From positions 1,213,001-1,277,000 of the forward strand of contig CAVTJP010000005.1 in assembly GCA_963735085.1 (NCBI GenBank): DNA of 64,000 nucleotides, in the 5' to 3' direction. The position numbers were made by a program, and so were the translations under genes. The stretch is from an uncultured Gammaproteobacteria bacterium. Its GTDB lineage: Bacteria > Pseudomonadota > Gammaproteobacteria > Pseudomonadales > Azotimanducaceae. Below the pieces are notes generated by a model that ran no database searches, was not told the origin of the DNA, and was given only the letters and a program-made list of their open reading frames with translations. Shown piece after piece: positions 1-64,000 of this stretch; positions within the stretch are counted from its first letter, which is position 1; each line of letters starts with the position of its first letter.

Positions 1-73
1 GGCATTGGACGGCGGAGTCTAAAGCAACGATCAAAGCACCAGCAACGCCGATCGATGGTGCGAACCGATTACG

Positions 74-631
74 TCAGCTCAGCAATGTGCTGAACACCGC
101 CGGCAGCAGGTAGTCTCGAATCAGAATAAGAACCATGAAGACCAGAATCGGGGAAAAATCCAGACCGCCGAGCGGCGGGATCAGTCGGCGCGCGGGCGCG
201 AGGATCGGCTCGGTAACTTGTGTCAGCAGTGCGGCGGCCGGATGGTACGACCCCGGCGCGACGAAGCTCAACACGATCACGACGATCAACGCGAACCAAT
301 ACACCGTCAGCAGGAGGCGCAGCACGTCGAACAAACCGAACCCAAACAGGTATGCGGCTCCGGGTATGTAGTGGGACTGAATTCCGAACGACAGGGCATG
401 CGACAGCACTTCTATGAGCCACGCCGCGATGAACGCTGCGAAGTCGAGGTTGCGATACCCCGGAATCAACATTCGCATTGGGCGGAGGATAGGGTCTGTC
501 GCTTTGATGATGCCCTGCGAGATCGGGTTATAGAAATCTGCCCGGCTGGCTTGCAGGATCAGTCGCGCGAGAAACAGAAAGCAGACGAACTCGAAGATGG
601 TGTTGACGACGAAGACTAGCGGGCTATTCAT
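74..631 (-). CDS. yggT: YggT family integral membrane protein
   Basis: 185-aa hydrophobic ORF with duplicated YggT-like repeats (NPISQGIIKATDPILRP / HPAAALLTQVTEPILAPARRLIP). Sits downstream of proC-yggS as in many gammaproteobacteria. Confidence 0.8.
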   Translation of the reverse strand: MNSPLVFVVNTIFEFVCFLFLARLILQASRADFYNPISQGIIKATDPILRPMRMLIPGYRNLDFAAFIAAWLIEVLSHALSFGIQSHYIPGAAYLFGFGLFDVLRLLLTVYWFALIVVIVLSFVAPGSYHPAAALLTQVTEPILAPARRLIPPLGGLDFSPILVFMVLILIRDYLLPAVFSTLLS

Positions 632-1497
632 TGGGGGTGTCCTGATTCATCTGTGCTGCGCGGAGTCACTGCGCCGCCGAACTCGTCGGCAAGCTCGACC
701 GACCGCCGCGCGGCACCGTGTACCGCTTGCTTCACGAGCGACTTGCAGCCGCCCGCATCGAACATTGAAATGGCACGCTCAGTGGTACCCCCTGGGGATG
801 TCACATTGCGCCGCAGCACACTGGGGGATAGATCGCTTTCGTTAGCCATCACGGCGGCGCCATACGCAGTCTTTAGCGTCAACCTGCGTGCGGTTGCTTC
901 GTCGAGCCCGAGTTCGACGCCGGCTTCGATCATAGCCTCCATCAGGTAGAAGAAATAAGCCGGTCCGCTGCCCGAGACTGCGGTCACCGCGTCGATTGAC
1001 GATTCGTCTCGAACCCAGATGACGTCACCAACCGCCGAAAGAATCGACTCGGCGACACTGCGTTGCTGCTGCGTGGCACGGCTATTCGCGAACAGCGCCG
1101 TCACGCCGGCCCCATACAACGCCGGTGTATTTGGCATGCAGCGAACTATGCCTACAGGACACGAACACCAACTTGCTATGGCGGAACTTGGTACGCCCGC
1201 AGCAATGGAAATCAATAGCTGCGCCTCGCGTATCGAACTCTTCAGATGCTGGACGACGCGGCTCACCAATTGTGGTTTGACTGCCAACACGATCGATGTT
1301 GCGCCCTCGACGGCACGTTCATTTGCATCGATCGCTGCCACACCGAGCGCGGCCATGCTGGAGCGTTGGTCGGCATCCGGATCAGCGGCGACGATCGATG
1401 ACGCCGGAAAGCCGTGCCGCAGCAGACCTCCGACCAGGCAACGTGCCATGTTGCCCGCGCCGATGAACGCAACTCGCCCGTCCACCGCTTCAGCCAT
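628..1497 (-). CDS. proC: Pyrroline-5-carboxylate reductase
   Basis: N-terminal Rossmann motif VAFIGAGNMA and C-terminal SPGGTT motif typical of ProC. 4-nt overlap with yggT. Confidence 0.9.
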   Translation of the reverse strand: MAEAVDGRVAFIGAGNMARCLVGGLLRHGFPASSIVAADPDADQRSSMAALGVAAIDANERAVEGATSIVLAVKPQLVSRVVQHLKSSIREAQLLISIAAGVPSSAIASWCSCPVGIVRCMPNTPALYGAGVTALFANSRATQQQRSVAESILSAVGDVIWVRDESSIDAVTAVSGSGPAYFFYLMEAMIEAGVELGLDEATARRLTLKTAYGAAVMANESDLSPSVLRRNVTSPGGTTERAISMFDAGGCKSLVKQAVHGAARRSVELADEFGGAVTPRSTDESGHPQ

Positions 1498-2194
1498 CGG
1501 TGGTAGCCGCGGGGCGAGGCCCGAATATTGCCGTACCGATTCTGATCATCGTGGCACCTTCCTCGATCGCTATTTCAAAGTCCTGACTCATTCCCATCGA
1601 CAGCGTGTCCCAATGCAGCGCATTGGAGGGTTTCGCATCGTCGAACAAGATGCGCATACGGCGAAAGGCCTGACGTTGTGCCTCTGGGTCCGCGTGCGGT
1701 CGTGGAATTGCCATCAATCCGCGTACGCGCAGCCTCGGTAGATTCCGCAGCTGCGCGGAGAATTTTGCCAGAGCTTGCGGGACGATACCCGATTTCCGGG
1801 GCTCCTGATCGATATTGACCTGAATCAGGACGTTGAGAGGAACTGCATCTGCAGGGCGTTGCGCGGACAATCGGCGTGCAATCTTCTCGCGATCCAGTGT
1901 CTGTACCCATTGAAAGTGGCGCGCGATGTCTCGGGTCTTGTTCGATTGCACCGTCCCGATGAAATGCCAGTGCAACGGTACATCATGCAGTGCCTCGATT
2001 TTTGGAATCGATTCGTCGAGATAATTCTCGCCGATGTCGGCTATCCCGACGTTCGCCGCAGTGCGAATGGCGTCGCTGTCGCGCGTCTTCGACACCGCGA
2101 TCAGACACACAGAGTCCTGCTGACGACCGCTTCGTTGCGCGGCAAGAGCGATGCGGTTACGTATGTCTGCGACTTGGTTGCTGATCGAGTACAT
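1490..2194 (-). CDS. yggS: YggS family pyridoxal-phosphate homeostasis protein
   Basis: 234 aa with the LIAVSKT PLP-lysine motif and the HWHFIG / SMGMS motifs of the YggS/PROSC family. Overlaps the proC start. Confidence 0.9.
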   Translation of the reverse strand: MYSISNQVADIRNRIALAAQRSGRQQDSVCLIAVSKTRDSDAIRTAANVGIADIGENYLDESIPKIEALHDVPLHWHFIGTVQSNKTRDIARHFQWVQTLDREKIARRLSAQRPADAVPLNVLIQVNIDQEPRKSGIVPQALAKFSAQLRNLPRLRVRGLMAIPRPHADPEAQRQAFRRMRILFDDAKPSNALHWDTLSMGMSQDFEIAIEEGATMIRIGTAIFGPRPAATTDG

Positions 2195-2339
2195 GTTGCT
2201 TGTGTAGACGGCGTCGCAGTTTAGCGATGCGACATTCCCGCGTCATCCATATGCCATGTGCAACCGAAGGGGGAGGTAATACTATACAGGCCTCTCCATG
2301 GACTCTCTTTGCGGGGAGCGCGAGCAGAAAGGGACTGCT

Positions 2340-3374
2340 ATGGATATCACCGAACTGCTGGCTTTCAGTGCCAAACAAGGCGCATCCGACCTGCATCTAT
2401 CCGCGGGCTTACCGCCGATGATTCGAGTCGATGGTGACGTGCGACGCATCAATCTGCCGCCTCTCGAGCATCGCGAAGTTCACTCGCTTGTCTACGAGAT
2501 CATGAACGACAAGCAGCGCAAGGACTACGAGGAATTCCTGGAGACCGACTTCTCGTTCGAGGTGCCTGGTGTCGCGCGCTTCCGTGTCAATGCGTTCAAT
2601 CAGAATCGTGGCGCCGGGGCGGTGTTCCGAACCATTCCTTCCAAGGTACTGACGTTGGAAGACCTGAGCATGGGCCAGGTTTTCAAAGATATATCGATGG
2701 CGCCGCGAGGTCTCGTGCTTGTGACCGGGCCCACGGGTTCCGGCAAGAGTACGTCGATGGCCGCGATGGTCGACTTCATCAACGACAATCGCTATCAACA
2801 TATCCTGACGATCGAAGACCCGATCGAGTTCGTTCACGAGAGCAAGAAGTGTCTCGTCAACCAGCGCGAGGTCCACCGCGACACACATGGATTCTCCGAA
2901 GCGCTACGCGTTGCACTGCGGGAAGATCCGGACGTGATTCTCGTGGGTGAGATGCGTGACCTGGTGACCACGCGACTGGCGTTGACAGCTGCGGAAACCG
3001 GGCATCTTGTGTTCGCGACGCTGCATACGACATCGGCATCGAAGACTATCGACCGAATCATCGACCAGTTCCCTGCTGAAGAAAAAGACATGGTTAGGTC
3101 GATGCTGTCGGAGTCGCTACAGGCTGTGATTTCGCAGACGTTGCTCAAGCGCGTGAATGGCGGTCGCGTCGCAGCGCACGAGATCATGATCGCTACGCCG
3201 GCGATTCGTAACCTGATTCGCGAAGGCAAGGTTGCCCAGATGTACTCCGCCATTCAGACCAGCGCGGCAAATGGTATGCAGACGCTCGACCAATGTCTTC
3301 AGGGCTTGGTGCAGCGTCGCGTAATAGCTCGTGATACTGCGCGCGAGATTGCAAAAATCCCCGAGAGCTTCTGA
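2340..3374 (+). CDS. pilT: Type IV pilus retraction ATPase PilT
   Basis: Near-identical N-terminus to P. aeruginosa PilT (MDITELLAFSAKQGASDLHLSAGLPPMIRVDGDVRRI), Walker A GPTGSGKST, AIRNLIRE motif. Start moved to the ATG at 2340 inside the 2298 ORF. Confidence 0.95.
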   Translation: MDITELLAFSAKQGASDLHLSAGLPPMIRVDGDVRRINLPPLEHREVHSLVYEIMNDKQRKDYEEFLETDFSFEVPGVARFRVNAFNQNRGAGAVFRTIPSKVLTLEDLSMGQVFKDISMAPRGLVLVTGPTGSGKSTSMAAMVDFINDNRYQHILTIEDPIEFVHESKKCLVNQREVHRDTHGFSEALRVALREDPDVILVGEMRDLVTTRLALTAAETGHLVFATLHTTSASKTIDRIIDQFPAEEKDMVRSMLSESLQAVISQTLLKRVNGGRVAAHEIMIATPAIRNLIREGKVAQMYSAIQTSAANGMQTLDQCLQGLVQRRVIARDTAREIAKIPESF

Positions 3375-3382
3375 GGTGGCCC

Positions 3383-4525
3383 ATGGAGTTCGATAAGTTA
3401 CTCAAGCTGGTCGTCGAAAAAGGGGCATCCGACCTCTTCATCACCGCCGGACGCCCGCCAACGATCAAGATCAACGGCAAGTTGTTCGCCGCGTCGAAGA
3501 ATGCGCTCTCCCCGGAGCAGTCGCGGGAGCTCGTGCTCGGTGTGATGAATAAAGATCAACAGGATGCGTTCAAGCGCGATCACGAGTGCAACTTTGCGAT
3601 CAATACACGAGGCTTGGGTCGCTTTCGCGTCAGCGCATTCTATCAGCGCAATCTGATCGGCATGGTGTTGCGCCGTATCGAAGTGAACATTCCGAAGGTT
3701 GCCGAACTGGGGTTGCCGCCGGTCATCGAGCAACTTGCGATGACGAAGCGCGGCTTGATCATTTTCGTTGGCGCGACGGGAACTGGTAAGTCGACCTCGC
3801 TCGCCGCGATGATCGGCCATCGCAATGAAAACTCCACGGGCCACATCATCAGCATCGAGGACCCGATCGAATACGTCCACCAGCATCACGGCTGCATCAT
3901 CACGCAGCGTGAGGTGGGCATGGACACCGACAGTTTCGAAGTGGCGCTGAAGAACACGCTGCGTCAGGCGCCGGATGTCATCATGATCGGCGAGGTGCGT
4001 CAGCGGGAGACAATGGAATCCGCGGTTACGTTCGCAGAAACGGGGCACCTGTGCCTATGCACGTTGCACGCGAACAATGCCAACCAGGCGCTGGATCGAA
4101 TCATTCACTTCTTTCCAAGTGATCGGCATGACCAAATCTGGATGGACCTGTCGCTGAACCTGAAGGCGATCGTCGCACAGCAGCTCATTCCCACCGTCGA
4201 CGGTCAAGGACGCCGCGCGGCGGTCGAGGTTTTGATCAACACGCCGCTGATGGCAGACCATATTCGCAAGGGCGAAGTCCATCTGCTGAAGGAGCTGATG
4301 ACGAAATCCACGGAACTCGGCATGCAGACGTTCGACCAAGGTCTCTATCGTCTCTACAGTGCAGGCGAGATTTCTTATGACGCCGCTCTCACGCATGCCG
4401 ATTCGGCAAACGATCTACGATTGATGATCAAACTCGGCGCGGATGCCGGCGCCGGCGATGCGATGGATGCGGTAGGTAACCTGACGTTGGAAGACACCGA
4501 ATCCGCGTTCAGCTATCGACGCTAG
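3383..4525 (+). CDS. pilU: Type IV pilus ATPase PilU
   Basis: PilT paralogue (GATGTGKST Walker A, 380 aa with a C-terminal extension) immediately downstream of pilT, preceded by GAGGTGG. Confidence 0.9.
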   Translation: MEFDKLLKLVVEKGASDLFITAGRPPTIKINGKLFAASKNALSPEQSRELVLGVMNKDQQDAFKRDHECNFAINTRGLGRFRVSAFYQRNLIGMVLRRIEVNIPKVAELGLPPVIEQLAMTKRGLIIFVGATGTGKSTSLAAMIGHRNENSTGHIISIEDPIEYVHQHHGCIITQREVGMDTDSFEVALKNTLRQAPDVIMIGEVRQRETMESAVTFAETGHLCLCTLHANNANQALDRIIHFFPSDRHDQIWMDLSLNLKAIVAQQLIPTVDGQGRRAAVEVLINTPLMADHIRKGEVHLLKELMTKSTELGMQTFDQGLYRLYSAGEISYDAALTHADSANDLRLMIKLGADAGAGDAMDAVGNLTLEDTESAFSYRR

Positions 4526-4940
4526 CTGCGCTGTCGCCGGGTCGCGCGCCGAGGAAGGATTCCGCGATCAGTCGTGCGGCAACTGCGTGCTGCGCATCAA
4601 TGTCCCGACATAGCCCTCTAGCTTCAAAACTGGTCAGGCGCTCGTCGACCAGTTCCACCCTCATGCTATAGCGGGCGCCTAGACGCTTCGCGAACCGACT
4701 GGCACGGTTCGCCATCTCGCTGATCGTGCCGTCCATGTTCAACGGTAATCCGACCAGCAATACATCGGGTTGCCAGGTTTGTAGTACCGCGTCGACCGCA
4801 CGCCAATCAGGCATGCCGTCACGCGCACGCAGCGTCGTGACTTCTTGTGCGGTTTGCGTGACGGTCTGTCCGATGGCGACACCGATGTTGCGCAGTCCGA
4901 AGTCGAATGCGACCACGGTGTGCGGTTTGGTCACGGTCAC
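4509..4940 (-). CDS. ruvX: Holliday-junction resolvase-like nuclease RuvX (YqgF)
   Basis: 143 aa, VVAFDFGLRNIGVA and GLPLNMDGT motifs of the YqgF family. Its 3' end overlaps the pilU 3' end by 17 nt (convergent). Confidence 0.9.
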   Translation of the reverse strand: MTVTKPHTVVAFDFGLRNIGVAIGQTVTQTAQEVTTLRARDGMPDWRAVDAVLQTWQPDVLLVGLPLNMDGTISEMANRASRFAKRLGARYSMRVELVDERLTSFEARGLCRDIDAQHAVAARLIAESFLGARPGDSAASVDS

Positions 4941-5494
4941 GCGTGTCCGGCGTGGGTCGACATCAGGCGGAAGTCGATGCCGATGGATGCGGCAGCTTTG
5001 TTGACGCGCTGATCGAATGGCACATCGAACAGGATGTCGATATCCGCGGGACAGCTGAGCCAGGCGTTCTGCGACAGCTCAGCTTCCAGCTGGCCGCCGC
5101 CCCATCCAGCGTAGCCAAGCGCGACAACATAGCGGTGCGGGCCTTGCCCGGCGCCGATTGCCTCTAAGGTCTGGCGTGCGGTGCTGAGCATCAGGCCGTT
5201 GCCTAAGGTCAGGCTGGCGTCGTACTGCACCTCGTCGCTGTGCAGAATGAACCCGCGATCGGTTTTCACCGGACCACCTTCGAGTACGGGTTGTTTGGCA
5301 ATGTGCGTTGCACCGATCCCCAGTTGTTCGAGCAGTTCGGAGACACTCAGCCGCGTTGGCCGATTGACCATCAGGCCCATAGCGCCTTCCTCGTTGTGCT
5401 CACAGATATACGTGATGGTATTGCCGAAATACTCACCGACGAGGCCCGGCATTGCGAGCAGGAAGTGGTGCTTCAGACAAATATCGAGTGACAT
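4937..5494 (-). CDS. yqgE: YqgE/AlgH family (UPF0301) protein
   Basis: HHFLLAMPGL...YICEHNEEGAMGLMVNRP signature. Start placed at the internal ATG (MSLDICLK) because the longer ORF would overlap the upstream TonB gene. Confidence 0.85.
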   Translation of the reverse strand: MSLDICLKHHFLLAMPGLVGEYFGNTITYICEHNEEGAMGLMVNRPTRLSVSELLEQLGIGATHIAKQPVLEGGPVKTDRGFILHSDEVQYDASLTLGNGLMLSTARQTLEAIGAGQGPHRYVVALGYAGWGGGQLEAELSQNAWLSCPADIDILFDVPFDQRVNKAAASIGIDFRLMSTHAGHA

Positions 5495-5528
5495 GCGTGC
5501 GGAATCATAGCAGCTGCAGAGGTGCAGC

Positions 5529-6386
5529 TCAGGACGACGAGTAGTGATTCTTGCGGAACTCCCAGGTACGCACGATCTCGAGTACATCCGTGGATTGGCG
5601 CATTTGCTCAGGAAACGGTGCAAACGGCGCTGCCTGCCGAACGATGCGTATCGCAGCGTCGTCGAGCACCTTGAAGCCCGACGAATCGAGAATGCGGACA
5701 TCCTTGAGCGCGCCGTCCGGTGTAATCGATACCATAAGTCGTAAGCTGCCGTAGAGGCGCTCGCGACGCGCTTCTTCCGGATAATTCAGGTTCCCCACCG
5801 TCTCGACTTTACGACGCCAGGATTGCAGATAGTAGGCATCGACGGCCTGACGCGCCGAGACGCTGGTCAATCGGCGCACCCGCGGCGACTTGGCCTTGGT
5901 ATTGGTTTCGCTGTCGGGGCGTGCTTCGAGGCTTGCGATCTCCTGGCTCAAATCGAGCAGACGCTTTTGATCCGCTGGCGTTAGCCGTGGTTCTACCTTG
6001 GTTTGTGGGGCTTCGATCGTCGCTGTCTCTTCGCGAGCTGCCGACGTCGTCAACATGGCCTGCGATTCAACCTGAGGTTTTTCCTGCGCCGGATCGGATG
6101 CGACTTGGCGAAACGCACTATCGTGAAAATCCGCGGTCTCGGTGGTGGTGGTTTCGCGAACCTGCTCTGCGTCGCCACTGCCAAGCTGATTCGATTGTGC
6201 AAGGAAGTCCGGCTTGTCGGGTGCGATGCGATCGTCGTGCTGGGCTAGCGTGACCTCAACAGTGGGCGATCGAGCCTGATCCACGTGCCAGGCGAAGCCA
6301 ATCCCCAGAATCACTGCGGCATGAAGCGAGGCCGCGAGAAATACGGTAAATGACAACCGGTCTCGCGGAGTGATGACGGCATCCAT
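5529..6386 (-). CDS. TonB-family energy-transducer protein (TonB3-like position)
   Basis: N-terminal TM anchor, long Pro/Glu/Ala-rich spacer, and a C-terminal TonB fold signature (YPEEARRERLYGSLRLMVSITPDGALKDVRILDSSGFKVLDDAA). Lies between gshB and yqgE, as P. aeruginosa tonB3 does. Confidence 0.75.
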   Translation of the reverse strand: MDAVITPRDRLSFTVFLAASLHAAVILGIGFAWHVDQARSPTVEVTLAQHDDRIAPDKPDFLAQSNQLGSGDAEQVRETTTTETADFHDSAFRQVASDPAQEKPQVESQAMLTTSAAREETATIEAPQTKVEPRLTPADQKRLLDLSQEIASLEARPDSETNTKAKSPRVRRLTSVSARQAVDAYYLQSWRRKVETVGNLNYPEEARRERLYGSLRLMVSITPDGALKDVRILDSSGFKVLDDAAIRIVRQAAPFAPFPEQMRQSTDVLEIVRTWEFRKNHYSSS

Positions 6387-6408
6387 GATCGAGGTACTTT
6401 ACGTTGCC

Positions 6409-7404
6409 TTATGGGGCCGCATTGCGGCCGCCGGTGAGTTTTGCATCGATGCAGTCGACGAGTTTACCGGCTATGTCGAGGCCGAACTGTGTATCGAGTT
6501 CGCGAATGCAGGTTGGACACGTGACATTCACCTCGGTCAAATAATCGCCAATGATATCGATGCCGACGAAGTATAGCCCGCGTCGTACCAACTCCGGCCC
6601 GACTTGCTCGGTGATCCACCGGTCGCGCGCCGTTAACGGCCGACCCTCCCCCGTACCGCCCGCGGCGAGGTTACCGCGCGCCTCACCCTGCTTGGGAATC
6701 CGCGCGAGCGCATAGGGTATCGCCTCACCATCGACGATGAGAACGCGTTTGTCCCCCTGACTGATTTCGGGGATGAACTGCTGGGCCATGATGGGTCGTT
6801 CGCCATAGTGAGTCAGCGTTTCGATGACGACCGACAGGTTCGGATCGTCGTCCATCATGCGGAAGATCGACTCACCGCCCATCCCGTCGAGCGGCTTGAG
6901 CACAGTGCGTTTGTGTTGAGCGTGAAACGCGCGGATCACGTCGGCCCGACTCGATACGATCAAAGGCGGCCCGCATTGGGGGAACGCGGTTGCAAAGAAC
7001 TTCTCGTTGCAGTCGCGCAGGCTGCCTGGGCGATTCACCACCAACACGCCCTCGCTCTCCGCCCGCTCGAGCAAATAGGTAGTGTAGATATACTGCATGT
7101 CGAAAGGTGGATCCTTGCGCATGAAGATCACGTCAAACTCGCCGAGCGGACGGGCCACCTCCTCGCCTCGGCGATACCAGCCAGAACGCGCTGTTGCAGG
7201 ATCGAGCCGTTCAAGGAATTCGCCGTGCAACGCCAGGGTTCGCGTGAACGCGAACGGCTTGGCGTCCCGATAGAACAGGTCGCTCTGAGGACTGTAGTGA
7301 ACGTCCCACGCCCGTTGCTGGGCGGCGCGAATCATCGCGAGAGTACTGTCCTTTTTGAGGTTGAGTTCGTCGACGGGATCCATGACGAACAAAGCTTTTG
7401 TCAT
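6409..7404 (-). CDS. gshB: Glutathione synthetase
   Basis: ATP-grasp GshB. MTKALFVMDP...KKDSTLAMIRAAQ aligns with the E. coli GshB N-terminus. ATG at 7404 preferred over the TTG at 7413. Confidence 0.9.
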   Translation of the reverse strand: MTKALFVMDPVDELNLKKDSTLAMIRAAQQRAWDVHYSPQSDLFYRDAKPFAFTRTLALHGEFLERLDPATARSGWYRRGEEVARPLGEFDVIFMRKDPPFDMQYIYTTYLLERAESEGVLVVNRPGSLRDCNEKFFATAFPQCGPPLIVSSRADVIRAFHAQHKRTVLKPLDGMGGESIFRMMDDDPNLSVVIETLTHYGERPIMAQQFIPEISQGDKRVLIVDGEAIPYALARIPKQGEARGNLAAGGTGEGRPLTARDRWITEQVGPELVRRGLYFVGIDIIGDYLTEVNVTCPTCIRELDTQFGLDIAGKLVDCIDAKLTGGRNAAP

Positions 7405-7618
7405 CGAACTCAAGCCTCAACGTGGTAGGAGTCAAAAGTACCCACATGGGATACTGCGAGCAACCAGAATGAGACAGAATTCCCTTTATAGTCGGCGACT
7501 TATGGATCGACCCCAGAAATCGTGTTACAACGCGATCGTTCTGTTGACCGGGCATCCCGGAGCAGTATTTCAGACACCGCAAATGACCCCTGTAGAGGGT
7601 TGAGGCAAGGAACGTACC

Positions 7619-7999
7619 ATGGAAGAGGAACTTCAGGGCGTCAAGGTGTTGGTCATTGATGACAGTAAGACGATCCGGCGCAGTGCCGAGAATCTGTTGT
7701 CAAAGGCGGGATGCGCCGTCATCACTGCGACTGACGGATTCGATGCGCTGGCGAAGATCGCCGATTCGCATCCAGAGATCATCTTTGTTGACATCATGAT
7801 GCCTCGCTTGGATGGGTATCAAACCTGCGCCCTGATCAAAAACAACAGTGAATTCAAGTCGACTCCTGTCGTGATGCTGTCGAGCAAGGACGGGCTGTTC
7901 GACAAGGCTAAGGGCCGCATCGTCGGTTCCGACCGGTACATCACGAAGCCGTTCAGCAAGGAAGAGCTGCTCGGTACCATCCGAACGTTGGTCGGTTAG
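7619..7999 (+). CDS. pilG: Twitching-motility CheY-like response regulator PilG
   Basis: Very high similarity to P. aeruginosa PilG (VIDDSKTIRR...FVDIMMPRLDGYQTCALIKNN...YITKPFSKEELL). Confidence 0.95.
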   Translation: MEEELQGVKVLVIDDSKTIRRSAENLLSKAGCAVITATDGFDALAKIADSHPEIIFVDIMMPRLDGYQTCALIKNNSEFKSTPVVMLSSKDGLFDKAKGRIVGSDRYITKPFSKEELLGTIRTLVG

Positions 8000-8022
8000 G
8001 AAGCGGATCCGAGGCAGCAACG

Positions 8023-8391
8023 ATGGCTCGTATTCTTGTAGTTGACGACTCTCCCACCGAAACCCATCAGTTCGTCAATGTATTGGCGAAGTATGGACAT
8101 CAGGTGTTGACGGCGGCATCTGGCACCGATGGTATCGACTTGGCGAACGAAGAACTCCCCGATGTTATTCTGATGGACGTCGTTATGCCGGGAATCAATG
8201 GGTTCCAGGCGACCCGCCAGCTGACGCGCAACACACAGACTCGTCATATTCCGGTGATAATCGTGTCGTCGAAGGACCAGGACACCGATCGCGTCTGGGG
8301 CCAGCGCCAAGGCGCCTCGGGTTATCTGACGAAACCGGTCGACGAAAAGACGCTGATCACAGCCGTCAACGGCGTCCTGGAAGACGACTAG
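8023..8391 (+). CDS. pilH: Twitching-motility CheY-like response regulator PilH
   Basis: MARILVVDDSPTE...MDVVMPGINGFQATRQLT...YLTKPVDE matches PilH. Confidence 0.95.
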   Translation: MARILVVDDSPTETHQFVNVLAKYGHQVLTAASGTDGIDLANEELPDVILMDVVMPGINGFQATRQLTRNTQTRHIPVIIVSSKDQDTDRVWGQRQGASGYLTKPVDEKTLITAVNGVLEDD

Positions 8392-8409
8392 ACTAGTAGG
8401 TTAGCGACG

Positions 8410-8946
8410 ATGGCAGCCAGTCAGGTGCTTCAGATTCTGCGTGACATCGAAGCGGACACGTTTCGCAACGCAGCGCCATTGCCGCACAAGCGAGACGCGA
8501 GACCGGAGTGGCAAGGCATCGGCTTCCAGTTGGGCGGTGTCCGTCTCGTATCCACTCTTGGTGAGGTCGGCGAGATCCTGAAACTGCCTCGAGTCACTGC
8601 GCTACCGCGTGTGCGTGAGTGGGTTGCTGGTGTCGCAAACGTGCGCGGAAGGTTGATTCCGGTCGTGGACCTGCACCGATATTTCGGTGTCACGGCAACG
8701 GTGCAACGGTTGCAGTGGCGACTGCTGATTGTTGATGGGGATGGCATCAGCTGTGGTCTCATCGTCGAACAGTCGCTGGGCATGCAGCATTTTCAGGAGG
8801 ACAGTTTCGAAAGTGGCAAACCTGAAGGGCTCGATGCGATCCACCCATTCATCAAGGGCGCGTATCGACATGGCGGGCGAATGTTCTACGTGGTCAGCCT
8901 GAAGACACTCGTTCGGGACGAACGGTTCTTAAACGTAGCGGAATAA
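8410..8946 (+). CDS. pilI: CheW-like coupling protein PilI
   Basis: 178-aa CheW-domain protein in the pilI position between pilH and pilJ. Confidence 0.85.
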   Translation: MAASQVLQILRDIEADTFRNAAPLPHKRDARPEWQGIGFQLGGVRLVSTLGEVGEILKLPRVTALPRVREWVAGVANVRGRLIPVVDLHRYFGVTATVQRLQWRLLIVDGDGISCGLIVEQSLGMQHFQEDSFESGKPEGLDAIHPFIKGAYRHGGRMFYVVSLKTLVRDERFLNVAE

Positions 8947-8958
8947 CGGAAAAGGGAT

Positions 8959-10194
8959 ATGAAGACGAACAGGGTTTCGGCGAGTCCGCTGTTGAGTGCG
9001 TTGATCGTGCTGCTGACGGTCACGTTGGGTGCGATGATATTCGTGATCGTCACGGACGACCGATCGGTGACCGGGAACAACCCACTAATGCTCGCCGTCG
9101 GCAGCATCGTGTTGGTGTCCATCATCGCGATGCTGTTGCTGCGTGACGCACGCAACCGGCTCACCGAACAGGCGGAACAGAACGAAAGGAATCAGGCGGC
9201 CATTCTTCAACTACTCGATGAACTGGCTGATCTTGCTGAAGGCGACCTGACGGTACACGCATCAGTGACCGAGAATTTCACGGGCGCCATTGCGGATTCA
9301 ATCAATTTTGCGATTGACCAGATGCGCGGCCTCGTATCGAACATCAATCGCGTATCCGTGCGTGTTGCGCGGGCGGCGGAAGAAACGCAGCAAACTGCGC
9401 GCGGCCTCGCTAATGCATCCGACAACCAAGCGCGCGAAATTACCGCGGCGTCGACGGCCATCAACGAGATGGCGGTGTCGATCGACCATGTGTCGTCGAA
9501 CGCAGCCGAATCCGCCGCTGTTGCCGAACGAGCCGTGGCGATTGCGAACAAAGGCGCCGATGTGGTGCAGGCGACGATTGGCGGAATGGACACGATTCGC
9601 GGCCAGATTCAGGAAACGTCCAAGCGGATCAAGCGCCTGGGAGAGTCGAGCCAGGAAATTGGTGACATTGTATCGTTGATCAACGATATCGCTGACCAAA
9701 CCAATATCCTATCGTTGAACGCCGCAATCCAGGCGTCGATGGCGGGCGATGCGGGACGCGGCTTCGCGGTCGTCGCAGACGAAGTACAGCGTCTCGCAGA
9801 GCGATCGTCCGCGGCGACGAAGCAGATCGCCGCGCTCGTCAAGACGATTCAAACGGACACGAATGAAGCAGTCATCTCCATGGAGCAGACGACGACGGAA
9901 GTCGTCAGTGGCGCAAAACGCGCGCAGGATGCGGGTGTCGCGCTTGAGGAGATCGAAAGCGTATCGACCTCGCTTGCCGAATTGATTCAGAACATCAGCA
10001 ACGCGGCACGGCAACAGGCGGCCTCCGCCGGCCACGTGTCGAATACGATGGGCGTCATTCAGGAGATCACCTCGCAGACCGCCAACGGTACCGAAGCAAC
10101 AGCGAAGTCAGTCGGCGCGTTGGCTGAAATGGCGAACGAGATGCGCGTATCGGTTGAGTTCTTCAAGCTGCCCGGCGAATCGAAGTCTCGTTGA
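8959..10194 (+). CDS. pilJ: Methyl-accepting chemotaxis protein PilJ (short form, no periplasmic domain)
   Basis: Two N-terminal TM helices (about nt 8986-9051 and 9085-9141) separated by an ~11-residue loop. These are followed by HAMP-like and MCP signalling domains (DQTNILSLNAAIQASMAGDAGRGFAVVADEVQRLAERS). Confidence 0.8.
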   Translation: MKTNRVSASPLLSALIVLLTVTLGAMIFVIVTDDRSVTGNNPLMLAVGSIVLVSIIAMLLLRDARNRLTEQAEQNERNQAAILQLLDELADLAEGDLTVHASVTENFTGAIADSINFAIDQMRGLVSNINRVSVRVARAAEETQQTARGLANASDNQAREITAASTAINEMAVSIDHVSSNAAESAAVAERAVAIANKGADVVQATIGGMDTIRGQIQETSKRIKRLGESSQEIGDIVSLINDIADQTNILSLNAAIQASMAGDAGRGFAVVADEVQRLAERSSAATKQIAALVKTIQTDTNEAVISMEQTTTEVVSGAKRAQDAGVALEEIESVSTSLAELIQNISNAARQQAASAGHVSNTMGVIQEITSQTANGTEATAKSVGALAEMANEMRVSVEFFKLPGESKSR

Positions 10195-10254
10195 GCAACG
10201 CAACGTAGAATCCGCGCTGCGGCGCTTCCACCGAACTGCCGACTGGATAGGCGA

Positions 10255-13200
10255 ATGACCGAAAGCCGAGAACATTTTGCGCTGGACTGGATCAAGCGCG
10301 AGATCGACGAAACGCTGAAGTCAGCGCGTCAGGCACTGGAAGCCTACGCGGAGTCGGAGCGCGACGAAACGCGAATGCGTGCTTGTCTGACGTATCTGCA
10401 TCAAGTGCACGGCACTCTGTTGATGCTGGAGCTCACTGGGGTCACGGTCCTCAGCGACGAGATGGAACAACTCGCGCAGGCGCTACTCCATGGTTCGGTA
10501 GCGAACGTAGCTGATGCGCAACAGCTGTTGATGCAAGGCATTCTGCAGCTGCCGGCCTATCTGGAGGAAATCCAGAAAGGGCTGCCGGACTCGCGTCGCG
10601 CAGTACTCCCGCTTGCCAACGAGCTACGTGGGGCGCGGGGTGCCGAACGATTTCCGGATGCGGGGTCGCGTGCTGGTGTGTCACTTCATGGTACCGCGAC
10701 CAGCGAGACACTAAAGCGATTCGATCAGATCGATGGCACCGAAAAAGCACGGCGCATTCGCGCAGCCTATCAGCAGGTACTGTTGTCGGTTCTGAAGGGT
10801 GAAGGCTCACACAACGCGCTCGCGACGCTCGCTAAAGTCGCCGCCGGGCTCGAACGAATTTGCGAGAATACACCGTACACAGCACTGTGGCGCGCGTTCT
10901 CCGCGTTTGTCGCGGCACTCTCGGAAAGTAAGGCGCACCTGAGCGGAGATGTGGTGCGCTTGCTACGCCGCGTCGATGCAGAGATCAAGGCGCTTGCCCA
11001 AAATGGCGTCGCCGCGTTGACGCGGCCACTTTCGCTGGATCTCGTCAAGCAACTCGTCGATGCCGCGCGTGAGCATGGCAACACCGATCCGGACATCAAG
11101 TTACTGGGCGACGCGATTGCAGAGGAGCCCGCGGAGGATCGGGTCGCCATCTCGAAGCGCGAAGCCATACATACGGCTGCGGCTGCACTTCGCGAGGAAC
11201 TCGCGGCTGTAAAGGATTCGCTCGATCTGTTCGTTCGAAGCGATCCGCGCTCGACCGAGCAGCTTTTGCAGTTGACCGTGCCGCTGAAGCAGATTGGAAG
11301 CACTTTGTCGATCCTGGGGTTCGAGAGTTCACGCGCAGTGATCGCCGATCAGATCGAGGCGATGCAAGGCGCCGTTCAGGATGGCGCCTGCGACGAAGTA
11401 CTCCTTTTGGGGGTCGCGTCCGCACTGTTACAGGTGGACGAGAATTTAGCGGCGATTGCGAAGCAACGCGGTCGTATGAGCAGCACGCCGGACGCGTCCG
11501 GGCTGGTCAGTGAAGCACAAGTCGCAGTGTTGGGTGAAGCGCGCACCGGGCTCGACCAGATTAAGCAAGCTGTAGTCGACTATGTATCGGCGCAGTGGGA
11601 TCCGAGTCGTCTCGTCGACGTGCCCGCGTTGCTGTCGGCGGTGCAGGGCGCGCTCGCGATGGTAACGCTGGTGCGTCCGGCAGAACAGTTGGGCCGATGC
11701 GCGAAGTACGTCGCCAACGAACTCATTGCGGGGCGTGCGCCAGATTGGACCGGTCTTGATGCGTTCGCCGACGCTATCAGTGGAATCGACTACTACCTCG
11801 AACGATTTTGTGACGACCCGGCACAGCCAGGCGAGGAAATTCTGGGCGTCGTCGAGCGGAGTTTGGTACAGCTTGGATATGGGGAAGGTAGCGAACGTGC
11901 GCTGCGACCCGTCGAATTGCCTCCCATAGAGACCGTATCCGAATCTCCAATAGCCGCCGAGCCCGAGACATCCATTGATCCGGCTATGGAAGAAGCGCCG
12001 GCCGCGGTCCATACCGAGCCTGATAACGAAGAACCGAAGTTCGAAGAGGAAGCGCAGGAACTGCCTCTGGAAGCGGACCTTGCGGGTGACTTTGAACTCG
12101 TCGTCGAAGACCCGGACGAAGTATCGAGCGGTCCGGTGAGCGTTGATGAATTGGAAGACGACGCGTTCGACCTGGACGATCTGCAGCTTGGGTCTGATTC
12201 GAATCGCGCCGACGGCACCACGCCGCACCTCGAAGCGCCATCCTTCGCCCCTGCTGAATCGACCGATTTCAGTGACGAGGACTTGCAGACCATTGCCGAT
12301 GACGTGCCGGCGTCGCATGACGATCTCGAAGTCGAAGCACTTGCAAACACCCCGCGGCGTCAGATCGCCGAAGCCCCTACCGACATCGACGATGACATCC
12401 TCGAGATCTTCGTCGAAGAAGTTGGCGAGGTACTCGAGCGTGTCGATTTGTGGTTACCCCAATGGACGAGCGATTTCGCCAACGACGAAGCGCTTTTGGA
12501 GGTACGCCGTGCTTTCCACACGCTGAAAGGCAGCGGTCGTATTGTTGGCGCGAACCTCATCGGTGAGCTTGCCTGGTCGGTGGAAAACATGTTCAACCGG
12601 GTGATGGACGGCACCGTCGCACCGAACGCGCAAATTGGTAGCGTGGCTGGCGAGGCGAGATCAGCGATACCCGGCCTATGCCGGGCGTTCGAGAGTCGCC
12701 GGTCCATAGCCGATAGCCAAGTTGTAGGCATCATGGAAAGGGCGGATGTTCTGGCCTCGGGCGGCCGCCTCGAAGAACTCCTGGATGAGAGTTCGAGCCA
12801 AGTGATTCCACAGAGCGAAGCTGAAGATCGTTTTGCGATGTCGCAAACCGGCGATTCACCGGATTCTTCGGCGCAACTGAACAGACACAGTTCTGCCGAC
12901 GAAGCGGAGACGTTCGCGCTGTTCGAGCAGGAGGCAGCGCTACATCTAGCCGTACTGGAGGAGCGCTTCCAGCGAACGGATACAGCGGGCACAAATGCAC
13001 TGACAGACGATGTGGTGCGCGCGCTTCATACCCTGCGTGGCAGCGCGTCGATGGCAGGAGTAGACAGCGTGTCGGGCATCGCCGGGCCCCTCTACCGAGT
13101 CGTCAGTGAAGCGCGTGACGTCGGTATGCGTGCTGGTCCCGACATCATCGATTTCGTTCAGCAGGGCGTGTTCGCGCTGCGTCGCACGCTCAATGCCGTG

Positions 13201-16200
13201 TCGGAGGGCGCCGAACCGCACGAGGATGTTGCGTCGTTCGAAGCGGAGGCGGACCGTCTGGTCGCGACACTTGGCGAAGCTGGGGCTGGTGCGGCTTCGG
13301 CGCTTCTCAGTTTGGATGGTGCGCCGGTGTTGCTCGGTGCGCGTGATTTCCTGACGGGATGGCGCGATGGTGCGATGGACCTCGGCGCGCTGTCGGATAC
13401 CGTCGCGGCGCTGCACGAGTTGCGGAACGAAGCGGAAAGCCAAAGCCAGCCGCCAATTGCGCATTTGTGCGACGGATTGATCGCGGCCTATGAGCGTCTC
13501 GAAGACCATCCGTTGAGCAATGCGGCACATGCGGTACTGAGCCACGCACACGAGCTTCTGCTAAGCATGTTCGACGCCATCGCTGCACAGCAGGCTCTGC
13601 CGGACCCAGCGGACGAACTCGTGGCGTTGTCCGAAATACAAGGGACCAGTATTGGCGCTGACGAACCCGATCCACTTGAATCAGGCGATCGAGCCTCGCC
13701 ATCAGCACATGTCGTCGACTTCCCGACATTCGTCCGACCTTCTGAAACGATGCATGAAGAACGCCAGGAAAAGTCGATCGAGTCAGAGCCAGAATTGCCA
13801 AACGCGCCGATACTGGAAGAGCGTGTTGAGGCGCCCGCTCCAATGGATGGCGATGCTGCGTCGCACCCAAGTATCACATTGCCGCCGGATACCGACCCAG
13901 AAATCCTCGAGATCTTCTTCGAAGAAGCGGAGGAACTGCTGGAAGCAATCGATCAGAGTATTCACGATTGGCTCGCAGCCCCCGATAACCGCATTCATCT
14001 CGAAAACCTATTGCGCGCGTTGCACACCCTGAAAGGCGGAGCACGCCTAGCCGGCTTGTCGGCGCTGGGCGACGACGCGCACGGGTTCGAATCGTTCCTG
14101 ATCAGTGTGCAAGGCAAGCCTGCGTTGCCTGACGGATTCTTTGATTCGTTGCAGTTGCGTCACGACGAGATGGTCGTTGGGGTAAATGCACTGAAGGCGG
14201 CCGCCAGCGGTGGCGGCGCAATACCTGACGCGACGACAACCACGAGACAGGCCGTGCCGCCGCCGATCCAGGCATCGAAACCATCGGCCGCCCCCTCGTC
14301 GGGAAGCGCAACACCATCGGCGCCCGTCGCGCGAGTCGTTGTCGAAGATCCCGTGGACACGTCCACGCCTGAAGCGCGCAACGACGAATCCGTTGGCGGC
14401 CGCGCCGTCCAGGACCCGCGCGAGATGGTTCGCGTATCGGCAGGATTGCTCGAGCAGTTGGTCAACCTCGCCGGTGAGAGCAGCATCATCCGCTCGCGCG
14501 TTGAGCAGGGCATGAACGATTTCAGCGCGTCGCTGGAAGAGATGGAGATCACGATCGAACGCGTGCGCGAGCAGTTGCGCCGCCTCGAGATCGAAACCGA
14601 AACGCAGGTGCTGTTCCGCCGTGAAGTCAGTCAGGGCCAGGACTACGAAGAGTTCGATCCCCTCGAGATGGATCGATACTCGCAATTGCAGCAGCTTTCA
14701 CGATCATTGTCCGAGAGCGCGTCGGACATGCTCGACCTCAAGGAGACGCTCGCCTTCAAGGCGCGCGAATCTGAAACGCTGCTGATCCAGCAGGCACGCG
14801 TCAATACCGAGTTGCAAGAAGGCTTGATGCGGACGCGCATGGTGCCTTTCAACCGACTGCTGCCGCGGTTGCGTCGCACAGTCCGCCAGGTATCACGTGA
14901 CCTCGGCAAAGAGGTCGATTTCCACGCGTACAACGCCGAAGGCGAACTCGATCGTAATGTGCTCGAACGCATGGTCCCGCCGCTGGAGCACATGCTGCGC
15001 AACGCGGTAGACCATGGCATCGAGCGCGCAGAGTTTCGCCGTGGCTTCGGCAAGCCTGATGTCGGTCGCATTGACCTGCGGTTATCGCGCGAAGCCGGTG
15101 ACGTGGTCATCGAGATCTCCGACGACGGAGCCGGCATTGATGTCGAATCGGTTCGCGCCAAAGCGCTCGAGCGCGGTTTGATGACGGCCGATGCGAAGTT
15201 GCGCGATGACGAGATCCTGCAATTCGTGTTGGCGCCAGGCTTCAGTACCGCGAAATCGGTCACCCAGATCTCCGGCCGGGGCGTCGGAATGGACGTCGTC
15301 CACAGCGCAGTGAAGCAGCTCGGCGGCAGCATCACGATTATGTCGATTGCGGGCAAAGGTACGCGATTTACGGTGCGATTGCCGTTCACCGTTTCGGTGA
15401 ACCGCGCATTGATGGTGTCGGTCGGCGAGGATCAATATGCGATTCCACTGAACACGATCGAGGGCATCGTGCGCGTGTCCGGCGTTGAACTCGAAAAGCT
15501 GTATGGTCCCGACGGCGGTGGATTCGAGTACGCCGGTGTGCCGTACCGGGTGCGTTACCTCGGCAGCTTTATTGGTCGCGACTATGTGGCGTTGTCAGAT
15601 CGCGGCTCGGTGCCAGTGGTGCTGGTCCGTTCCGGCGATCGTGCTGTGGCGGTGCATGTCGACGGCGTGCAGGGTAGCCGCGAAATTGTGGTGAAGAGCC
15701 TTGGCCCGCAGTTTGCCGGCGTGGGTGGTATTTCCGGCGCGACCATTCTGGGCGACGGGAGCGTCGTTGTGATCCTTGACCTGCTTGCGTTGATTCGTGC
15801 GCAGACGGCACCGGTCTACGCGAACGGGACGCCCGCGGCTGCAGCGGATCGGCCGACATGCGTGATGGTCGTCGATGATTCGGTGACGGTACGCAAAGTC
15901 ACCTCGCGGCTCCTCGAACGACAGGGCATGGACGTCATCCTCGCCAAAGACGGTGTCGAAGCCGTCGCGATGCTGCAGGAACGCAGACCGGACATCATGT
16001 TGCTCGATATCGAGATGCCACGGATGGACGGCTTCGAAGTGGCGCGCCAGATTCGCCACGACGAGCGGCTTTCGAATCTGCCGATCGTGATGATCAGCTC
16101 ACGTACCGGAGCCAAGCACCAGGAGCGTGCTGAAGAACTCGGCGTGAATCGTTTCCTGGGCAAGCCGTTCCAGGAGAACGAATTGCTCGCGACGATCGAA

Positions 16201-16215
16201 GAGCTTGTTCGGTAG
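10255..16215 (+). CDS. chpA: ChpA/PilL-type multi-Hpt hybrid histidine kinase (CheA-like) with C-terminal receiver
   Basis: 1986 aa. Hpt-like histidines sit at H52, H755 (FHTLKGSG), H925 (LHTLRGSA) and H1257 (LHTLKGGA). Dimerisation/HATPase core (NAVDHGIE, DDGAGID, GRGVGMD), CheW-like domain, and REC domain (VVDDS...LLDIEMPRMDG, D1918). Confidence 0.9.
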   Translation: MTESREHFALDWIKREIDETLKSARQALEAYAESERDETRMRACLTYLHQVHGTLLMLELTGVTVLSDEMEQLAQALLHGSVANVADAQQLLMQGILQLPAYLEEIQKGLPDSRRAVLPLANELRGARGAERFPDAGSRAGVSLHGTATSETLKRFDQIDGTEKARRIRAAYQQVLLSVLKGEGSHNALATLAKVAAGLERICENTPYTALWRAFSAFVAALSESKAHLSGDVVRLLRRVDAEIKALAQNGVAALTRPLSLDLVKQLVDAAREHGNTDPDIKLLGDAIAEEPAEDRVAISKREAIHTAAAALREELAAVKDSLDLFVRSDPRSTEQLLQLTVPLKQIGSTLSILGFESSRAVIADQIEAMQGAVQDGACDEVLLLGVASALLQVDENLAAIAKQRGRMSSTPDASGLVSEAQVAVLGEARTGLDQIKQAVVDYVSAQWDPSRLVDVPALLSAVQGALAMVTLVRPAEQLGRCAKYVANELIAGRAPDWTGLDAFADAISGIDYYLERFCDDPAQPGEEILGVVERSLVQLGYGEGSERALRPVELPPIETVSESPIAAEPETSIDPAMEEAPAAVHTEPDNEEPKFEEEAQELPLEADLAGDFELVVEDPDEVSSGPVSVDELEDDAFDLDDLQLGSDSNRADGTTPHLEAPSFAPAESTDFSDEDLQTIADDVPASHDDLEVEALANTPRRQIAEAPTDIDDDILEIFVEEVGEVLERVDLWLPQWTSDFANDEALLEVRRAFHTLKGSGRIVGANLIGELAWSVENMFNRVMDGTVAPNAQIGSVAGEARSAIPGLCRAFESRRSIADSQVVGIMERADVLASGGRLEELLDESSSQVIPQSEAEDRFAMSQTGDSPDSSAQLNRHSSADEAETFALFEQEAALHLAVLEERFQRTDTAGTNALTDDVVRALHTLRGSASMAGVDSVSGIAGPLYRVVSEARDVGMRAGPDIIDFVQQGVFALRRTLNAVSEGAEPHEDVASFEAEADRLVATLGEAGAGAASALLSLDGAPVLLGARDFLTGWRDGAMDLGALSDTVAALHELRNEAESQSQPPIAHLCDGLIAAYERLEDHPLSNAAHAVLSHAHELLLSMFDAIAAQQALPDPADELVALSEIQGTSIGADEPDPLESGDRASPSAHVVDFPTFVRPSETMHEERQEKSIESEPELPNAPILEERVEAPAPMDGDAASHPSITLPPDTDPEILEIFFEEAEELLEAIDQSIHDWLAAPDNRIHLENLLRALHTLKGGARLAGLSALGDDAHGFESFLISVQGKPALPDGFFDSLQLRHDEMVVGVNALKAAASGGGAIPDATTTTRQAVPPPIQASKPSAAPSSGSATPSAPVARVVVEDPVDTSTPEARNDESVGGRAVQDPREMVRVSAGLLEQLVNLAGESSIIRSRVEQGMNDFSASLEEMEITIERVREQLRRLEIETETQVLFRREVSQGQDYEEFDPLEMDRYSQLQQLSRSLSESASDMLDLKETLAFKARESETLLIQQARVNTELQEGLMRTRMVPFNRLLPRLRRTVRQVSRDLGKEVDFHAYNAEGELDRNVLERMVPPLEHMLRNAVDHGIERAEFRRGFGKPDVGRIDLRLSREAGDVVIEISDDGAGIDVESVRAKALERGLMTADAKLRDDEILQFVLAPGFSTAKSVTQISGRGVGMDVVHSAVKQLGGSITIMSIAGKGTRFTVRLPFTVSVNRALMVSVGEDQYAIPLNTIEGIVRVSGVELEKLYGPDGGGFEYAGVPYRVRYLGSFIGRDYVALSDRGSVPVVLVRSGDRAVAVHVDGVQGSREIVVKSLGPQFAGVGGISGATILGDGSVVVILDLLALIRAQTAPVYANGTPAAAADRPTCVMVVDDSVTVRKVTSRLLERQGMDVILAKDGVEAVAMLQERRPDIMLLDIEMPRMDGFEVARQIRHDERLSNLPIVMISSRTGAKHQERAEELGVNRFLGKPFQENELLATIEELVR

Positions 16216-16239
16216 AGTTCGTAATAGGGATTTTCGCAA

Positions 16240-16707
16240 ATGGCGGCGCTACTGGCAGTGGACACGAAGGAACTCGCATGTGTGATGATTCCGCTTGCGC
16301 AGACCCACCTGGTGCTGCCCAACGTAACCATCGCGGAAATTCTGCCGTGGCGCCGCATCAAGCCGTTGGCCGATGGGCCGAAGTGGTGCCTGGGCATGCT
16401 CGGGTGGCGCGGCGAAACCGTGCCGGTGATTCAGTTCGAGTCGCTCAACGGTGGTGAACTGGTCGCTGCTGGTCACGGTCGATGTCTGTTGATCATGAAC
16501 CGGGCGCGAAGCGCCTCGGGACGCGCGTTTTATGCGCTGGCGTCATCCGGCTTGCCGCGCATCGTGCACCTGTCGGACGACGATCTACAGAACCGTTCGG
16601 TGCGCCTCGGGCCCGCAGAAGTGGCGTCGCTCCGCGTCGGGACCGAACCCGCAATCGTCCCAAACCTGTCGTTCATCGAAGAGCAACTCGCGACGCTACG
16701 CGGCTGA
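16240..16707 (+). CDS. chpC: CheW-like protein (ChpC-like)
   Basis: 155-aa CheW-domain ORF directly after chpA (WCLGMLGWRGETVPVIQFESL). Confidence 0.7.
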   Translation: MAALLAVDTKELACVMIPLAQTHLVLPNVTIAEILPWRRIKPLADGPKWCLGMLGWRGETVPVIQFESLNGGELVAAGHGRCLLIMNRARSASGRAFYALASSGLPRIVHLSDDDLQNRSVRLGPAEVASLRVGTEPAIVPNLSFIEEQLATLRG

Positions 16708-16735
16708 GTTTGCGCCGGCACGAGACGTCACTACG

Positions 16736-17464
16736 CTAAGGCGCGCTCCACCCCCACGCTTGACGCATGATTGCCAGTGCTGCCAGCGGCGCGGTGTCGG
16801 CACGCAATGTCAAACCGCCGAGCCCCATTGCGCGCGCGCCACGAGCGAGCGCGGCCGCTCGCTCGGCGTCGCTGAAGCCGCCCTCGGGTCCCACCAACAG
16901 CATCGTATCGTCCAGTGCGAGCGCGTTGTCGATCGGCACTGCGCCGGGGTCGAGCAGTAATGTCTGCCTGACATCCCGCTGCTCGAGTAGCGCCGCGAGC
17001 GACAGGGGTGCATGGAGCGTCGGTACACGCAATCGGCCGCACTGCTCGGCGGCACTCGTCAGAATACGCTGCCAATGCGTTTCACGACGCAATGCACGCG
17101 CGCCTTGGAAACGCGCCTCGGTGCGCTCGGTGTCGATCAGCCATATGTCGGTTGCGCCGAGTTCGGTGGCCTTTTGCAGAACAAAGTCGAGACGGTCACC
17201 CTTGAGCATGGCCTGCGCAAGGTGCAGCCTCACGCGTGGCATCGGTTCAGATACGGCGATCGATCCAACCTGCACCTCACATGCGCGGGGATCCGCGTTG
17301 TCGATTTTGGCGACGTAACCGTCGCCATCACCGCAGAACAACAACACAAGATCGCCACGCCGCTGGCGCAGCACGCGACAGAGATAGTGTGAGCGACCCG
17401 GATCGAGTGTCAGCGAAGTGTTGGCGATCAACCGGTCAGCGACGTGCAGGCGTCGTTCAGCCAT
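16736..17464 (-). CDS. rsmE: 16S rRNA (uracil1498-N3)-methyltransferase
   Basis: 242 aa. N-terminal PUA-like HYLCRVLRQRRGD and C-terminal SPOUT motif LLVGPEGGFSDAE typical of RsmE. Confidence 0.85.
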   Translation of the reverse strand: MAERRLHVADRLIANTSLTLDPGRSHYLCRVLRQRRGDLVLLFCGDGDGYVAKIDNADPRACEVQVGSIAVSEPMPRVRLHLAQAMLKGDRLDFVLQKATELGATDIWLIDTERTEARFQGARALRRETHWQRILTSAAEQCGRLRVPTLHAPLSLAALLEQRDVRQTLLLDPGAVPIDNALALDDTMLLVGPEGGFSDAERAAALARGARAMGLGGLTLRADTAPLAALAIMRQAWGWSAP

Positions 17465-18302
17465 TGTCGTCGGGAAGGGAAATGCGATCGAGTATCGCCT
17501 GCGTCGGAACAGACTGATTCAACGTATAGAAATGTAGTCCCGGAGCGCCGCCGTCGATGAGACGTTGACACAGCGCTGAGACGACGTCGGCGCCGAATGC
17601 GCGCAAAGATTCATCGTCATGCTGATACGCGGAGAGCCGGCTGCGGATCCAGCGTGGAATTTCCGCGCCGCAGCCATCGGAAAAGCGCACCAGGTTGGCG
17701 TAGCTCGTAATCGGCATGATGCCGGGAACGATCGGTACGGCGACGTTGGCACGCTCGACAAAATCGAAATACGCGTCCGGATTGTAGAAATACTGCGTGA
17801 TCGCGCCGTTCGCACCCGCAGCGACTTTGCGACGAAAGTGTTCGATGTCCTGGTCCGGCGAGGGCGCGTCGGGGTGAACTTCCGGGTACCCCGCCACTTC
17901 AATTTCCAATGCGTCGCCCGCATGGGCCCGTAACAGCGCCACCAGGCTGATGGCGTAGCTGACGTGGCGCGGGCTGCCGAGTCCGGACGGAATATCCCCC
18001 CGCAATGCAACCATCCGCACGATGCCGAGTTCGATGTAGCGGTCGATCAGCGCCTTGATGGCGCGCTTGTCGTCGCTGCCCATCGACAGGTGCGGAGCAA
18101 CCTCATGCCCCGCAGCAGCGAGACCGGCGACGGCTTCGAACGTACGGTCGCGGGTCGACCCGCCTGCACCATATGTCACTGAGTAGAATACCGGGCGGTT
18201 CTTGGACAGCGCGGTGGCGGTTCGCAGCAGTGCGACCTGACCCTTATTGGTCTTCGGCGGAAAGAACTCGAAGCTGAGCCGAAACGCGCGCCGCGTGGTC
18301 AT
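17457..18302 (-). CDS. metF: 5,10-methylenetetrahydrofolate reductase
   Basis: SFEFFPPKT...YSVTYGAGGSTR motifs. Start set at the ATG 2 nt after the metK stop. Confidence 0.9.
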   Translation of the reverse strand: MTTRRAFRLSFEFFPPKTNKGQVALLRTATALSKNRPVFYSVTYGAGGSTRDRTFEAVAGLAAAGHEVAPHLSMGSDDKRAIKALIDRYIELGIVRMVALRGDIPSGLGSPRHVSYAISLVALLRAHAGDALEIEVAGYPEVHPDAPSPDQDIEHFRRKVAAGANGAITQYFYNPDAYFDFVERANVAVPIVPGIMPITSYANLVRFSDGCGAEIPRWIRSRLSAYQHDDESLRAFGADVVSALCQRLIDGGAPGLHFYTLNQSVPTQAILDRISLPDDNG

Positions 18303-18304
18303 GA

Positions 18305-19465
18305 TCAGGCGGCGCGCAGCGCCTCGGCGAGTGCCGCAGCCTTGTCGGTGCGCTCCCACGTGAACTGTGATTCGGTGCGTCCAAAATGCCCATAGGCTGA
18401 AGTCTGTCGAAAGATCGGCCTCTTCAGATCCAGCATGGCGATGAGTCCGCGCGGCCGCAGGTCGAAATGTTCGCGAATCAACCTGACGATCTGCTCGTCG
18501 GATAGCTTGCCGGTGCCGAACGTGTTGACGCTGATCGACGTCGGTTCGGCGACCCCGATCGCGTAGCTGACTTGAATCTCGCAGCGTTCGGCGATACCCG
18601 ATGCGACGATGTTCTTTGCGACATAGCGTGTGGCATACGCTGCCGAGCGGTCCACCTTCGAGGGATCTTTTCCCGAGAATGCCCCGCCGCCGTGCCGTGC
18701 CATGCCGCCGTACGTATCGACGATGATTTTACGGCCGGTCAGTCCGCAGTCGCCGACAGGCCCGCCGATGACGAATTTTCCGGTCGGGTTGATGTACACC
18801 TTCGTTGTCTTCGTCATCCAGTTGCCGGGCAATGTCGGTTTGATGATCTCTTCTTGGACCGCTTCGTGGAGATCCTTTTGCGAGATGTCGGGGTCATGCT
18901 GCGTCGACAGCACCACCGCCTCGATGCCCAGCGGCTTGCCATCCTCGCCATAGCGAAACGTCAGTTGGCTCTTCGCGTCCGGGCGTAGAAACGAACATTT
19001 GCCGTTGCGACGCACTTCTGCCTGCTTCTGCATCAGGCGGTGCGCATACGTGATCGGTGCCGGCATGAAAACGTCGGTCTCGTTGGTTGCATAACCGAAC
19101 ATCAAACCCTGGTCGCCGGCGCCCTGCTCACGATCGCCGGTCTCGTCGACACCCACCGCGATATCGACCGACTGTCGGCCGAGTGCGTTCACCACCGTGC
19201 AGTCGTCAGGATCGAAGCCGCATGCGCGGTCGTAGCCGATGTCCTTGATCACTTGGCGAACGAGTCGGTCGAGGTGCACGTCGGCCGTCGAACGCGTTTC
19301 GCCGGCGATCACCACGATCCCGGTCTTGATCAGTGTTTCGCACGCGACGCGCGATTCGGAATCCTGCGCGAGCATCGCGTCGAGGACTGCATCGGAAATC
19401 TGGTCGGCCATTTTGTCGGGGTGGCCTTCACCTACCGACTCAGATGTAAACACGCTGTAGTCCAC
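18305..19465 (-). CDS. metK: S-adenosylmethionine synthetase
   Basis: [25 protein letters not shown] and [16 protein letters not shown] signatures. GTG start. Confidence 0.97.
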
Positions 19466-19604
19466 TATGAGAAATCCGCTAGCCTAAAGGCTCGGAATTC
19501 TAAGTGCTTAGCGCGCGCTTGGGTGTAAAAAATTGCGTGGCCGCCAATTTGTGTTGCAGCGGGCAAGCAACGACAATACCGGCCCTTTCGTGTCACGACT
19601 GCTT

Positions 19605-21608
19605 ATGCCTTCCGCAACGGAACGATCCAACGCGATCCGGGCTTTGGTAATGGACGCCGTACAGCAGGCCAACTCCGGTCATCCCGGCGCGCCGATGGGA
19701 CTGGCCGACGTCGGTGAAGTGCTGTGGCGCAACGTGCTGAAGCACAATCCGGCCAACCCCGCCTGGTTCGATCGCGACCGCTTCGTGTTGTCGAACGGCC
19801 ACGCATCGATGCTGTTGTACGCGATGCTGCACCTGTCCGGCTACGCGGTGACAATCAACGACATCAAACAATTCCGGCAGTTGCATTCGAAGACTGCCGG
19901 GCACCCTGAATTCCGGGAATGTCCTGGCGTCGAGACCACCACCGGTCCACTCGGACAGGGGTTCGCCAATGCCGTCGGCTTCGCGCTCGCCGAGCGTCAA
20001 CTCGCGCGAACGTTCAATCGCGATGGGTTCGAGGTCATCGATCACCGCACCTGGGTGATTGTCGGCGATGGATGCCTGATGGAAGGCATTTCGCACGAGG
20101 CGGCCTCGCTCGCCGGCACGCTGGCGCTGAGCAAATTAACCTGTATCTACGACGACAACGGCATCTCGATCGATGGCGAAACACATGGGTGGTTCACCGA
20201 AGATGTCGGCGCCCGATTCGAAGCCTATGGTTGGCGCGTCATCCGAGACGTCGACGGTCATGATTCGAATCTTGTTGCCGCTGCGCTCGATGCGGCGCTG
20301 AGCCAGGACAAGCCAACTTTGATCTGCTGCCGCACGTTGATTGGTTTTGGCGCGCCGACCAAACAAGGTACCGCGGCCACGCACGGCTCGCCGCTGGGTG
20401 CCAACGAGGTCGATCTGGCGCGCCGCACACTGAACTGGAATTATGCACCGTTCGAAGTACCGCAATCGATCTATGAAGAGTGGGATTGCCGCGCCGCCGG
20501 TGCGACACGCGAGCAATCCTGGCAGGCGTTGATGGAGGGATATCGTGGCGCGTTTCCCGAGGCTGCGCGTGAACTCGATCGCCGTATCGCCGGGCAGCTG
20601 CGTCAGGGATGGAACATCGAACTCGAGGAGGTTGCCCGCGCTGCGCAGGGCGCGCTGGAGAATCTCGAGACCCGTAAATCGTCGCAACGTTGCCTGGACG
20701 CGCTTGGAGCAGCAGTCCCGGAACTGATCGGTGGTTCGGCTGACCTGACCGGTTCCAACAACACGCGGTGGAATGGTGCGCGGGATGTGTCGGCTGCAAA
20801 CGGTGGCGATTACATCAGTTTCGGCGTGCGTGAATTCGCAATGACGGCGATCACCAACGGCATCGCACTGCATGGCGGATTCGTGCCGTTCTCCGGTACC
20901 TTTCTGATTTTCATGGAATACGCGCGCAACGCGGTGCGGCTGGCGTCTCTGATGCGTCTGCGCAATATCTTCGTCTACACGCACGATTCGGTGGCGTTAG
21001 GCGAAGATGGCCCGACGCACCAGCCGATCGAACAACTAGCGAACCTGCGGATGACGCCAAATCTCGCACTATGGCGCCCCTGCGATACCGTCGAGACGGC
21101 TTTTGCGTGGCGCGCTGCCGTTGCGCGCCACAACGGTCCAACGGCGCTGGTGCTGACGCGCCAGAAGACACAGGCGCAGTCCCGCGACATCGAAGTCTAC
21201 GAATCGATTGCGCGCGGGGGCTACGTGTTGGCCAGGGAAGCTGCGGCGCTTCAGGCAGTCATCATCGCAACGGGCTCGGAAGTCGAGCTTGCCATCGCGG
21301 CCGCGAAATTGCTCGCCAACGATGGCTTCGGGGTGCGCGTGGTATCGATGCCGAGCACAGACACATTTCTCTCCCAGGACGATGCGTACCGCGAGTCCGT
21401 CATACCGGCCGCCGTTCGGGCGCGCGTTGCCGTCGAAGCGGCGCATCCAGGGTATTGGTATCGCTTCGTGGGGCTCGACGGTGCCGTTGTCGGCATCGAG
21501 CGCTTCGGGTTGTCGGCCCCGGGCGCACAGGCGATGGAGGCGCTGGGCATGACGGTGGAAAGGATTGTGGCAGCCGTGCGCAGCTGCATCAGGAGTGGCG
21601 CAGCATGA
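19605..21608 (+). CDS. tkt: Transketolase
   Basis: Collinear with E. coli TktA ([54 protein letters not shown]). Start at the internal ATG at 19605. Confidence 0.95.
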
Positions 21609-22795
21609 CCGTACTTGCGATGAACGATGTGTCTCTCGCGGGCAAGAAGGTGCTGATACGTGAAGATTTGAACGTACCGATGAAGCACGGCGCCATCGCA
21701 AGTGACATAAGGGTCATTGCGGCGCTGCCGACGCTCGAACGCGCGCTGGCGCAGGGTGCAGCCGTCATGATCGTGTCGCACCTGGGGCGGCCGACGGAAG
21801 GCGCCGACGCGGGCCGCGAGCCGGAGTTCAGCCTGGCGCCGGTCGCGAACCGACTGACGCAACTGCTGAAGCGCGATGTCCCGCTCGTCAGCGATTGGAT
21901 CGACGGCGTCGAGATTGCGCCGGGACAGATCAAGCTGCTCGAAAATGTCCGCTGGCTGAACGGTGAGGCCGCAGACGACGATGCGCTGGCGCGACGAATG
22001 GCAAAGCTGTGCGACGTTTTCGTCATGGATGCATTTGGCACCGCACACCGCGCGCAGGTATCCACACACGGAATCGCAAAATACGCGCCGATTGCCTGCG
22101 CGGGTCCGCTGCTCGTGGAAGAACTCGATGCATTGCGCCAGGCGCTCGCGAATCCCGCCAGGCCGATGCTGGCAGTGGTCGGCGGCTCGAAGGTGTCCAC
22201 TAAACTCGACGTGCTGGACCGATTGGCCGAGATTGCGGATGCGATCATCGTCGGCGGTGGTATCGCCAACACGTTCATTGCGGCGCGCGGCTACGGTGTC
22301 GGCAAGTCACTGTGTGAATTCGATCTGCTGGACACCGCGCGTCGGATCGCGGAAAAAGTCGAGGTGCCGCTGCCGGTCGATGTCATGGTCGCGCCGAAAC
22401 TCGACGGGTCAGTGCCCGCCACGTTGCGTCTGGTCGATGACGTGCGGGACGACGAGATGATTCTCGACATCGGCCCGGAAACGGCCCGGCGGTTTGCGAA
22501 GCGGTTGGAGACCGCCGGGACGATTCTCTGGAACGGGCCAGTGGGTGTATTCGAGTTCGATCAGTTTGGCGAGGGTACGCGCGTGCTGGCAGAAGCGATT
22601 GCGGCGAGTCCGGCATTTTCGATTGCCGGCGGCGGCGATACGCTGGCGGCAATCGACAAATACGGTGTAACCGATGCAATCTCGTACATCTCGACTGGCG
22701 GCGGCGCGTTCCTGGAATTTGTCGAAGGGAAAAAGCTGCCGGCGGTCGCAGTTCTCGAAGCCCGGGCGATGGCGACTCGGGCAGAGCCACAGTAG
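21605..22795 (+). CDS. pgk: Phosphoglycerate kinase
   Basis: [21 protein letters not shown] and [10 protein letters not shown] motifs. The ATG overlaps the tkt stop (ATGA). The long upstream extension of the ORF is rejected. Confidence 0.95.
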
Positions 22796-22820
22796 CCGGA
22801 TCAGTAGAGCCAAGGAGTAG

Positions 22821-23888
22821 ATGATGCCGATGATCAGCATGCGCCAACTGTTGGATCACGCCGCCGAACACGACTACGGCGTGCCGGCGTTCAACGTCAA
22901 CAATCTCGAGCAGATGCGCGCCATCATGGAGGGTGCCGCGGCGACCGACAGCCCGGTCATCGTGCAGGCTTCGGCGGGCGCACGAAAATACGCCGGCGCA
23001 ACGTTTCTGCGGCATCTGATTCTCGCGGCGATCGAGGAATTTCCGCAGATTCCGATCGTCATGCACCAGGATCATGGTGCGTCGCCGGCAGTGTGTCAGC
23101 GTTCCATCCAACTCGGCTTCTCGTCGGTGATGATGGACGGGTCTCTGCGCGACGATCAGAAAACGCCCGCCGAGTACGACTACAACGTGGAGGTGACGCG
23201 TCGTGTCGTCGACATGGCGCATGCTTGCGGGGTATCTGTGGAAGGTGAACTCGGTTGCCTGGGATCACTGGAAACCGGCATGGGCGGCGAGGAAGACGGC
23301 GGTGGTCATGAGGGCTCGTTATCGCTGGACATGTTGCTCACCGATGCGGAGCAGGCTGCCGATTTCGTCAAACAGACCCATGTGGACGCACTGGCGATCG
23401 CGATTGGCACGTCGCATGGCGCGTATAAATTCAGCCGTCCGCCGACCGGCGATATTCTCGCAATCGATCGCGTGAAGGAGATCCACGCACGCATTCCCAA
23501 TACGCATCTGGTGATGCACGGTTCGTCTTCGGTGCCACAGGATCTGCTGGCGATCATCAACGAATACGGCGGCGATCTGGGTGAAACATATGGCGTGCCG
23601 GTCGAGGAAATCCAGGAAGGCATAAAAAACGGAGTCCGCAAGGTGAATATCGACACCGACCTGCGTCTCGCCAGTACCGCGGCGATCCGAAAGTTCCTCG
23701 CACAGCACAAGAAAGAGTTCGATCCACGCAAGTATCTCGCGGAAACGACGAAGGCAATGACGAAGATCGTCATCGCGCGATACGAGGCATTCGGCACGGC
23801 GGGCAAAGCGTCGAAGCTGAAGCCGATACAACTTGAAGAAATGTTCAAGCGCTACGAACGAGGCGACCTGGACCCGATTGTCAACTGA
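22821..23888 (+). CDS. fba: Class II fructose-1,6-bisphosphate aldolase (Calvin-cycle subtype)
   Basis: Near full-length similarity to Pseudomonas Fba ([37 protein letters not shown]). Confidence 0.95.
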
Positions 23889-23895
23889 CACTCAG

Positions 23896-24876
23896 GTGCC
23901 ATTCGATCCGCAGGTACTGCGCGACACGCTCAAACCGTTGGTTCCGGGTCAAACGACGATTTTGACACTGGATCAGCAACGGTATCTACGCCACTACGGC
24001 ATTCATTTCAGCGAATCGAATGCAGCGATCGAGCACTGGTTCGGTCGGATCGACAGCCCGTTGCATCAACTCGCGGCGCATGTGTGGCGCCCCGAAGATG
24101 CCGTCGGCACGTCTATGGTGTTGCACGGCTACTATGACCATGTCGGCTTGTATGGGCACTTGATCGGTCATCTGCTCGACCGGCGTCAGACGGTGCTGGC
24201 GTTCGATCTGCCCGGTCATGGATTGTCGAGCGGCGCGCCCGCCACGATCGACAGCTTCGATGATTATGTAGCCGCGTTCGACGCGTGCATGGACGGCCTC
24301 CACGCGTGGTTGCCGAAGCCTTGGAGTCTGCTCGGGCAGAGTACCGGCGGCGCAATCGCGATGGAATGGCTGCTGGTGAACGGACTGACGCGTACTACGT
24401 CGCCGTTTGATCACGTGATTCTGCTGGCGCCGCTGGTGCGTCCAGCGTCCTGGCGCCTCAGTCGAATTGTCTACCAGGTTGCGCGGCGTCTGGTTGCCGA
24501 ACGGCCTCGCGGCTGGTCGGACAACGCCGACAACCAGGAATTTCTTACCTTTCTCCGCGAGCGGGATCCGCTGCAAGCGAAGACGCTGCCCGTTCAATGG
24601 GTGACGGCGATGGTCGCATGGATGCGTCGGTTCCAAACGTATCAACCAACAGACGTTGCGCCGCTGGTGATTCAGGGTCAGGCAGACAACACTGTCGATT
24701 GGCACTACAACATGCGTGTGATCGAGCGCCTGTTTGAACCACAAATCGTGTATCTCCGCGAAGCTCGCCATCACCTCGTCAATGAGTCACCGGCGTTGCG
24801 TGAGCGCCTGTTCGCTTTGATCGATCAGAATATGTCTGAAACCAAAGCCGTATTTGCTATGGGGAAATCAAAATGA
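23896..24876 (+). CDS. Alpha/beta-hydrolase (lysophospholipase-like)
   Basis: HG oxyanion motif (MVLHGYYDH) and nucleophile elbow GQSTGG. Start uncertain: the GTG at 23896 is chosen to avoid overlapping fba, and the ATG at 23833 is the alternative. Confidence 0.65.
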   Translation: MPFDPQVLRDTLKPLVPGQTTILTLDQQRYLRHYGIHFSESNAAIEHWFGRIDSPLHQLAAHVWRPEDAVGTSMVLHGYYDHVGLYGHLIGHLLDRRQTVLAFDLPGHGLSSGAPATIDSFDDYVAAFDACMDGLHAWLPKPWSLLGQSTGGAIAMEWLLVNGLTRTTSPFDHVILLAPLVRPASWRLSRIVYQVARRLVAERPRGWSDNADNQEFLTFLRERDPLQAKTLPVQWVTAMVAWMRRFQTYQPTDVAPLVIQGQADNTVDWHYNMRVIERLFEPQIVYLREARHHLVNESPALRERLFALIDQNMSETKAVFAMGKSK

Positions 24877-25532
24877 TTCGTTCGTCCGTGGTGATTATGC
24901 TGTTTGCGTGTGTGGCTGCGCTGGCTCCGGCTCGAGGTGATGCTGCATCGGCCAAGGTGGAGACGTCTTACGACGGTTTGCAGCGTCGCGACAGCAAGGT
25001 GTTCGAGCACTTGTGGGTGCGGAAATATTTCGATGTGCGCAGCTATCACAAGATCATGTTCAAAGCGCCTCACATTGAATATCGACGGGTGATGGAGGGC
25101 GGCGGTCAGAATCCGTCCGGATTCGCGGTAACCCAGCGGCAGAAAGATTCGCTCTACGAAATCGTCGGTAAGGCCTTTCGGACTGAGCTTGCAAAGAGCA
25201 AATCGTTCACGCTGACCACTGAACCCGGCCCCGACGTACTCATCATTCGAGGCGATTTGCTGGATGTGACGTCGTTTGTGCCGCCGAGCGCCAACGGACG
25301 CAACGATCTACTGACCGTTGCAGAGATCGGTGAGGCGACGCTGGTGATGGAACTCTACGATTCGTTGTCAGATTCGATCATGGTTCGCGTGATGGAACGG
25401 GTCGCTGCCACGCACGACCCGAATGCTCCCCCAACCACGGCTGCCGATGCCGTGCAGCGCACGGCCACGCAATGGGCGCGCATTCTGCGCGAACGCCTTG
25501 ATTCGGCTGCGAGCATTCCGATCAATCAGTAG
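24873..25532 (+). CDS. Exported hypothetical protein (possibly DUF3313-like)
   Basis: N-terminal signal peptide (VVIMLFACVAALAPARG). ATGA overlap with the upstream hydrolase. No catalytic motif recognised. Confidence 0.5.
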   Translation: MIRSSVVIMLFACVAALAPARGDAASAKVETSYDGLQRRDSKVFEHLWVRKYFDVRSYHKIMFKAPHIEYRRVMEGGGQNPSGFAVTQRQKDSLYEIVGKAFRTELAKSKSFTLTTEPGPDVLIIRGDLLDVTSFVPPSANGRNDLLTVAEIGEATLVMELYDSLSDSIMVRVMERVAATHDPNAPPTTAADAVQRTATQWARILRERLDSAASIPINQ

Positions 25533-25556
25533 CGCAGACCGGTAGCGCAAAGCGCC

Positions 25557-26786
25557 TCAAAACAGAACGCGCGTTCGTAGTGTTCCGTTGATGGTGCGGA
25601 GCTTTTCCAGCGCAAGCCGACTGTGCTCTGCCTCGACGTCGATCACGACGTAGCCGATGTCGGCGTTGGTCTGCAGATACTGCGCCGCAATGTTGATGCC
25701 GCCTTCGCCGAACACGCGGTTGATGTCCGACAGCACGCCCGGCACGTTGCGATGTATGTGAAGCAGACGGTGACTGGACGGATGCGGCGGCAACGCGACC
25801 TCCGGGAAATTCACCGCTGACAGCGAGGAGCCGTTGTCGCTGTAACGAATCAGCTTGTCAGCGACTTCTGCGCCGATGTTCTCCTGCGCTTCGGCGGTGC
25901 TGCCTCCGATGTGCGGTGTCAGCAGCACGTTGCTGCAATCCATCAGTGGTGAAACGAACGGATCGTCGTTTGACTTCGGCTCGGTCGGATAGACGTCGAT
26001 CGCCGCGCCGAGCAGGCGTTGATCGCGCAATGCAACCGCAAGCGCATCGAGATCGACGACATTGCCGCGCGATGCGTTGATGAACACGGCGGTGGGCTTC
26101 AGGCGTGCCAGTTCGGGTGCGCCGATCATGTCGCGCGTTTCCGGCGTCGCCGGGACGTGCAACGTCACCACATCGCTCGTCGACAGCAGCTGGTCGAGCG
26201 AGTCCAGTTGCCGGGCGTTGCCCAGATTCAGGCGCTTGACGACATCGAAGAACTGCACGTGCATGCCGAGCGCTTCGGCCAGTACGCCGAGTTGCGAACC
26301 GATGTTGCCGTAGCCGATTACACCGAGCGTCTTGCCGCGGATTTCGAAACTGGCGGCTGCGCTCTTCTGCCAGATACCCTGTTTCAACAGACCGTGTTTC
26401 TCCGGAATACCGCGTAGCAGCAGCACGGCTTCGGCCAGCACCAGTTCGGCGACACTGCGGGTGTTTGAAAATGGCGCGTTGAACACAGGCACGCCGCGCA
26501 ACATCGCATCCTTCAGCGCCACCTGATTCGTGCCGATGCAGAAGCAACCGACCGCAATCAGTCGATGCGCCTCGGCAAGCACCTCTTCGGTGACTTGCGT
26601 GCGACTGCGAATGCCGAGCATGTGGGCATCCGCCAGCGCGTGCGCGAGTTCATCGCCTTGCAGCGCGGCCGAACGATGGTCGATGTTGTGGTAGCCGGCG
26701 GCGTGGAAACGCTCGATGGCCGATGCATGCACGCCTTCGAGCAGAAGAATTCTGATCTTGTCTTTGTCGAACGACGTCTGGCTCAT
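25557..26786 (-). CDS. serA: D-3-phosphoglycerate dehydrogenase (with ACT domain)
   Basis: 409 aa. GVIGYGNIGSQ NAD motif, RG..VD and HIGGST catalytic motifs, C-terminal ACT-like region. Confidence 0.93.
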   Translation of the reverse strand: MSQTSFDKDKIRILLLEGVHASAIERFHAAGYHNIDHRSAALQGDELAHALADAHMLGIRSRTQVTEEVLAEAHRLIAVGCFCIGTNQVALKDAMLRGVPVFNAPFSNTRSVAELVLAEAVLLLRGIPEKHGLLKQGIWQKSAAASFEIRGKTLGVIGYGNIGSQLGVLAEALGMHVQFFDVVKRLNLGNARQLDSLDQLLSTSDVVTLHVPATPETRDMIGAPELARLKPTAVFINASRGNVVDLDALAVALRDQRLLGAAIDVYPTEPKSNDDPFVSPLMDCSNVLLTPHIGGSTAEAQENIGAEVADKLIRYSDNGSSLSAVNFPEVALPPHPSSHRLLHIHRNVPGVLSDINRVFGEGGINIAAQYLQTNADIGYVVIDVEAEHSRLALEKLRTINGTLRTRVLF

Positions 26787-26855
26787 TGTGTTTTGAGAGT
26801 GGTCGCGAAAAAAGGCGCCTATACTAACGTCTCCACTACCCGCCGCGCCTGGAAC

Positions 26856-28226
26856 ATGATCGAAGCACTCAATGAATTACTTTCACCGAGGCTGGTGCGA
26901 AGCGATGCGGAATCGTTGTCGGTGTGGGGACGTGACTGGACGCGCAGCTTCACCGTCGCGCCGTCTGCGATCGTGTTTCCGGAGACCGTCGAACAGGTCG
27001 TTGCGTTGGTTGGTAGTGCCAACGAGCACGGCTGGTCGTTGGTGCCGTCGGGTGGCCGCACGGGATTGTCCGGCGGCGCGGTCGCCTCGAACGGCGAGAT
27101 CGTCGTGTCGTTCGACCGGATGAATCGCATTCTGGATTTCAATGCGGCCGATCGAATCGTTCGATGCCAGGCGGGTGTCGTCACGGAAAACCTGCAGGCA
27201 TACGCGGCTGAACAAGGATTGTTCTATCCGGTCGATTTCGCGTCGTCCGGGTCGAGCCAGATCGGCGGCAATATCGCGACGAACGCCGGTGGCATTCGGG
27301 TGATTCGTCACGGTATGACGCGCGACTGGGTGGCCGGCTTGAAGGTGGTCACCGGTACCGGCGCAATACTCGATCTGAATCACGGGCTCATCAAGAACGC
27401 CACGGGCTACGATTTGCGCCACGTATTCGTTGGCTCCGAAGGAACGCTGGGCTTCGTCGTAGAGGCGCAAATGCGACTCGCACCGGCGCCCGCTCCGCAA
27501 ATGGTGATGGTGCTCGGTGTCGAGCAGTTTCGCGACATCTTGAGTGTACTGGCGCGATTTCGCAGTGCCCTAACGTTGTCTGCGTTCGAATTTTTCTCGG
27601 AACTCGCGTTGCAGAAGGTTGTAGCGCATCGCAAATTGCGGCGTCCACTGGAGCGCACTGCCGCGTTCTACGCATTGATCGAATTCGACGCTGACACGCT
27701 CGACGCCGCGTTACAGGCGTTCGAGGCGAGCGTCGCAGACGGTTGGGTCGACGACGGCGTCGTCAGTCAGAGCGCGGCGCAAGCGGCGGAACTCTGGCAG
27801 TTGCGCGAGGGCATTTCAGAGAGCATCGCCACTTATACGCCTTACAAGAACGACGTTTCGGTGAGAATCTCGGCGATGCCGGAATTCCTCGCGCAGGTGG
27901 ATGCCATCGTGGCGGATGCATATCCCGATCTCGATGTCTGCTGGTATGGCCACATCGGCGACGGCAATCTGCATCTGAATATTCTGAAGCCTGGATCGCT
28001 CTCGATCGAAGCATTCTTCGAGCGCTGCCACGACATCAGCCCGCGAATATTCGAAGTCGTCGCCGATCACGACGGCAGCATCTCCGCCGAACACGGCGTT
28101 GGCCTGTTGAAGCGAGAATTTCTGCACTACAGCCGCAGCGAAGCCGAGGTGTCCGCGATGCGCGCGTTGAAGGCGGTGTTCGATCCGAACTGCGTGATGA
28201 ATCCGGGGAAACTGCTGACGCGGTAG
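26856..28226 (+). CDS. FAD-linked oxidase, GlcD/D-2-hydroxyglutarate dehydrogenase-like
   Basis: FAD_binding_4-type motifs (PSGGRTGLSGGAV, NAGG) and a C-terminal HIGDGNLH...ISAEHGVG motif. Start set at the ATG at 26856, because the longer ORF runs antisense into serA. Confidence 0.8.
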   Translation: MIEALNELLSPRLVRSDAESLSVWGRDWTRSFTVAPSAIVFPETVEQVVALVGSANEHGWSLVPSGGRTGLSGGAVASNGEIVVSFDRMNRILDFNAADRIVRCQAGVVTENLQAYAAEQGLFYPVDFASSGSSQIGGNIATNAGGIRVIRHGMTRDWVAGLKVVTGTGAILDLNHGLIKNATGYDLRHVFVGSEGTLGFVVEAQMRLAPAPAPQMVMVLGVEQFRDILSVLARFRSALTLSAFEFFSELALQKVVAHRKLRRPLERTAAFYALIEFDADTLDAALQAFEASVADGWVDDGVVSQSAAQAAELWQLREGISESIATYTPYKNDVSVRISAMPEFLAQVDAIVADAYPDLDVCWYGHIGDGNLHLNILKPGSLSIEAFFERCHDISPRIFEVVADHDGSISAEHGVGLLKREFLHYSRSEAEVSAMRALKAVFDPNCVMNPGKLLTR

Positions 28227-28236
28227 CGTCCAAACG

Positions 28237-28902
28237 CTACAGAGTTCGCACGCCGTTGGCGCCGCCGACAATGACCACATCGGCAGCCTGCGCCGCAAAG
28301 ATGCCGTTGCAGACCACGCCCACGATGTTGTTGATGCGCGTCTCCATCGTCGCCGGATCAGTCATGTCGATCCCGTGCACGTCAAGAATGATATTGCCGT
28401 TGTCGGTGACGACGCCTTCGCGATACACCGGCCGACCGCCCAGCGCCACCAGTGCCCGCGCGGCCAGGCCGCGGGCAATCGGTATCACTTCGACCGGCAG
28501 CGGAGACGCATCGAGCGTCGGCACCAGTTTGCTTTCGTCGACGATGCAGACGAATTCGTTGCTTGATGCCGCAACGATTTTCTCTCGAGTGAGCGCGCCG
28601 CCGGCACCTTTAATCAGTTGTTTTGCCGGGTTCACCGCGTCGGCGCCGTCGACGTAAACGAGCACTTCCGGCACCGCGTTGAGATCGAGCACGATAATGC
28701 CGTGTGCCCGCAACCGCGCCGCGGATGCTTCGGAACTCGCAACCGCCGCGTCGAAATGCCCTCGCAACTCACCGAGCGCATCGATGAACAGGTTCGCGGT
28801 CGTGCCGGTACCTACACCAACGATGCTGTTATTGCGCAAGCGCGGCTTGATCAGCTCGATTGCCGCCTGGGCCGCAGCACGCTTGAATGCTTCGGCACTC
28901 AT
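28237..28902 (-). CDS. rpiA: Ribose-5-phosphate isomerase A
   Basis: [15 protein letters not shown] and [11 protein letters not shown] motifs. Confidence 0.93.
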
Positions 28903-29019
28903 CGACTCTCTCTCTTTGACAGGTTGCGTTTCGATGGCTCCTGTGTGGACGACATAGCACTGCCCCTTTAGTATGACGCCGCCTCATCGACACGCGTCTT
29001 CCTCGCCAACGGCATCTGC

Positions 29020-30537
29020 ATGCTCGAACGCTACGTCAAAAAAATTCTCGCTTCGCGCGTTTACGACGTCGCAATAGAAACGCCGCTGCAGGAAGCGCGC
29101 TCGTTGTCCCGTGATGTGCGCAACCGGGTATTCCTGAAGCGCGAAGACCTGCAGAGCGTGTTCTCGTTCAAGCTGCGTGGAGCATACAACAAGATCGCGC
29201 AGCTCTCGCCCGAAGACCGTGCACTGGGCGTAATCTGCGCTTCGGCCGGCAACCACGCGCAGGGTGTCGCGCTGGCAGCCAGCCGGCTTGGCATTCGCGC
29301 GCACATCGTGATGGGGCGCAACACGCCGGAAATCAAGGTGGCGGCGGTTCGCGATCACGGCGCCAAGGTGATTCTGCACGGCGATAATTTCGACGACGCG
29401 CGTGATCATGCGATGCATCTGATGAATGAGCACGGCTACGTGTTCGTTCATCCGTTCGACGATGCCGACGTGATTGCCGGGCAGGGCACCATCGGGATGG
29501 AGATCCTGAATCAGCACAGCGCACCGCTGCATGCGATTTTCGTCCCTGTCGGTGGCGGCGGACTGATCTCCGGCATCGGCGCATACGTGAAATATCTGCG
29601 CAAGGACGTTCGGATCATCGGCGTCGAAGCCGATGGGTCTGCGTGCATGGCAGCGGCGTTGGAGGCGAATCGAAGGGTCGTACTGCCGACCGAGTCGCTG
29701 GATCAGTTCGCTGACGGAACCTCTGTGGCGCAGGTCGGGCGCGAGACATTTAAGATTGCTCGTCAGTGCGTGGACGAGGTGATCGTCGTATCCATCGATG
29801 AAATCTGCGCCGCGATCAAGGATATTTTCAACGACACCCGCTCGATTGCAGAGCCCTCCGGTGCGCTTGCGGTGGCAGGTTTGAAGAAGTACGTCAAAGC
29901 GTCCGGGCTGTCAGGACTGGATTTCGTCGCGATCGACAGCGGTGCGAATGTGAACTTCGATCGGTTGCGGCACATCTCGGAACGTTCCGCGGTTGGCGAG
30001 AAGCGTGAGGCGATTCTTGGCGTGACGATCCCAGAGCGCCCCGGCAGCTTTCGCAGTTTCTGCCGCACGCTCGGCAAGCGCGCGATCACCGAGTTCAACT
30101 ACCGCTATTCGGATGCGTCGAGCGCACGTGTCTATGTCGGCGTACAGATTGCTCCAAATGGTGATCGTGGTGAGTTGATCGCCAGTCTGACGCGCGCCGG
30201 TTATCCGGTTGAAGACATGACCGACAACGAACTGGCGAAACTGCATGTACGCCACATGGTCGGCGGGCGCACGATGAGCGGCAAGCCGGAAATTCTGTAT
30301 CGGTTCGAGTTTCCGGAACGCCCCGGCGCCCTGCTCGCGTTTCTGCTGGGCCTCGGCGAGAGCTGGAACATCACGATGTTTCACTACCGCAACCACGGCT
30401 CCGCCTGGGGGCGCGTATTGATTGGTTTCGAAGCCGGCGTGAAGGCGCGTCGTGAGCTGAATCGCTTTCTCGACCGCATCGGCTACCGCTATGCCGAAGA
30501 GACCGACAATTCAGCGTACCAGATGTTCTTACGTTGA
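29020..30537 (+). CDS. ilvA: Biosynthetic threonine dehydratase
   Basis: Collinear with E. coli IlvA, including the PLP lysine motif SFKLRGAY and the C-terminal ACT-like regulatory repeats. Confidence 0.95.
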   Translation: MLERYVKKILASRVYDVAIETPLQEARSLSRDVRNRVFLKREDLQSVFSFKLRGAYNKIAQLSPEDRALGVICASAGNHAQGVALAASRLGIRAHIVMGRNTPEIKVAAVRDHGAKVILHGDNFDDARDHAMHLMNEHGYVFVHPFDDADVIAGQGTIGMEILNQHSAPLHAIFVPVGGGGLISGIGAYVKYLRKDVRIIGVEADGSACMAAALEANRRVVLPTESLDQFADGTSVAQVGRETFKIARQCVDEVIVVSIDEICAAIKDIFNDTRSIAEPSGALAVAGLKKYVKASGLSGLDFVAIDSGANVNFDRLRHISERSAVGEKREAILGVTIPERPGSFRSFCRTLGKRAITEFNYRYSDASSARVYVGVQIAPNGDRGELIASLTRAGYPVEDMTDNELAKLHVRHMVGGRTMSGKPEILYRFEFPERPGALLAFLLGLGESWNITMFHYRNHGSAWGRVLIGFEAGVKARRELNRFLDRIGYRYAEETDNSAYQMFLR

Positions 30538-31283
30538 TAGTCAAGGCAATGCGAAAGCTGCCGCTCGATATCGAACTCGACGTGACGATGCGGCGCCAGC
30601 CGAACGAGACGACGTGCGGTCCGACCTGTCTGCACGCGGTGTACGACTACTATGAGGACGCCGCGTCGCTGGAGCAGGTGATTGCCGAAACGCAGACGAT
30701 CGAGAATGGTGGAACCTACGCGCCGTTTCTCGGCTGCCACGCATTGCAGCGTGGTTATGCGGCGACCTTGTATACCTGGGATCTGAAGGTCTTTGACCCG
30801 AGCTGGTTCGTCCCCGATGCACCGCCGCTGGCGGATCGGCTGATGCGGCAGGCCGAGTTCAAGGAGGATCGCCGCGTGCGCGTGGTGTCGCGCGCGTGCC
30901 GTGAATTCCTCCAGCTCGGCGGCATGATTCGATTTCGCGATCTCACCGCGCCGTTCGTACGCGGCATTTTGCGTCGGGGGATTCCGATGCTGGCAGGATT
31001 GAGTTCGACGTATCTGTATCGCGCGCGTCGCGAGTTCGGAGACGACGACAAGCCCGATGACGTGCGTGGCGAGCCGGCCGGACACTTCGTCGTACTGTCC
31101 GGCTACCACCGCCGTGATCGGCTGGTCCGCGTCAGCGATCCGTATCGCGCGAATCCGGTGTCGACGGAAGTGCATTATTGGGTGAACATCAACCGGCTCA
31201 TCTCGTCGGTGCTGCTCGGTAACCTGACGTTTGATGCGAATATTCTGTTGATCACACAACGCAATGGAGTCGGCGACCTTTGA
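30534..31283 (+). CDS. Papain-fold (C39-like) cysteine peptidase family protein
   Basis: QPNETTCGPTC (Cys28), GHFVVLSGY (His184) and SDPY (Asp202) form a C39-like catalytic arrangement. The TTG start overlaps the ilvA TGA; the ATG at 30549 is the alternative. Confidence 0.6.
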   Translation: MIVKAMRKLPLDIELDVTMRRQPNETTCGPTCLHAVYDYYEDAASLEQVIAETQTIENGGTYAPFLGCHALQRGYAATLYTWDLKVFDPSWFVPDAPPLADRLMRQAEFKEDRRVRVVSRACREFLQLGGMIRFRDLTAPFVRGILRRGIPMLAGLSSTYLYRARREFGDDDKPDDVRGEPAGHFVVLSGYHRRDRLVRVSDPYRANPVSTEVHYWVNINRLISSVLLGNLTFDANILLITQRNGVGDL

Positions 31284-32755
31284 ACCTGCTGTTCGTGGTC
31301 AATAATCCGAAGGACTGGCTGCTCGAAATTCCCGGCGTCACCGTCGTGCCCGCTCGGGCCTATCTGACCGATGCGCAGTACTTCGAGGACCGCTCTGCAC
31401 GCGTGTTCAATCTGTGCCGGTCGTACAAATATCAGAGCGCCGGATATTACGTTTCGTTGCTCGCGTCAGCGCGCGGCCATCATCCCTTGCCGAGCCTGTC
31501 GACGATTCAGGATCTGCGTTCCCCCGGCGTCGCCCGGTTGTTGTCCGAGGACCTCGATGAACTGATGCAACGGACACTGAAGCCGCTGGGCGTCTCGCTG
31601 TTTTCGATGAACATCTATTTTGGCCGCAGCGGGAATCCCGCCTACGACAAGCTCGCGTGGAATCTCTTCGGCATCTTCGAAACGCCGCTGCTGCGCGCAG
31701 ATTTCGTCTTGCGCGACGCGGAGTGGCAACTGAGAGCGATCCGCGCAATAGATGCCAGCGATGTGCAGGCGAGCGACCATGATTTCCTGCTCGCCGCAGC
31801 CGGCGATTATTTCTCCGGTAAGCGGCGCCGTGTGCGCCGGCGTCCTCAGTCGCGCTACGACCTCGCGATCCTGCACGATCCTGCCGAGGTCGAGCCGCCG
31901 TCTGACAAGAAGGCCCTCGAGCGCTTCGAAGACGCCGCCGAAGGGCTCGGCTTCGGCGTCGAGTTCATCACCAAGGACGATGTCGGCAGGGTTGCGGAGT
32001 TCGATGGCCTGTTCATTCGCGAGACGACCGCTGTCAACCACCACACATTCCGCATTGCGCGCCGCGCAGAGGCGGAGGGGCTGGTCGTCATCGACGATTC
32101 GAACTCGATTCTGAAATGCACCAACAAGGTGTATCTCGCGGAACTGCTGACCCGGCACAAAATTGCGTGCCCGAAAACGCTCGTCGTTCACGCGGAGAAC
32201 ATCGACGACATCGTGCCGAGCCTGGGCCTGCCGGTCGTATTGAAGCAACCGGATAGCGCATTCTCGAAGGGCGTTACCAAGGTGGAAACCGAAGACGCCA
32301 TGCGTGCAACGGTCAAGGAGATGCTTGCGCAATCTGAACTGATCGTCGCGCAGGCGTTTCTGCCAACGGATTTCGACTGGCGCGTAGGCATACTCGACGG
32401 TCGGCCGCTGTACGTTTGCAAATACTTCATGGCAAGGCGGCATTGGCAGATCATTCGTCGCGATGAGTCTGGCGAGACCACGGTCGAAGGCAACTGCAAG
32501 ACGTTCGCCGTTGGCGAAGCGCCGAAGGACGTAATTCAAATGGCCCTGAAGGCGGCCAATCTGATTGGTGACGGACTGTACGGTGTCGATCTGAAGGAGG
32601 TTGGCGGTCAGCCTTCCATCATCGAGGTCAACGACAACCCCAGCATCGACACCGGTTACGAAGACGCGGTTCTGAAGGGTGTGCTGTATCGTGAGGTCAT
32701 GAGCGTGTTCCTGCAACGCATCGAAGCCAAGAAGCGCGGACGCTCGCCGACTTGA
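31280..32755 (+). CDS. RimK-type ATP-grasp ligase with N-terminal RLAN-like domain
   Basis: 491 aa. The C-terminal half has RimK/GshB-like ATP-grasp motifs (VVLKQPDSAFSKGV, DWRVGILDGRPLY, YGVDLKEV...IIEVNDNP). The N-terminal ~190 aa resembles the RimK-like ATP-grasp N-terminal domain. The TTG start overlaps the upstream TGA. Confidence 0.8.
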   Translation: MNLLFVVNNPKDWLLEIPGVTVVPARAYLTDAQYFEDRSARVFNLCRSYKYQSAGYYVSLLASARGHHPLPSLSTIQDLRSPGVARLLSEDLDELMQRTLKPLGVSLFSMNIYFGRSGNPAYDKLAWNLFGIFETPLLRADFVLRDAEWQLRAIRAIDASDVQASDHDFLLAAAGDYFSGKRRRVRRRPQSRYDLAILHDPAEVEPPSDKKALERFEDAAEGLGFGVEFITKDDVGRVAEFDGLFIRETTAVNHHTFRIARRAEAEGLVVIDDSNSILKCTNKVYLAELLTRHKIACPKTLVVHAENIDDIVPSLGLPVVLKQPDSAFSKGVTKVETEDAMRATVKEMLAQSELIVAQAFLPTDFDWRVGILDGRPLYVCKYFMARRHWQIIRRDESGETTVEGNCKTFAVGEAPKDVIQMALKAANLIGDGLYGVDLKEVGGQPSIIEVNDNPSIDTGYEDAVLKGVLYREVMSVFLQRIEAKKRGRSPT

Positions 32756-33987
32756 GCGAACCATTTCACGCAGCATTTTCAGTATTCGGTATCGAGATCG
32801 AATACATGATCGTCGATCGTACGACGCTCGACGTGGCACCTCTGTCGGACCGTTTGCTCACGGCGGCTGCCGGTGAACTGACACAGGAGACCGAGCAGGG
32901 CGAAATTTCGTGGAGCAATGAACTCGCGCTGCACGTCATCGAGACGAAGACCAACGGTCCGAAGCCGCGCCTCGACGAGGTTGTCGGCGATTTTCAGGCG
33001 GCCGTCCGCCACATCAATTCGTTGCTCGAACCATGGAACGGCTGTCTGATGCCTGGCGGTGCACATCCCTGGATGAATCCGGATCGCGATACGAAGCTAT
33101 GGCCGCACGGCGACGACGCGATCTACCGCGCGTACGACCGGATCTTCGGCTGCCAGGGTCACGGCTGGTCGAATCTGCAAAGCGTCCATATCAACCTGCC
33201 GTTTCGCGACGACACGGAGTTCGGCCGTTTGCATAGCGCCGTGCGCTGTGTGCTGCCGCTGCTGCCCGGGCTCGCGGCAAGCACGCCGTTTCTGGATGGC
33301 CGCAGCACGGGGCTGGCAGATGCGCGCATCGATGCATACGCGCGCAATCAACGGCGCGTCCCGTCGATCACCGGCCGCATCATTCCAGAGGCGGTGCGAT
33401 CGGAGAGCGAATACGCGCAACGCATCCTCGAACCGATGTTTCGCGACATTGCGCCGCATGACCCCGACGGCATCCTTGCGTTCGAATGGCTGAATTCGCA
33501 TGGCGCAATCGCGCGCTTCGATCGCCACGCGATTGAGATTCGGCTGATCGATACGCAAGAGCAACCCGGCGCTGATCTGGCGATTGCGGCGTTGGTCGTC
33601 GCGGTTGTCGAACGGCTTTATCGAGGTCCGGTGGCGACGTTGTCGGCGGCCGATGCGCTCGATACCGGTGTGCTCGCCGACATCCTGCGACGCTGTGTCG
33701 AGCGTGGCGAAAATGCGCTGATCGACGATGCGGACTATCTCCGGGTGCTGGGAATCTCGGAGCGATCACTCGATGCAGGCGCCGTGTGGCGATCGCTTGC
33801 CGAGGCTACGCAGGCACACATCGCGCCGCATCGAAATGCGCTGGATGTGATTCTGCGAGAAGGCACATTGGCGACCCGGTTGCTGCGCAGTGTCGGGGCG
33901 CGCGTCGATGCGGCCGCGTTACGCTCGACCTATCGACGCCTGTGCGACTGCCTCGCACATGGTCGCATGTTTCATGCGCAAGCGTGA
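32752..33987 (+). CDS. GCS2 (YbdK-like) carboxylate-amine ligase family protein
   Basis: FGIEIEYMIVD N-terminal motif and overall length typical of glutamate-cysteine ligase family 2. The TTG start overlaps the upstream TGA. Confidence 0.8.
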   Translation: MSEPFHAAFSVFGIEIEYMIVDRTTLDVAPLSDRLLTAAAGELTQETEQGEISWSNELALHVIETKTNGPKPRLDEVVGDFQAAVRHINSLLEPWNGCLMPGGAHPWMNPDRDTKLWPHGDDAIYRAYDRIFGCQGHGWSNLQSVHINLPFRDDTEFGRLHSAVRCVLPLLPGLAASTPFLDGRSTGLADARIDAYARNQRRVPSITGRIIPEAVRSESEYAQRILEPMFRDIAPHDPDGILAFEWLNSHGAIARFDRHAIEIRLIDTQEQPGADLAIAALVVAVVERLYRGPVATLSAADALDTGVLADILRRCVERGENALIDDADYLRVLGISERSLDAGAVWRSLAEATQAHIAPHRNALDVILREGTLATRLLRSVGARVDAAALRSTYRRLCDCLAHGRMFHAQA

Positions 33988-34037
33988 CCTGCAGAGCCGC
34001 TGATCGAGAATAGCGGGATGCCACTAGCGGCTTGCGC

Positions 34038-34577
34038 TCAGGCGTCCCCAGCCACATAACGCAGGTATTCCTCTTCGAACACGAGTTTGGTTGGGTCGTC
34101 CATCCGGTCGATATACAGTACGCCGTCGAGATGATCGAATTCGTGCTGGAACACCGTTGCAAGAAAATCCTTCAATTCCAGTTCGTGCGCGGCTCCTGTG
34201 AGATCCTGATAGCTGACGCGGACGAATTGTGGACGCTCGACGAAGCCGCGCATCCCTGGCACCGACAGGCAACCCTCCCAATAGCCCCGCGCCTGGGGAT
34301 CGACCACCTCGACGCGCGGATTGACGAAAACCGTCAATGGCATCGATTCGATATCACCGTAGCGGCTCGGGCCGCCTGGAATCTGGATGATCGCGAGACG
34401 CAACGATTCGTCGATCTGCGGCGCCGCGAGGCCAATGCCGCCGGAGTCGTGCAGCGTATCGACCATATCTTTGACGAGCCGCGCGGTTTCCGGATTGCGC
34501 AGGTCATCCGACGTCAGTGGCCGCGCGGCCCTGCGCAATGTCGGGTGGCCCATGCGAATGATTTTGCGGACGGCCAT
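34038..34577 (-). CDS. def: Peptide deformylase
   Basis: GIGLAAPQ, EGCLSVPG and HEFDHLDG metal-binding motifs. ATG at 34577 with a GGAGA SD. Starts 1 nt after the upstream stop. Confidence 0.9.
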   Translation of the reverse strand: MAVRKIIRMGHPTLRRAARPLTSDDLRNPETARLVKDMVDTLHDSGGIGLAAPQIDESLRLAIIQIPGGPSRYGDIESMPLTVFVNPRVEVVDPQARGYWEGCLSVPGMRGFVERPQFVRVSYQDLTGAAHELELKDFLATVFQHEFDHLDGVLYIDRMDDPTKLVFEEEYLRYVAGDA

Positions 34578-34578
34578 T

Positions 34579-35190
34579 TCAGGAGGTCTCCGAAGCTGCA
34601 AAGAAGCGGCGCCCGCGTATCGTAAACCCTCTAGCGGCGCGCTCGGTGATCACGGCGTCGAGCGGAACGTCCCACGTCTGGTGCTGTAGTACGGGGTGGT
34701 GTTGCAGTTCGTGCCCGATTCCGATCAGCAGAGGGTAGCGCCGTGTTGCGAACGTTGCGTCATAGTAACCGCCACCGCGCCCGAGTCGGTTGCCGGCGTC
34801 ATCGAATGCGACCAGCGGCATCAATACAACGTCGAGGATGCGTGCGGACATCGGCCGGGCGAGCCGCGTATCCGGCTCGGCAATGCCGAATCGATTTCGA
34901 ACGAACGATGTATCGTCGTCGTAGCGATAGAAATCCAGCTGCCGTGAGCGTTCGACCACCGGCAACGCGACGACCTTGTTCGCCGCGAGCAGGTGAGCAG
35001 TGATCGGGCTCGGGTCGATTTCGCCATCGCTTGCCAGATATACCGCGAAGCGCCGGCAAGTCAGCATCAGCCGCGATGTCGCGAAGCGCCGCGCAACGGC
35101 GCGCGCGTGTTCGCTTTGTTGCTTCGGCGTGAGCGCACGCCGCGCGGCGCGATAGCGCCTGCGCAGTGACGCGCGTGACGGTGGATCCAT
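34579..35190 (-). CDS. ygfA: 5-formyltetrahydrofolate cyclo-ligase
   Basis: 203 aa MTHFS family (LGRGGGYYD, DVPLDAVITE). Located immediately downstream of the 6S RNA, as E. coli ygfA is. Confidence 0.8.
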   Translation of the reverse strand: MDPPSRASLRRRYRAARRALTPKQQSEHARAVARRFATSRLMLTCRRFAVYLASDGEIDPSPITAHLLAANKVVALPVVERSRQLDFYRYDDDTSFVRNRFGIAEPDTRLARPMSARILDVVLMPLVAFDDAGNRLGRGGGYYDATFATRRYPLLIGIGHELQHHPVLQHQTWDVPLDAVITERAARGFTIRGRRFFAASETS

Positions 35191-35197
35191 ACTAAAA

Positions 35198-35380
35198 GAA
35201 TCTCCCGGAGGTGCCGCTGTTCGGTTTGCCCTGAACCGTATTGGTTCAAGGCGGAGACCCGAGCGACGTCATAGGCTTCCCGCGTGAGCGGACCTGCGCA
35301 CAGACGCCAACGTCAAAGTCTCCTTAGTTACTATAACGGCTCAAGGACGACCCCGACTGGCGAACACCCCAGGAGACGCA
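35198..35380 (-). ncRNA. ssrS: 6S RNA (RNA polymerase sigma70-holoenzyme regulator)
   Basis: The reverse complement reads GUCUCCUGGGGUGUUCGCCAGUCGGGGUCGUCCUUGAGCC...CCUUGAACCAAUACGGUUCAGGG...CGGCACCUCCGGGAGAUUC. It aligns by eye with the E. coli 6S 5' and 3' arms (…GAGAUGUUCGCAAGCGGGCCAGUCCCCUGAGCC… / …CCUUGAACCAAGGGUUCAAGGG…GGCAUCUCGGAGAUUC). Conserved zapA-ssrS-ygfA synteny supports it. Ends are +/- 5 nt. Confidence 0.85.
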
Positions 35381-35383
35381 GCG

Positions 35384-35389
35384 AGTATA
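35384..35389 (-). promoter_or_regulatory. Putative -10 element (TATACT) for ssrS
   Basis: TATACT on the minus strand lies about 7 nt upstream of the inferred 6S 5' end. No convincing -35 at 17-nt spacing. Confidence 0.3.
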
Positions 35390-35484
35390 GCCGAATCGAA
35401 CTGCAACGAAGTCATTGCACGAAAGGCGTGACGGAGTTAAACGTGGGTGTTTTCGAACGAGTTGGTGACGCGTTGGAGGTTGCG

Positions 35485-35802
35485 TCAGAGACTGAGTTGC
35501 TTGGCCTCATCCAGTGCAGTGGCTACACGCTGCGTCAATTCACCAACCTTCCGCTCGATCGTCGTCACCACCGTCGCGCGATCGTTTTTGATGTGCAGAA
35601 AGTCGTTGGCGATGTTCAACGCCGCCATCACCGCCATTCGATCGAGCCCGAGCACCTTGCCCGAATCGCGGATACCGCGCATTTGCGCGTCGAGATACCG
35701 CGCCGACGCGTTCAGCTCGTCCACCTCTTCTTCGGGGCAGTTGACCTGGTATTCCTTCTCGAGGATCCGAACGCTAACGGTCGTAGGCGGTCGCGGCATC
35801 AA
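35485..35802 (-). CDS. zapA: Cell division protein ZapA
   Basis: 105 aa. VRILEKEYQVNCPEEE...LNIANDF pattern of ZapA. Position upstream of ssrS. Confidence 0.85.
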   Translation of the reverse strand: MMPRPPTTVSVRILEKEYQVNCPEEEVDELNASARYLDAQMRGIRDSGKVLGLDRMAVMAALNIANDFLHIKNDRATVVTTIERKVGELTQRVATALDEAKQLSL

Positions 35803-36050
35803 TCCTGCTCCAGTGACTTCAGTCTGCTGATCATCGACTCGACCTTGCTCTTGGCCAGTTCGTTCTTTTCGATCAGTTTGGCGCGTTCCGTGCTCCAGGT
35901 GTTTTGTCGACTGCGCAGCGCGCGATTTTCGCGCGACAACACGTGACAGAGTTCGATCAGCTCATTCACTTTGCTCTCGAGCGAATCCAATTCGGTAATG
36001 GCCATGGGTAAATATACGGTCGACTGGACGGTTTCGGGACGGTTGCACAA
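35799..36050 (-). CDS. Coiled-coil ZapB-like / TIGR02449-type protein
   Basis: 83-aa heptad-rich ORF (LESKVNELIELCHVLSRENRALR...) overlapping the zapA start by 4 nt. Confidence 0.6.
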   Translation of the reverse strand: MCNRPETVQSTVYLPMAITELDSLESKVNELIELCHVLSRENRALRSRQNTWSTERAKLIEKNELAKSKVESMISRLKSLEQD

Positions 36051-36159
36051 CCGTTGCGACTATAGTGATTGCGCAAATGCCGGTCAACGCGACCCGCTTT
36101 GCAAAGGTGTTGCAAAGCCCGTCAATTCAAACGTTTGGTGATAGCATGACCGGTCCGAT

Positions 36160-36699
36160 ATGGCGGCTGATGGCCCCGTGAGCGCATTCACCGAACAGCT
36201 CTGGAATCTGCCGGCCGGGCTCAGTGAGTCGCTGCTGCATGGCGTGGTGTGCGGGTTGCTGTGCGGCTCGCCCACGGAATCCGTGTCGGAATATCGACGC
36301 GCCCTGACCGGCCTGTTGGAAGATGCGGTGCGGATGGATGAGGCCGAACTCGGCCGCTTCATCGAGTTTGCCGCGGACGATCTCGCGGCCCCCGATTTGA
36401 GTTTCGAACCACTGTTGCCGGGCGATGAGCACGACATGATCGACCGCGTCGAGGGTCTGGCGGAGTGGGGCGCGGGCTTTCTGAACGGGTTCGACGAAGC
36501 GGGTGGAGACCTCGACGAAGATGCGTCGGATGCGCTCGAAGACATTGGCCGCATCGCCGACGTAGGCGGGGATGTCGAAGACGACGAATTCGACTACTTC
36601 AATGTTGCCGAGCACCTCAAAGTGGCAGTGTTGTTGATCCACGATGCCGTGCACGAGCGCCTAGACGATGAAGATGAGGCCGACGATGAGTCTGACTGA
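36160..36699 (+). CDS. ygfB: UPF0149 family protein YgfB
   Basis: GLLCG, LAEWGAGFLNGF and an acidic C-terminus. Divergent from zapA and upstream of pepP, as in E. coli. Confidence 0.8.
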   Translation: MAADGPVSAFTEQLWNLPAGLSESLLHGVVCGLLCGSPTESVSEYRRALTGLLEDAVRMDEAELGRFIEFAADDLAAPDLSFEPLLPGDEHDMIDRVEGLAEWGAGFLNGFDEAGGDLDEDASDALEDIGRIADVGGDVEDDEFDYFNVAEHLKVAVLLIHDAVHERLDDEDEADDESD

Positions 36700-38008
36700 A
36701 TATCAGCGTCGGCGGCAGCAGTTGATGCGGTTGATGACGCCGGGCTCAATTGCGGTGCTGCCGGCATCGCCGATTGTCAATCGCAACCGCGACACCGAAC
36801 ATCTGTTTCGCCAGAACAGCGATTTCTACTACCTCACCGGCTTCGAAGAACCCAATGCGGTGCTCGTCCTCGCCCCCGGACGCGCGCATGGCGAAGTGAT
36901 TTTATTCTGCCAGGAGCGCGAAGCGGGCCTCGAACAGTGGACCGGTGAACGCATGGGTCCCGACCGTGCGTCGCAGATGCTGGGCGTCGATGATGGCTTT
37001 CCGATCGGTGATCTGGCGGACATTCTGCCGGGCCTGCTCGAAGGTCGTGAACGCGTTTATGCCAATCTAGGTGAGCATCCAGATTTCGATCGCGACATGC
37101 TTGGCTGGGTCAAAGCGATTCGTGCGAAGCAGGTGCATGGTGCGTCGCCGCCAGGTGAATTCATCGTGCTGTCGCATCTACTGCACGACCTGCGTCTGTA
37201 CAAGTCCGCGCACGAATTGAAGCTGATGCGGCGTGCCGCGGCAATCACGGCCGATGCGCATATTCGCGCGATGCGCTGTGCACGGCCAGGCGGTACCGAA
37301 GCGGGCCTCGAAGCCGAGTTGATCTACGAATTCATGCGCAACGGCGCGCGCTTTCCAGCCTATCCGTGCATCGTTGGTGCCGGGCGTAATGCGTGCGTGA
37401 TGCACTACGTGCGCAACGACGGTCCGCTGAAGGATGGCGATCTGGTGTTGATCGATGCGGGTTGCGAATACCGTTACTACGCCGCCGACGTGTCACGCAC
37501 GTTTCCGGTCAACGGCCGCTACAGTGGCGTGCAGCGGGCGGTGTACGAAGTGGTACTGCGCGCACAACTCGATGCGATCGCGACCATACGTCCGGGCGCT
37601 GCATTCAACCAGCCGCACGACACCGCAGTGCACACGATGGTCGAAGGTTTGGTCGAACTCGGTTTGCTGGACGGCAATGTAGACGAACTGATTGCCGAGG
37701 AACGCTACAAACAATTCTGTGTCCACAAGAGCTCGCATTGGCTGGGCCTCGACGTTCACGATGTCGGTGACTACCGCGTGGACGATGCATGGCGCGCACT
37801 CGAGCCTGGCATGGTGCTGACGATCGAGCCCGGCATCTACATACCGGATGACGCATCGGTTCCGGCACAATTTCGCGGCATCGGCGTGCGTATCGAGGAT
37901 GACGTTCTGGTCACCCGCGACGGCAGCGAGGTGCTGACCGCCGCCGCGCCGAAGTTGATCGACGATGTCGAGGCGGTGATGCGCGAACCGCTCGAGCGGG
38001 CGGGCTGA
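36686..38008 (+). CDS. pepP: Xaa-Pro aminopeptidase
   Basis: MSLTEYQRRRQQL...FRQNSDFYYLTGF aligns with E. coli PepP. Metal ligands in DAGCEYRYYAADVSRT / HWLGLDVHD / IEPG. Start at the ATG at 36686. Confidence 0.92.
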   Translation: MSLTEYQRRRQQLMRLMTPGSIAVLPASPIVNRNRDTEHLFRQNSDFYYLTGFEEPNAVLVLAPGRAHGEVILFCQEREAGLEQWTGERMGPDRASQMLGVDDGFPIGDLADILPGLLEGRERVYANLGEHPDFDRDMLGWVKAIRAKQVHGASPPGEFIVLSHLLHDLRLYKSAHELKLMRRAAAITADAHIRAMRCARPGGTEAGLEAELIYEFMRNGARFPAYPCIVGAGRNACVMHYVRNDGPLKDGDLVLIDAGCEYRYYAADVSRTFPVNGRYSGVQRAVYEVVLRAQLDAIATIRPGAAFNQPHDTAVHTMVEGLVELGLLDGNVDELIAEERYKQFCVHKSSHWLGLDVHDVGDYRVDDAWRALEPGMVLTIEPGIYIPDDASVPAQFRGIGVRIEDDVLVTRDGSEVLTAAAPKLIDDVEAVMREPLERAG

Positions 38009-38031
38009 ACGCTCGAGAACACGGAGCTGGA

Positions 38032-39228
38032 ATGGCTGAGCTGAGCTGCGAGGTTCTCGTCGCCGGCGGCGGACTGATCGGCGCTGCCACGGCGCTGGCG
38101 TTGTCGCGGTGCGGGTTGAACGTGGTGCTGGTGGACCGAGGTGAACCAAAGATCACGCACGGCCGGCTCGGGTTCGATATCCGCACCGTTGCGCTGAACC
38201 CGGCTTCGGTGGAATTGCTGACGGAACTCGATGTGTGGCGCGCATTTGCGCCGAATCCGTTCGGCTCCGTTTATGTCTGTGAAGAACGCGGCACGCGGCA
38301 CATCGAATTCCGGGCTGCCGAAGTCGATCGCAACGAACTCGGCTGGATTGTCGAAGTCAGCCATTCGGTCGCGGCGCTGTGGGCGGCGTTGAAACGCCAG
38401 AGCAACGTGACGGTCGTCTCGGCCAACATCGACCAAGTTGCAGCGAGTACCGACTCCGTTCACGTGCAGGCGGGCGAGATGCGCATCACGACCCAACTGT
38501 TGATCGCCGCGGACGGCGCCAATTCGTCGATTCGCGCGCTACTGGGTGTTGATACGTCACGCTTTCAGACGCAGCAAACGGCGATTGCAACGATCGTCGA
38601 GATCGAACGCGATCACGAAGGCATGGCCTGGCAATGTTTTCTGCGGGACGGACCGCTCGCATTGTTACCGTTGCCAGCGCGCGACGGGCGGTTCTTCAGT
38701 TCGGTCATCTGGACGCAATCGAACGCCGCCGCAGAGCAACTGATGCAGCTCGACGACGACGCGTTCGCATTGCGTCTCGGTGGAGCAATCGATAGCCGAT
38801 TCGGCGCGATTCGGGCGCTCGATGCGCGCTACGCATTCGCGCTCGAGCAGATGGTCGCAAGTTCGTTCCAGCCGGCGCCTCGGGTGTTGCTCGTCGGCGA
38901 CGCGGCGCGCGTGCTGCACCCGCTGGCGGGCCAGGGGGTCAACCTCGGCTTCGAAGACATTCGCGAGGTGGTGCGCGTCGCCGGCGCGGTTGCGCCGGAG
39001 GACCTCGGCGACGCAGCGCTCTGGCGCGGCTTCGCACGCCGCCGGCAGCTGCGCGCCGATGTGATGGTGCGAGCGATGGATGCATTCGCGATGGCGTATC
39101 GGATCAGCGATCCGACAATAAATTGGCTGCGCAACGTGGCGGTCGATCTGCTCAACGCCGCGCCACCGCTGAAACGCCAGCTGATCCGCGAGGCGATGGG
39201 ATTTGGGGTGTTCGCGCCGCCGCGTTGA
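38032..39228 (+). CDS. ubiH: UbiH/UbiF/VisC-family FAD-dependent ubiquinone-biosynthesis hydroxylase
   Basis: GGGLIGAA dinucleotide motif, ADGANS, and the GDAARVLHPLAGQGVNLG fingerprint. pepP-ubiH synteny. Confidence 0.8.
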   Translation: MAELSCEVLVAGGGLIGAATALALSRCGLNVVLVDRGEPKITHGRLGFDIRTVALNPASVELLTELDVWRAFAPNPFGSVYVCEERGTRHIEFRAAEVDRNELGWIVEVSHSVAALWAALKRQSNVTVVSANIDQVAASTDSVHVQAGEMRITTQLLIAADGANSSIRALLGVDTSRFQTQQTAIATIVEIERDHEGMAWQCFLRDGPLALLPLPARDGRFFSSVIWTQSNAAAEQLMQLDDDAFALRLGGAIDSRFGAIRALDARYAFALEQMVASSFQPAPRVLLVGDAARVLHPLAGQGVNLGFEDIREVVRVAGAVAPEDLGDAALWRGFARRRQLRADVMVRAMDAFAMAYRISDPTINWLRNVAVDLLNAAPPLKRQLIREAMGFGVFAPPR

Positions 39229-39327
39229 TCTGACAGGAGCGGCGTCGGCCGCGATCAGTGCAGTCTGTACCGCGACATGGCGGGGTCGATAGAATGCGCG
39301 AACACGCACGCCATCGAGAAATGCCCG

Positions 39328-40404
39328 ATGCCGCTGGAGCGGACAGCGCTTTACGACACCCACGTCGCCGCCGGTGCGCGGATGGTCGATTTCGGCGGCT
39401 GGGAAATGCCGCTGCATTACGGGTCCCAAATCGAGGAGCATCACGCGGTACGGCGCGCAGCCGGTATGTTCGACGTTTCACACATGACGATCATCGATCT
39501 CGACGGTCCGCAGGCGCTCGATTTCCTGCGCTATCTGGTTGCGAACGATCCGGCCCGATTGACCGAAGCGGGACGCGCGCAATACGGCGTGTTGTTGAAC
39601 GCCGCCGGCTGCGTCGTTGACGATCTGATCGTGTATCGCCGCGGCGGTGACTATCGCGCGGTCGTCAACGCGGCAACTCGCGAGAAGGTGCTGGCGTGGT
39701 TCGCCAAACACGCGAAGGGTTTCGAAGTCTTGACTCACCCGCGCCCGGACCTGGTGATGATTGCGGTGCAGGGTCCGCAGGCGATCGAGATTTTCGAGCG
39801 CGTCACCGGCATTCAAGGCGCCGCGCAGATGAAACCGTTCAATGAATTCGAGAGCGACACCTGGATGGTCGCCCGCACAGGCTACACGGGGGAGGCAGGC
39901 ATCGAAGTCATGCTGCCCGCGGCGGAAGGCATTGCGTTGTGGGCGAAACTCGCCGCGGCCGATGTCGCGCCTTGCGGTCTCGCATCGCGCGACACGTTGC
40001 GCCTCGAAGCCGGGTTGAACCTCTATGGCCAGGACATGGATGAAACGACCGACCCGCTCGAATCCAATCTCGCGTGGACGGTTGCGTGGGACCCGGCAGA
40101 CCGCGATTTCGTTGGGCGGAAAGCGCTGGAAGCGCGTCGTGCAAGGGGTATGGATCGAAAGCTCACGGGGATCGTGCTGAACGCAAAAGGCGTCATCCGG
40201 CACGGGCAGCGCGTCGTCACGAACGCCGGCGACGGCGAGGTCACCAGCGGTATTTTCTCGCCAACGTTGGGTTACAGTATTGGGCTGGCGCGGTTGCCCC
40301 GCCTCGCGAAAGGCAGTGCCCACGTCGACATTCGCGGCAAGCTGCTACCGGTTCGGATCGTGCGACCGCCGTTCGTCCGCAACGGCCAGAAGGTATTCGA
40401 GTGA
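39328..40404 (+). CDS. gcvT: Glycine cleavage system aminomethyltransferase (T protein)
   Basis: [28 protein letters not shown] and FDVSHM motifs. Start at the ATG at 39328. Confidence 0.93.
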
Positions 40405-40432
40405 ACACAGCACACAATTCAGGGAGCCAGGA

Positions 40433-40828
40433 ATGAGCGAGATTCCGATCGAGTTGCGCTATGCGAAATCCCACGAATGGGCGCGGCTCGAGGATGACGG
40501 TACTGTTACCGTCGGCATCAGCGATCATGCACAGGACGCACTGGGCGACGTCGTCTACGTCGAGTTGCCGGAGGTCGATGTAGTACTCGATGCGGGCGAG
40601 GAAGCCGGCGTCGTCGAATCCGTGAAGGCCGCGTCCGACATCTATGCGCCCATCGGTGGCACCGTGGTTGCGATCAACGAAGTGCTGGAGGACGCGCCGG
40701 AGACGGTCAATCAGGACCCGTACAGTGACGGCTGGTTTTTTCGCATTGCCCCGAACGACGTGGCGGACCTGGATCAGCTGTTGGACGCCGACGGCTACGC
40801 CGAGGTTTGCGAAGACGACGAGCACTGA
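40433..40828 (+). CDS. gcvH: Glycine cleavage system H protein
   Basis: [11 protein letters not shown]...[20 protein letters not shown]...[12 protein letters not shown] (lipoyl-lysine motif). Confidence 0.95.
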
Positions 40829-40878
40829 TCCCTGTGTCGTGACGCTGGAAATCGCCGCTGTAGCGGAGGTAACGCTCG

Positions 40879-41418
40879 TCAGGGTGTGATCGAGTATCCC
40901 TTCGCGGTGACACACGCCGAATAGGCCTGCTTCGACGCAGCATCGGCGGACTGTGCTGCGGCCGTCGATTGCTGTTGTGCCTGCTGCTCTTGGTCTTTTT
41001 TGCTATCGCGTCGCGACTGACGCTGTTGCGCGCCACCGACCACCGCACCGGCCACCGCGGCATCTTTAGCCTGGTTCTGCCGATACTGCTGCTGCACGTC
41101 GCTATCGACTTTGTCGTAGTTGTCGTAGCGATTGCCCCGCACCTGGGCTGTTGCCGCACCTGCCGCCGCTCCAACCGCGGCGCCGCGCACCCGACCGCCT
41201 CTTTCCTTTTCTGTGTCGGTGGTCGATGCGGCCGCCGACTGATTGGCCGATGCGAGGGACTGATCGTACGCGGCCTTGGCCTGCGTCTGGCAGTCCGCCA
41301 GGTCCTTCTGAATCTGCTCGGGCGTTTGTCCTTTCGTCGGCACCACGGTCTCGGCATTTGCGCCGATGCCGAACGCGAGCGACGCAATCGTGACCAAGCC
41401 GATCAAGTGTCTAGACAT
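40879..41418 (-). CDS. Exported glycine-zipper / Gln-rich hypothetical protein
   Basis: Signal peptide (LIGLVTIASLAFGIGANA), GxxxG/A zipper runs (GAAVGAAAGAATAQ, AVAGAVVGGAQ) and two Cys. GGGAG SD before the ATG at 41418. Confidence 0.5.
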   Translation of the reverse strand: MSRHLIGLVTIASLAFGIGANAETVVPTKGQTPEQIQKDLADCQTQAKAAYDQSLASANQSAAASTTDTEKERGGRVRGAAVGAAAGAATAQVRGNRYDNYDKVDSDVQQQYRQNQAKDAAVAGAVVGGAQQRQSRRDSKKDQEQQAQQQSTAAAQSADAASKQAYSACVTAKGYSITP

Positions 41419-41610
41419 CGCAACTCCCATAGAGTGTGGGCAAATCCATCGTAGTGTCATTCCACGCCTATTGCGCGCCGAGGTCCACCGGCGCCAGCCC
41501 CCGGCGATCATGTTTCGATACGTTTTACGATTTTCGATCAATGCTCAGGTAGAGTATTGCGCGCGCGTCGCCAAAGGCGCACGTGCGTACCCGTTACGAC
41601 CGAGCACGCA

Positions 41611-42984
41611 ATGCCATTCATTCCCCACACACAAGCCGACGTCGACACGATGCTGGATGCGATCGGCGTCGTTGCCGTCGAACAGTTGTTCGACGAAATT
41701 CCAACCGCGCTACGCGCCGGTGAACTCAAACAGGTTCCGAAAGGTCGCAGCGAGATGGACATGCTCGCGTTGCTGGCTGAGCGCGCGGACCGCGATCGTG
41801 TCGAGCTGTGCTTCATGGGTGCCGGCAGCTACGACCATCACATCCCGGCCGCGGTGTGGGACATCGCGCAGCGCGGAGAATTTCTGACCGCATACACACC
41901 ATACCAAGCGGAAGCGAGCCAGGGCACCTTGCAGCTGATCTACGAATTCCAGTCGATGATGACGGCGCTGACCGGTATGGACGTGTCGAACGCATCCGTC
42001 TACGACGGCGGCTCCGGGCTCGCCGAAGCGGTATTGATGGCGGTACGCGCCAACAAGAAGAACAAGTCGCAGCTGGTGTTGGTGCCGGACACGGTCAATC
42101 CGCGCTACCGAGATGCGACGCGAAGCATTGTGCGCAATCAAGCGATCGAACTGGTCAGTTTGCCGATGACCGCCGATGGCACCATCGACACTGCCGCGCT
42201 CGATCGCTTGACCGAAGTACCGGTCGCGCTGGTCGTGCAACAGCCGAACTATTTCGGGCGGCTTGAAGATGTCGATGCGCTTGCCGACTGGGCGGCTCAG
42301 CGCGGCGTGGCATTGATCGCCTCTGTGAATCCGTTGTCGTTGGCAGTGCTTAAACCGCCATCGGAATGGGGCAAACACGGCGCCGATATCGTCTGCGGCG
42401 ACGGTCAGCCGTTCGGCATTCCAATGGCGTCGGGCGGCCCGTCGTTCGGCTTCATGTGCTGCAAGATGGACTGGGTGCGGCAGATGCCGGGCCGCATCAT
42501 CGGCCGCACCGTCGATCTGGAAGGCCGCACCGGTTTTGCGCTGACCTTGCAAGCGCGCGAACAACACATTCGCCGCGCGAAGGCGACGTCGAACATCTGC
42601 ACCAACCAAGGGCTGCTGGTCACCGCCGGCACGCTTTACATGAGCATCCTCGGCGCGGAAGGCCTTCGCCGCGTTGCCACACACTCTCACGCGAACACGC
42701 AGGCGCTGACCGACGCGTTGACGAAAATTCCTGGCGTCACTGTTGCGTTCGATGGACCGTTCTTCCATGAACGCGTGGTGCGCCTGCCGGTCGATGCGAC
42801 GAAAGTGGTCGAACAGCTCGCGTCTGAACGCATCCTGATCGGCCATCCGCTTGGCCGCGAATACCCGAAGCTCTCGAATCATTTGCTCGTGTGCGCAACC
42901 GAGAAGTACGGCGCCAACGCGATCGAGCGCGCGGCACAAGCACTGACGGCCACACTCGAGGCGGGTTCGCGGGGCGCGCGATGA
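41611..42984 (+). CDS. gcvPA: Glycine dehydrogenase (decarboxylating) subunit 1
   Basis: MPFIPHT..., [11 protein letters not shown] and [14 protein letters not shown] motifs of the split P-protein alpha subunit. Confidence 0.92.
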
Positions 42985-44447
42985 AGCACGAACAACCGAC
43001 AATATTCGACATCGGGCACGCCGGCCGAACCGCACCTGCGCAAATGCCGAGCGATGTGCCGCTCATGGGTATTCCCGCGTCGCTTTTGCGCGAGACCCCA
43101 CCGGTAATGCCGCAGGTCTCAGAACTGCAAGCGGTGCGACATTACACGAACCTGTCGCGCCGCAATTTCTCGATCGAAACGCAGTTCTATCCGCTCGGCT
43201 CATGCACGATGAAATACAACCCGCGCGGCACGCATCGCGCGGCGAACCTGCCGGGCTTCCTCGGCCGTCATCCGCTCGCCCCCGAGTCGCTCAGTCAGGG
43301 CTTCTTGAGTTGTCTGTACGAACTGCAGGAAATCCTGAAGGACGTCACCGGCATGCGCGGCGTGTCGCTGACGCCGATGGCAGGCGCACAAGGTGAGTTT
43401 GCCGGCGTTGCGATGATTCGCGCGTATCACGAAAGTCGCGAAGACCACGCTCGTACGGAAATTCTGATTCCAAATGCCGCGCATGGCACCAACCCGGCGA
43501 CGGCCGTGATGTGCGGCTACCGAGTGCGGGAAGTACCGGTGAAGGCAGACGGCGATGTCGACATCGAAGCGCTGCGCGCCGCCGTCGGGCCACACACGGC
43601 TGGCCTGATGATGACGAACCCGTCGACGTGCGGTGTGTTCGATCGCCGCATCACCGATATCGCCAAGGCCGTGCACGGCGCCGGCGGACTGCTGTACTAC
43701 GACGGTGCGAACCTGAACGCGATCCTCGGCAAAGTGAAACCCGGCGACATGGGTTTCGACGTGCTGCACATGAACCTGCACAAGACGTTCGCAACGCCAC
43801 ATGGCGGCGGCGGGCCAGGGGCGGGTCCGGTGGGTGTCGCAGAGCGCCTCGTGCCGTTCTTGCCGACTCCGATTGTCGGCCGTGAGGGTGAGCATTATCG
43901 CTGGCTGACCGAAGCCGATCGACCGCAAACAATCGGGCGACTCTCCACGTTCATGGGTAACGCCGGCATCCTCGTCCGCGCACTCGCGTATGCATTGATG
44001 CTCGGCCGCGAAGGCATGCACCGCGTTGGCGAATACGCAACTTTGAATGCGAACTACATGGCGGCGCGCCTCGCGAAGGAAGGTTTCCAACTCGCCTATC
44101 CGCAACGCCGCGCCGGACACGAGTTCATCGTGACATTCAGCAAACAGGCGAAGACGATCGGCGTGACGGCGATGGACATCGCGAAGCGGTTGCTGGATTA
44201 CGGATATCACTCGCCGACCACGTATTTCCCGCTGCTCGTGCCGGAGTGTTTCCTGATCGAACCGACGGAGACGGAACCGAAGGAAGAGCTAGACGGTTTC
44301 ATTGAGGCGCTGGTTGCGATCTTGAAGGAGGCGGAGACGGACCCGGAGTTGGTGAAGGGTGCACCGCATACAATGCCGGTGAGACGGTTGGATGATGTGA
44401 AGGCGGCAAGGGATTTGGATTTGAGGTGGCGAATAGCTGCGACTTAA
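42981..44447 (+). CDS. gcvPB: Glycine dehydrogenase (decarboxylating) subunit 2
   Basis: [12 protein letters not shown] and the NLHKTF PLP-lysine motif. The ATG overlaps the gcvPA stop (ATGA). Confidence 0.92.
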
Positions 44448-44535
44448 TCTCGGGCCATAGTCACTTCTTTCAGACGTCATCGACGTATCTCTCGGCGAGT
44501 ACACTGACGGACCCGCAAACAAAAGGATCGCCGCC

Positions 44536-44958
44536 ATGATCCGCGCCGCCTGCCACTGCACCGCCGTTCGCCTCGAGATCACCGATCTCCCAGCTTGGGT
44601 GCTCGATTGCAACTGTACGATCTGTCGCCGCTACGGCGCGATCTGGTCATACCCGGAAGCCGGGCACGTGAAGGTCGTCAAGGACGCGACCGACACGTAC
44701 CTCTGGGGCGATCACCAGTTGGCGTTCCACCGCTGCAAGGAATGCGGGTGTGTCATGTACATGGAAGCCGTTAAAGAGAACCCGCCATTCATCTACGGCG
44801 TCAACGCGCGGATGATTCCGACGCTCGACCCGTCGAGCGTGCGAGTGCGGCAAAAGGACAACGGCCACACCGGTTGGTTCTGGACGCCCTCCGACGATCC
44901 GCCGGAGCCGAGTCGTCATCCCAAGATGGATCCGCCCGGCGAAAACGATTGGCGATGA
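44536..44958 (+). CDS. GFA (glutathione-dependent formaldehyde-activating / CENP-V) family protein
   Basis: CHCTAVR...CNCTICRRYG...CKECGC zinc-cysteine pattern. Confidence 0.8.
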   Translation: MIRAACHCTAVRLEITDLPAWVLDCNCTICRRYGAIWSYPEAGHVKVVKDATDTYLWGDHQLAFHRCKECGCVMYMEAVKENPPFIYGVNARMIPTLDPSSVRVRQKDNGHTGWFWTPSDDPPEPSRHPKMDPPGENDWR

Positions 44959-45007
44959 TCAGACCCGGGGCCCTGAAGCGACGGTCGGGTGGGGAGAAGC
45001 TTGGCGC

Positions 45008-45910
45008 ATGGAACGCGACGAACACCGATCCGAACTGGGCGAGTGGCAGACGGCGCAACGACCTGCCGACCCGCGCCTACGCGCATATGTTCACGGTTAC
45101 TTGGCGAGTTCGAGCAATCTTCGGGTGCCGGTTCGGGAGCTGCATCTGCCGTCGACAGAAGTCGCCGTTCTTCTGAATTTCGGTGAGTCGCATCGACGCT
45201 TGGATGCGGCGGGCTCGGGAGAATGGTCCGCAAGAGACGGTGTCTGGGTGGTCGGGTTGCACAACCGGCACCAGCTCACACAGGCATTCGGTGAGCGACA
45301 TTTCATGGTCGTGCGATTCACGCCGATTGGCGCGCATCTTTTCCTCCGCCTGCCGATGTACGCGATCGCCAATGAGGCGGTCGATCTCGAACAGATCAAT
45401 CCCACTTTTGCGCGCGTTCTCGTCAGTCGTGTTGGCGTTGCGAAAAGTTGGGTCGATCGGTTCGCGGCCGTCGAATCGCTAATCGCCGAACGCGTAGCGC
45501 AGGTGCAGATACCCGCTTCCACCGGTTTGGCCTGGCGCAGGCTCGTGGCGGCAGACGGCCGCGTCGCGCTCGGTTCGGTCGCTGCCGAACTCGATTGCAG
45601 CCATCGCACGCTGATTGCGAATTTCCGTACGTGCGTTGGGTTTCCGCCTAAGACGATCGCGCGATTGCTGCGCTTCAATCGTGTTGCGCGTGAACTCGAC
45701 CATCTGAGTTCGACTCGCGCCAACGAGCCTGCGGGCAAACCGTCCATCGAGGCGGAGCCTGCAGACGAACGATTAGTGCGAGCGGTTCGGTGGACCGATC
45801 TCGCGGCCGACTGCGGATATTTCGATCAGGCGCATCTCATCAAGGATTTCCGGGCTTTCGCCGGCAGCAACCCCACTGCGTTCCTGCGCCGCGTCTCCAA
45901 CCTGAACTGA
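45008..45910 (+). CDS. AraC-family transcriptional regulator
   Basis: C-terminal double HTH (LDCSHRTLIANFRTCVGFPPKTIARLLRFNRV...DCGYFDQAHLIKDFRAFAG). Confidence 0.8.
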   Translation: MERDEHRSELGEWQTAQRPADPRLRAYVHGYLASSSNLRVPVRELHLPSTEVAVLLNFGESHRRLDAAGSGEWSARDGVWVVGLHNRHQLTQAFGERHFMVVRFTPIGAHLFLRLPMYAIANEAVDLEQINPTFARVLVSRVGVAKSWVDRFAAVESLIAERVAQVQIPASTGLAWRRLVAADGRVALGSVAAELDCSHRTLIANFRTCVGFPPKTIARLLRFNRVARELDHLSSTRANEPAGKPSIEAEPADERLVRAVRWTDLAADCGYFDQAHLIKDFRAFAGSNPTAFLRRVSNLN

Positions 45911-45962
45911 ACGTCCGGGCGATCAAATAATTCCAATACCGGGGCGCGTGCTCGGCGGTTAG

Positions 45963-46778
45963 ATGATGTCCGTCGCAAAAAGCGAGGAGCTAAACGAGAT
46001 GCAATCCCCACCGATCAGCCAGGCCGAGATCGACGCGCGAATCGGGCCCCACATCGATGAGTTGCTTGCGCTTTGGTGGGCCGAGCAAGGCGCCTCGAAG
46101 CCCGCCGACCTCGACTTGATCGCGTTGGCGGTACCGTTTCCGCGCGACCAGGCTATTCGCGTACTGGATCTCTGCTGTGGTCCCGGTGACGTTGGCCGGA
46201 CGATCCAACGGATCTATCCGAACACGCACGTCGACTGCATCGATCGAGACCCGTTTTTAACGTCGATCTGCCGAACCGCCAATCAGCGGGACCGCATACC
46301 CGGACGTGTGGTCGTGAGAGACTTGAACGACGACGGCTGGCTGGACGAATTCTCTGGCAACTACGACGTTGTGGCGACGGTCAATGCGTTGCATTGGTTC
46401 GACGCGCGGTGCGTACAACAGTTGATTGCCGACGTTCACGAGGCGCTGCGCGGTGGCGGGACGTTCGTGCTCGCCGAGCCGGCATCTGCCGAGCCACCGT
46501 TCGCGACCGGTTTCGACGAATGGAAAGCGAAGCAACCGCCGCGCTACTCGCGCGAGAATTGGGAACGGTTCTGGTCGCGTGCGAACGCGCTGCTCGGGTA
46601 TGACCACCCAGCGCTCTGGGGACCACGCGACGAGAATCGCATCGATGAAGGTATATCAGTGGCAGGCTGGAGCGGCCTGCTCGAACGGGCCGGCTTCACA
46701 TGCGTCGACGTGCTGCTGCGAGACGCCGATCAGGTTGTCATCGGCGCGCTGAAATCCACTGATGCCGATCATCACTGA
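45963..46778 (+). CDS. Class I SAM-dependent methyltransferase
   Basis: Motif I VLDLCCGPGDVG and post-I/II motifs (CIDRDP, VATVNALHWF). Confidence 0.75.
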   Translation: MMSVAKSEELNEMQSPPISQAEIDARIGPHIDELLALWWAEQGASKPADLDLIALAVPFPRDQAIRVLDLCCGPGDVGRTIQRIYPNTHVDCIDRDPFLTSICRTANQRDRIPGRVVVRDLNDDGWLDEFSGNYDVVATVNALHWFDARCVQQLIADVHEALRGGGTFVLAEPASAEPPFATGFDEWKAKQPPRYSRENWERFWSRANALLGYDHPALWGPRDENRIDEGISVAGWSGLLERAGFTCVDVLLRDADQVVIGALKSTDADHH

Positions 46779-46815
46779 GGCGATCGATCGACAAGGTGCG
46801 GACGCTCTAGCAGGC

Positions 46816-48762
46816 TTACCCGCGAATTTGCGCCGCGCGTTCGAGCGCTTCGAGAAGCTGCCGCCTGTAGACCGCCGTGTCGAGCATGTGCCTGCGTATC
46901 GTCTGGGTGGAGCCGAGCATCAGCTTCAGGCCGTCAGGAAGTACCGTCTCCTCAATGTGCACCGCGAGCACCGTGTTGCCTAGATCGTAGGCGAAGTTGA
47001 CTTCGTTGATGCAGTGATTCGATTGCACTGAGTTCGCGGAAATGAAGATGAGCAGAGCCGGCGCGCGTCGGATTGCGGCCGCTAGTTCATCGCTCCACCG
47101 CGAGCCCGCCGGAATTCCCTCGTCGTACCACACCTTGATGCCGCGTTCGGTCAGCCACGCTACCTCCGCATGAACGGTAGCCGCGTCGTCGTGTGAATAA
47201 CTGACGTAGACGAGCGGATCGTCACCGCGGTACGACGGAACGCGGATGCTGCGGGTAGCGGGTATCGGATCACGCCACTGCAGGCCGTGGCCGATGATGT
47301 TCGACCGGTCGACGTCATCGGCATAGCCCGGATTGATGGCGGCGATGTGCTCCGACAGCACCGAATGAAGCAGATAGTGCGACGAAGGAGGCAACGTGCG
47401 AGCGATGCCGAATCTACTTTCGCCCGGACCGAGGAAGCGTTGCATTCGGCGCCCCGAAATCGCATCGGCGACGACGATCCCGAGCAGCCCCACCTGATAC
47501 AACGCGGCGAAAGCCTCGCGACCGGTGGCGTTGCCTCGGTGCTCCGGCGCTAGATCGTACTGGTCCGCCAGTGCCGCAAGCGCTTCCGCCGACAGTACGT
47601 TGCGTGAAATTAACGTCAGCAGCCCACTCAGGTTCACGTCGCCGATGTGTGGCGCGATTTCGTTGAGGTACTCCTGGGCCACTTCCTTCGCTGCGTCGTT
47701 GACGGCCCGCTTGAAGCGACTTTCGATGAGACGTTCTTCCGGCTCCATTGACGTGAGCTTCTGGCCAACGCTCATCAAGTCGCGCGGGCGACGCAGCGTG
47801 TGCCGTTCGATGTAGCCGAACACTTCTTCTTCCACGCCGGTGAACCCGTGAACTGTCGAGCGGCGACCAACGAACGCTTCAAGGGGCGATGCGTCAAGGC
47901 GCTCCGGCATCGAGAGGTTGCTCTTGCGTTCGCGCAGAATGTTGTTGATGAAGATCTGTCGCAGCCCCGACTCGGTGTAGATCGTCTCGATCGCGCTGCC
48001 GCGATACTGCTGCACCATCGGGCTCGTCTCCGCCAGCCGGTCGAACGCTTCTTTGCGGACCGTCGCGAAGACTTTCAGATGTTTGGTCACCCGACGCAGT
48101 TGATACGCCACCTCGACGAGCGACATCTGCGACAGGAACCAGACGTTGGGCGATAGCTCTCCGGAAAAGCTGGCACGCCAGATCGGCGCATGAATGTGTT
48201 TGTTGAAGTATTCATCGACGCTATCGATGAATACACCCACCGGCGTGTTCAACGTACGCAGCAGCGGCACGAGGAGCGAGTTCGTCTCTTGTGCGCAGCG
48301 ATGCACATCACGTGGCGCGAAATCCAGCAGCACGACGAAATGATCGAGCACACTGCGCAGTTGCGTATTGCGCAACAGGTTCGAGAACCGCGGTGAAACG
48401 TCGAGCTGGTCCGGAAGTCCCGTCTGCTTCAAAACCGCGCTCGCGATCGCCGTCAGCCAGACCTTGTTCCAGGGATCGATGTCTTCGTAGAGGCCCAGCA
48501 GTTGCCGGCTGAATACCTTATCGCCGACGGGCTTGTCCAACAGCGCGTGTTGGGGGATGCATTGTTGGCCCGACTGCTGATAGCGGATCCGTTTCGCCTT
48601 CAGCAGAAGTGTTTTTCCGAAACCCTTTGGACCCACGACGATGAACTTGTCGTCGCGTCCTGTGTCGAGAAAGTTCTGAATCCACGCAGTTTTATGCAAC
48701 ACCTCATCGTCGTAATCGGTGGCAATGTGGATGTCGTCGGCGTCGATTGTCCACGGTCGCAT
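46816..48762 (-). CDS. P-loop (STAND-like) NTPase with C-terminal TIR domain
   Basis: Walker A GPKGFGKT (nt 48610-48633), Walker B-like VGVFIDSVDE, and an hhhTxR-like KVFATVRKE. The C-terminal ~135 aa (LVYVSYSHDD...LLIFISANSVQSNHCINEVNFA) looks like a TIR fold, with the conserved Glu at residue 587 (nt 47002-47004). Confidence 0.8.
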   Translation of the reverse strand: MRPWTIDADDIHIATDYDDEVLHKTAWIQNFLDTGRDDKFIVVGPKGFGKTLLLKAKRIRYQQSGQQCIPQHALLDKPVGDKVFSRQLLGLYEDIDPWNKVWLTAIASAVLKQTGLPDQLDVSPRFSNLLRNTQLRSVLDHFVVLLDFAPRDVHRCAQETNSLLVPLLRTLNTPVGVFIDSVDEYFNKHIHAPIWRASFSGELSPNVWFLSQMSLVEVAYQLRRVTKHLKVFATVRKEAFDRLAETSPMVQQYRGSAIETIYTESGLRQIFINNILRERKSNLSMPERLDASPLEAFVGRRSTVHGFTGVEEEVFGYIERHTLRRPRDLMSVGQKLTSMEPEERLIESRFKRAVNDAAKEVAQEYLNEIAPHIGDVNLSGLLTLISRNVLSAEALAALADQYDLAPEHRGNATGREAFAALYQVGLLGIVVADAISGRRMQRFLGPGESRFGIARTLPPSSHYLLHSVLSEHIAAINPGYADDVDRSNIIGHGLQWRDPIPATRSIRVPSYRGDDPLVYVSYSHDDAATVHAEVAWLTERGIKVWYDEGIPAGSRWSDELAAAIRRAPALLIFISANSVQSNHCINEVNFAYDLGNTVLAVHIEETVLPDGLKLMLGSTQTIRRHMLDTAVYRRQLLEALERAAQIRG

Positions 48763-48790
48763 TCAGTCACCGTCTTGCGGAGGTCGCGCA

Positions 48791-48819
48791 ACATTAGGAG
48801 ATGTCACCTGGTCAATCAA
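48791..48819 (-). promoter_or_regulatory. Putative sigma70 promoter of the NTPase-TIR gene (TTGATT-17-TAATGT)
   Basis: On the minus strand, TTGATT (48814-48819), a 17-nt spacer, then TAATGT (48791-48796), about 30 nt upstream of the ATG. Pattern match only. Confidence 0.3.
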
Positions 48820-48848
48820 ACCGGCACGGCGCCGCCTCGGTACAACCG

Positions 48849-49922
48849 CTACGGCCGCACTTCGTAGTACAGATTGCTCGGGTCCTCGAAGTCGTGTTCC
48901 GTGAACTGCGTGAACCCGGCTTCCCGAACCATCCGCTCCGCAACATCCGGGTTGAATCCAAGCGTGCCCAGCCCCGCGCCGCCGGGTTCGGACAACGCAG
49001 ACGACATGCATGCCGACACCGAGAAGCCGTAGAACATCGCGAGCATCGGATTGCGCATGTTCTTCTTGTAGTCCGCATTGCTGCGGATGTCCTTGATCAG
49101 CCACGTGCCGTCGGGCTTCAGCGTGCGGCGAATCGCTTCGATCACCTGCGCCGGTCGCGTCATGTCATGCAGGCAATCGAACGTGATCACGAAGTCGTAC
49201 GTCGGCTCCTTCGGTAATGCTTCTCCGCTCGCAATGAACGCCTGCATGTTTGTCAGGTTCTGCTCGCGCACCTTCGTATTGCAGTTTGCAATCGCATGGC
49301 TGCTCGGGTCGTAGCCGTGGAATGTCGAGTTCGAAAATACCGCCGCCATACTGGCCAGCGCGAGGCCGCTGCCGCAACCGACGTCCGCCACCTTGCAACC
49401 GCGTTCGAGTTTTTGCAGTACGCCGTCGAGCGCCGGGATGATTTTCGGTACCAGCGCCTGCCGCACCCACGGGCCGAGCATGCGTTCGGTGCGATGCGCC
49501 GCGTTCGAGCCGAGTTGTTCGTAGCTGAGACCGATGCCGGTTCGGAACGCATCACACAGCTTGTCGACGATCTCGGGTGCCGATGCAGGTGCGAATGCGC
49601 CAGCGGCGAATGCGAGACTGCCGTTTTCGTCGGCGAGCACCGCGGCACCGACCGGCGTCAGCTCGAAACGGTCGGTATCGTGATAGTCCAGCAACCGCGC
49701 GGCCGCTTGCCCCCGCAGCCATTCGAACAACCAGCGTTCTTTCAATCCGGTGCGTTCGGCAAGTTCAGCAGCGGTCACCGGACCGGCGTCCTGGAGCGCC
49801 CGATAGAGTCCCAGCCGGTCGCCAATATGAATCATCAGCGAGACCATCTCGCCCTGCTTGTAGCTCCAGACGTTGAACGAATAGCGCTTCAGCGCTTCAG
49901 GGTCGACGAACGGCTCAGTCAC
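48849..49922 (-). CDS. Class I SAM-dependent methyltransferase with N-terminal winged-helix-like domain (Rv2258c-like)
   Basis: N-terminal wHTH-like LGLYRALQDAGPVTAAELAERTGL..RWLFEWL. Motif I VADVGCGSGLA. Confidence 0.75.
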   Translation of the reverse strand: MTEPFVDPEALKRYSFNVWSYKQGEMVSLMIHIGDRLGLYRALQDAGPVTAAELAERTGLKERWLFEWLRGQAAARLLDYHDTDRFELTPVGAAVLADENGSLAFAAGAFAPASAPEIVDKLCDAFRTGIGLSYEQLGSNAAHRTERMLGPWVRQALVPKIIPALDGVLQKLERGCKVADVGCGSGLALASMAAVFSNSTFHGYDPSSHAIANCNTKVREQNLTNMQAFIASGEALPKEPTYDFVITFDCLHDMTRPAQVIEAIRRTLKPDGTWLIKDIRSNADYKKNMRNPMLAMFYGFSVSACMSSALSEPGGAGLGTLGFNPDVAERMVREAGFTQFTEHDFEDPSNLYYEVRP

Positions 49923-50078
49923 GTGGGTTCTCCTGTTGTGTATGAAAGCGACAGCATCGGATGCTAACGCTGCGGCACAGCACGCGCAAAAAGTAGACAG
50001 TAGCTAGACCCGCACTCATCCCAATAGCGTTACGAGTAACGTAGAATCTACTACGACAGCGCGATCTTTGGAGGCAGC

Positions 50079-50654
50079 ATGACGACTGAACGCTTCGAGT
50101 ACCTGGGCGTCAATCACGTGGCGCTCGTCTGCAAAGACATGAAAGAGACGGTCGATTTCTATACGAACGTGCTCGAGATGCCGCTCGTGAAGACGCTCGA
50201 AATTGGCAATCACGGTCAGCACTTCTTCTTCGACGCCGGCAACGGCGCGACGATTGCGTTCTTCTGGTTCCCCGATGCACCGGAGGCCGCGCCGGGCATC
50301 GCCTCGCAGGATCGACGGCCCGGATCGAATTTCACCACCGCGCACGCGTCGATGAACCACCTTGCGATTTCGATCCCGCTCGAAAAGTTTGATTCGTATG
50401 TCGAGCGGCTGAAGCAGAAGGGCATCAAGGTGCGCGTGATCAATCACGCGGACAATCCCGAGGGTTACACTGTCGGCGTCACCGACAGTACCTGGATCCG
50501 CTCCATGTACTTTGCCGATCCGAACGGCATCGCGATGGAACTCGCGGCGTATACCCGCGCGTTCCGTGCCGACGATGTGGTGCACACGCCGGCAACGCAC
50601 GCCGATCGCGAGCGTTACCTGGCAGCGCGCGCGTCAGCCAACGGCCGGCACTGA
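50079..50654 (+). CDS. VOC (glyoxalase/bleomycin-resistance/dioxygenase) family protein
   Basis: GVNHVALVCKDMKETVDFYTNVLEMP and a second beta-alpha-beta-beta-beta module (MNHLAISIP...). Confidence 0.75.
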   Translation: MTTERFEYLGVNHVALVCKDMKETVDFYTNVLEMPLVKTLEIGNHGQHFFFDAGNGATIAFFWFPDAPEAAPGIASQDRRPGSNFTTAHASMNHLAISIPLEKFDSYVERLKQKGIKVRVINHADNPEGYTVGVTDSTWIRSMYFADPNGIAMELAAYTRAFRADDVVHTPATHADRERYLAARASANGRH

Positions 50655-50680
50655 GTCGCGACCGGCCGGAGCAGCCAGGG

Positions 50681-51250
50681 CTACAACGGTTTGTAGCTGA
50701 ACTTCTGTCCGCCAACCGTCGCTTGATACATCAGGCCGCCTTTCGCGACGGTGAACACCGCCATGCCTTTGTAGTAAACGCCGGTGGTGGTTGCGTTTTT
50801 GTCGCCGCCGCTCGCGCCAGCCGAAGAGCCTGTCGTTGAAGCGCCTGCGTTAGCAGCGGCGGTGATCGCAACGGCGCTCGCTTCAGCGCCGAATTCGAAG
50901 TTGCCGTTCGTGAATTCGTCGAACGCACGCTTGTCTTCGAAGAAGATGATCTGACTGAAGGCCTCGACGCCCAGCTGAAAGCCGACTGAAAGCTGCGTCA
51001 TGCTCGTCGTGCCAACTTGTTTACCGCCGACATAAACTCTGCCCGAACCGTGTGCCCCGCCGATCCCGATGCCGCCCTTGCCGATCGTTGGGAATACGGC
51101 ATAGCCGTATGCTTTCTCGAAGAAGTGACTGCTTTCGCCCGCAGCTTTGAACACTGCGATCGTCTTTGCATAGTCGTCCTGATCTTTTGCTAAGGAGAAA
51201 GGTGCTGCAACAAAAAGCACCAGCATCATAGTGAGTTGTGCCACGCGCAT
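50681..51250 (-). CDS. SYLF (Ysc84/DUF500) lipid-binding domain protein, exported
   Basis: Signal peptide, then YGYAVFPTIGKGGIGIGGAHGSGRVY...GFQLGVEAFSQIIFF typical of the SYLF domain. ATG at 51250 with a GGGAGA SD. Confidence 0.75.
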   Translation of the reverse strand: MRVAQLTMMLVLFVAAPFSLAKDQDDYAKTIAVFKAAGESSHFFEKAYGYAVFPTIGKGGIGIGGAHGSGRVYVGGKQVGTTSMTQLSVGFQLGVEAFSQIIFFEDKRAFDEFTNGNFEFGAEASAVAITAAANAGASTTGSSAGASGGDKNATTTGVYYKGMAVFTVAKGGLMYQATVGGQKFSYKPL

Positions 51251-51386
51251 TGAAGGTCTCCCGGTTCTTGTTGGTTGATCCCGCGACGCGGGCAAAACAG
51301 CATGCTTGGCCGAAGCGAGGCGCGTCAAGAAGTTCGTCGCCGTCCGATGTTCCGGCACACGTGACGGACGGCCACGGGCAACCTAT

Positions 51387-51848
51387 TTAGCTCGCCTTCG
51401 CCCAGCCGGTCTCATAGTTGGCGCTCATTGCGGGGCCTTTTACGCGCAGATGGCGGATCTTCCATTCGCCGTTTACCCGCACGTAGTCCTCGTGATAGCG
51501 CGCCGTCAGCCACTTCGCCTGATTGCCGGCGCGCATCGTGAACGGACCGAAGAAGTACCAGACGGCGGTCGCCTGGTCGCCGTTCACTTCGATGATCGGA
51601 TTCATCACCATGTGCTGCGAATAGCTGATCGACTTCTGGAAGCCGACGAACAGTTCGCGGATTGCCGCATGTCCCTTGGCGTGACCGATGCCGCGACCTT
51701 GCCACTCGCCGTCTTCGCTGAAGATGCTCGTGATGCGGTCGGGGTTGTGGTCGTCATCGCAGATCGAGCAGTAGCGCGCTTTCAGCTGTTTGATTGCCTC
51801 GATGTCTTCAAGACGCGTGATCCGTCTTGCCAGTTCTTCCAGGTTCAT
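51387..51848 (-). CDS. SnoaL-like / NTF2-fold family protein
   Basis: LEDIEAIKQLKARYC...W.G...G..AI..F pattern and ~150 aa size. AGGAGA SD. Confidence 0.7.
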   Translation of the reverse strand: MNLEELARRITRLEDIEAIKQLKARYCSICDDDHNPDRITSIFSEDGEWQGRGIGHAKGHAAIRELFVGFQKSISYSQHMVMNPIIEVNGDQATAVWYFFGPFTMRAGNQAKWLTARYHEDYVRVNGEWKIRHLRVKGPAMSANYETGWAKAS

Positions 51849-51884
51849 TCGTCGTCTCCTGTGCGGGTGGCCCAGTGGCCGGGA

Positions 51885-52340
51885 TCAAGTCTTCACCACC
51901 GAAGTTCCGGCGGCAAAATCGTGAACGCAGCGCCGACTCTTCGCGAACACGAATAGCTGATCGATGAGTGGCAGCCAACACAATGCTGGAACGACCGCAA
52001 CGAACAGCAACGGGAAAAACAGCGCGCGGATGCAGACCAGCTTCCAGAATGGTGGACGCTCGCCCGTGGATGTCGCGACGATTGCGACCTTCATCAACCG
52101 TTTGCCAACGGTCTGGCCGCGCGTCAGCAGCCAGTAGCCGTTGAGGATCAGATAACTCAGAACGGCCAGCAGAAAGACGTAAAGTACCCATATCATGTTC
52201 TGGTAATTCTCGGCGTGCTCGACCACGCCGCTGATCATCACGAGCAGCAATGTGAGCGCGGGCACCAGTAGCGCATCGATCAACGTCGCAATAAGGCGCC
52301 GGCCCCGCCTGGCGAGTCGTTCCGCCAACGGCTGTGTCAT
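51885..52340 (-). CDS. RDD family membrane protein
   Basis: RRLIATLIDALL..., GQTVGKRLMKV and HDFAAGTSVV (R-D-D signature) with 3 TM segments. ATGA overlap with the upstream gene. Confidence 0.7.
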   Translation of the reverse strand: MTQPLAERLARRGRRLIATLIDALLVPALTLLLVMISGVVEHAENYQNMIWVLYVFLLAVLSYLILNGYWLLTRGQTVGKRLMKVAIVATSTGERPPFWKLVCIRALFFPLLFVAVVPALCWLPLIDQLFVFAKSRRCVHDFAAGTSVVKT

Positions 52341-53920
52341 GGGGCGGCCCCCGCCTCGAGTTGATACACCAGCAATACGTTGCCAGGCCTCTGACCGTAG
52401 CTGCCGTAGCCGGACGACACGATCAGCTGGTCCCCTGCGACCATCGGGCCGTAGGCATCGTAGGCGCCACCGGACCCCTTCACGCCGTTCACGGTCGTAA
52501 AGTCCTTCCAGCTGTCGTCGGACCACAACGGAGCACCGGTATCCGCGTCGTAGATCTCCAGAAATCCGTCGAGACTCCCTGCGATAACGAGTTCGGGCGT
52601 GGCAGTGATCGCCGCTGACAGCCCGCCGAAGCAAACGCGATCAGCACAGCGATTGGCGCGCTGGTGCTCCCAACGTGTCGCACCGGTCGCAATGTCGAGC
52701 GCGTGCAAGCCGGTCGCGGGCGCGTGCGACTGGTCGCCCCATGTCTCGATGTCGCTGATCGGCACGAACAGCAGGCCTTTCTGCTCGTTCGCGGCCAATC
52801 CCCAATGGATGCCCCCCAGTGCGCCGCCGCGGCCGAGGTGTCGCTTCCAGACCACGGCGCCGCTGTCCGGATCGAGCGCATAGATGTCACTGGATTTCTG
52901 CCCCGCGACCAACAGGGCTCTACCGCCCTGGCTGCGCACCAACATCGGCGGCGCACCGAAATCGAGATCCGGCCCGCGAGGGTCAGGGCAATTGGGTAGG
53001 CCGGGGATGTCGCATGCGGTGTTGTAGGCGTCTGCTTTGGTGAATTGGCGGACCCAGTGCTTCTCACCCGTTTTGGCATTCACGGCGAAAATTGCATCGC
53101 TGGTGTTGGTGGTGGGACGGCTGTAGTTCTCACCGGTGCCGAAAAACACCACGCCACGTGTGGCGTCGAGCAGCGGTGCTCCCCACACGGGCGCGCCGCT
53201 CGGCGCGTACTGCTCAATGAACAGCCAACGCCGACCTGTCTGCTGCGGAGGCGCGTCGATCGTCGGGCGGTACCACAGTTGTTTTCCGGTCTGCGTGTCG
53301 AACGCAGCCAGGCCCCCGCGCGTTGTGCAGCAACCGTAGAGCGGATTCATTGCCAGCGCCACTTCCAATGAAGACAGTGGCACGTACACGACGCCGTCGT
53401 GTACGACGGGCGTGCCCGAATAAAGTGGCACGACGGATTCAGCGGCTCTGGCGTGCCAGATCTCGGTGCCATCGCTGGCGTCGATCGCGTAGATGCCGTG
53501 AGTGCGTTCGAGATACAGCAGCGCAATGCGGGCGCCGATCCGCACGTGCAGGATGGCGCTGGAAATCTCGCCCTTCTGCTCGTGAACCCAGCGCTCACAT
53601 CCGGTCGCGCGGTCCAGCGCCACGATGCCGCGACCCGAATCGCCGATGAAGATCGTGTCTTCGCTGACGAGCGGCCATGAGCGCGGCTTCTTGTTCGCAA
53701 AGCCGTATGTCCACGCGAGCTTCAGGTGGCCGACGTTGGCACGGGTGATTGTCGTGTCGCGCTGCAGGCGCTGGTTGTCGAGATCGAATCCCCAGCCTTC
53801 GGAGTAGAAATGGGTGAGACCGGGTTTGGGCTCACATTGGGCCAGACTCACGTGCGACACCATAACTACCAGCGCGAACAGAATCGCTTGTGTAGTTCGT
53901 TCCGTCGCAACGTGAGGCAT
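52337..53920 (-). CDS. PQQ-like beta-propeller repeat protein, exported
   Basis: Signal peptide plus repeated ...G.V.A.D..TG...W blades (ALDRATGCERW, AIDASDGTEIW, AFDTQTGKQLW, AVNAKTGEKHW, ALDPDSGAVVW, ALDIATGATRW, IYDADTGAPLW). Confidence 0.75.
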   Translation of the reverse strand: MPHVATERTTQAILFALVVMVSHVSLAQCEPKPGLTHFYSEGWGFDLDNQRLQRDTTITRANVGHLKLAWTYGFANKKPRSWPLVSEDTIFIGDSGRGIVALDRATGCERWVHEQKGEISSAILHVRIGARIALLYLERTHGIYAIDASDGTEIWHARAAESVVPLYSGTPVVHDGVVYVPLSSLEVALAMNPLYGCCTTRGGLAAFDTQTGKQLWYRPTIDAPPQQTGRRWLFIEQYAPSGAPVWGAPLLDATRGVVFFGTGENYSRPTTNTSDAIFAVNAKTGEKHWVRQFTKADAYNTACDIPGLPNCPDPRGPDLDFGAPPMLVRSQGGRALLVAGQKSSDIYALDPDSGAVVWKRHLGRGGALGGIHWGLAANEQKGLLFVPISDIETWGDQSHAPATGLHALDIATGATRWEHQRANRCADRVCFGGLSAAITATPELVIAGSLDGFLEIYDADTGAPLWSDDSWKDFTTVNGVKGSGGAYDAYGPMVAGDQLIVSSGYGSYGQRPGNVLLVYQLEAGAAP

Positions 53921-54041
53921 GCTTGCGGTGATTCTGACGAGCTTCGACCGGCCGAATCATAACCCCCGGAACTTGTGCTGGCCTCGATCTTCGTGATCAT
54001 GAGGCGTTCAAGGCTGTACAAGCCATCGCAGAGGAGATCGC

Positions 54042-64000: not shown

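Follow-up and report, generated by a model that had tools for sequence, protein, structure and literature searches.

The three genes that follow ilvA in the window, the whole 64,000-nucleotide stretch of DNA analysed here, form a real operon. One gene encodes a cysteine peptidase, and the other two encode amide-bond ligases of different ATP-dependent kinds. Neighbourhoods combining an ATP-grasp enzyme, a COOH-NH2 ligase and a peptidase were already predicted and are still uncharacterised, and the window copy is one member of that kind, as the original prediction had noted. The literature search likewise found no paper assigning a product or substrate. The three ORFs had been placed directly 3' of ilvA, and they were found at the stated positions (Table 1). 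The ilvA product was identified by its PALP and two Thr_dehydrat_C domains (Pfam) and by a TIGR01124 score of 754 bits. For all three cassette proteins the proposed domain calls held, the peptidase, ATP-grasp and GCS2 profiles each being matched.

Table 1. Positions of the cassette, its domains, its junctions and its flanking features in the window
Feature	Position	Strand	Remark
ilvA	29020..30537	+	biosynthetic threonine ammonia-lyase; upstream neighbour of cassette
C39-like papain-fold cysteine peptidase or transacylase	30549..31283	+	244 aa from ATG 30549 (most likely start)
Peptidase ORF as opened	30534-31283		249 aa
RLAN + RimK-type ATP-grasp ligase	31280..32755	+	491 aa
RLAN domain	31352..31792	+	aa 25-171; boundaries are those of the Pfam match
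ATP-grasp catalytic region	31991..32662	+	aa 238-461
Divergent GCS2 / YbdK-type carboxylate-amine ligase	32752..33987	+	411 aa
First TTGA (ilvA stop TGA + TTG)	30534..30537	+	probably unused start
Second TTGA, peptidase/ATP-grasp start-stop overlap	31280..31283	+
Third TTGA, ATP-grasp/GCS2 start-stop overlap	32752..32755	+
Short spacer, deletion scar of fourth cassette gene	33988..34037	no strand

The cassette was compared across 80 related loci, drawn from genomes of more than 10 phyla. Of the 78 loci that were informative, 65 have the peptidase gene immediately before the ATP-grasp gene; the GCS2 gene lies downstream of the latter in 60 of 71. Co-conservation of the trio, in the same order and on the same strand, was thus observed in many phyla. 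An FGase-type amidohydrolase gene follows GCS2 in 36 of 52 loci and is present in the close relatives L001-L003; this fourth gene, which was missed in the original prediction, usually belongs to the canonical cassette. The median identity of the four cassette proteins was 49-56% across more than 10 phyla. The fourth gene is about 690 bp long in relatives; at its place the window has the short spacer. When the window is aligned to L001 by blastn, the match ends precisely at the stop codon of GCS2 and picks up again at the 3' end of def, and no FGase homologue was found anywhere in the window. This gene has thus been cleanly lost from the window by deletion. Sister versions, also missed earlier, carry a RimI-like GNAT in place of GCS2, fused either to the peptidase (Azospirillum) or to the RLAN-ATP-grasp enzyme (P0465, P0506). 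The partner GNAT scored 85.2 bits against the RimI model (cut-off 86.4), and the Azospirillum GNAT 34 bits against the Ngg model (cut-off 569). Stand-alone RLAN-ATP-grasp genes with no partner genes nearby were detected at about 13% of sampled loci and in P. aeruginosa. Neither the phage search nor the defence-system models gave any match to the cassette.

The first cassette protein matched Pfam Peptidase_C39_2 at 2.6e-10 and Peptidase_C39 at 2e-5. The predicted Cys28/His184/Asp202 triad is present, as read from the codons of Gln22 (30597-30599), Cys28 (30615-30617), His184 (31083-31085) and Asp202 (31137-31139), and this Gln/Cys/His/Asp set showed no variation among 33 homologues. With the AF2 model (pLDDT 85) as query, Foldseek gave matches at TM about 0.45-0.5 to the C39 domains of PCAT1, LahT and ComA, to the C39-like protein 3erv, to PeiR and to Alr0975, a primitive phytochelatin synthase. 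The likeness to phytochelatin synthase lies at the level of shared fold only (TM about 0.44); a sub-threshold Phytochelatin match by Pfam was observed in one peptidase homologue only. No signal peptide-like N-terminus was found in the ORF translation.

The second protein matched Pfam RLAN at 2.8e-45 and RimK at 1.2e-8, and stayed under all NCBIfam cut-offs, including that of the RimK equivalog (30.6 bits against 331). Its homologues share 53-96% identity across phyla. The best PDB relatives, both in sequence and in fold, were RimK, LysX and ArgX, and the alignment with RimK (7qyr, 5zct) spans the G-V-D and E-V-N-x-x-P motifs. Asp437, Glu449 and Asn451 of the Mg/ATP motif were confirmed as intact at the codon level, and all three are invariant among aligned homologues. 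For the RLAN domain, found in 795 representative clusters among 1.84 billion proteins, the alignments gave many invariant polar residues (N44, C46, Y49, Y51, Q52, R65, H67, D78 and R86), and a PDB sequence search gave no relative. Comparison by hhalign of RLAN with the N domain that tethers the polymer in cyanophycin synthetase detected no relation (probability 0.2%), and the likeness to cyanophycin synthetase models is limited to the generic ATP-grasp core.

The third protein matched Pfam GCS2 at 2.6e-25 over residues 12-288. It falls under all NCBIfam cut-offs, and far under every glutamate-cysteine ligase model; its PDB relatives are weak (plant-type glutamate-cysteine ligase at 0.004, YbdK at 0.012). 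A G-I-E-I-E-Y-M motif is conserved in 117 of 120 homologues. To our knowledge, the characterised GCS2 members, YbdK and plant-type glutamate-cysteine ligase, all act on free amino acids.

The original prediction described identical TTGA start-stop overlaps at all three junctions. The tetranucleotide is indeed present at all three, and the overlaps are credible at 31280 and 32752 but not at 30534. At the ilvA/peptidase junction the close relatives L001-L003 have CTGATG, and the TTG of the window is the product of a synonymous CGC-to-CGT change in the last ilvA codon. No Shine-Dalgarno-like sequence was detected upstream of TTG 30534, which is probably unused as a start. Peptidase homologues are 233-245 aa long, and an identical public protein (P0121) is 244 aa long, implying that the peptidase most likely starts at ATG 30549. 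For the ATP-grasp start at 31280, the N-termini of homologues align from residue 1, the gene is called at the same TTG overlap in L001, and a GGAG motif ends 10 nt upstream. At this junction a -4 NTGA overlap was observed in 21 of 69 loci and an overlap of any kind in 39 of 69; at the ATP-grasp/GCS2 junction, a start codon stands at -4 in 42 of 68. Since TTG 32752 is the sole in-frame start 5' of the conserved motif and the Pfam match begins at residue 12, the public 393-aa GCS2 call (P0241) is truncated N-terminally. The TTG start is lineage-specific, with ATG or GTG at -4 in most relatives. By chance alone an NTG can easily overlap a TGA stop, since every third base of the last codon other than C yields one; it is the conservation of the overlaps and of gene order across phyla that exceeds chance. 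It is therefore reasonable to suppose that the three cassette genes are translationally coupled, but the fixed stoichiometry that had also been proposed is an over-reading.

Direct attachment to ilvA was observed only in L001-L003, three closely related Pseudomonadales MAGs, and the flanks of all other loci are unrelated. The ilvA link can therefore not be taken as a conserved feature, and the 2-oxobutyrate or branched-chain substrate suggested from it is without support. Although ilvA is probably co-transcribed with the cassette, it stands outside the conserved unit, its attachment being a local accident. Among the Pfam families in the flanks, 97 upstream and 49 downstream, none occurs in more than three loci, and no conserved gene for a transporter, regulator, carrier protein or precursor was found there, which implies ubiquitous substrates and an intracellular product. 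Genes of thiol and gamma-glutamyl metabolism do recur: cysteine synthase is found in L004, L023 and L069 and, as a fusion to glutaredoxin, in L022; gamma-glutamyltransferase in L004 (adjacent) and L042; and a YafJ/EgtC-type class-II amidotransferase in L007/L008 and L056/L063. On a rough background estimate and few loci, less than one such gene is expected by chance against at least six independent events.

We tentatively propose that the cassette makes and trims a short gamma-glutamyl/alpha-glutamyl peptide in the cytoplasm, following a logic like that of glutathione and phytochelatin. It would then be a self-contained module using common amino acids without ribosome or NRPS. The genes, their intact catalytic residues, and the co-conservation and tight, often overlapping packing of the trio in many phyla are observed; the route of four steps that follows is a proposal throughout. 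GCS2 with ATP would activate a carboxylate, most likely the gamma-carboxyl of glutamate, and couple it to the amine of another amino acid, for which cysteine is the first candidate, so that a gamma-glutamyl dipeptide results. Next, the RLAN + RimK-type ATP-grasp enzyme would phosphorylate the free alpha-carboxylate and add L-glutamate, possibly several times, with RLAN binding the substrate or partner enzymes. The C39-like enzyme would form an acyl-enzyme on Cys28, and the product would be hydrolysed or the acyl group passed to another amine, as happens with phytochelatin synthase, BtrH and CtaG. In relatives only, the FGase-type amidohydrolase, whose family name denotes a small-molecule N-acyl-glutamate hydrolase, would free a C-terminal N-acyl-linked glutamate and so undo the second step. 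Pairing of an ATP-grasp enzyme with a C39/BtrH-like papain-fold transacylase has a precedent in closthioamide biosynthesis (PMC7183216). The GNAT-bearing sister versions follow the same cap-plus-Glu-ligase logic as the N-acetyl dipeptides NAGGN and NAAG. The fold match of the peptidase model to Alr0975, a glutathione-cleaving enzyme, also counts for a peptide product, as do the recurrent thiol and gamma-glutamyl genes of the flanks and the action of characterised GCS2 members on free amino acids.

Several observations count against a peptide product and are in line with reversible post-translational glutamylation of a protein encoded elsewhere, as by RimK/RimB on ribosomal protein S6, the main rival reading, which we regard as less likely. 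In this scheme the ATP-grasp ligase, its target docked by RLAN, would attach alpha-linked glutamates either to the C-terminus of a protein or to a branch. GCS2 would begin a branch at a gamma-carboxyl of a side chain or of the C-terminus, in the manner of PafA with Pup, and the tail would be cut by the C39-like peptidase, plus FGase in relatives. The closest relatives of the ligase all act on protein C-terminal glutamates (RimK on S6, LysX and ArgX on LysW), experiments have established that a RimK ligase can be co-encoded with a protease that trims the tail (PMC7343187, PMC11957791), and the GCS2-superfamily ligase PafA ligates proteins (PMC2588565). Stand-alone RLAN-ATP-grasp genes occur, as with rimK; at more than 50%, the identity between phyla is unusually high for enzymes acting on small molecules; and no substrate gene is linked. 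The sister GNATs approach the RimI model, and RimI acetylates a protein N-terminus, but a RimI-like top match is common for generic small GNATs. Against glutamylation, characterised GCS2 and FGase enzymes have small-molecule substrates, and the recurrent neighbours are genes of cysteine and gamma-glutamyl metabolism, not ribosomal or proteostasis genes.

A branched poly-amino-acid reserve, made and mobilised in analogy with cyanophycin, is improbable. Two chemically different ligases with dedicated hydrolases in a self-contained module do recall the logic of cyanophycin synthetase and cyanophycinase. In such a scheme a poly-alpha-glutamate backbone would come from the RimK-type enzyme, and GCS2 would attach an amine or amino acid to the gamma-carboxyls; cleavage of the polymer would fall to the cysteine peptidase, and that of the fragments to FGase. 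RimK makes poly-alpha-L-glutamate in vitro, stimulated by its protease partner (PMC11957791); the RLAN and ATP-grasp comparisons with cyanophycin synthetase described above argue against this scheme. Far harder to credit is a biosynthetic gene cluster for an exported bioactive peptide, either a RiPP, with the C39 enzyme performing leader cleavage, or a thiotemplated closthioamide- or butirosin-like product. C39 peptidases classically cut double-glycine leaders, the fold matches include PCAT1, LahT and ComA, and closthioamide is made with an ATP-grasp and C39/BtrH-like transacylase pair (PMC7183216). However, no ABC transporter fusion, precursor peptide, PCP, decarboxylase or exporter is conserved beside the cassette, the overlap-packed genes leave no room for a precursor ORF, and the peptidase lacks a signal peptide-like N-terminus. 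Fixed gene content and high cross-phylum conservation are unlike diversifying secondary-metabolite clusters, and the defence-system and phage searches were negative.

Compared with known systems, the cassette shares with cyanophycin synthetase/cyanophycinase two ATP-dependent amide-forming activities, dedicated peptidases and an N-terminal non-catalytic domain before a RimK-like ATP-grasp domain, but no relation between RLAN and the N domain of CphA1 was detected, and the second ligase is a separate protein of GCS2 type instead of Mur-ligase type. A GNAT and a RimK-type ligase make bacterial NAGGN (Ngg/AsnO/peptidase trio, TIGR03103) and mammalian NAAG (NAT8L + RIMKLA). The GNAT-bearing sister versions resemble these in their cap-then-add-Glu logic with an associated hydrolase, whereas the window uses an ATP-dependent GCS2 ligase and not an acetyl-CoA enzyme. 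CtaD/CtaG of closthioamide and BtrJ/BtrH of butirosin (PMC7183216) likewise pair an ATP-grasp enzyme with a C39/BtrH-like papain-fold transacylase having a Cys-His-Asp triad, but are thiotemplated on carrier proteins with a PLP decarboxylase; no linked PCP or decarboxylase was found here. In RimABK polyglutamylation of S6 in Pseudomonas (PMC7343187, PMC11957791, PMC10092738), a RimK-family alpha-L-glutamate ligase is co-encoded with a glutamate-removing protease. The ATP-grasp catalytic motif is conserved in the window ligase, which differs in its extra 180-aa RLAN domain and its low RimK equivalog score; the protease is a Cys enzyme of papain fold instead of a retropepsin, and the cassette has a second ligase (GCS2) and no RimA.

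From glutathione and phytochelatin synthesis the window differs in that its GCS2 is far under glutamate-cysteine ligase cut-offs, cysteine being only a candidate substrate, its ATP-grasp enzyme is RimK-type and not GshB-type, and its peptidase is C39-like. In both, a GCS2-type ligase, an ATP-grasp enzyme and a papain-fold enzyme are used, in the window as the same three folds in one operon; the peptidase model matches Alr0975, and the cassette is recurrently flanked by cysteine synthase, GGT and EgtC-like amidotransferase genes. RLAN-ATP-grasp amidoligase neighbourhoods were reportedly predicted by Iyer, Abhiman, Burroughs and Aravind in 2009 (Mol Biosyst 5:1636). Compared with the neighbourhoods as reportedly described there, the window copy is unlike these in being without FGase, in using TTG overlap starts and in lying behind ilvA, and is alike in the RLAN (PF14401) + RimK-like ATP-grasp architecture and in the choice of partners, namely a COOH-NH2 (GCS2) ligase or GNAT, a papain-like peptidase and FGase.

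Pfam searches supported all three domain calls of the original prediction, each above its cut-off. For the peptidase, Peptidase_C39_2 (PF13529) matched at 2.6e-10 and 41.5 bits (cut-off 24), and Peptidase_C39 (PF03412) at 2e-5 and 24.9 bits (cut-off 22). The ATP-grasp protein carries the RimK-like ATP-grasp N-terminal module, RLAN (PF14401; 2.8e-45, 154 bits, cut-off 25), at residues 25-171 and, C-terminal of it, a RimK-type ATP-grasp domain (PF08443; 1.2e-8, 35.2 bits, cut-off 21) at residues 282-457, while GCS2 (PF04107; 2.6e-25, 89.8 bits, cut-off 21) covers residues 12-288 of the third protein. No cassette protein reached any NCBIfam cut-off, indicating that they are superfamily members and not members of any named equivalog. 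The ATP-grasp protein stayed below the models for the RimK family (TIGR00768, 63.3 vs 143.4 bits) and S6--L-glutamate ligase (NF007764, 30.6 vs 331 bits), and is RimK-like at the domain level only. The GCS2 protein fell below all nine glutamate--cysteine ligase/YbdK models (TIGR02050, NF010039-45, TIGR02048; best 60.7 vs 176.4), and belongs to a distinct subfamily. The upstream ilvA encodes a bona fide biosynthetic threonine ammonia-lyase. The anti-phage defence models of PADLOC matched none of the four cassette proteins, and a defence-system reading was discarded on this ground.

The Cys28/His184/Asp202 arrangement proposed for the peptidase was borne out, as C28, H184 and D202, together with Q22 (the oxyanion Gln), were invariant in 33 homologues. 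The AF2 model of this protein (pLDDT 85) showed a papain fold with a helical insert of about 60 residues. Its nearest solved structures, at TM of about 0.45-0.5, were the C39 domains of PCAT1, LahT and ComA and the C39-like 3erv; xylellain, the pseudomurein endoisopeptidase PeiR and the primitive phytochelatin synthase Alr0975, an enzyme that cleaves glutathione, matched within the same range. A bacteriocin-processing C39 enzyme of the PCAT/ComA type was rejected, since the protein is a stand-alone one of 244 aa and the 80 loci share no conserved ABC transporter or precursor gene. In the ATP-grasp protein the Mg/ATP motif (D ... E-x-N) is intact, D437, E449 and N451 being invariant in homologues and aligned with RimK (7qyr, 5zct). 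The structures closest to its low-confidence model were RimK, LysX and ArgX. As AF2 modelled the full protein poorly (pLDDT 57, 15 sequences), Foldseek confirms a RimK/LysX-like core only and gives nothing reliable on RLAN. Many invariant polar residues were seen when RLAN sequences of homologues were aligned, and among PDB sequences nothing meaningful was retrieved by a profile built from 28 of them. The N-terminal G-x-E-x-E strand of GCS2 is present, with E15 and E17 invariant in 28 homologues; plant-type glutamate-cysteine ligase and YbdK, both weak, were the only relatives of the GCS2 profile in the PDB.

Relatives of the ATP-grasp protein number in the thousands: every one of 8000 scored candidate protein clusters was significant, and the top 120 clusters were at least 60% identical. 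When one genome per species was scanned, at least 600 genome matches were obtained. For comparison we used the best 80 loci of these (53-86% identity to the ATP-grasp protein), which span Gammaproteobacteria, Betaproteobacteria (Thiobacillus, Nitrosomonas, Gallionella), Desulfobulbales, Planctomycetota, Verrucomicrobiota, Bacteroidota, Nitrospirota, Acidobacteriota, Fibrobacterota, Spirochaetota and others. Gene neighbours were scored by tblastn with the window's proteins, informative loci serving as denominators. Co-conservation of the trio, as the original prediction expected, was observed in the same order and on the same strand (peptidase 65/78, GCS2 60/71), and strand and order were constant wherever the genes were present. 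Median identity to the window was 52% for the peptidase, 56% for the ATP-grasp enzyme and 50% for GCS2; the gene of an FGase-type amidohydrolase (median identity 49% across loci) is added in many relatives. The window fits the conserved order peptidase > ATP-grasp > GCS2, with one strand and tight spacing, and its junction overlaps resemble those of its relatives.

Positions of the cassette, its neighbours and recurrent flanking genes (L numbers, related genome loci; other coordinates, window)
Feature	Position	Strand	Basis or frequency
ilvA	29020-30537	+	ORF list; TIGR01124, 754 bits
Peptidase ORF	30534-31283	+	249 aa from ORF opening
RLAN-ATP-grasp ORF	31280-32755	+	491 aa
GCS2 ORF	32752-33987	+	411 aa
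Peptide deformylase gene (def)	34038-34601	-	Convergent with cassette, next after GCS2
6S RNA (ssrS)	35198-35378	-	Rfam RF00013, 95 bits; sole Rfam match nearby
C39-like peptidase	Directly upstream of ATP-grasp gene	Same strand	65/78 informative loci
GCS2	Downstream of ATP-grasp gene	Same strand	60/71 informative loci
FGase-type amidohydrolase (PF05013)	After GCS2	Same strand	36/52 informative loci
Thiol/gamma-glutamyl flank genes	L004 1255-6909; L022 12244-13740; L023 1638-2612; L069 4808-5740; L042 1-648		
Class-II amidotransferase flank genes	L007 5205-6095; L008 1262-2119; L056 and L063 ~10440-11296		

The RLAN-ATP-grasp gene occurs without partners in about 1 in 8 loci and in P. aeruginosa. 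The P. aeruginosa locus (L083 5908-7497) carries a stand-alone 529-aa homologue, 44% identical and annotated as 'RimK family alpha-L-glutamate ligase'. An Orn/Lys/Arg-decarboxylase-like gene faces it convergently, ggt and glutamate/aspartate ABC transporter genes are within a few kb, and the region, which also holds pagP, is chromosome-like. No functional literature on this homologue was found. On Legionella adelaidensis NCTC12735 'plasmid 27' (L086 41-3232) the RefSeq names are 'RimK family protein', 'glutamate-cysteine ligase family protein' and 'N-formylglutamate amidohydrolase', and this 9-kb record (fur, bamE, dapF) looks like a chromosome fragment, not a plasmid. The plasmid matches were chromids or chromosome-like records; phage origin was dismissed, tblastn against phages giving no match.

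No FGase homologue was detected anywhere in the 64-kb window. Alignment with L001, one of the window's three closest relatives (L001-L003, Pseudomonadales MAGs), stops exactly at the GCS2 stop and restarts some 5 nt ahead of the def stop, so that the two differ cleanly by about 690 bp; the window site 33988-34037 corresponds to L001 12709-13397, which holds FGase. The presence of FGase in L001-L003 and in most phyla indicates a recent deletion in the window. FGase is also missing from 16 of 52 other loci, and the window offers a natural three-gene variant for comparison. In L001 the 3' end of def overlaps the 3' end of FGase.

The original prediction described three identical TTGA start-stop overlaps. 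The tetranucleotide is indeed present at all three junctions and the starts at 31280 and 32752 were supported, but that at 30534 is not kept in relatives. At the ilvA/peptidase junction the window has TTGATA and its three closest relatives CTGATG, in which ATG shares one base with the stop; the TTG of the window arises because the last Arg codon of ilvA is CGT, not CGC. The ancestral overlapping ATG has thus been lost here. In the alignment, ATG 30549 falls on the second ATG of L001; the public protein identical to the peptidase (P0121) is 244 aa long, and homologues measure 233-245 aa. From these data we conclude that the likely start of the peptidase is ATG 30549, 11 nt past the ilvA stop. 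Such a short gap would allow co-transcription and probably re-initiation as well.

At the peptidase/ATP-grasp junction, 15 homologues align from residue 1 of the ATP-grasp protein, and the gene call of L001 (96% identical) uses the same TTG overlap. TTG 32752 is the sole in-frame start codon 5' of the G-I-E-I-E-Y-M strand of GCS2, which is covered by the Pfam model and stands before Met in 117 of 120 homologues. The public GCS2 calls from the window's genome (P0241) and from L001 (P0242), 393 aa each, start at an internal ATG and miss this conserved strand (32752-32808); they are best explained as N-terminal truncations, with the TTG overlapping the upstream stop as the predicted true start. 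Across loci, the peptidase and ATP-grasp genes overlap in 39/69 cases, by a 4-nt start/stop overlap in 21/69, and at the ATP-grasp/GCS2 junction a start codon lies at -4 in 42/68. ATG and GTG dominate as starts, TTG being used in few loci (3 and 4 at the two junctions). These counts indicate that tight coupling of the cassette genes is a conserved feature, whereas the three identical TTGA are not. No promoter- or terminator-like sites beyond chance were detected inside the operon, and no compositional anomaly was seen.

The genes nearest to the cassette loci, 73 upstream and 66 downstream, matched 97 and 49 Pfam families, respectively, with no family in more than three loci. The only family in three was ilvA, in L001-L003. 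Such unconserved neighbours indicate that the ilvA link is lineage-specific; the linkage raised in the original prediction is limited, among 80 loci, to adjacency in these three. A functional ilvA link was therefore rejected, as true ilvA is otherwise found only 4 kb off in L010, and the other members of the ilvA cluster are cysteine synthases. Shadow ORFs in high-GC genomes contaminated the all-vs-all ORF clustering, which served as a lead only. In L010 (1507-8509), a Gallionellaceae MAG, a stand-alone RLAN-ATP-grasp gene lies downstream of ilvA with a LonC-like protease gene on the other strand between them; this only case of ilvA proximity outside the window's clade among 80 loci is probably coincidental.

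In the window, ilvA, the cassette and def lie between rpiA and the ygfA-ssrS-zapA-zapB block (28237-36700). As rpiA and this block are close neighbours in E. coli-like genomes, the segment looks like an insertion of ilvA, cassette and def into a conserved serA-rpiA / ygfA-ssrS-zapA synteny block. With ssrS placed between the 5-formyltetrahydrofolate cyclo-ligase gene and zapA, the window follows the arrangement usual in Gammaproteobacteria.

Thiol or gamma-glutamyl genes recur in several flanks that are otherwise unrelated. Cysteine synthase was found near the cassette in four loci (L004, L022, L023, L069), in L022 as an unusual CysK-glutaredoxin fusion of 498 aa; gamma-glutamyltransferase in L004, directly upstream, and in L042; and YafJ/EgtC-type class-II amidotransferases in L007/L008 and L056/L063. 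By a rough estimate without formal test (some 12 flanking genes at each locus, each gene having 1-2 copies per genome), fewer than 1 thiol/gamma-glutamyl neighbour is expected, against at least 6 independent adjacencies seen.

RLAN gave 795 matches among 1.84 billion representative proteins (50% level), and in sister versions of the module a GNAT acetyltransferase, RimI-like, replaces GCS2. On plasmid p1 of Azospirillum brasilense Sp7 (L084 4763-7470) a fusion of GNAT and DUF3335 (C39-like) ends at the ATP-grasp start. The RLAN-ATP-grasp protein there is 44% identical to that of the window and stands without GCS2, and the GNAT reaches 85.2 bits against the RimI model (cut-off 86.4). Single-polypeptide fusions of GNAT-RLAN-ATP-grasp and RLAN-ATP-grasp-GNAT also exist (public records P0465, 646 aa; P0506, 664 aa), indicating that GNAT is functionally tied to the RLAN ligase. 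The sister versions altogether point to a constant core of papain-like enzyme and RLAN-ATP-grasp enzyme, with GCS2 or GNAT as the second amide former. A review of papain-like enzymes mentions only the DUF3335-GNAT fusions (PMC10318531).

The literature yielded no functional study of RLAN (PF14401), DUF3335 or PA1345, in agreement with the statement of the original prediction that no product or substrate has been assigned. The RLAN family and the association of its ATP-grasp enzymes with COOH-NH2 ligases, GNATs and peptidases reportedly originate with Iyer et al. in 2009, and the window holds a further cassette of this already-predicted sort, FGase-less and with TTG overlap starts. The system is a real and testable gap; this instance is not surprising, and the window's own copy adds little further, its ilvA linkage and TTG starts being local features. 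The module itself is widespread (at least 600 genome matches, 795 RLAN representatives at the 50% level) and joins two ATP-dependent amide ligases of different mechanism with one or two hydrolases. Its resolution would define a new reserve polymer, a bacterial protein-glutamylation code or a new small peptide metabolite that might be a thiol. The comparative data (four-gene core, GNAT/GCS2 swap, thiol/gamma-glutamyl neighbours, FGase-minus variants) point to Glu, Cys and gamma-Glu-Cys as the first candidate substrates.

Our best reading, tentatively held, is a self-contained, cytoplasmic module that uses ubiquitous substrates to make and trim a short Glu-containing peptide. GCS2 would make a gamma-glutamyl-X bond, X possibly being Cys, and the RimK-type enzyme would add alpha-linked Glu; the Cys peptidase would hydrolyse or transpeptidate via an acyl-enzyme, and FGase would reverse the Glu addition. 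For closthioamide it is established that C39/BtrH-like enzymes transacylate alongside ATP-grasp ligases (PMC7183216). The main rival, reversible protein glutamylation as by RimK/RimB, is conceivable and on balance unlikely. It agrees with the ligase's affinity to RimK and LysX, with GNAT partners that are RimI-like and with the stand-alone copies, and has precedents in RimK/RimB (PMC7343187, PMC11957791) and in PafA, which ligates proteins within the GCS2 superfamily (PMC2588565). We consider it quite unlikely that the cassette makes or turns over a new low-MW thiol or iso-phytochelatin-like peptide, for example gamma-Glu-Cys-Glu or (gamma-Glu-Cys)n-Glu, in many environmental bacteria. If so, GCS2 may be a gamma-Glu-Cys ligase, the RLAN-ATP-grasp enzyme may add the C-terminal Glu, the C39-like enzyme may be a phytochelatin-synthase-like transpeptidase, and FGase may remove the terminal Glu. 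Cassette hosts include Planctomycetota, Nitrospirota, Desulfobulbales, nitrifiers, and iron and sulfur oxidisers, and in several cassette-bearing groups the thiol buffer is poorly known.

An exported natural product is highly improbable; the cassette interior has no room for a precursor ORF, and no conserved transporter, regulator or precursor was detected by Pfam among the nearest neighbours (73 upstream, 66 downstream). In contrast to the thiotemplated CtaD/CtaG and BtrJ/BtrH systems, in which an ATP-grasp enzyme is paired with a papain-like transacylase, neither a linked carrier protein (PCP) nor a PLP decarboxylase belongs to the families that recur next to the 80 loci. A cyanophycin-like polymer seems to us a poor candidate: RLAN aligned to the N domain of the cyanophycin synthetase CphA1, its sequence taken from PDB alignments, with an hhalign probability of 0.2%, and TIGR02068 scored 17.3 bits against a cut-off of 850. 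The module thus differs from cyanophycin synthetase in RLAN, which is not detectably related to the N domain of that enzyme, and in having a GCS2-type ligase in place of a Mur-ligase-type M domain, and matches it in the ATP-grasp core only.

Follow-up and report, generated by a model that had tools for sequence, protein, structure and literature searches.

The window analysed here, a stretch of DNA of 64,000 nucleotides, contains a gene that raises the question of whether a P-loop NTPase joined to a C-terminal TIR domain could act as an immune effector on its own. The complete CDS is a single ORF on the minus strand (46816..48762), as are all features given below; it runs from an ATG to a stop codon at 46816-46818 and encodes 648 aa, as supported by the ORF list, the translation and the homologues. 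The plus-strand reading of 46816-48762 was rejected, as it is riddled with stop codons. The ATG start is sound, since a stop codon lies immediately 5′ of it and the target protein shares the MRPWT start with its homologues, of which 21 are full length (63-96% identity). Comparison with the 96%-identical orthologue gave 145 synonymous and 29 non-synonymous codon differences (dN/dS ~0.05); on this one orthologue pair, purifying selection on the gene is strong, and the same pair gives no arms-race signal in dN/dS. The GC and GC3 values of the gene match those of core genes, and recent horizontal acquisition in this genome was rejected for that reason. The residue positions given by the sequence-only reading were all exact (GPKGFGKT at 44-51, VGVFIDSVDE at 175-184, KVFATVRKE at 230-238, TIR from 517, and E587), and its domain order, from the P-loop NTPase through a helical/winged-helix region to a C-terminal TIR, was supported by profiles, the AF2 model and Foldseek. 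The target is a real, well-conserved gene in which an ATP-binding switch module is followed at the C-terminus by a TIR of the putative NAD+-cleaving type.

The TIR domain comprises residues 516-648 (46819..47217) and was found by Pfam TIR_2, the PDB profile search, the AF2 model and Foldseek alike. The TIR_2 match (residues 518-621, E=2.1e-17) scored 64.2 bits, where the cutoff is 28, and the model has all five beta-alpha units of the TIR fold, from betaA (518-521) through alphaE (629-647). Foldseek returned TRR-2, AbTir, SARM1, BtpA, RPS4 and SPARTA TIRs with TMt 0.55-0.77. When the family TIR profile was run against the PDB, Cat1 came out as the solved TIR nearest in sequence (1.6e-12), and TLR, plant and AbTir TIRs were also matched. 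As proposed from the sequence, E587 (codon 47002..47004) aligns with a catalytic Glu, namely E74 of Cat1 and the Glu in the WCxxEL motif of plant TIRs (WCLDEL in RPV1). In Cat1, E74A abolishes activity and the active site arises solely between stacked TIRs (PMC12162218), which offers a precedent for activation by proximity.

The Glu is also kept in TLR TIRs, which are not enzymes, as seen in the PDB profile alignment; its conservation is therefore necessary but not sufficient for NADase activity. With the family profile, TLR TIRs also score nearly as high as NADase TIRs, and both points would suit a non-catalytic TIR that, as in TLR/MyD88, serves as a protein-protein interaction module and assembles or recruits partners to the NTPase. 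We regard such a role as highly improbable, because the target residues S521, D547, S581 and E587 align with the four that line the NADase site of Cat1 (S7, D33, S68 and E74). Among the TIR tails of the family, S581 is invariant and D547 and E587 reach at least 90% conservation; S521 falls outside the conserved columns. Furthermore, the TIR took the place of an enzymatic cyclase domain, and the bacterial TIRs characterised to date are mostly NAD+-processing enzymes.

The N-terminal ~500 aa appear to be a P-loop NTPase of a divergent AAA+/STAND class, to which a helical lid and a winged-helix-like region belong. The protein opens with a conserved segment of low to moderate model confidence (MRPWTIDADDI..., residues 1-35, 48658..48762), in which 82 subfamily sequences share W4, T5, D7, A8, D9 and D10 without exception; of these, W4, D7 and A8 still show at least 90% conservation among 111 distant family members. 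The NTPase module itself spans residues 28-445 (47428..48681; AF2 pLDDT 87, pTM 0.85). These residues align with NCBIfam NF047389, the Sll1717 family, over nearly all of its 454 profile positions (23-431). This is the sole family match of the N-terminal ~500 aa; the target scored 72.5 bits, just under the cutoff of 75, and ten relatives with other C-terminal domains scored 64-98 bits, five of them above it. On these scores the target appears to be a homologous, borderline member of the family. No PDB relative of the NTPase part was found by sequence when the family profile was run against PDB sequences.

Within the module, the Walker A motif GPKGFGKT (residues 44-51, 48610..48633) has G47, G49 and K50 invariant in the 111 distant members. 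The Walker B strand and acidic pair, VGVFIDSVDE (residues 175-184, hhhhDxxDE, 48211..48240; model strand 175-179), has an invariant D180 and a D183 conserved to at least 90%. The strand in KVFATVRKE (residues 230-238, 48049..48075; model strand 229-236) ends in R236, which is invariant and occupies a sensor-1-like position. At the start of a lid-domain helix lies RHTLRRPRDLM (residues 320-330, 47773..47805; model helices 314-320 and 326-337), a candidate sensor-2 or GxP-like element, with R320 and R327 invariant and H321, R325, P326 and D328 at least 90% conserved in the same members. It is followed by the winged-helix-like alpha/beta region (residues 414-483, 47314..47523), modelled as helix 414-423, strands 427-432, 439-442 and 462-465, and helix 467-476. 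Here G425 and G428 are invariant and Y463, H466 and P467 at least 90% conserved among the 111 members, and H466 may have an MHD-like role. A linker (residues 499-515, 47218..47268; low pLDDT at 503-507) marks the effector-swap junction, as similarity to the cyclase-type relatives stops near W496-D498.

Does this make the NTPase a STAND protein, as first suggested? The motifs fit: Walker A, Walker B with D180/D183/E184, and R236 as the Arg after strand 4 are all present and conserved across the family. A tripartite STAND protein would combine an NBD, a helical domain and a winged helix bearing a conserved His with a repeat or ligand sensor; of these parts, the model has a lid and a winged-helix-like region carrying H466 (at least 90% conserved). 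The absence of TPR, LRR and WD40 sensors from the protein, noted in the original reading, was confirmed by the Pfam scan. Foldseek with the NTPase part returned only AAA+/STAND/ORC-type ATPases (NOD2, ORC2/Cdc6, BrxC, McrB, DnaA). NOD2 was among the better matches (E=5.7e-4, TM ~0.18-0.23), with ORC2, BrxC, McrB and katanin similar. On the other side, no NACHT, NB-ARC or nSTAND profile of Pfam matched the target protein, AAA_16 reached 19.6 bits where 32.6 is the cutoff, and hhalign against the NACHT segment of P0232 aligned the P-loop alone, with a probability of 1%. Foldseek of the N-terminal model (best E=2e-3, TM at most 0.33) pointed to no specific clade. The STAND-like label is no more than suggested by the motifs and the NOD2 match, and no profile match over threshold backs it.

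The NTPase module belongs to a family of 1093 representative clusters (50% identity). Among the best 150 of the 1093 clusters, the module is nearly always N-terminal and the C-terminal domain is variable. The C-terminal domains were surveyed by tail clustering and Pfam scans of representatives, and a class-III-cyclase-like domain was the commonest (163 of 232 tails). Class-III cyclases and TIRs, and probably CHAT proteases, require dimerisation or oligomerisation for activity. Other tails are TIR, DUF4062 (NIR NADase), NDT-like, CHAT, PNP, Schlafen and Ser/Thr kinase domains, several of which are recognised as immune effectors (10.64898/2026.09.04.749371; 10.1101/2022.07.19.500537); methyltransferase, PIG-L, CN-hydrolase and HAD domains, which are not classic immune effectors, also occur. 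The family rule is that of an NTPase chassis with a swappable C-terminal enzyme. In the tree, the TIR forms are monophyletic and branch from among the cyclase forms, indicating that the TIR form arose by a recent effector swap. The architecture had been described as unusual and inverted; this stands against Avs, bNACHT and plant TNL proteins, but within the 1093-cluster family it is the standard layout. A literature search for 'Sll1717' found no paper, and keyword searches did not find the layout with a C-terminal TIR described; nor was the NTPase-TIR layout found in main-text sections of a STAND survey (PMC13581612), a death/TRADD-N article (PMC8195603) and an E. coli TIR survey (PMC11350192).

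We turned to the genomic context for signs of function. The neighbours are as first described, an AraC regulator and two methyltransferases, and the NTPase-TIR gene lies on the same strand as the methyltransferase with a wHTH, 86 bp downstream of it. By Pfam, the two flanking methyltransferases fall into generic class-I SAM families, an Rv2258c-type wHTH being present in one of them, and no DNA-methyltransferase family is among their matches; a role as restriction-modification partners was rejected, as they are of the small-molecule type. Synteny extends to the upstream methyltransferase alone and is seen in the closest relative only; two related MAGs (88% nucleotide identity) both retain the gene together with this adjacent methyltransferase. 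The gene's own sigma70-like promoter, put forward as a candidate at first reading, was not confirmed, since a consensus scan of 46500-50100 gave no site. A weak terminator-like hairpin follows the upstream methyltransferase.

The claim that the gene has no partner held up when 898 neighbour ORFs, taken from 80 related loci, were clustered all against all: no neighbour is conserved across these loci. The two largest non-self clusters were rejected as artefacts, being antisense or alternative-frame readings of the target gene in high-GC DNA, and the next largest is a generic SDR (8 of 80 loci). Neither the window nor the 10 annotated homologue loci contain a ThsA, cyclase plus SAVED, Argonaute or RT partner gene. 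This bears on the possibility that the TIR generates a signal as ThsB does in Thoeris, making an ADPR-derived messenger (or, in the sister cyclases, a cNMP) that activates an effector encoded elsewhere. The TIR and the cyclase do hold the same position on the chassis, both enzyme classes are known messenger makers, and the TIR has weak ThsB-like profile matches. However, a receptor or effector gene is linked in none of the 80 loci, whereas known TIR-signalling systems have an adjacent effector; the best sequence match is the NAD+-depleting Cat1; and other family members carry terminal effectors (CHAT, PNP, Schlafen). We therefore find signal generation unlikely.

The wider surroundings gave no support to the immune effector claim of the sequence-only reading, which had itself named consistent housekeeping contexts of homologues as refuting it. 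Such contexts are what we observed: the window and all ten Pfam-annotated homologue loci, a small sample, have metabolic or housekeeping neighbours. No restriction-modification, CRISPR or Abi genes, integrases or transposases were found in the window or in these 10 loci, and recurrent proximity to defence or mobile-element genes was not seen in the same small sample. The claim is thereby weakened, although an immune role of the protein is still plausible. A mobile-element origin of the gene was rejected, as plasmids gave three weak matches, phages one match to the TIR part only, and IMG/VR (2.9 million viral contigs) no relatives.

These observations would fit an NTPase-gated TIR NADase with a physiological role, acting as a chromosomal regulator of NAD+/nucleotide pools, dormancy or stress, with the cyclase sisters as ordinary cNMP signalling proteins. 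Besides the housekeeping neighbours at each annotated locus and the lack of phage or MGE copies, such a role is favoured by the native composition, the strong purifying selection, the vertical retention of the gene with its adjacent methyltransferase in the two related MAGs, and the presence of a class-III cyclase, a classic signalling output, on most family members. Yet CHAT, PNP, Schlafen and DUF4062 are typical conflict effectors, the family is spread patchily over many phyla at ~50% identity, and the genomic position of the gene differs among related MAGs. The patchy spread and shifting positions, together with the lack of a conserved neighbour, fit an accessory, horizontally moving gene. 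The family is also nearly confined to metagenome-assembled soil genomes. On balance, we hold a physiological role to be rather doubtful; if real, it would make the protein a rare bacterial example of a housekeeping NTP-gated NADase.

The reading we prefer, with a probability of about 45%, is that of a self-contained NTP-gated switch, in which an oligomerising NTPase activates a TIR NADase and so causes growth arrest or death, most likely as anti-phage or anti-invader defence. A cue would be sensed inside the NTPase module itself and change its nucleotide state, and the module would then oligomerise. The oligomer would bring the C-terminal TIRs together to form composite active sites that hydrolyse NAD+, and the loss of NAD+ would lead to growth arrest or cell death, most likely as defence by abortive infection against phages or other invaders. 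In favour of the switch, its motifs are intact and invariant over 111 distant members (G47, G49, K50, D180, R236, R320, R327), and the ATPases returned by Foldseek are oligomerising switches. Against this reading stand the cyclase as commonest C-terminal domain, the native GC, the lack of viral-contig relatives, the dN/dS of 0.05, a sensor domain that is not identifiable, and STAND membership that is not established.

If the chassis does gate a TIR NADase, the protein would be a compact addition to the NLR-like immune repertoire, with the effector straight after the winged-helix region and without a repeat sensor, and the family, which is large (1093 clusters, 50% identity) and unannotated, would gain a function. 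The natural exchange of TIR for cyclase on a shared chassis is a clean way to ask whether outputs are activated by induced proximity alone. More tentatively, and on present evidence doubtfully, the family could be a class of conflict or immune systems not described before, each consisting of a single protein, with a 'sensor-less' Sll1717 chassis that directly drives swappable, proximity-activated C-terminal enzymes (TIR, NIR/DUF4062, class-III cyclase, CHAT, PNP, Schlafen or kinase). It would have spread horizontally among mostly uncultured soil bacteria outside classical defence islands, and so been missed by island-based discovery pipelines. If true, its members would be candidate defence genes invisible to 'guilt-by-association' searches.

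Finally, we compared the protein with known systems. With PADLOC-DB v2.0.0, no known defence system matched the NTPase part, with nothing over residues 1-510; the partial matches (SAVED_TIR 3.7e-7, ThsB, Aga_TIR) lie in the TIR domain alone. Avs, bNACHT, Rst_TIR-NLR and plant TNL proteins, like the target, combine a P-loop oligomerisation switch and a TIR NADase-type domain in one polypeptide, and the TIR-bearing STAND/NLR-like proteins share with it the Walker B hhhhDxxDE and the strand motif hhhTxR. Compared with these proteins, the domains of the target run in the opposite order: its effector is C-terminal, right after the winged-helix region, and a repeat sensor is absent; bNACHTs with C-terminal effectors have been described, but there the effector is placed behind the repeats (10.1101/2022.07.19.500537). 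As with Cat1 (CARF-TIR) and TIR-SAVED, which are CRISPR/CBASS-linked NADases, the TIR active site of the target is expected to arise between TIRs on oligomerisation. In contrast, their TIR is N-terminal and they belong to multi-gene systems with a cyclic-oligonucleotide sensor (CARF or SAVED), whereas the target is regulated by an NTPase and its gene stands alone. SARM1, whose TIR matched that of the target in Foldseek (TMt ~0.6-0.68), also has a C-terminal TIR, and its NADase is restrained by N-terminal domains and activated in an oligomer; unlike the target, it has ARM and SAM domains and no NTPase, and the sequence relationship is confined to the TIR. A further comparison is with the cyclase-type sisters (JGI label 'class 3 adenylate cyclase'). 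In these a divergent class-III cyclase homology domain (PDB profile 2e-10, no Pfam match) stands at the C-terminus in place of a TIR, but they are 50-63% identical to the target over residues 1-498, have the same layout and are equally solitary in the genome.

The gene at 46816-48762 on the minus strand is a single long ORF of 648 aa with an ATG start; the plus-strand reading of this interval is interrupted by stops and was ruled out. Since a stop codon adjoins the ATG directly on its 5′ side and all full-length homologues share the MRPWT start, the start codon is secure. Residue positions quoted in the sequence-only reading are all exact on the translated protein, namely the Walker A loop GPKGFGKT (44-51), VGVFIDSVDE (175-184), KVFATVRKE (230-238), the TIR-like stretch from residue 517, and E587. 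Codon changes relative to the orthologue in a related MAG (P0001, locus L001; 96% protein identity) are 145 synonymous and 29 non-synonymous, and the dN/dS of ~0.05 from this one pair indicates a clearly functional gene. GC (0.60) and GC3 (0.74) both match core genes. A sigma-70-like promoter of its own had been proposed, but the promoter scan of 46500-50100 gave no site; a wHTH-methyltransferase gene lies 86 bp upstream on the same strand.

The C-terminal TIR domain predicted earlier is confirmed: Pfam TIR_2 matches residues 518-621 (E=2.1e-17, 64 bits, cutoff 28), the full-length AlphaFold model (pLDDT 77) contains the five beta-alpha units of a TIR, and Foldseek of this model against TIR structures gave target-normalised TM values of 0.55-0.77. 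A profile built from ten family TIR tails, run against the sequences of solved structures, matched ~50 TIR chains, with the NADase Cat1 the best (1.6e-12) and TLR1, TLR2, TLR6, the plant proteins RPS4, RUN1, RPV1, and ROQ1, AbTir, SARM1, and TIR-SAVED among the others. E587, which had been placed at the catalytic Glu position, does align with Cat1 E74 and the Glu of the plant WCLDEL motif. The active site reported for Cat1 combines S7, H8, N9, N10, D33, S68, and E74 of one TIR with K121 and Y122 of another, and exists only once filaments have assembled (PMC12162218). By the alignments, S7, D33, S68, and E74 of Cat1 correspond to S521, D547, S581, and E587 of the target; in the family TIR tails S581 is invariant, D547 and E587 reach ≥90% conservation, and S521 is absent from the conserved columns. 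As Cat1-type active-site residues are matched, the target TIR is plausibly a competent NADase requiring TIR–TIR contacts, although the same Glu is kept by TLR TIRs, which are non-enzymatic. A non-catalytic scaffold, which the TLR comparison would allow, seems very unlikely beside the conservation of these residues.

The N-terminal ~500 residues have no Pfam family (AAA_16 reaches 19.6 bits, cutoff 32.6), PADLOC gave no match to the target outside the TIR, and a PDB sequence search with the module found no NTPase, even using a 111-sequence profile. At family level only NCBIfam NF047389 ('P-loop ATPase, Sll1717 family') matches, at 72.5 bits in the target (cutoff 75; profile positions 23-431 of 454) and 64-98 bits in ten relatives with other C-termini; a literature search found no paper naming Sll1717. 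AlphaFold models residues 1-510 confidently (pLDDT 87, pTM 0.85), with a P-loop core with a helical insertion (86-170), a helical lid, and a winged-helix-like alpha/beta region (414-483). Across 111 distant family members, the invariant or nearly invariant positions are G47, G49, and K50 of Walker A; D180, D183, and E184 of an hhhhDxxDE Walker B reminiscent of NACHT; the STAND-like R236, which ends strand 4; R254, a candidate arginine finger ahead of strand 5; R320, R325, P326, R327, and D328 of the lid helix; and H466 of the winged-helix region. Foldseek with the target models returned only remote AAA+/STAND/ORC-type ATPases (katanin, mS29, McrB, NOD2, ORC2/Cdc6, BrxC, and DnaA), with every TM ≤0.33; the N-terminal model reached a best E of 2e-3, and the full-length model one of 5.7e-4, to NOD2. 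Against a NACHT segment, hhalign aligned the P-loop alone. Given these remote matches and the P-loop-only alignment, we call the module 'AAA+/STAND-class', lacking any closely related characterised protein, a label that does not establish STAND membership; with AAA_16 also under its cutoff, the STAND-type NTPase first proposed is not borne out.

Searching exhaustively with residues 1-510 gave 1093 representative clusters at the 50% identity level (E≤1e-3), 302 of which reach E≤1e-30, and in nearly all of the best 150 the module begins at residue 1, with 150-430 more residues behind it. We clustered 232 C-terminal tails and scanned cluster representatives against Pfam. Most tails (163) are a ~180-aa domain without a Pfam match, whose profile identifies a class-III nucleotidyl-cyclase homology domain (3mr7 at 2e-10, plus Rv1900c, Ma1120, and Rv1264) with both metal-binding Asp and the transition-state Arg invariant; the usual Asn preceding this Arg appears replaced (P0023-P0120). 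Cyclase-type loci include L004 8001-10085, L005 8001-10052, and L092 10001-12049, with the JGI label 'class 3 adenylate cyclase'. The target falls in one blast-linked cluster of 38 tails, 25 with a recognisable TIR (P0001-P0022, P0182, P0220, and the target), one with a TIR after a ~370-aa spacer (P0248), and 12 sharing only a long uncharacterised tail. Smaller groups carry DUF4062, nucleoside-deoxyribosyltransferase-like, methyltransferase, Ser/Thr kinase, PIG-L, CN-hydrolase, CHAT, PNP_UDP_1, Schlafen/AlbA_2, second AAA, NACHT with pentapeptide repeats, or HAD domains. DUF4062 has been reported as the immune NADase 'NIR' (bioRxiv 10.64898/2026.09.04.749371), and bacterial NACHT effector classes comprise TIR, PNPase, Schlafen, cNMP cyclases, caspase-like peptidases, and kinases (10.1101/2022.07.19.500537). 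A ~410-aa C-terminal region in ~10 family clusters (P0139, P0141, P0149, P0203, P0204, P0235, P0251, P0258, P0260, and P0261), common also to P0248 with its added TIR, has no Pfam or NCBIfam match with P0139 as scanned representative; this uncharacterised domain may be a sensor or further effector.

Neighbour-joining on the NTPase module groups the TIR-type proteins into a single clade, whose sister is a cyclase subclade (63% identity) and which as a whole sits inside the diversity of cyclase forms (~53% identity). By this topology, the TIR replaced a cyclase on the same chassis, with the junction near residues 496-515 of the target. A distant module homologue on Butyrivibrio proteoclasticus plasmid pCY186 (L009 9932-12148; 20% identity over residues 20-496) is annotated 'SEFIR domain-containing protein', which suggests that fusions of SEFIR, a TIR-like domain, to the chassis exist in Firmicutes.

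Scanning one genome per species (185,579 species) gave 193 relatives. The best 80 are all MAGs, mostly from soil, and at ~50% identity span Gamma-, Beta-, Alpha-, and Deltaproteobacteria, Methylomirabilota, Thermodesulfobacteriota, Binatia, Opitutales, Chloroflexia, Dormibacterota, and others, which points to horizontal spread; among them, the TIR type occurs only in Gammaproteobacteria/Pseudomonadales-like MAGs. One cyclase-type member (L030) comes from contig DATIWG010000062.1, which binning assigned to an ammonia-oxidising archaeon, a Nitrosotalea sp. MAG; either the gene moved between domains or the bin is contaminated. Plasmids (three weak matches), phages (one TIR-only match), and IMG/VR (none) are virtually devoid of the family.

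By gene content the window is ordinary chromosome, including a ChpA-like chemotaxis kinase, transketolase, pgk, ilvA, glycine cleavage genes, glyoxalase, Ysc84, RDD, PQQ propeller, patatin, DsbH, and ptsP. At 8959-16215, an MCP gene precedes the ChpA-like kinase, a hybrid histidine kinase of 1986 aa in which Pfam recognises three Hpt stretches, HATPase_c, CheW, and a receiver domain; inside its ORF, the ARAGORN 'tRNA-???' with a two-base anticodon (12304-12390, minus) is almost certainly a false positive. The patatin-like phospholipase ORF at 54042-56215 has just 239 aa and is overlapped by two longer ORFs without Pfam match (54445-55137 and 54566-56215); a frameshift, a wrong choice of frame, or a gene missing from the annotation may explain this. 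The order around the target is GFA, AraC, class-I methyltransferase, target, and wHTH methyltransferase. In the closest relative genome (L001; 88% nucleotide identity), the target and upstream methyltransferase are collinear and synteny ends exactly at the target stop codon. The AraC and class-I methyltransferase genes at 44500-46814 give way there to five genes absent from the window (PhyH, TetR, LysR, ADH, and TIR-TPR), making this a small variable accessory patch within core chromosome; the 544-aa TIR_2 + TPR protein (L001 16148-17782) lies four genes from the target orthologue. Clustering 898 neighbour ORFs from 80 genome loci gave no recurrent partner gene, so the orphan status holds; a messenger made by the TIR and acting through unlinked receptors is an improbable reading of such solitary loci. 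Nine further Pfam-annotated loci, TIR-type and cyclase-type, have metabolic or housekeeping neighbours that differ at each locus, with no restriction, CRISPR, or Abi genes, integrases, or transposases. The proposed immune role thus draws no support from these neighbourhoods, with which a physiological, non-antiviral role would accord, rather unlikely as we consider it.

The evidence shows a solitary gene whose P-loop switch module keeps its catalytic motifs intact and is fused directly to a TIR in which the NADase-type active site is conserved; the family it belongs to exchanges its C-terminal enzyme. Class-III cyclases are obligate dimers, TIR NADases depend on stacking of their TIRs, and caspase-like CHAT proteases are probably also proximity-dependent. 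The commonest C-terminal partners share one property, activity upon being brought together. We infer that the NTPase module oligomerises on a cue sensed by the module itself, for which the helical insertion (86-170), the variable stretch at ~375-420, and the invariant N-terminal peptide are candidate surfaces. By oligomerising, it would switch the TIR on and deplete NAD+. An abortive-infection or conflict role, favoured because of the effector repertoire and patchy distribution, is the most economical reading, with a probability of about 0.45. Of the sequence-only interpretation, the TIR, catalytic Glu, and orphan status stand; the analysis does not bear out STAND membership, an immune role, or the promoter.

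The components and general logic of an NTPase switch with a TIR are already known, the chassis being uncharacterised with an NCBIfam name only; the portions of the literature searched gave no description of an effector placed directly C-terminal without a repeat sensor. Avs, bNACHT, and plant TNLs carry their effectors at the N-terminus, or at the C-terminus only behind repeats (10.1101/2022.07.19.500537), whereas that of the target is C-terminal; the 'inverted' order is real relative to these systems, but is no oddity within the family, where it is the standard layout.
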